A stretch of DNA of 29,457 bases from Camelus dromedarius (Eukaryota): the NCBI RefSeq assembly GCF_036321535.1. It is one part of the record NC_087438.1 of this genome. One strand, given 5' to 3'. This document shows positions 1 through 29,457 of the stretch, piece after piece. Below the pieces are notes generated by a model, which was not told the origin of the DNA, did no database searches, and worked only from the letters and a program-made list of their open reading frames with translations. Numbering within the stretch: the first letter of the stretch is position 1; every line of letters starts with the position of its first letter. The position numbers were made by a program, and so were the translations under genes.

Positions 1-14
1 TGTAGAGGGTGGTG

Positions 15-170
15 GGTGGAGATGACTTCAGAGAGGTGATGACATTGGAACTGGGGTCTTGAAGGATGAGTAAGTGTCCCATGGGGTAGGGGGAGGCATT
101 CCAAGCAATGGGAACTTCATTAGCAAAGGCCTAGATGCATGACCAAGATTGGTGACTCGTTGGGCGAGGC
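15..170 (-). mobile_element. L2 LINE fragment
   Basis: cttgaaggatgagtaag...gcattccaagcaatgggaac...agcaaaggcc resembles antisense L2, by eye. Confidence 0.5.
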
Positions 171-699
171 TGGGGTTTACGAAAATGTCTGGTGATGTTG
201 GTAAGGCCCAGGGCGGTAGAGAGGTATTGAGGCCTCAGCCCCCAGCTGTCCTTGAGGCCTGGGTGGGGCTCCAAGGGGGTTAGAAGCCCCCCAGTTTGCC
301 ATCCCTTGAACCACAGAGGTGCAGGAAGGGCGTCGAGGGTCTTGAATGGCTAGTGCCAGGCCTTTGAGGGGTTGCAGTAGGGCAGTGCTGGAGGCCCCTG
401 TTGCCAGCCCGCCGGTGGCCAGCATTTTGCCAGGTATTCGGCCTTCTCTGGGGACTGCGGCCCTCTCTCCTACTTCACCCTCTCTTGGACCTGGGCTCTG
501 CATGGCCTCTTCTAGTCTCCTGGCCTCTGTCTGGACCCTGCCCATCCATCCAGCTCCCGGGCAAGACATGGCTTCTGAAAATGGGGATTTGGATTCCAAC
601 GGCTGTTAGAGACTTGAGAGAGAGCGCACAGAGCTTGGCTGTGCTTTGTGGGCTCAGTTGTTACCCACATTGTAAGTACATCAAATAAGCAACTGGAAT

Positions 700-915
700 G
701 GATGACAGCAGCGGTTGATCCTTACTCAGCACTGCATGCCCAGCGTGCTTCTGAGTACTTCCGAAGTATCCACTCATTTATGGGAAGTATGTCAGATTTT
801 CCTATTTTGCAGATTAGGAAACTCGGGGCCCTGAGAAGTTAGATAACTTGCTCAAGATTACCCAGTTACTGAGTGGTGGAGCTTGGGTTTGAATGAAGCT
901 GCCTGGCTCTAGTCT
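700..915 (-). mobile_element. MIR SINE
   Basis: cctattttgcagattaggaaactcggggc...ttgctcaagattacccag is the antisense MIR core. Confidence 0.7.
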
Positions 916-1899
916 GCACAGGTAACTGTTAGGCTGTATTAGCCTAGGGCTTTAGGGCCACAGATGGGGTTGAGGGCACAGCATTTTGCAGCATATGTGC
1001 ATATTTTTAACGGGAAAATGTTGTCAGATTCCCACAGGCGTCTGTGACCCGTAGGTGCCTGAGACTCTGCTGGTTGCATCATTAGCACACAAGCTGAAAG
1101 GCCATTAATGCAATAGACTGAAGGCCAGTGACCACAGAGCCCAGGCCTGCAGAGGAAGTGGGATTGGGTGGCCCGAGTGGGCAGGTGCCACCCCATGCAT
1201 TGACAGCAGGCAGGGCACCTTCAGGGCAGCTCTGCCTTCCCGCCCACTGTGCTCCTGTCCTGGCTCCCGGGCCAAGGGGTGGGGCTCACTGTGCCTGCAG
1301 GGCAGAGGGCTGTCCTTATCAGTGGGAAAGGGGACACTGGGTGCACCCTGGGAATAAACAGAACCAGTCACCCCAGCTCTCCTGGCTCCGCCCAGGAAGC
1401 TTGCCTCTTCTTGCCCTGCTCTCAGCTGGAATTACAGGGACTCCCTGGAAAGCTCTGCCCTGTCCCTTATCTCCAAGCTGTGGTATGTGCCCCTTTCTCT
1501 TCCTACCCCTACTCAACCCTTACTTCGCCTTCTGGTAAGTTCAGGTTCCACTTCCTCCAGGAAGCCTTCCTTGGTCCTCCCCCTTCTTCTTCCAAGGGGG
1601 TTAAGTGCCCCACTTCTCTCAAATACCCTCCCTTCCCCCACTGTCACACTGCATCGTAGATGCCAGTTTTCTTGGCTGCCTCGGGTTTCCCGTGGTGCTG
1701 GCACATAGTAGGGACTTTTGTGGAATGTTACAGCATGTCAGAGGTTGTACAGCCACCAGACATCATCATGAGGCCCCTCTCTCACAGGCAGGAAGCCCAG
1801 AAAGCAGCAGGCATATCCCGGGTCACATGGCATGTCATGGCAAAAGTGGGAGCAGACCTGATGTCTAAGATGTGTCCTCAGTTCACACCCATGTCTTTT

Positions 1900-2390
1900 G
1901 TTTCTGAGCACTTCTTTAAAAAACATTTGTTTTCTTATATTCACAAAAATAATGATTATTGTAGAAAACTTAGGAGACAAAAAGAGGAAAATAAAAATCA
2001 CTCAGAGATAATTGTTAACTTTTTTTGTTTGTTTGTTTGTTTTTTGGATTTAGTACCGGTTTCTGCCTTATGCAGAACATTTTTAACAAAAATAGGACCA
2101 TGCGTACTGTTTTATAAATGTTTTCCACTTTAACAATATATGTGGTAATTATACTTCTATGTCAGTCAATGTCCTCCTTCAGCATATTGTAAATGGCTGC
2201 CTGGGATTCCATCACATGCTTGCATTATAATTGCTAAAGACAGTCCCCTATTGTTGGGCATTTGCTATTATAAACAACATCCTTTGCTACTATAAACAGC
2301 ACTGGGATTCGTATTCTTGTGGGGAAATCTTTACACACTTCTGCAATTATTACCTCTAGGATAAGTTCCTAGAAGTATGGTTGTTGGGTC
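1900..2390 (-). mobile_element. Old L1 (L1ME-like) fragment
   Basis: AT-rich; tcccctattgttgggcattt...ttgctattataaacaac...taggataagttcctagaagt is typical antisense L1M 3' sequence. Confidence 0.65.
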
Positions 2391-3229
2391 TCTATACTGT
2401 GCCCATGCTGAGCACACTGTACAGTGTTGGGTCTGGGAGGGATTTTGAAGATCTTTACCCCCAACCTGGGTCTGAGGCTCACAGTCCATCCCTGGCTGTG
2501 CCCTCACACCTTCTGACCTTGTCCCCAACACCCATCCTCCACGGGGAGTGCGCCTGACAGCTTTCAGCAGCTGCTTCCACTCATGTTTAAGTGAGACCGG
2601 TACAGGTGGAGTGCCCTGGGCTGGGGAATCCGCCCAAGGGGAGGCGGGAATGCCGAGTTTTGGTTGCCTGGGTGGGCAGAGGCTCACTCAGGGTGGTGCT
2701 TCCCCTCACCTCAGGTCCCTCGGCAAGTTCGGGATCCTCAAGGCAGGGGGTTCAGTCACCTGCTGTCCGGGCTGGCGTGTGCAGCTGTGGGCATGTGCTG
2801 AGGCTGAGAGATGTGTTGCATTCGGGGCAATTAGAGACAGCTGCCATTTCTTAAGTGTTGCTTGTACCAAGCTCCTGGGACAGGTTTACTCAGGTATCTC
2901 TCGCCCTGTGCTGCGGGGGTGGTGATTTCACAGGTGAGATCCCTGATGCTTGAGAGGGGCCTTCCAGCACAGCCACGCCGCTGATGCCTCCCAGCCCAGA
3001 GTCGAATACTCGCAGGGCCTCTCTCTTTTCATCAGTCGGATGGGGCTGCTGGGCCCGTTCAGAGAGAGAGACGGGTGAGGAAGCACTGCAGTAAGTGAGG
3101 GGAAGACGGTGAGGACGTGGTGTTCGGTCATGATTTAGAATTCTGCTTCTAGCTCCCAAGCCTTGCAAGCGTTTCTTGTCTCACTTTGTCTTTCCTGTTT
3201 CTGGAGTTTTCTTGGTTTCGTCTGAGACT

Positions 3230-3440
3230 GATAATTAAGAGCAACTACCGCTGTTGGCACCCCATGCTAGGTACTGCCCTGCGTGATTTACACACATCAC
3301 TGGACTTAATCCTCTGGCCTCCTGTGAGGTGGGTACTGTTGTCAACAAATGGGGAGACTGGGGCTCAGAGAGATTAAGGAGCTTGCCCCCAATCGTGTAC
3401 CCAGGTTGGGCAGCAGTAGTTGAACTTGGGCCCACCTCAG
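3230..3440 (-). mobile_element. MIR SINE
   Basis: tgtgaggtgggtact...gagactggggctcagagagattaaggagcttgccc. Confidence 0.7.
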
Positions 3441-3552
3441 CCAGGCCCTGTGTGTCCACAGTCACCCGACCCCCGGAGCCCACACTGACTTCCTTCTGAC
3501 TTTCCTCTTCTCTCTGCAGCCTGGGCCCCAGGGGCCCCACCGAGCGAGCGGC

Positions 3553-3618
3553 ATGCGGCACCCCCGGGCCTGCCCAGTGTCCTTCGGCCCACTACCCAGC
3601 CCCCCCAGGAGGCCCTGA
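3553..3618 (+). promoter_or_regulatory. uORF1 (21 aa, MRHPRACPVSFGPLPSPPRRP) in NDST1 5'UTR
   Basis: ATG 3553 (G at -3) to TGA 3616-3618, read directly. Function is inferred. Confidence 0.6.
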
Positions 3619-3665
3619 CGCCCTGGGGCACTTCTGCTGTGCACAGGACCACGTGGGGGTTTGCC

Positions 3666-3677
3666 ATGGTGACATAA
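3666..3677 (+). promoter_or_regulatory. uORF2 (Met-Val-Thr-stop) in optimal Kozak context
   Basis: gccATGGtgacaTAA. Confidence 0.7.
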
Positions 3678-3792
3678 AGGGGCGCGGAGGAAGGAAGGAG
3701 CGCAACCAGCCGCGGACTGCGCCCCTGGCTGGGAGGAAGGGCCGGGCCCGGATCCTCCTCTCCCGCTGCCCACTGCGGACCTTGCTTGCTGA

Positions 3793-4455
<663 letters not shown>

Positions 4456-4469
4456 TGAGTCTGAATCCC

Positions 4470-4685
4470 ATGCTCACAGTGGCTAGCTGAGTGCTTGACT
4501 TCTCTCCCCTGTAAAATGGGTACAATAGTGGCACCTCCTCCTAGGGTGTCTGAAGGGTGAGGGAGTGCAGGTGTGAGTAGAGAGAAGGCACTTGGAGCAC
4601 ACAGTGCCTAGTAGGTGCTTTTAATTTTATTTTTTAAATTAAATTTTTGTTTCAAGTAGTAGGTGCTTTTTAAGTATTAGCTTTT
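4470..4685 (+). mobile_element. MIR SINE, interrupted by the tail-only insertion
   Basis: ctgtaaaatgggtacaatagtggcacctcc...gtgcctagtaggtgct...tattagct. Confidence 0.6.
4609..4670 (-). mobile_element. Tail-only retroposition scar: 34-nt T-rich insert flanked by 14-bp direct repeats
   Basis: tagtaggtgctttt at 4609-4622 and 4657-4670; second copy followed by taa, giving a TTTT/AA L1-endonuclease-like site. Confidence 0.7.
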
Positions 4686-4844
4686 ATGAGGAGCACAAGA
4701 CAGGCATTGCTTGCTGTGCATCGGACCTGGCACACAGCAGGCACGTGCCTAAGAGAGGCCCCTGGGATGGGTGCAAAGGAGGAGAGCCTGTGCTCTGCTG
4801 GGTGCCTCGAAGCCTGTCATGGCAGTCCTCCCAAGGGATGGGAT

Positions 4845-4960
4845 GTGTCCCCATTTTGCAGATGGGTAAACCAAGGCTCAGGAAGATGAAGTGATGTATC
4901 TGAGGCTGTGCAGCCTGTTAAGCAGGAGAGCCAGGATCTGAGCCCAGACTTAGGCATCTG
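4845..4960 (-). mobile_element. MIR SINE fragment
   Basis: ccccattttgcagatgggtaaaccaaggctcag. Confidence 0.6.
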
Positions 4961-5269
4961 GGGCTCTGTCTCCTACGCTCTTTCCTCTTGGCTGTGGAGG
5001 GGTGTGTGGAGTTTATGCACCTCTCAAACCAGAGCCATTTTGCAGTGGAAGAAAGAGGAGAAAGAAATCCCAGTGGGCAGGTGAGCTGCTCTGGGCTCCG
5101 TGGGGCACCCAGAGCGACTGCGGGCACATAGTCCTTGCTGAAAGTGTCATGGAGAAGCTGTCCTTGGGGAGGAGGTTGGGAACAGCTGGATGGGGGATCC
5201 CGAGGGTCTGGCTAGAGAACTCTGACCTGCAAGGTGGGTGGTTGGGACTCTAGTTGGATGCTCAGGGGT

Positions 5270-5680
5270 GTTTGTTTCTTCATTCAGCAAATATTTACCG
5301 AGCGCTTACTGTGTTCCAGGTCCTCTGCTAGGCACTGGGGACACAGTGGTGATCAAAGTGTGCCAAGTCCCTGCTGTCACGCAGCTGACCTTTCAACGCA
5401 GTGGGTGGGGTGGGGGACTAGACAGTGAACAAATAAACATACCATGTGGCAGGTGGTGATTAGTACAAAAAAAAAAGCTGGAAAGGGCACATGGGTGATA
5501 GGTATGGGCAGCTGGTGCTGGTTTTGATAAAATGGCCTGGAAAGTCATCTTTGATAAAGTGACCGGAAGGAAGTTAGAGTAGCCTGTGGCTCTGTGTGAA
5601 GGGCCTTCCAGGCAGAGGGGACAGTAAATGCACAGGTCCTGAGGCTGGCTCTTGCTTGGCCTGAGTGGAGAGGAGCAGGA
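5270..5680 (-). mobile_element. L2 LINE 3' end
   Basis: ttcattcagcaaatatttaccgagcgcttactgtgttccagg...ctaggcactggggacacagtggtga. Confidence 0.8.
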
Positions 5681-6119
5681 GATGGATCAGAAGTGGCCCA
5701 TGTCCACTGACAGCTGCCCGTTCAGCCCCAGGCATTGTTGGCACTGCTGCTCCCTGGCACTGTGCTCTGTGCTGGGAGGAGCCTGGTCTAGTGGAGGGTT
5801 TCTCACAGCGTGTTCTTTCATACACTAATGGAGCAGGATGCTCTGCCATTAATAAAGGTTTTGTGGGCCAAGAAATTGAAGGCCCTTAGAAGTCCTGCAG
5901 TAGAGCAACCTGGTGAGATTTGTTCCCCAGCTGGCTTGATGACACAACCCTTTATTTCACGGCTCACCGTCTGGGAAGCGCTGGCCTGGTTTATGGCTGA
6001 GCAGTGACAGTGTCAGACAGCTTCATTGTCTGTTTTGCCTTTGCTTCTGGACTCTGTTCCCTTTCCTGCCGTGAACTTCATTAGTTGTGATCCAGAGTCC
6101 CAGGCCTGAAGAACATCAC

Positions 6120-6360
6120 AATGGCTGACACTCACTGAGTGGTCACCCAGCGCCGTGCACTCCTACATACTTTATGTGAATTAACACATTTAACACTCAC
6201 AAACCATCCTCCAAGCCAGGTACATGTCGTCCTGATTTAAGAGAGAAGGAAACTGAGGCAAAGAGGGGTGAAGAAATGTGCCCACACTCACACCTCTGAT
6301 GAGCACAGATCTAGGATTTGAACCCAGGCAGTTTGGGTCCAGAGGCTTTATTCCTAACCC
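6120..6360 (-). mobile_element. MIR SINE
   Basis: gaaggaaactgaggcaaagagggg...ctaggatttgaacccaggcag. Confidence 0.7.
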
Positions 6361-6654
6361 TGGGGGCAGGGATGTGCTCAGAGTCTCACTGTGGGGTCCG
6401 TGGCAACTCCAGGTCTTCATGCTTTTCCTGCCCTAGTGTGTAAGACAAGACCCCTCCTTGGTTCCATCTGGGGCCTCTGACTTTCTTCTCTAACGGGAGC
6501 CCTCTGGTGGTCAAGCTGCATCTTTCAGCTCTTCTGCACAGCCTGCTTCATTGCTGTGCCTCGGGCCTGGGACTCCAGGGATCTGGAGATTTACTTTCCA
6601 GTGCCCATTGGCACTGGATTCCCAGGTCAGTGCAAGAGCAGGGACTGAAAAGTC

Positions 6655-6850
6655 CAGAACCTGGTTCAACTCTTTCTGTCAGTTATAGACAGAGTGGCCT
6701 TGGGCAGGGTTGTTCAGCCCATCTGTAAAGTGGGTCCAGTCACTGCAGCTGCCCTACCAGGCTGTGTTGAAGATAAAACAGGACAGTGGGTGGGAAGCAC
6801 TAGTACAGTGCCCGGTACCCAGAGCCACCCAATAATCGGCAGCCGGCATG
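6655..6850 (+). mobile_element. MIR SINE
   Basis: ggccttgggcagggttgttcagcccatctgtaaagtggg...cactagtacagtgcccggtacc. Confidence 0.6.
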
Positions 6851-7039
6851 CCTTGTCATCTTGCTTTAGCAAACTCAGCTGATGGTAGCACTTTATCTGT
6901 CTTGTGGCTCTGGCCAGCACGTGCCCCTGAGGTCCTTGAGGGTGGGATCGGGTCTTCATTGGCAGCCCTGTTTCCTGGCTCAGCCTTGCAGCTCCAGGTA
7001 CCCTGGGGCTGAGCACACCCTGGGAGAGGGCAACACTCA

Positions 7040-7200
7040 CTACATGCCAGACCCTGAACTCATTGCTTTGCAGACTCTATCATATGTAATTCTCACAGCT
7101 AGCTCCTCTGTGAAGTGAGCATTTTAATTTCAGGTAAGGAATTGATGCTCAAAAAGTACATGACTGTGTAGACTTGACACAGTCAGAGCCAAGATTCAGC
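7040..7200 (-). mobile_element. MIR SINE fragment
   Basis: taattctcacagctagctcctctgtgaagtgagcattttaatttcaggtaagga. Confidence 0.5.
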
Positions 7201-8129
7201 AACCACGGTCATCCCTTCGAACCCAACCGCAAGTGAGCATGTCAGAGCAAAGTGATGGATGGGGGACCTGAGGTCCAGAGACGAAACACCTTGGGAGCCC
7301 CAAGGTTTTCAAGATCGTCCAGCTAGTTACTACCTAAATCTGTACTAGGCTCCCCATTCCCAGGCCAGTACCCTTCCTTCCTCTGCCTGATGACCCCACT
7401 GGAAGATTCGGTGTCTCCTCAGTGGGTCCCCAGTGCTAAGAGATTCCCCTCCCGTGGGGCGAGGCCTGCAGCAGAGGTCAGTCTCTGCGATGCTCGGGCT
7501 TCCTCTCCATTCTCTTCCCCAGCTGGTTCCTTTCACTGCAGACTGGGGTGGACAGTCAGCAACTTGGCTTTCTCCCCTCCTCGACATCTCCCAGCTGGGC
7601 AGCTGGCAGAGCTGCCAGTGCCTGGCAGTCAGCTCAGGATCGGGGCTTTGAAATGGGATCCCCCGGTGCCTGTGGTCCAGTGTGGCCTCCCAGGCCACAG
7701 CAGGTGACGGACAGGGCCTGAAATGTCACTGGCCCTCACTGCCTTTGTCCCCAGGGCTGGCTTAGGGGTCATGGGGAGCCTGGAGCTGGGGGAGGAGGCC
7801 TCTCAGGATGGGGCTCTCAATGCCAGAGGCTGACTCAGGAGAGGGTGGGGAGTTGGCAGTTATTCCTGGTGTGTAGAGAGTCAAATGTAGGCCCCTTATC
7901 TCGGTTTACAAGGCCAGGGCCCTGCAGGGCCTTTGTGGGAATTAGAAAAAAGCACTTCTGGGTGGAGGTTACTAGTAAAAGGCACCCTTTGAGCAGATGC
8001 ATCTCCACTTGGGGCACAGAGCTCAGCCCTCAGTGGAGTGTCCTTGTTCAGCGCTCACCTGGCCAGCTCCCTAGGGTGGCCCTGTGCACCAGCCTGCCTC
8101 AGTCTCCAACCTCTTTCCATGCCTTTTGT

Positions 8130-8730
8130 CTGCTCTTGCTTTGTCCCACTCCGCTCATTCTCCACACAGCAGCCAGATGGATCTTTTTAAAATGCAGATT
8201 GGAACCTGTCATCCCTCTGTTCAGAACCTTTTGATGGAGTCTTTGATGGCTTCCCACTACCACTTCAAGCCTCTTGGGTCCTGCAGGTCTGCCCCCAGCT
8301 GACCTTTCTGTCTCATCCCCTCTTCTTCCTCTTGATCACTCTGCTGGCCTCTTGCTATTCCTTGACTGTACTGAGCCCTTTCCAACCTCGGGGCCTTTGC
8401 ACTTGCTCCTACCTTGCAGCTTGGCTCCCACCTCTCCCACAGTTGACGCTTACTCATTGCTTACATCTTTGTTCAAAAGTCCCTTTCTCCAGGAAGCCTC
8501 TCGTGAGCCAACTGACTGTGCCCACTTATCTACTCTTCTAGAACTATGAACCTCTTCCATGTAGCATGTGCCGCATTGAAGTTTTTTTGTGTATTTCTGC
8601 AGTTTTGATTGCTCTCTCTCTTCCCTGCTCACCTTTAAGGTTCATAAAGGCAGGAGCCATGTCTCTTTTCCTCACTGGAAACTTAACACAGTGCCTGGCA
8701 CAGTGAGTAGTTGTGGAATGAACAAATAAA
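8130..8730 (+). mobile_element. L2 LINE 3' region
   Basis: cacagcagccagatggatctttttaaaatgcaga...cctcggggcctttgcacttgct...acagtgcctggcacagtgagtag...gaatgaac. Confidence 0.8.
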
Positions 8731-8799
8731 ACCCACAATGAACAACTGTCACTTGCCAGGAACTAGGGATCTGTCTATTCCTCTTTCTTTTAAAAAATC

Positions 8800-9090
8800 T
8801 AGTTACTCATCAGATATGTGTTTGCTCCCACTGGGTGTCAAGCCTGTGCTGGCACCACAGATCCAAGGTGGAAATGATGTAGCCCCTGCCCTTAAAAGGG
8901 CACAGCTTGGTGGGTGGGGAGACCCTAAACAGATAGTGCAGCAGCCAAAATGGGAAGTGCTGCAGCTGAGGCTTTAATTTGATCCCAGGGAGACCAGTGA
9001 AGAGACGAGGTTATATGCATTGGGTTTTGAAGGATGAGCAGGCGTTTGTCAGGCTTGGAAGACTGAAAGGAGCTGGCATAGGGAAAAGGC
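8800..9090 (-). mobile_element. L2 fragment
   Basis: tcaagcctgtgctggcacc...agcccctgcccttaaaagggcacagct...ttttgaaggatgagcagg. Confidence 0.6.
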
Positions 9091-9519
9091 CAAATTATAC
9101 CATATTCTGAGGCAGGTGGCTGGGAGGCTGAGGGACGGCATGAAGGAGCAGGGGCTGTGAGTCTAGGGAAGAGGCGAAAGGGAGGTTCTTGGTACTATCT
9201 GCAGATCCCCAGGGAGCTGGCAGTGGAGGGCCCTGGGAGCAGAGGGATGTGCGGGGAGCTGGACTCCTGTGGGGAGTGCTACGGGCATATGGGAGGTTGG
9301 GAGTGCTGTGGGGTGGAGTGTCTGCTCCTGCACCCCTAGTAGACCCTTCCTCTTTGATCTCTTCTCCATGAGCATCTGCCTAAGATTTCTCCAGAGGAAA
9401 GGACTGCGTGGCAAAGGCAGCTTGGAAACCCCAGATGGGAAAGCCTGATGGTCAGGTGTGTGGGCTCCGGGGTCAGATTGTCTGGCCGTGAGGTGTGGCT
9501 CCTCCTGACCACTGTGCGC

Positions 9520-9965
9520 CTGAGGGGAGCACTGCCTTCCGAGCCTCGGTTTCCTCGCCTGTGAAGTGGGATGACAGAGGAACCCGCCTCCCGAGGCTGA
9601 TGCCGCTGGCCCTGTGCTAAGCACTTTGCTACCGTTAATGCTCATCCTCCTCCACCACCCCTTGAGGGATTTACCACTCTTAGCCACGTTTTCTAGCTGG
9701 GGAAGCTGAGGCACAGGGCAGTTACAAAACTTGCCCAAAGCCAGGCAGTCTGGTGGCAGAGTCCATGTTCTCCACTGCTAGACCTTCCTCTGTGTGATTT
9801 TGGACAAGTTACCTAGCCTTTCTGGGCCTAATCTCCTCATCTGTAAAATGGGAATGGCAGTGACACACACCTTCGTCACGGGGCCACCGTGAGGATTACC
9901 ACACTCCTTCAGGTAAAGTGCACAAGCTGGTTCCTGGTTTTGGTAAGCACGTCAGATGTGTTAGC
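9520..9965. mobile_element. Cluster of three MIR fragments (+, -, +)
   Basis: gagcctcggtttcctcgcctgtgaagtggg; gggaagctgaggcacagggcagttacaaaacttgcccaaag; ggacaagttacctagcc...ctcctcatctgtaaaatggg. Confidence 0.65.
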
Positions 9966-10049
9966 TGGTGTAGCATCATGACGGGCGGATCTGGGTGAGC
10001 ACAGGGCCAGGAGTGTGATGAGCCCTCCGTGAGTATGTTAGAACTGTAG

Positions 10050-10724
<675 letters not shown>

Positions 10725-10769
10725 TAGTCCCCCTCCGTTGGCTGCTTGGTTTTACTGTCTTGTTAGAAA

Positions 10770-11410
10770 CAAGTGCCACTTAAAATTATATTGAATATAG
10801 AGGAATTTTGCATCTGGAGTGCATAACTATGGAGAGATAGGAGCTGGGCAGAGTCATTTACCTGCCTTTTAATCTAGCTGGGAATTTTAACTCTCAAAAA
10901 TGTCTATGTCAGTACCAGAGCTCCTGCAAAACTCGTAAGACAAGAATTGGAGCTTGAATCATACACAAGGCACAGTTTAACTGAGGTCTGTGTAGATAGT
11001 GGAACATGTGTTTAATTCAAAAAATGTTTACCACACTAAACTGTATTAAAAGCATTTTGCAAACCACAGAATTTTATACATCTATCCCTATTAAAAAGAA
11101 GGCTGCAAATTAAGACCATTAAGCAGTCTTTAAAATACGATTTTCATCTACTCACTCTTTTACTCCAAGTTATTTTGCAAAGGAAACGACATCACTCCTG
11201 TAAATGGGGAAATCGGTATCAGTTGCCATAAACAGAGGGCAACCATAACAGTAGACCCAGTGAAAACAAAACAGGGGATTAAAGTCTAGAGGGGCACCGC
11301 TGCCTGCTGACCCCCTATCCTCTCTTCCACGAGATTAGCAAGAGTTAGAAACACATCAGCATCAAACCAAGACTTCTTTTTGATGTTAGGAGGAGGATTG
11401 AAAAATAGGC
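10770..11410. mobile_element. AT-rich ancient repeat, probably a hAT-type DNA transposon relic
   Basis: Abrupt AT-rich block; gaaaacaaaaca...gagattagcaagagttaga...aggaggattgaaa recalls hAT-Charlie internal sequence. Family not confirmed. Confidence 0.4.
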
Positions 11411-11629
11411 TTGTGAGAGGAATGCTTGGCCCTCGAGTGACTCAGGTTGTGGGTGCTGTGTGCTCTGCCGCCCTGAGATCGCTGTTGGGATTGGCCGTGG
11501 GGCCTGGAAGGAAGCCCTGGTCTTGGGGCTGGGGGCTGTCCTCCTGCCTCAGTCAGGAGAGAAGTCTCTGCTTCCCTTGACACCTCCAGAGGAGAGGAGC
11601 AGAGCAGATGCTGTTGGGGAGCAGGCGCT

Positions 11630-11745
11630 GTGCTGGGAGTCAAGACCTGGGCTCAAGTCCCAGTCTGACCCTAACTGACTGGGTGACTTGGGCAAGTTGC
11701 TTCCCCTGTCTGAGCCTCAGCAGTGAAATGACAAGATGGGGTGAA
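11630..11745 (+). mobile_element. MIR SINE fragment
   Basis: gggctcaagtcccagtctgaccctaactgactgggtgacttgggcaagttgcttcccctgtctgagcctcag. Confidence 0.7.
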
Positions 11746-12474
11746 TGGGAGGGGCCTGGATGGCTAGGGTGAGGGGCATGTGCAGACGCCAGGCTCTGCG
11801 CCCCCGCCCCCGGGCTCTGCCTCTGAGTCGGGACAGTGCTTCTCTGACCTGCGTTACCCCGTGTGATTGCTCCTGAGATTTCACTTCCTCAAGGGCTCCC
11901 CTGTTGAAAAAAAGTTTTGAGATGACTCCTGTTGAGCTTTCTAGCTCTGAGGCTTCCTGTGATGCCATGACCTACTTCTAGCAAAGGAGAGTCCTCTGTT
12001 TTCTACTTAGGACTTTCTTCTGGTGGCCCAATCTTACTCTCTCCTGCTGTAACCTAGGTCCTTGCTGCCTGACCAGGGTGAGTCCTTGAGACTGGTCCAG
12101 GGTTGACCCTATGAGGGAATCAGGCTGCCAGGTCCACTGTGTCTCCTGTGAACCCAGAGTTAGCCCTTCTTGGTCCTCATTTCCCCCACTTTTAGAACGA
12201 GAGGAGTTTTGAGCCATTTCTGTGGGAGAATACCAACAGAAACATCCTCCTCCGTGCGCTCAGCTCAGTGCAGACTGCAAAGTGTTTTGCCAGCCAGGTC
12301 CCATTTGCCTTAAGCATCCTTGTGAGTCAGGGCAGAGTTGGGGTTTTTTTCTTTGTTTTTTTCTTCTTTAATCCCAGGCACTGGCTACAGCGGAGCCTTT
12401 CTTTCAGAGACATGAATGTCGCCTCCCGAACTTGTACAGTACAGGCCATACGGTGCCATTTACATAATATCAAC

Positions 12475-12640
12475 AGCAGTGCTTATTCAGGGCTTGGCGA
12501 GTGTTCAGCCCCTCTGTGTGTGGCCTCATCTGATCCTCACAGCAGCTCTGTGAGGTGGGTATTGTTTTAAGTCCCACTTTACAGAGGAGGGCACTACAGC
12601 TCAGAGAGGTGAAGTACCTTGCCCAAGGTCACACAGCTCC
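12475..12640 (-). mobile_element. MIR SINE
   Basis: cccactttacagaggagggcactacagctcagagaggtgaagtaccttgcccaaggtcacacagc. Confidence 0.75.
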
Positions 12641-13059
12641 AGCATCGATATCTATCAGGTAGTGCATGGCCTTGATAAGATGCCGCTGGTGGTCCCAGGA
12701 GGGCCAGGACTTTTCGTTTGCAGAGTGTTCTGAGAGCGAGCTCTGCTTGCAGGATTCCTAGCAGTCTGGTGCATCATGCTGGGTAGGGATTTTTTTTCAG
12801 TCCTGACTCCAGAGTACAACTGTACATTTGTTTCACAAGTGTCAACATCCCTTCATTGACTAGCAAAGCGCTGGGTGTGCCCTGCACGGGAACACTGCAT
12901 TGCTGGGCACACAGTACGTCTTTGGAAAAGTCATGTCCTTTGACATCAGCCTTGGAGTCACCAGTGAGGAGAAGTCTCCCACGTCGGACAGATGAAGGCA
13001 TGAGGCTCACAGGGGCAGTGACCACAGAAACCATTTTTTCATCACTTAACCAAGATACC

Positions 13060-13215
13060 AGGCTGTTTTACATGCGGTATCTCATGTAATCCTCCCAAGA
13101 GCCCCATGAGGGAGCTCTTATTATCTCCGTTTCACACCTGGGGAAACTGAGGCCTGGAGACATTGCAGAGCTTTCTCAAGGACATGGCAGAACCAGGCTA
13201 GAGTCTAAGTCTTGT
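13060..13215 (-). mobile_element. MIR SINE
   Basis: tattatctccgtttcacacctggggaaactgaggcctggagac. Confidence 0.7.
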
Positions 13216-13245
13216 CTTGCCAGAGACCTGGTGGAGGTGGCGGCA

Positions 13246-13422
13246 CAGGGCTGGCTTCGTGGGTCTGGGACCTGTACAGTCACACAGGGCCCCACGTGTG
13301 GAAAGGGGCTGTACAAGGTTTAATGCTCTGCTATTGCCTTCTTGGCACTTTTGACAGTTTTTGAGCAAGGGTGCCGCATTTTCGTTTTTTGCTGGGCCCT
13401 GCGAACTTTGTAGCTGGTTCTG
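13246..13422 (+). mobile_element. MER45A-like hAT-Tip100 MITE, near full length
   Basis: cagggctggcttcgtggg...gacctgtacagtcacacagggcccc...ggtttaatgctctgct...ctgggccctgcgaactttgtagctggttctg, with degenerate terminal inverted repeats. Confidence 0.8.
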
Positions 13423-13512
13423 CAGTAGCAGGACCCTTCTGGGCCCTCAGTGGAAGGTGTCGGGGGCTCCTGGCTTCCCTTCACCCCTCTCTCTTCCCTC
13501 TGCTCATCCTAG

Positions 13513-13626
<114 letters not shown>

Positions 13627-13909
13627 TAGCAACTTCCAGGAGCCCTGAACACGCAGACCCTTGGAGCGTTGTTCCAAGGGGTCATCAGCAGGTGGGCTGA
13701 TGGGCCCCGTTAGGGCCACATTTGACCCTTGTGGTCCCCCTGAGCCAAACAGCCCTCAGAGCAGTCATAGCCCCAGGCAGAGGGCGTTTGGGACAGAGAG
13801 TCTTTGGGGACAGCGATGACACGGCCATGGCTCCCGTTCGTCTGTGCCCAGCCTTCAGGCTCTGCTGTCGTGGGTGTGGACATCTCCCTCTTGTCTGCCT
13901 CTCACCTCC

Positions 13910-14480
13910 CCTTTTTAATATGATTTATACTATTTCTGCTTTAAAAAGGAATTTGTTGACTTTTAAGAACACTGTAGAAATATACAGCAGAGAAAGTGAA
14001 AATGCTCTATAATTGTAGCTGCTCCGGTGATGAGCACTGTCATGAGTTTATTTTCTAGTCTTAAGGGTTTAGGTTGAAGGCTGAGGGTTGCCTGGTTCAT
14101 GCCTTCCTTCCTCTTGGGGCTTTCCCAAGTTCCTCACATGCTGCCCTTTGGGACTAGGCAGGAGGGAACAACCCCTGAGCCATCATCTGCGGTGAGCGTT
14201 CCCTCCAGCTGCCTTCTGCATGGGCCACAGTGTGGATAGCCTCTCTTGAATTCTAGGCAAAACCCTACTAGTCTGCAATTTTGGGGGGGAAAGTCTGCAG
14301 CATAGCCCTAAAGCCATATAAGAGTGATACTGGGTTGTCTCTGTGTTTTTTAAATATTCTTAACCCTTAGCATGTCAGAGGTAGTTGTAGTGAAACACAC
14401 AGAAAAGGGTTAAACATCTTGTATCTATACAAAGAGCTCTGTAAGTGACTAAGTAAAAGGCAAATGACCCAGTAGAAAAA
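13910..14480. mobile_element. Degraded L1M fragments (about 13910-14060 and 14340-14480)
   Basis: AT-rich; tatctatacaaagagctctgtaagtgactaagtaaaaggcaaatgacccagtagaaaaa resembles L1 ORF2-region consensus. Confidence 0.4.
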
Positions 14481-14760
14481 CAGGAGTAGGATCAGAGTAG
14501 GCAAGTCAGAGTTGGAAGAAAGCCTTGGGATCTTTGCCTCCGAACCGTGCATTGCACAGACAGGCCCCGAGGGCCCAGGGCCTGGGAGGACTTGGCCAAA
14601 ATCACCGGCTGAGTCAAGGTCACACTCGAGACTGGAGTCCAGAGCTGTGGACTGGGGCTCTGCTCTGCACTGTAGCTCAGGGAACCGCTCTGAGCAGCTC
14701 TTGGGTGGGCTGCGGCTGTGCACGCCATCCCCAGACCGTGTGGCGGGTGGGCTGGGCTGA

Positions 14761-15015
<255 letters not shown>

Positions 15016-15029
15016 TAGCACTTCCCTCT

Positions 15030-15205
15030 GACAGCTTTTTATTAACATCTTTATAGCCACTGTGTCACTGAAGCCTCACAGAGACCCCAAGAGGCCGGTG
15101 TCTCAATAGCCTCATTTTAGAAAAGAAACCGAAGCTCAGGGAGGCCACACCAGCTACTAAGAGGTCCGACTGGGACTTAAACCCAGGCCTGTTTGTTTCC
15201 TGAGC
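15030..15205 (-). mobile_element. MIR SINE
   Basis: ctcattttagaaaagaaaccgaagctcagggagg...ctgggacttaaacccagg. Confidence 0.65.
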
Positions 15206-15520
15206 CCAAGCTCTCATCCTCAGGCTGGAGTGGGGGCCCCTGGAAAGCTGGAGGAGGTGCCCAGCAAGGAGGGAATGAGGCCTGGGAGCTGGCTCAACCT
15301 GGGCCCACCAGCCAATTAGAGGCCCAGAGAGGCAGGAATGGCGCCGCCCTTGTGGCTCACTCCTGGGCTGGAGGAAGTGAGCACAGGGCTGAGAGAGAGG
15401 TGGAGTCCCGGCTCGGCCCAGTCCCTCTCTCTGGACGTGTCCCTTTCCTGCCCGAGCCTCAGCTTCCCCATCAGTCCCCACATGGACTTAGCCCCACTGC
15501 CCTGCCGTTCTAGCCTCTGA

Positions 15521-15877
<357 letters not shown>

Positions 15878-15994
15878 TGAGCCTCTCAATCCCAGGGAAG
15901 GAGGGCTGCCAGTTGGCCCCTTTCGCGAACTATGCTTTTGTGATAGGTGAGCTGCTTTAAAGGGGCTTCTGCTGAGGCCCTGAGATAGACCTCT

Positions 15995-16830
15995 GTCTCA
16001 TTTATTGGTTTGCTGGTGTAGAAGATGTGTCTGTCCCTTTTCAGGGCACTGGGAATACTGAAATGCACAAAAGCAACGAAAGTCCCTGCCATTGTAGACT
16101 CGATGTTCTAGTGGCAGGAGACAGTGCGTTCATAAATGTGTAAAGTATGTAATAGTCAGATGGTGATAAGTGCTATGGAGAAAAACCAAGCAGGGAATGG
16201 AGAAAGGGAGTGTAGGGGAGAGGAGACGCTTACACAAGATGGTTCTGGAGCACCTTCCTGGGAATGAGCCATGCTGCTGTATGAGGACGAGCATTCGTGG
16301 AGGAGAAAACAGGTACAAAGGCCCTGAGGCAGGCTTGTGCTGAATGCGTTTGAGGACCAGCTAAGAGGCCAGTATGGCTGCACGGAGGGGAGTGAGATGG
16401 GAGGAGGTGGTAGGACTTGAGACGGAGGAGTGATTGATGGACCAGATTGTGTACGGCCACATAAGGCCACTGGGTGGACTTTAGGTTTTATTCTGTGATG
16501 GGAAGGTTGTGAGTGGAGCGCTGTAATGATCTGAGTCATATTTTAAAAGGATTTCCATCATTCTGGCTGCTGTGAGTTGCAGAGCCTGTAGGTGACAAAT
16601 TGGGGAGCAGGAAGGCCAGTTAGGAGGTTGCTGCCGTCTTCTAGATGAGGGATGGTGGCTTGGACCCGGGAGCAATGCTGGGATGTGATCAGATTCTGGA
16701 CTTAGAAGTTAGAGGCTGATGAATTGAATACTGAACATGGGAGAGAGAGGTAAGTCAAGGATGACTCAGGTGTTTGCCCTGAGCCACTGGAAGAATGAGT
16801 TGTCATTGGTCCAGATGGGCAGCCGTGGGA
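15995..16830 (-). mobile_element. L2 LINE, about 830 bp
   Basis: gcactgggaatactgaaatgcac...tggtgataagtgctatggagaaaaa...cattctggctgctgtg...ggttgctgccgtcttctagatgagggatggtggcttggacc...gtcaaggatgactc. Confidence 0.85.
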
Positions 16831-17157
16831 AGGCCAGATTCATGGTCTGTCCGTCTGTCCACTGACCTCCTTGATACCAGGTGTCCATACTGACCGTGGG
16901 GAGGAGGTGGTGATGAGACAGGTGAGTGCGCTGCCTTCCTGGAGCCCATAACGAACAGCTAAACCAGTGCACGACCAAGGGTGCTGCAAGGCTGGTTCTG
17001 AAGCCACGGGAGGAGTTACAGAGTGTGCCTGGGGGAGTCGCTCTGGAGAGGGGCGGGGACCCCTCGCTAGGCAAACAGTCCAGGTTTCCAGAAACATTCT
17101 CGCTCGCCTGTCTCTGTTACTTTGGAGTCTACTCATTTTATACAGAGTAATATGTGA

Positions 17158-17523
<366 letters not shown>

Positions 17524-18262
17524 TAGCCCTTGGCTGCGGCGAGGAAGAGGCTGCCTGGCAGGCAGCCGGTCTGTGGCTGAGGCCAGCCTTCTGGGACCCA
17601 GACCTGGGAGGAGGGGCCGGAGCAGGTGTGCCGCCGGGAGTTGGGAAACCCTCACTCCAGCCCTGGCTCTGTCCACGCTCTGCTGCTTGATCTTGGTGGG
17701 GAATCTGAGCGGTCTTTTTTCTCCTTTCTATAATCTTGCACTTCAGTACAGTTTTGTTGACATTTTTGTCTGCGTTCTCTTTCCAGTCTTTGTGTGTGCA
17801 TGTAAATATTATATATTAATATATGTAGTAAACTATGAATACATTAAACTATATAACATATATATAACACATGTATTATGTATTTTAAACTACCCAGCTG
17901 AGCTTTCTGGGCCTCTCTTTCCTTATCTGTGAAGTGGGAATAATCATCCATGCTATAATGGTATTAGACAGATCTCAAGTGGTGGCGGTATTCAGCTTTA
18001 TGGAATAACCAAGTACTGCTTACCTTCCGAGCCACCCCCTCACCTTCCTGCCAGAAAAAGGGCCAAAGAGCACCCACGTGACTGTGCAGGTCAGCTTCCC
18101 TCTAGAAGGCTGCCATAGTCAGCGTCAGTCCCACTGGATTCACCTAGCCCAGGGCACACGGCAGTTTTATTGACCGCCCCAGCGAACCTAGGACCGGCTC
18201 TCGCGCAGCCCCGCAAGCTGAAGCAAGACCAGAGAGGGTCAGAAGTGGGGATGAAGGTATGA

Positions 18263-18616
<354 letters not shown>

Positions 18617-18979
18617 TGAGTGTAAACTCAGGTGCACACTTGCTCACCAGTGTGGGCACAGTGGGCACACTTGCCTGTTCTCATGCACGTGTGTGTATAC
18701 ACCTCCCTCACAGACCTGTGTGCATGCACACACACGCAGCCTCTGAAAAACCAGCATTACAAAACTGGAGGTGAACATGGTGTAAATGAAGTGTGGGAGG
18801 CACCTGCCCGGCCTGGTTAGACTCAGGCTCTTAGGTCCCCTTCTCACTCCACCAGGCTCTGAGTCGTGGGAAAAGGGGACTGATTGGAGAGTTTGGAGGA
18901 CAGTTCTTGGGGAAGTTTGCCCCTGGGGCTGTCAGAAACTAGAAGCAGAAGCTGTAATTGATGTTCTCATAATTCAGAC

Positions 18980-19213
18980 CAGGGGTCCACTGGTCCACTT
19001 GTGAGCCAGTCTGGCCTGTGGTCTGTTTTTGTAAATAAAGTTTTATTGGAACACAGCCAGGCTTATTCTTGTATATACTGTCTGTGAGTGCTTTCAAGCT
19101 GCAACAGTAGAGTTGAGTGGCTTGTGACAGACTGGATGGTCCTCAAGCCTAAAATATTTACTAAACATTTCAGAAGATTTTCTAAACTTTATAGAAAAGT
19201 TTGCTGTCCCTTT
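18980..19213 (+). mobile_element. MER58A-like hAT-Charlie MITE
   Basis: caggggtc...tgtttttgtaaataaagttttattggaacacagcca...agcctaaaatatttacta...agaaaagtttgctgtccc. Confidence 0.85.
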
Positions 19214-19234
19214 GCTGAACTTTTAAATTCAATA

Positions 19235-19400
19235 GTAGGAGCTTATGAGCTCCTATTACATGCCAGGCACTTGGCCGAGCATTTTGCTAGGCTGTCTGGG
19301 AGCATGAGACTGACCAGAAATGGTCCCTGCCTACCAGCAGCTCAGTGCCCAAAGGTGGGGCTGTGATAAGGACATGTGTAGTTAGGCCTGTGATTCAGGG
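19235..19400 (-). mobile_element. L2 fragment
   Basis: gagctcctattacatgccaggcacttggcc...ggtccctgcctacc. Confidence 0.55.
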
Positions 19401-19493
19401 CTGTAAGAGCCACAAGTCCATGTGCAGTGAGAGTCCAGAGTCCATCCACTGAGTTCTTGGGCCCGCCTGACATCCCTTCCACTGTTGTTTTAG

Positions 19494-19607
<114 letters not shown>

Positions 19608-19929
19608 TGACCAGCCTCCCCAGTCTGATGGCTCTCTCAGCCACAGAATTCTGGGGACCACCTTGCCCTGGTCCCACACCCCAGGAATCTGCCCCCTCTT
19701 TTCCAGGAAGTGGGAGTAAAGGTGGAGTGAACATGCATTGTCCATCAGTGTGGAGGTGGGAAGTGGGTAGAGGTTGGGCAAAGAATTCTCCTATCTGTCC
19801 TGAACCACAGCCTCAGGGAGCTCTCCCTGTGTCCTCGTGGGCTTCTCTGAATCAAAGCAGAGAAGCCCAGATCAGCTGCTCTGCAGGCTTGCGCAGTGCC
19901 AGGCAAAACTGGGTCAGGGCAAAGAGCAC

Positions 19930-20170
19930 TGTGATCAGTTAGTCATGTCTGCCAGAGGGACAGGAGCGGGAGGTGGTGATGTGGTTGCTAAGTATTTGTC
20001 AGGCACACTATACGGCATGGATGGGTGCTCCCACTTTACAGACAAGACACTCAAGGCTCAGAGAAGCTAAGTGACTTTCCCTAACACATTTAGTTAGGAA
20101 ATGGCAGGTCCAGGTGTTGAACCCTGGTCTCTGTGGCCCCAAGACTTGCACTCTTAATCACCAAACTCTC
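19930..20170 (-). mobile_element. MIR SINE
   Basis: cccactttacagacaagacactcaaggctcagagaagctaagtgactttccc...ggtgttgaaccctggtct. Confidence 0.7.
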
Positions 20171-20644
20171 TAGTCTCCTTCTCTTCTGGAACCTATGACT
20201 GTAGTATATTAACTGTAGACTCACACATAGGAAAGGAAGGAACTCTCTAAAGGAGAGGGTAGGTCCTGTACTTTCAAACAGGGGAAGGAGTACGAGTGAA
20301 GGAAGGGCACCAAGAGAGGAGGCATCTGAGCCAGATTTCTTAGCTCTTCAAGAATTTACATCAGCAGACTGGAGAGTCTGGAACTCCCTTTTCCTTGAGT
20401 TCTTCCCAAGCACCAGAGAGGACAGAGGGCCAGAGCCAGAAGGGACCAGCAGAAACCATGTAGTTCTGGGATTATGAGGAGACAGTAATCAGCTGGACAT
20501 GGCTGCTGGAGTACAGTGGTGAGAAGGATTCTGAAACCAAGTCCTTGTTTAGCGGTAAAGAATGCTGTGATGGACTAGTGATGTCTGCAGTGGATGCAGG
20601 AGTCGGGGGTACCCAAATGCAAGCCGTGTATTGGCCCATCCCAA

Positions 20645-20939
<295 letters not shown>

Positions 20940-22009
20940 TAAGTTGGCCTTTCTGTCCACAGCGGGACGGCATGGAGTCTGCCCAGGAGGAGGCCTGCTG
21001 TGGCCACGGCAGGAAGCAGCTCGCACTTGCTCACGTGCAGCTGAAGTTCCTGTAAACATGGACAAAGCTCAGTGACCCTTGAGTCATGGTATTGGAGCCT
21101 TGTCTCAGATGGGACACTTGACGAGGAAGCCTTTGGCCCCTTTACATTATTGCCTGGATTCAGACGCTGCTAGAAGTCGGAGTCCGGCCCCTCCCTTGTG
21201 TGCACAGAAACATCCCGAGTCCCAGAGAAGGAGAGGGACACGCCCAATGCCCTGGGAGCTGGGGACAGAGCCGGGGAAAATCCAAGTGTTCTGATCTGAA
21301 GGCTGCATGTGAAGCTGGAGGTGGTCTTGTGAGCCCTTCAGAGGTGGCTCGCTAGCCTTCAGGGCGTCTCCTGGGGTGGTGGGAACTGTAGCTTCCCACC
21401 AGAACCTATCACTAGAGGTTATTACCACAGGGTGTGGGCGCTGCAAGGCATTGTGGTTTTACACTCTGATTTTTCAATTTGGATCTCTCTCTACTATTTG
21501 TCTTAGAATTCTAACCTTATACTTGTATTCCTCTTGTTTATTTTTATGTCATTGGTTTACTGAGTGGGGACATCATAGGTATTTTTCTGTGTGTATTTCT
21601 GTCAGTCTCTTTCTTCTATCAATCATTTGTCCACCTGCCCACCTACTTGTCTGTTTCTCTCCCTGGTATCACCACAGTCTCTTATGTCAAACGCACTGTA
21701 GCCAGATGCATTATTGGGAGTCACCTCTTTCTGGATTTAGGGAGGTAATATGGTGAGTCACAGTACATTTAGCAGCACCTTCAGCAAGGTCTGGGGCATC
21801 ACCCATTAGCAGATACATTAGTATGTCTGTAGCAAAGTATGTGTATATTTATGCCAGGTAAGATTCATAAGTCAAGTTTTGCTGCCTGATGACTTTGCTG
21901 CAAACTAAGGGGAAACGCTGCTTTCTCAGTTCAGGTGTCACACAATGAATTGTGGACATCCAGATGCTAGTCTGTGAAGGGAATTTGGAAGAGTGAAAGA
22001 GCCAGTAAT

Positions 22010-22130
22010 TCCTCGGCTCCATTCCCAAGATTTTGATTTTGTAGGTCGGGGTTTGAAACTCTCACAAGCCCCTACATGACTCTGATAAGGGCTCCCTGAG
22101 ACCACCCTGGAGAAACCCTGTCTCACGGGA
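22010..22130 (+). mobile_element. MER5A-like hAT fragment
   Basis: cccaagattttgattttgtaggtcgggg...acaagcccc...tgactctgat...gagaccaccctggagaaaccctg. Confidence 0.5.
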
Positions 22131-22842
22131 CAGAGTAGGGATCCTACGCCTTTAACTAGGATGAGCCTTGTGGGCTTGGTTCCCATGAATCCCCAGAGTT
22201 ATACCTTGGTTTTGCATGAGTAGGTGCCCTTAGGAGGATCTAGAGTGTTGATTTAGTTTTATGAGGGGCCCGCAACCTAGAGGTGGTCCCAAAGGACAAG
22301 TGAGAGCAGTCACTCTGGGTGGGATGTGGGAAGTGCATCTGGAAAGCTGTCAGCTTCGCCCATATGAAGCTGGGAAGAGGGGATGGGTGGCAGGAGGTGA
22401 ACTCCCTCCCCACTCGTCTCCTGGTCCACAGGGACAGCTTTTAGAAAAGTGCGATCACAGATCAGGAAAGAAACCCTGCCCTCTGGAGGCAGCGGAGGGC
22501 GTCCCTTCCCTCAGTGCTGGCTGGTGTTCCAGCGTCAGAGGGATCCCCACTCGCCGCCTAGTGGCAGCGAGAGTTAGGGCCCTGTCAGTTTCACTCTGGG
22601 AGCATCCCATTTAGGGTGGAAAGACACAACCCCCTTCCCACGCCCTGCAGCCCACACCGCACTCACAAGTCTTCAGAGCCTCCTGACCATGAGGGCTCCC
22701 CCAGAAAGGAGCGAATTTAGAAAAGGGAGACTGCCAAGTGGCCGTTCCATCTAGGACCCCTGCCAGAAGGGGGTCCTTGTTTGGCTGGGACGGTGTGCCT
22801 GCTTGCTTTCTGAAGTTCCACCCCCAGGTGCCTTCCTCATGA

Positions 22843-23240
<398 letters not shown>

Positions 23241-24155
23241 CATGCTGAATCCCAGCCAAGTTACCTGCCCCAGCCTAGCTTCATCTGGGGTCTTGCCTCT
23301 GATTCTGACACCAGCAAGAGGTGGAGGCTGTCTCCACTTTGACGAAGCCTAGATTTGGTCAACAGTGATCTGGGATCATACTAACAGTGGCCTCTTCGCT
23401 GGGCACTAGGTGGGGTTGGGGTGGGAATGCAGAGAAGGACGAGACACAGGACCTGCCATTCTTAGTGGAGGATGCAAACGCCTGATCAGGTAAGGCGTTA
23501 CCTAGGGTGTGGTTCATGCTAGAGAGTGTGCCGTCTACCTCCTACTTGGCTAAGAGCTAGAATTTTCTTTAATCTTGATGACCTGACTTAATTCCTTCTG
23601 AGCACCATTCCACTGTGCTTACAGGCTTTGGGCCTTTTGGAGGTTTCTTCCCCTGCCTGCCAGTCTTCCTGGGATTATGCCACAGGGCCAGGGCTGGGGG
23701 CTTCCTGGTCTAGAGCAGGGCCAGGAAAGGCCCCTGTAGGGCTGGCCCGGCTCTGAGCCTGCTTCCCTGCGTTCTCCCAGTGGCCGCCTCCTCTCCGGGG
23801 CCTCGTGCCCACAGCGCCAGCAGGAGGCAGGGTGCAGACCCTCCTGTTCCCCCTCCTCTCACTCCCTGAGCCAGGAGCCCCTCCTCATCTGGTGGGCAGT
23901 CCCCCTCTTCCTCCTGCTTTTCGGGGTCTTTCTGTCTATACCCGGATATTCTCCTTTCTTCTGGGCTTTGTCTTTGGGGGAACAAAGCCACTTCTCTGTT
24001 CCGCTCTGCTGAGTGCCCCCCACCTCCTGGCGATGAGCAGAGACTGGTTGTCTGCTTTTGTAGGAGGCAGGAAGGAGGAGGGAGAGGGTGATGGAGGGAA
24101 TGCGGCCCTAGGTGGAGTCCGTCCCGTGGTCTGCACTAACACGCCTGTGCCGCGT

Positions 24156-24201
24156 CTCCCACCTCACTGGCGCATCACTCCCACCTCACTGGCGCATCAC
24201 T
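24156..24201. repeat. Perfect 22-bp tandem duplication
   Basis: ctcccacctcactggcgcatca twice, plus ct. Confidence 0.95.
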
Positions 24202-24659
24202 GCAGGTTCTGAGAGGGTAGAGGGCTTTGTGTGTCCCCTTGTCACAGGTGAGGAAACCAAGCTTCAGCAAGCCAGGAGACCAGCTCAAGTTCATGTGCTG
24301 GCATTTTGAACCCAGCTCCTCCAGGTCTAAGACCCTCTTCTTTCTTTGTCCATGGTCGAGGCGGGATAAGGAGAAGGGGGATGAATTCCCACCAGGAGGA
24401 TCCAGGAAGATGCTGGAGGAGTGGGGCCGGGGCCTGCCTCAGAGAGGAGGCCGCTGTGATGCGTCATTGTCATGCCCTTCACCCCATGCCTGGGCTGTGT
24501 GATCCTCAGTGAGGGTGGGGGGACCCGTGGGGGTCACTGACTGGTGAACAGGTGCCCGATCTCTGGACTTGGGAATTCGGCTGCTGCCGACTGCCTGTGG
24601 CGTTGTTTTAGGTGGTTCAAACCTGGTGTTTTCCCCTTTCCAGTCGTTTCCCAGTCCTT

Positions 24660-24925
24660 CCAGCTCAGTCTGCTTGAGCAGCCATAACTGTTATGGATTG
24701 GGTGGCTTAAACCACAGAAATTTATTTCTCATAGTTCTGGAGCCTAGAATTCTAAGTCCAAGATCAAGGTGCCAGTCAGTTTGGTTCCTGGTGAGAGCTC
24801 TCTCCCTGGCTTTTAGACGACCACCTGCTCACTGTGTCCTCACATGGCAGAGAGAGCTAACTCTCCGGTGTCCCTTCTCACAAGGGTACCAGCTCCATCA
24901 CGAGCGCCCCGCCCTCCTGATCTCA
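24660..24925 (-). mobile_element. MLT1-type (ERVL-MaLR) solo LTR fragment
   Basis: gggtggcttaaaccacagaaatttatttctcatagttctggag...tccaagatcaaggtgccag...ttcctggtgagagctctct...tcctcacatggcagagagag. Confidence 0.85.
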
Positions 24926-24974
24926 CCAGGGCCTGTAGCAGACAGTCCTAGCTGCCTGGTGTCTGAGAACATCG

Positions 24975-25200
24975 GCTCATTTGTATTGTATCTATAAAGG
25001 ATTACCTCTTATATGTGATAGCTGGCTCTAGTTTTCCATCGATGGAGGCAGTGTTGAGTTTACTTTTGAGATACATGTATGTCAGAAAGATGAGTCAACG
25101 TAAGGGAAATTATGCTGACGTGGCACATGCCTGTGGTTTGTGGCTACGGCAGAAATCGTAGAGGTGGTGTGCTAATGACCAGCATTTGGAAGTTCTGATC
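24975..25200. mobile_element. Probable hAT-Charlie fragment
   Basis: ggcagaaatcgtagaggtggtgtgctaatgaccagcatttggaag resembles a Charlie terminal region; by eye only. Confidence 0.4.
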
Positions 25201-25214
25201 TCATCCAGCTCCTG

Positions 25215-25325
25215 TCTTGGAAAGATGGGGAAACTAGGGCTCCGAGGGGCTGTGACTTCCCTGAGGTCAAAGGACAAACAAGGAGAGGCAGAACTTGAAG
25301 CCAGGGCTTCTGGGTCCAGCCCAGG
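25215..25325 (-). mobile_element. MIR fragment
   Basis: gatggggaaactagggctccgagggg...gcagaacttgaagccaggg. Confidence 0.55.
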
Positions 25326-25395
25326 GTCTTCTGGCCGCCTCCTGGTTGCTGTCCCACAAAGGCCTCTTCCTTGGGCCCTCCGCATGACGTGCTGA

Positions 25396-25872
<477 letters not shown>

Positions 25873-26231
25873 TAGGCAGGGCCAAATCACTGAGGCATTT
25901 TAGGGGAAACCCTTGGAGAATTTAGGCAGGAGAGTGACTAGTGACTTGTGGCCCAGAAGCTTGGAGAGAGGCAGAGAGGGGTGTCATAGGGATATGAGGG
26001 GCAGGCAGGGTGTTGGTGACAGCTTAAACTCTAGGAGAGAATGGCATTGGTCAGAGGAAGCTGGCAGAGAGCAGGGAGTTAGACTGCCCGGGACTGAGGC
26101 CTGGGGCTACCTCCCGTCCAAAGGTGGAGAAGGAAGCAGGGTCTACAGAGTCCAGGGTCCCCGGTGTGTAACCATGGCTGCTGACCGAGAAGACTGGGGG
26201 CCTGGTTGCCAGTGGAGTGGAAACAGGTTGA

Positions 26232-26369
<138 letters not shown>

Positions 26370-27019
26370 TGAGTGTTCCCTTGGGCTTTGAGCAGGGGGA
26401 TGTCCTAAGACTTGATTGATTTTGAGAGAGAGACAGGTTAGAGTCAGCAAGTGTAAGAAAGTACACGCATCCCTGATGGCAGTTTAGGAGAAAAGTTAAT
26501 ATGCCTTCAGTCATGTTAATAAAGGTATGGTCTCAAGAAAAAGGGAGGTGATGGCTTTGTTCTACTCTAGTCATTCCTACCCCTGGGGTGTTCTTTTCAG
26601 CCTGGAGGCAGCGTTAAGTTTAAGTGTTTTCAGTGTTTTGTCTAAGTACGTTAGACCAACAATGAACAGCAAGGGTTTCTTAGCACTAAATTATGATTTA
26701 AATACAAGTTTCATGAAAAAGACAGTACAGATGTTAGTGGCTATAATCCTCATCACTCAAAACCCAGCTCAAGTGCCCTGAGAATGCCCTCCCAAGGTGA
26801 GTAAGTGCCCGCCTGTGTTGAGGGGCTCGGGGCTGTCTCTTAGTGTGCATCAGACAGGTGACACACTCAGCTGGATGAGGGGTTCTCAAGAGAAGGAGAA
26901 ATAGTCAGCTTCCCAGCTACCTTCTTAGAAAAGATTTGCAGCCAGAATGTTCCCTTCTCCCTGCTTTGGAGGTTGAAGGTAGAGAAAGGAAGTCAGGCCT
27001 TTGCGTTGAGGTAGAACGG

Positions 27020-27255
27020 AGCAGCAGAGAGGCCTGGGTTAGGACCCCAGATCCATTAGTTCTTTAGCTGGGTGACCTTGGACATGTCTCAGGTCCTGCA
27101 AGCCTCAGTTTCCTCATCCGTAAGTTGGGGATAAAGGTAATAGTTCCTACCTCCCGAGGGTCACTGACTTGCATGAGAGCATGCATGTGGAGCCCGTGGC
27201 TCAGTGCCTGAGGTGTACTGATCTCAGTCAATGACAGTGCTGTCGTCCTCATCTC
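27020..27255 (+). mobile_element. MIR SINE
   Basis: agctgggtgaccttggacatg...agcctcagtttcctcatccgtaagttggggataaaggtaatagttcctacctcc. Confidence 0.75.
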
Positions 27256-27848
27256 CTCCACCACCACCACCTACCCCTATCCTGTGACCTCTTCAGAAAT
27301 CCCTGTCTCCCTCTCGTGCCAAACGTGAGTTCTATGTTCCTGCTGTCCTCGTGCCCAAGAATTTCCTAGTGGTTCCCAGTCTGGAACTGAATTCTGATGC
27401 CAGTAGTTCTCCCCCAACCCCATGATATAGCATCAGATCTTCTCTCCCAAAAATACCCGTGAAGCTCCAGCGTGACTTCAAATTCTGAAGGTAGTCTTGG
27501 TCTGTCATTTCTGAAATTTATTAAAAAAATTTTTTTCAGTGATGGACACGCTTAAGTGCAACTGCAGATACAGCATTTCTTGATAGAGACTGAATGTATT
27601 AAAAAGCAAAAGAGCCCCCACTAAACTTTCCCACCCTACGTTAAAAACAAAAACAAACATGAAAAAAGCCACTGTTTACCTCTGAGTTGGAGACTGCTAA
27701 GAGGACTCCCAGAATAAGGAAGGCTGGGAAGTGTTCATGTTATGGATTTGCTGCAGGAACTGAACCTGCCTATAGCTGGGGAAAGAGGAGGCAGGTGTGA
27801 TTAGTGGGGCCCAGAGGCAAAACTTGGGCCAAAAGTCTGGTCTCCTAG

Positions 27849-28124
<276 letters not shown>

Positions 28125-28199
28125 TGACACCCAGCACCCGGCGGCCTTGGCATTTCCTGGACGGTGTCCTTGAGAGGAGAAAATATGGGCTAGGGTATG

Positions 28200-28500
28200 T
28201 GGGTCAGAGTCAAATGAGTGTATTTCCTTCTACAAAGGCTGAATGCTATGGGCCTTTGAGGATGAATCAGACCTGTTCTTTGCCTTCAAGGAGCTCCTAG
28301 TCTAGGAGGGAGATGAGTCCCACGGTCACGTAAGCAGAATATGAGTCAGGCAGTGCTTTGTGTGGTATGAGAGGTTTTCACAAGTGCTGTGGGGGGTGGT
28401 CTCTGGAGTTGGGCCTGGAAGGAAAGACCTATGGCACTGAAGGGTACGGCATTCTGGGAGAGAGTGGCACCTACAAAGGATATAGGGTAAGGGCACGCGC
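28200..28500 (-). mobile_element. L2 fragment
   Basis: gatgaatcagacctgttctttgccttcaaggagctcctagtctag...caagtgctgtggg. Confidence 0.55.
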
Positions 28501-28544
28501 TGTGACTCTGCTTATGTTTCCCTTTTAATCCGTGACCCCTTTCT

Positions 28545-28870
28545 CATTTATAGTTGATTTACAATCGTGTTAGTCTCAGGTGTACACAGCACAGTGATTC
28601 AGTTATATATATATATCTGTAAATGTTTCTGTATTTTCCAATATAGGTTATTATAAGATACTGAATATTGTTCCCTGTGTTATACAGTCCATTCTTGTTG
28701 CTTATCTACTTTGTACATAGAAGTACGTAGCTGTTAATCCCATGTTTGTAATTTATTCTTTCACCCACCCCTTTGGTTACTGTAAATTTGTTTTCTGTGT
28801 CTGTTTGTATTTTGTAAATGCGCAGTTGATGGGGAGTATGTTTTAGATTCCGTGCACATGCGAGTGAGCG
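28545..28870 (-). mobile_element. L1 3'UTR fragment, resembling cetartiodactyl-type L1; contains short (TA)n
   Basis: tagttgatttacaatcgtgttagtctcaggtgtacacagcacagtgattcagttatata...taggttattataagatactgaatattgttccctgtgttatacagt...ttttagattcc. Confidence 0.75.
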
Positions 28871-29457
28871 AGTGACCGGGTGCGTCAGCGAGTGACCGGT
28901 CGGGTGGGTGGGTTGCTTGGTGGGGAGGACTGTACTGGACTCCTCTTTTGTTTTCCTCGCTCAGCGTGCACACGCGAGTCAGCGAGTGACCGGTCGGGTG
29001 GGTGGGTTGCTTGGTGGGGAGGACTGTACTGGACTCCTCTTTTGTTTTCCTCGCTCAGCGTGCACACGCGAGTCAGCGAGTGACCGGTCGGGTGGGTGGG
29101 TTGCTTGGTGGGGAGGACTGTACTGGACTCCTCTTTTGTTTTCCTCGCTCAGCGTGCACACGCGAGTCAGCGAGTGACCGGTCGGGTGGGTGGGTTGCTT
29201 GGTGGGGAGGACTGTACTGGACTCCTCTTTTGTTTTCCTCGCTCAGCGTGCACACGCGAGTCAGCGAGTGACCGGTCGGGTGGGTGGGTTGCTTGGTGGG
29301 GAGGACTGTACTGGACTCCTCTTTTGTTTTCCTCGCTCAGCGTGCACACGCGAGTCAGCGAGTGACCGGTCGGGTGGGTGGGTTGCTTGGTGGGGAGGAC
29401 TGTACTGGACTCCTCTTTTGTTTTCCTCGCTCAGCGTGCACACGCGAGTCAGCGAGT
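28851..29457. repeat. 94-bp CpG-rich tandem repeat (minisatellite/VNTR), truncated by window end
   Basis: Five identical full units (starts 28965, 29059, 29153, 29247, 29341), a partial unit from 29435 and a variant 114-nt first unit (28851-28964). Confidence 0.99.

Follow-up and report, generated by a model that had tools for sequence, protein, structure and literature searches.

The last intron of the camel NDST1 gene carries an array of identical 94-bp units, which reaches the end of the window analysed here (the whole stretch of 29,457 nucleotides). This array is probably a lineage-specific, GC-rich minisatellite, duplicated head to tail and kept uniform, with a copy number that would differ between camel lineages and a CpG-island look that it would owe to copying. 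Lineage-specific GC-rich intronic minisatellites are common, and the array is an ordinary example of a well-known class; a regulatory role is without support.

Tandem Repeats Finder (TRF) reports the region 28884-29457 with a period of 94, 6.1 copies, 100% matches, 0 indels and a score of 1148, and a direct script comparison, unit by unit, gives 0 mismatches over the six full units and the 10 nt that follow them (Table 1). Both methods thus bear out, for the assembly, the original prediction of mismatch-free units, although its count of five full units was one short. The array proper is where it had been placed, but the start given at the time, 28851, takes in an imperfect proto-copy, and the perfect units begin only at 28884. 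The 574-bp array runs to the last base of the window (29457) and its right boundary would lie beyond it. Its head-to-tail arrangement and its period of 94 are those of a minisatellite, a class with units of approximately 10-100 bp. Taking window positions 28884-28977 as the reference unit, the G+C content is 57/94 (0.606-0.611) and the CpG count is seven, with a CpG observed/expected ratio of 0.84 per unit and 0.86 for the whole array, and the sense strand is rich in G (35 G vs 22 C per unit). Outside the array the same ratio is 0.30 in the rest of the window, 0.27 in the nearest 1.85 kb and 0.33 in the intron at 28047-28850. The recount therefore agrees with the composition first put forward (57/94 G+C, 7 CpGs, observed/expected about 0.85), and the flanking intron is CpG-depleted, as had been claimed (0.27-0.33). 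The unit is also repetitive internally, with one 8-mer present twice and GGGT present three times. A 25-mer taken from it occurs 6 times, vs 0 times in 100 shuffles, and has no occurrence elsewhere in the window.

Table 1. Features of the array and its surroundings in the NDST1 window
Feature	Position	Strand	Basis
Penultimate NDST1 coding exon, part matched to human residues 809-843 of 882	27942..28046	+	35/35 identity to chains 1nst_A and 8cd0_A
Very high-copy interspersed repeat fragment, directly left of the array	28536..28829	.	Summed contig depth 1e3-1e5 vs ~10 in unique flank, same run
Imperfect proto-copy at the left edge of the array	28852..28883	+	28 nt (28852-28879), then GTGC, then the first perfect unit
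94-bp tandem array, six perfect units + 10 nt	28884..29457	+	TRF, direct comparison, recovered cycle contigs
G-quadruplex-capable motif, four G-runs, loops of 1, 1 and 9 nt, one per 94-bp unit	28902..28925	+ (sense, non-template strand of NDST1)	Regex scan
Look-alike 3' splice site, 18/20 pyrimidines then CAG, one per unit	28942..28964, every 94 bp to 29434	+	Crude filter

The gene was recognized as NDST1 because the exons upstream of 27942-28046 contain open reading frames, on the + strand, with the HSNSD_N and HSNSD-CE domains of heparan sulfate N-deacetylase/N-sulfotransferase. Directly after the exon ending at 28046 there is a GTAAGT donor, at 28047, and the last 39 residues of human NDST1 have no match anywhere in the 29,457-nt window. 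Together with the 35/35 match of the exon, these observations place the array in the intron preceding the last coding exon, where it starts about 0.8 kb inside. The location in the last NDST1 intron, part of the original prediction, is thereby confirmed, as the array follows the exon that matches the human protein close to its end. Literature searches on NDST1 together with tandem repeats, and on Camelus together with minisatellites, returned nothing relevant. A further tandem duplication, perfect and of 22 bp x 2.1 copies (TRF score 92), is found in an NDST1 intron at 24156-24201.

The array is present in the real DNA of independent samples, and not only in one assembly. Across 9-10 studies and three organism labels (A, B, and C), words sampled from the array, or from array plus flank, were found in 20 public runs. 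The Logan contigs of four runs (X1, X11, X25, and X40) were aligned to window positions 28200-29457 at a likeness of at least 90%, and a contig of 124 nt was recovered in X1 (label A), X11 (label B), and X40. Since 124 equals 94 + 30 (k-1, for a word length of 31), this contig represents a closed 94-bp cycle, for which reads must cross the junction from one unit to the next. The cycle contig has a depth of 45.9 vs 10.2 for the adjoining unique contig in X1, and of 758 vs 58.2 in X11, that is, 4.5x and 13x, respectively. Even taken as a rough proxy, in which contig depth is a poor measure of copy number and no single read spans the array, these ratios are incompatible with a single copy as well as with a satellite spread over the genome. 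An assembly artefact, with just one copy in the genome, or about 1.3, and an assembler that looped through the repeat cycle, is highly unlikely. It is true that the window ends inside the array, that perfect identity is what an assembler prints on walking a collapsed cycle, and that the ratio in X1 is lower than the 6.1 or more copies printed; however, the closed cycle was recovered in three runs of separate studies, its depth is several times that of the adjoining single-copy contig in the two runs compared, and array words are found in all twenty runs. A single copy in the reads, with the array as an assembly stutter, had been foreseen as the outcome that would undo the original prediction, and the closed cycles and their depths show otherwise. 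The artefact reading is largely refuted: at least several copies must exist, if not necessarily the number printed in the assembly.

The same contigs bear on the number of loci. In the four runs, the cycle is the only contig placed on the array at a likeness of at least 90%, and its depth is 5-13x that of single-copy sequence; therefore, the units belong to one locus and not to a dispersed family. The contrary possibility, a dispersed satellite, or a transposable element with the tandem repeat inside it and present at many loci, would be in keeping with the very high-copy interspersed repeat that the array adjoins and with the finding of the unit even in tiny runs (4-144 million letters), but the depth of the cycle in whole-genome runs is too low for many copies at many loci, and diverged copies are absent at 90% likeness or more among the contigs examined. 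We consider this possibility extremely unlikely. Within the window, no second copy or progenitor of the unit is found beyond chance 10-14-mers, and viral and metagenome contig collections, which are not expected to include mammalian introns, gave 0 matches.

Comparison of the organism labels bears on how the array has evolved. In X11 (label B), unit position 2 reads C instead of T (T>C) over the full depth of the sole cycle contig, and the left-edge (first) unit has, relative to label A, three substitutions and a deletion of 4 nt. The left-edge unit of label C (X25), in turn, differs from that of label A by one substitution and an AGCG insertion. Uniform interior units, a label-specific unit variant and divergent edge copies are the pattern of concerted evolution, with the proviso that assembled contigs lose rare variants, so that rare variants of interior units could be missed. 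From the uniform interiors, the presence of T>C in all recovered units of label B and the divergent edges, it follows that the array is at least as old as the split between the labels and has been continually homogenised. The original prediction had left a choice between a very recent and a continually homogenised expansion: the second stands, whereas recency alone does not, as three labels carry the array and B has a fixed unit variant of its own. One very recent burst is thus unlikely to account for the array by itself. The approximately three-fold gap in depth ratio between labels A and B suggests differences in array length, and the earlier view of the array as a probably polymorphic VNTR finds agreement in so far as uniform units and unequal ratios (4.5x vs 13x between labels, in contig depth only) are compatible with a locus that is homogenised and VNTR-like.

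Two further observations concern individual runs. In X25, the cycle was recovered only in pieces, with depths of 8 and 28.4 (5.7-6.8 in the flank); the inequality may reflect unit variants or just low coverage (~6x). In X1, the left-flank contig ends at 28901, 12 nt before its expected merge into the cycle, and this stop (28901/28902) coincides exactly with the 4-nt (GGGT) deletion of label B; it may correspond to a heterozygous difference in GGGT count in the first unit.

At its left edge, the array is preceded by the proto-copy, which shows 2 mismatches in 28 nt (28852-28879, counted by eye) to the end-plus-start of the unit, one of them being a TpG where the units have CpG. TRF detects an 8-bp x2 sub-repeat at 28860-28875, within this region. 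The array begins a few tens of bases past the edge of the interspersed repeat at 28536-28829. With some 1e4 near-copies genome-wide (contig depths add up to 1e5 vs 10), this repeat resembles the 3' part of a LINE placed in antisense. SINE and LINE probes meant to name it gave 0 matches, an uninformative outcome. We do not claim that the unit derives from the adjoining LINE sequence, as only a few bases at the junction are alike, by eye.

These features can be accommodated in the minisatellite origin that we favour. A 94-bp stretch of the last NDST1 intron, beside the edge of an old interspersed-repeat fragment and itself assembled from small repeats (the 8-mer and GGGT), would have been duplicated head to tail. 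Uniformity would then be maintained by concerted evolution, that is, by replication slippage plus unequal exchange or gene conversion between units; interior units would stay identical and change together, the edge copy would drift, and copy number would differ between camel lineages. The homogenising mechanism, the variability in copy number and the selective neutrality of the array are what we infer, neutrality being a default assumption.

With seven CpGs in the unit that is copied, the CpG-island look of the array arises arithmetically, and such a look is known to come about whenever a unit with CpGs is amplified. At the level of sequence criteria, the original description as CpG-island-like is correct: a length of at least 574 bp, a G+C content of 0.606 and an observed/expected ratio of 0.861 lie above thresholds of the Takai-Jones type (at least 500 bp, 0.55 and 0.65, respectively). 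The array is one of three segments of the window that qualify under these strict criteria. The other two lie over NDST1 coding exons, at ~3851-4450 (first coding exon) and 10001-10900 (large HSNSD exon), the ratio in the latter reaching 0.88, as high as in the array.

Whether this look would translate into function is a separate matter. The array might be an intragenic CpG island, unmethylated or variably methylated, acting as an alternative promoter, an enhancer or a methylation-sensitive element near the 3' end of NDST1, and several observations are consistent with this: so few segments of the window qualify as islands, the units of labels A and B have retained every CpG, the unit is found in small runs that were guessed to be RNA, and VNTRs that alter local methylation are on record (PMC12776774). 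We nevertheless regard such a functional island as improbable, as retention of CpGs is equally expected from homogenisation or youth, and the epigenetic or developmental significance hinted at in the original prediction is unsupported. With a decay rate of 1-2e-8 per site per year, assumed from general knowledge, and without homogenisation, the 43 CpGs would be expected to suffer 0.4-3.4 losses over 1-4 million years, and the probability of zero losses is 0.03-0.65. Given so few expected losses, and given that homogenisation erases or spreads changes, the absence of CpG decay is hardly informative on methylation. An unmethylated island can therefore be argued only weakly from the lack of decay, the more so as a short-read assembler prints identical copies by construction. 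Moreover, the edge copy, which escapes homogenisation, shows the CpG/TpG difference, a single weak hint that CpGs may decay here as methylated ones do. As regards the small runs, their RNA label is a guess, and an intronic sequence present in 6-13 copies reaches the depth needed for a contig more readily than the single-copy sequence on either side.

These runs (X40-X43) are very small, and contain the full 94-bp cycle and none of the unique flank. The array-to-LINE depth ratio in X40 is ~40-110 times that of whole-genome runs (figures of ~24 vs ~880-2700), an enrichment due to either transcription or library type.

At the RNA level, each unit brings a putative acceptor and a putative G-quadruplex (G4) to the sense strand. 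Using the crude filter, we find 22 acceptor look-alikes on the + strand of the window, six of them within the 574 bp of the array and 16 spread over 28.9 kb outside it; the minus strand of the array has none, and GTGGGT donor-like sites lie 33-37 nt downstream of the look-alikes. Relaxed G4 motifs (loops up to 12 nt) also number 22 in the window, with one in each of the six units, and none of the array motifs passes a strict loop limit of 7 nt. In this regard, the intronic VNTR of CUL4A has been recorded to modulate splicing (PMC12776774), and the NDST1 array might likewise affect RNA processing in a copy-number-dependent manner, through decoy acceptors and pseudo-exons or through a polymerase slowed ahead of the last exon. 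Such an effect appears quite improbable, as the acceptor filter is crude, intronic pseudo-sites are common and mostly silent, and the G4 motif does not comply with the strict loop rule.

Two other candidate explanations were rejected. A coding repeat is incompatible with the reading frames, each of which meets a stop once in 282 nt, and with a unit length that is not a multiple of 3. For an intronic array of small-RNA genes (a snoRNA or miRNA cluster), there is no Rfam match at E up to 1, and no notable fold is found: z ranges from -0.66 to +0.33 for RNA folds, and from -0.66 to +0.71 for RNA and DNA folds on either strand, no better than shuffles.

The minisatellite reading finds its counterparts among the GC-rich intronic minisatellites and noncoding VNTRs, with which the NDST1 array shares a unit in the 10-100 bp range, a head-to-tail arrangement, a GC-rich composition with a G-rich strand, an intronic location and an apparent copy number that depends on lineage. 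Known intronic examples are human CEB25, UPS29 (in an ACAP3 intron), and VNTRs in introns of TMCO1, CUL4A, and SIRT3 (PMC3486850, which also gives the definition of a minisatellite; PMC12776774; PMC7730309). Unlike intronic VNTRs with population length data, the length of the array is gauged from depth ratios between labels, and its 94-bp unit comes close to the upper limit for the class. It would resemble CEB1 and CEB25 in having one potential G4 per unit, and the G4 of CEB25 reportedly has a long central loop of 9 nt, similar to the 1-1-9 loop pattern of the NDST1 array. CEB1 and CEB25 undergo G4-dependent instability in yeast (PMC3486850), and by analogy the G4 motifs are a plausible driver of turnover in the array; in contrast to these two minisatellites, however, the NDST1 motif exceeds the loop limit of 7 nt, the units are about twice as long and the density of G4 motifs is lower. 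A third comparison is with CpG islands formed by tandem repeats at loci that are imprinted or variably methylated, as here too a tandem array within a gene qualifies as an island, a likeness drawn from sequence criteria alone. To our knowledge, NDST1 is not an imprinted gene.

Taking the possible functions together, the array could be envisaged as a copy-number-variable module, in which a variably methylated CpG island, sense-strand G4 motifs and six or more decoy acceptors would tune 3'-end processing or the use of alternative last exons. We consider a module of this kind, proposed from sequence features, distinctly unlikely; if it were true, the capacity for N-sulfation of heparan sulfate would differ between camel lineages. 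The array would gain greater weight only if methylation or splicing data tied its length to NDST1 output, and it matters little as it stands. Nonetheless, as a minisatellite it provides a possible genetic marker separating camel lineages, through the unit variant, the indels at the edge and the copy number, and it constitutes a tidy, small example of concerted evolution.

Follow-up and report, generated by a model that had tools for sequence, protein, structure and literature searches.

The window, the whole stretch of 29,457 nucleotides of Camelus dromedarius record NC_087438.1 that was analyzed here, carries NDST1 on its + strand, and the last intron of this gene (intron 14) is host to a tandem array of 94-bp units. 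The first coding exon matches the Pfam heparan sulfate N-deacetylase N-terminal domain (E 3.7e-43). Near the other end of the mapped exons, positions 27945-28046 encode 34 residues that are all identical (34/34) to residues 810-843 of the 882-residue NDST1 chain 8cd0_A (PDB). Coding exons 2-14 were mapped singly from open frames and AG/GT borders, and their lengths were then summed. The terminal exon of NDST1 is outside the window.

3904-4416, + strand: NDST1 exon 2 (open frame and AG/GT borders)
10131-10625, + strand: NDST1 exon 3 (open frame and AG/GT borders)
13513-13600, + strand: NDST1 exon 4 (open frame and AG/GT borders)
14783-14937, + strand: NDST1 exon 5 (open frame and AG/GT borders)
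15608-15793, + strand: NDST1 exon 6 (open frame and AG/GT borders)
17383-17511, + strand: NDST1 exon 7 (open frame and AG/GT borders)
18317-18499, + strand: NDST1 exon 8 (open frame and borders; donor CAG|gtgggt)
19494-19590, + strand: NDST1 exon 9 (open frame and borders)
20815-20938, + strand: NDST1 exon 10 (open frame and AG/GT borders)
22881-23055, + strand: NDST1 exon 11 (open frame and AG/GT borders)
25420-25590, + strand: NDST1 exon 12 (open frame and borders; 171 nt, codons 716-772)
26259-26368, + strand: NDST1 exon 13 (open frame and AG/GT borders)
27944-28046, + strand: NDST1 exon 14 (103 nt; last residue D843, phase 0 at its end; donor GAT|gtaagt)

Together exons 2-14 comprise 2529 nt, or 843 codons, which makes D843 the last residue of exon 14 and leaves phase 0. 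The arithmetic of the initial annotation, by which exon 14 leaves phase 0 and inclusion of a 33-nt segment would add 11 residues after D843, is correct. The span of exon 12 agrees with the published numbering (PMC9132247).

The array begins about 840 nt into intron 14. It is a single tandem array at 28884-29457 with a period of 94, 6.1 copies, 100% matches and no indels (TRF score 1148); the figure of 6.1 copies is the count inside the window, the end of which cuts the array and leaves the sixth unit incomplete. A 25-nt piece of the unit has six exact occurrences against none expected from shuffled sequences, and the repeat is far beyond chance. Its copies lie head to tail and its period falls within the range of about 10-100 bp that defines minisatellite units. 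The anatomy of the array, like its gene context, is established directly. The features of the array and its 5' edge are as follows.

28884-29457, + strand: 94-bp minisatellite (TRF; six exact matches against none expected)
28851-28879, + strand: diverged partial unit of 29 nt with two mismatches, at the 5' edge of the array (local alignment to the unit)
28902-28925, + (sense) strand: G-quadruplex-type motif, one per unit (regular-expression scan, six in the array)
28940-28964, + strand: acceptor-like pyrimidine tract and CAG, first of six with period 94 (21/23 pyrimidines)
28965-28997, + strand: open pseudo-microexon of 33 nt, first of five complete ones with period 94 (phase-0 translation RAHASQRVTGR)
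28998-29003, + strand: donor-like GTGGGT after CGG, with period 94 (rough position weight matrix score)

The initial annotation had interpreted each of these units as a splice cassette, and its description of the unit is reproduced in full. The 94-nt units are identical, with AGs that end at 28964, 29058, 29152, 29246, 29340 and 29434; 21 of the 23 nucleotides before the AG are pyrimidines; and CGG|GTGGGT follows 33 nt after the AG, the intervening 33-mer reading RAHASQRVTGR with no stop in phase 0. GTGGGT is indeed the intronic hexamer of the exon 8 donor, and use of the acceptor without the donor would give 70 residues from 28965 and then a stop, as had been proposed. Each unit thus has what a cassette exon shows at first sight: an AG with its pyrimidine tract and a GT on either side of an open, frame-preserving segment. 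The donor-like GT is directly followed by G-triplets, and a second GTGGGT lies 4 nt beyond the donor-like one. An 8-bp palindrome, GACCGGTC, is located at 28986-28993 (+94n), immediately 5' of the donor-like GT in every unit.

GC- and G-rich composition with strand asymmetry is typical of minisatellites. The unit has a G+C content of 61%, with 35 G against 22 C, and contains 7 CpGs (CpG observed/expected 0.85), so that it shows the purine/pyrimidine strand asymmetry that is a typical, though not obligatory, trait of VNTRs. Four G-runs per unit, with loops of 1, 1 and 9 nt, form a predicted G-quadruplex motif; such four-run motifs number 6 in the 574 nt of the array and 16 in the other 28.9 kb of the window. 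The predicted RNA fold of the array is not unusual (z -0.70), and the array has no match in Rfam.

The strength of the splice-like sites was compared with that of the real NDST1 sites. Scores were calculated with rough position weight matrices of the Shapiro-Senapathy type, not with MaxEntScan or SpliceAI, and therefore only ranks within NDST1 are trustworthy. The repeat acceptor scores 5.22, within the range of -0.1 to 8.9 (median near 3.9) found for 12 real NDST1 acceptors. The repeat donor scores 3.62, as compared with 0.8 to 8.6 for the real donors, and the alternative GTGGGT 4 nt on scores 2.0. Of the 2346 AGs outside the array, 28 reach the score of the repeat acceptor, and of the 1745 GTs there, 48 reach that of the repeat donor. 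When both thresholds are applied to AG...GT pairs with a separation of 20-250 nt, ten pairs remain, of which three are real exons and seven are unused, so that 28.8 kb of NDST1 contain seven unused pairs that score equal to or above the pair in the repeat. The cassette look is consequently not rare, with a chance of roughly 2% for any given 94-nt stretch. Little improbability comes from the in-frame length of the segment (1 in 3) or from its 11 codons without a stop (about 0.6).

The branch point is the sharpest difference between the repeat acceptor and the real acceptors, as judged from motifs. The initial annotation had reported no yUnAy branch point in the unit, and the deficit goes further: neither yTnAy nor even TnA occurs 15-60 nt 5' of the AG of the repeat, whereas a cassette exon would be expected to have yUnAy, or UnA as a minimum, some 18-45 nt ahead of its AG. 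All 12 real NDST1 acceptors have at least one TnA 15-60 nt upstream (7/12 have yTnAy), as do 26 of the 28 equally high-scoring AGs outside the array. The adenines that do occur in branch range before the repeat AG stand only in the contexts GGAC, GTAC and GGAG. Both this absence and the frequency of unused pairs of equal quality are, like the anatomy, direct observations. The 61-nt spacer between cassettes also contains an extra AG at position 23. The array has no polyA signal (AATAAA or ATTAAA), and the form with the 70-residue tail would therefore need read-through to the normal 3' end. On the whole these sequence features lean against real exon use of the units.

The region between exon 14 and the array consists of two parts.

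28047-28548, + strand: unique 5' part of intron 14 (blastn; contigs L001 and L003, from two other mammals, align to about 28526-28549 with 69-85% identity)
28549-28859, + strand: fragment of an old, dispersed L1-like repeat (similarity to its other copies peters out near 28859)

Sixteen host-derived metagenome contigs, retrieved by a 17-mer of the L1-like fragment, align from 28549 with 69-90% identity. The alignment of one L1-like copy, L107, passes the TTTAGATT motif and stops near 28859, where it just enters the array, and the overlap of the array with L1-like homology is limited to these first few bases. The L001 contig (75-85% identical to the window) breaks exactly at the start of the L1-like element (L001 3900-3934). 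The L003 contig (69-77% identical; possibly from a primate) reaches the terminal exon and is without the L1-like element (L003 1600-1660); its alignment to the window ends at 28526, and its terminal acceptor follows about 255 nt further on. L003, the one contig from another mammal that spans to the terminal exon, contains no unit-like sequence. The L1-like fragment upstream of the array is thus shared with the L001 species and absent at the same site in the L003 species, and for this reason it appears to be a lineage-restricted old insertion.

Derivation of the unit itself from the L1-like element was considered and rejected. Alignments of the unit to the continuation of L107 give z values of -0.7 and +0.6 when compared with shuffled sequences, and other registers align better than the natural one. 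The unit of a transposon-derived minisatellite is alignable to its parent element, and this one is not detectably so.

Searches for products of the array gave the following results. The 93-codon open frame of the array has no resembling protein (51-163 residues) among 5.8 billion proteins, and the array was rejected as coding sequence on this ground. The cassette peptide is present in none of 78 products that contain exon 14, which for this species is a weak test, as is the protein word search. The products that contain exon 14 continue with intron read-through and one of them with the terminal exon; the read-through products are from other species. An exact 41-mer of the unit was not found in metagenome contigs, and no record was found of an antisense ATG reading frame over exon 14. 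One protein from a Logan contig of another species, P0007, runs from intron 13 read-through into exon 14 and then directly into the peptide of the terminal exon. This arrangement fits a partly processed transcript, from which intron 14 was removed before intron 13, or a retrocopy.

Words sampled from positions 27800-29457 were looked for in sequencing runs. Fourteen DNA-like runs from at least six further studies contain 0.94-0.97 of the sampled words. Four RNA libraries (X15-X18, reproductive system metagenome) contain 0.51-0.79 of them. Because these libraries are word-rich for a stretch that is 94% intron, they carry unspliced or genomic material, and their word content says nothing on splicing.

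These observations are probably best explained by an ordinary GC- and G-rich intronic minisatellite that was recently expanded or homogenized and whose splice-like motifs are incidental. The array may have arisen at the truncated edge of the old L1-like fragment, from one 94-nt unit in which, by chance, a run of pyrimidines closed with AG and a GT with G-runs stood 33 nt further on. Copying of that unit would have multiplied the cassette look. The units would most likely be removed with the rest of intron 14, giving at most trace cryptic splicing, and we infer that they are not used in RNA. General mutation rates are the basis for reading perfect, CpG-bearing copies as a sign of recent expansion or homogenization. 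The array appears young because its six copies are identical despite 7 CpGs in each, and the decayed partial copy that stands beside them at the 5' edge also counts for the minisatellite reading. The kind of element is already known, as intronic minisatellites have precedents such as the VNTR in ABCA7 intron 18.

It is unlikely that the units serve as 33-nt cassettes, or their acceptors as decoys that compete with the terminal exon, so that NDST1 output or its C-terminus would depend on copy number. This possibility draws on the 21/23 pyrimidine tract with an acceptor score above the median of the real sites, on CGG|GTGGGT with its downstream G-runs and an intronic half equal to that of a real donor, and on a 33-nt segment that is in frame and stop-free. 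To these may be added the precedents of ABCA7, of splicing-linked tandem repeats and of ultra-short introns that are rich in G, and the chance that the array sits near the true acceptor, as the distance of about 255 nt in L003 would allow. Against it are the absence of a TnA branch motif, the AG within the spacer, the commonness of comparable unused AG...GT pairs in NDST1, the lack of a polyA signal for the tail isoform and the absence of the cassette peptide from every product found. Exons of 33 nt, moreover, usually require dedicated enhancers. A more elaborate form of the proposal is highly improbable: that in this lineage the array is polymorphic and modifies the splicing of the NDST1 terminal exon according to its copy number, either by excision of the G-rich 61-nt spacers as ultra-short introns or by acceptors that trap the exon 14 donor. 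The NDST1 so formed would have 11 inserted residues or a foreign tail of 70 residues after D843; it could be inactive and dominant-negative in the manner of the isoform NDST1B and could lower the N-sulfation of heparan sulfate.

An error of assembly would account for the array differently, since both the identity of the copies and their number could stem from collapse, over-extension or a contig break in the repeat, and the true allele would then differ from the array given here. Identity of 100% across six copies is unusual and the window stops within the array, but the array has a natural-looking 5' edge with its decayed partial copy, and a word content of 0.94-0.97 in fourteen DNA-like runs would be hard to reach without the words of the unit. 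The word content is indirect evidence that the DNA is real and not chimeric, and an artefact is improbable. An action of the array by DNA or RNA structure or by chromatin instead of by splice sites, with effects on elongation, R-loops, methylation or binding of hnRNP H/F in the last intron, is very unlikely. The four-run G motif that each unit carries (6 in the 574 nt of the array as compared with 16 in 28.9 kb) and CpG-island-like composition over more than 500 nt are in its favor, as is the example of CEB1 and CEB25, G-rich minisatellites that are reported to act through G-quadruplexes (PMC3486850). The case is, on the other hand, based on motifs, one loop is 9 nt long, no conservation is seen in L003 and the fold is unremarkable.

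Comparison with known systems places the array among repeats that can influence splicing, with differences in each case. The ABCA7 intron 18 VNTR is also an intronic tandem array with a splice-site motif in every unit; one of its units is retained through a cryptic donor in about 2%, and exon skipping rises with array length (De Roeck 2018, PMC5954066). The ABCA7 unit is 25 bp long, the array adjoins the exon, and its first GT is the real donor, whereas the NDST1 unit is 94 bp and the array is about 840 nt into the intron. The ABCA7 unit provides a donor; the NDST1 unit has both an acceptor-like and a donor-like site. Good matches to AG and GT mostly remain unspliced, but the length of a repeat can switch pseudoexons on or off through altered enhancers or through the distance to the branch site (PMC10078293). 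The cases validated there (RYR3 and NARS2) involve repeats of short motifs that lie within or next to one pseudoexon, while in NDST1 the whole pseudoexon is the repeated unit.

The spacing of the cassettes, as given in the initial annotation, is 61 nt (94-33). The conclusion drawn from it, that neighboring cassettes would tend to exclude each other, is unsafe: true splicing is on record for human introns of 37-65 nt, of which most are G-rich and many have no recognizable branch or splice sites, and G-triplets just downstream of the donor are known splicing enhancers (PMC4463651). The 61-nt spacer resembles these introns in being G-rich, in having G-triplets right after the GT and in having no branch-site consensus. 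As such ultra-short introns splice (PMC4463651), a spacing of 61 nt is no firm bar to splicing, and nor is the lack of a branch motif. The introns of that study are conserved and lie between real exons, in contrast to the spacer, a candidate intron within an apparently lineage-restricted repeat.

CEB1 and CEB25 resemble the array in their units of tens of bases, their G strand asymmetry and their G-quadruplex motif in each unit; they are reported to be subtelomeric human loci with demonstrated instability, whereas the G-quadruplex motifs of the NDST1 array are predicted (PMC3486850). NDST1B is an isoform of NDST1 in which exon 12 is skipped, and it is inactive and dominant-negative (PMC9132247). 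The likeness is that a change in the sulfotransferase half can inactivate the enzyme, as a cassette or tail after D843 might. The difference is that NDST1B is a documented isoform that concerns another exon and involves no repeat (PMC9132247).

The pattern of N-sulfation in heparan sulfate is set by NDST1. A variant of the enzyme with an inactive sulfotransferase half behaves as a dominant negative (PMC9132247). If a hypervariable repeat in the last intron changed how much NDST1 is made or how its C-terminus reads, heparan sulfate structure would be under a natural control that depends on repeat length, and the repeat would be a clean non-human counterpart of the ABCA7 VNTR. The locus is mainly a caution, as any copied unit with a pyrimidine run, an AG and a GT resembles a row of exons.

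Other introns of NDST1 have features of their own. Intron 11 contains a perfect 22-bp tandem duplication at 24156-24201 (2.1 copies, with an overlapping 11-bp sub-period; TRF). The donor of exon 9 is apparently GC instead of GT (CAG|gcaggt, 19588-19596). The neighboring AG|gtctct would break the frame if used as the donor, and because only CAG|gcaggt keeps the frame into exon 10 (G|GC ACC ACG...), the intron after exon 9 is likely a GC-AG intron.
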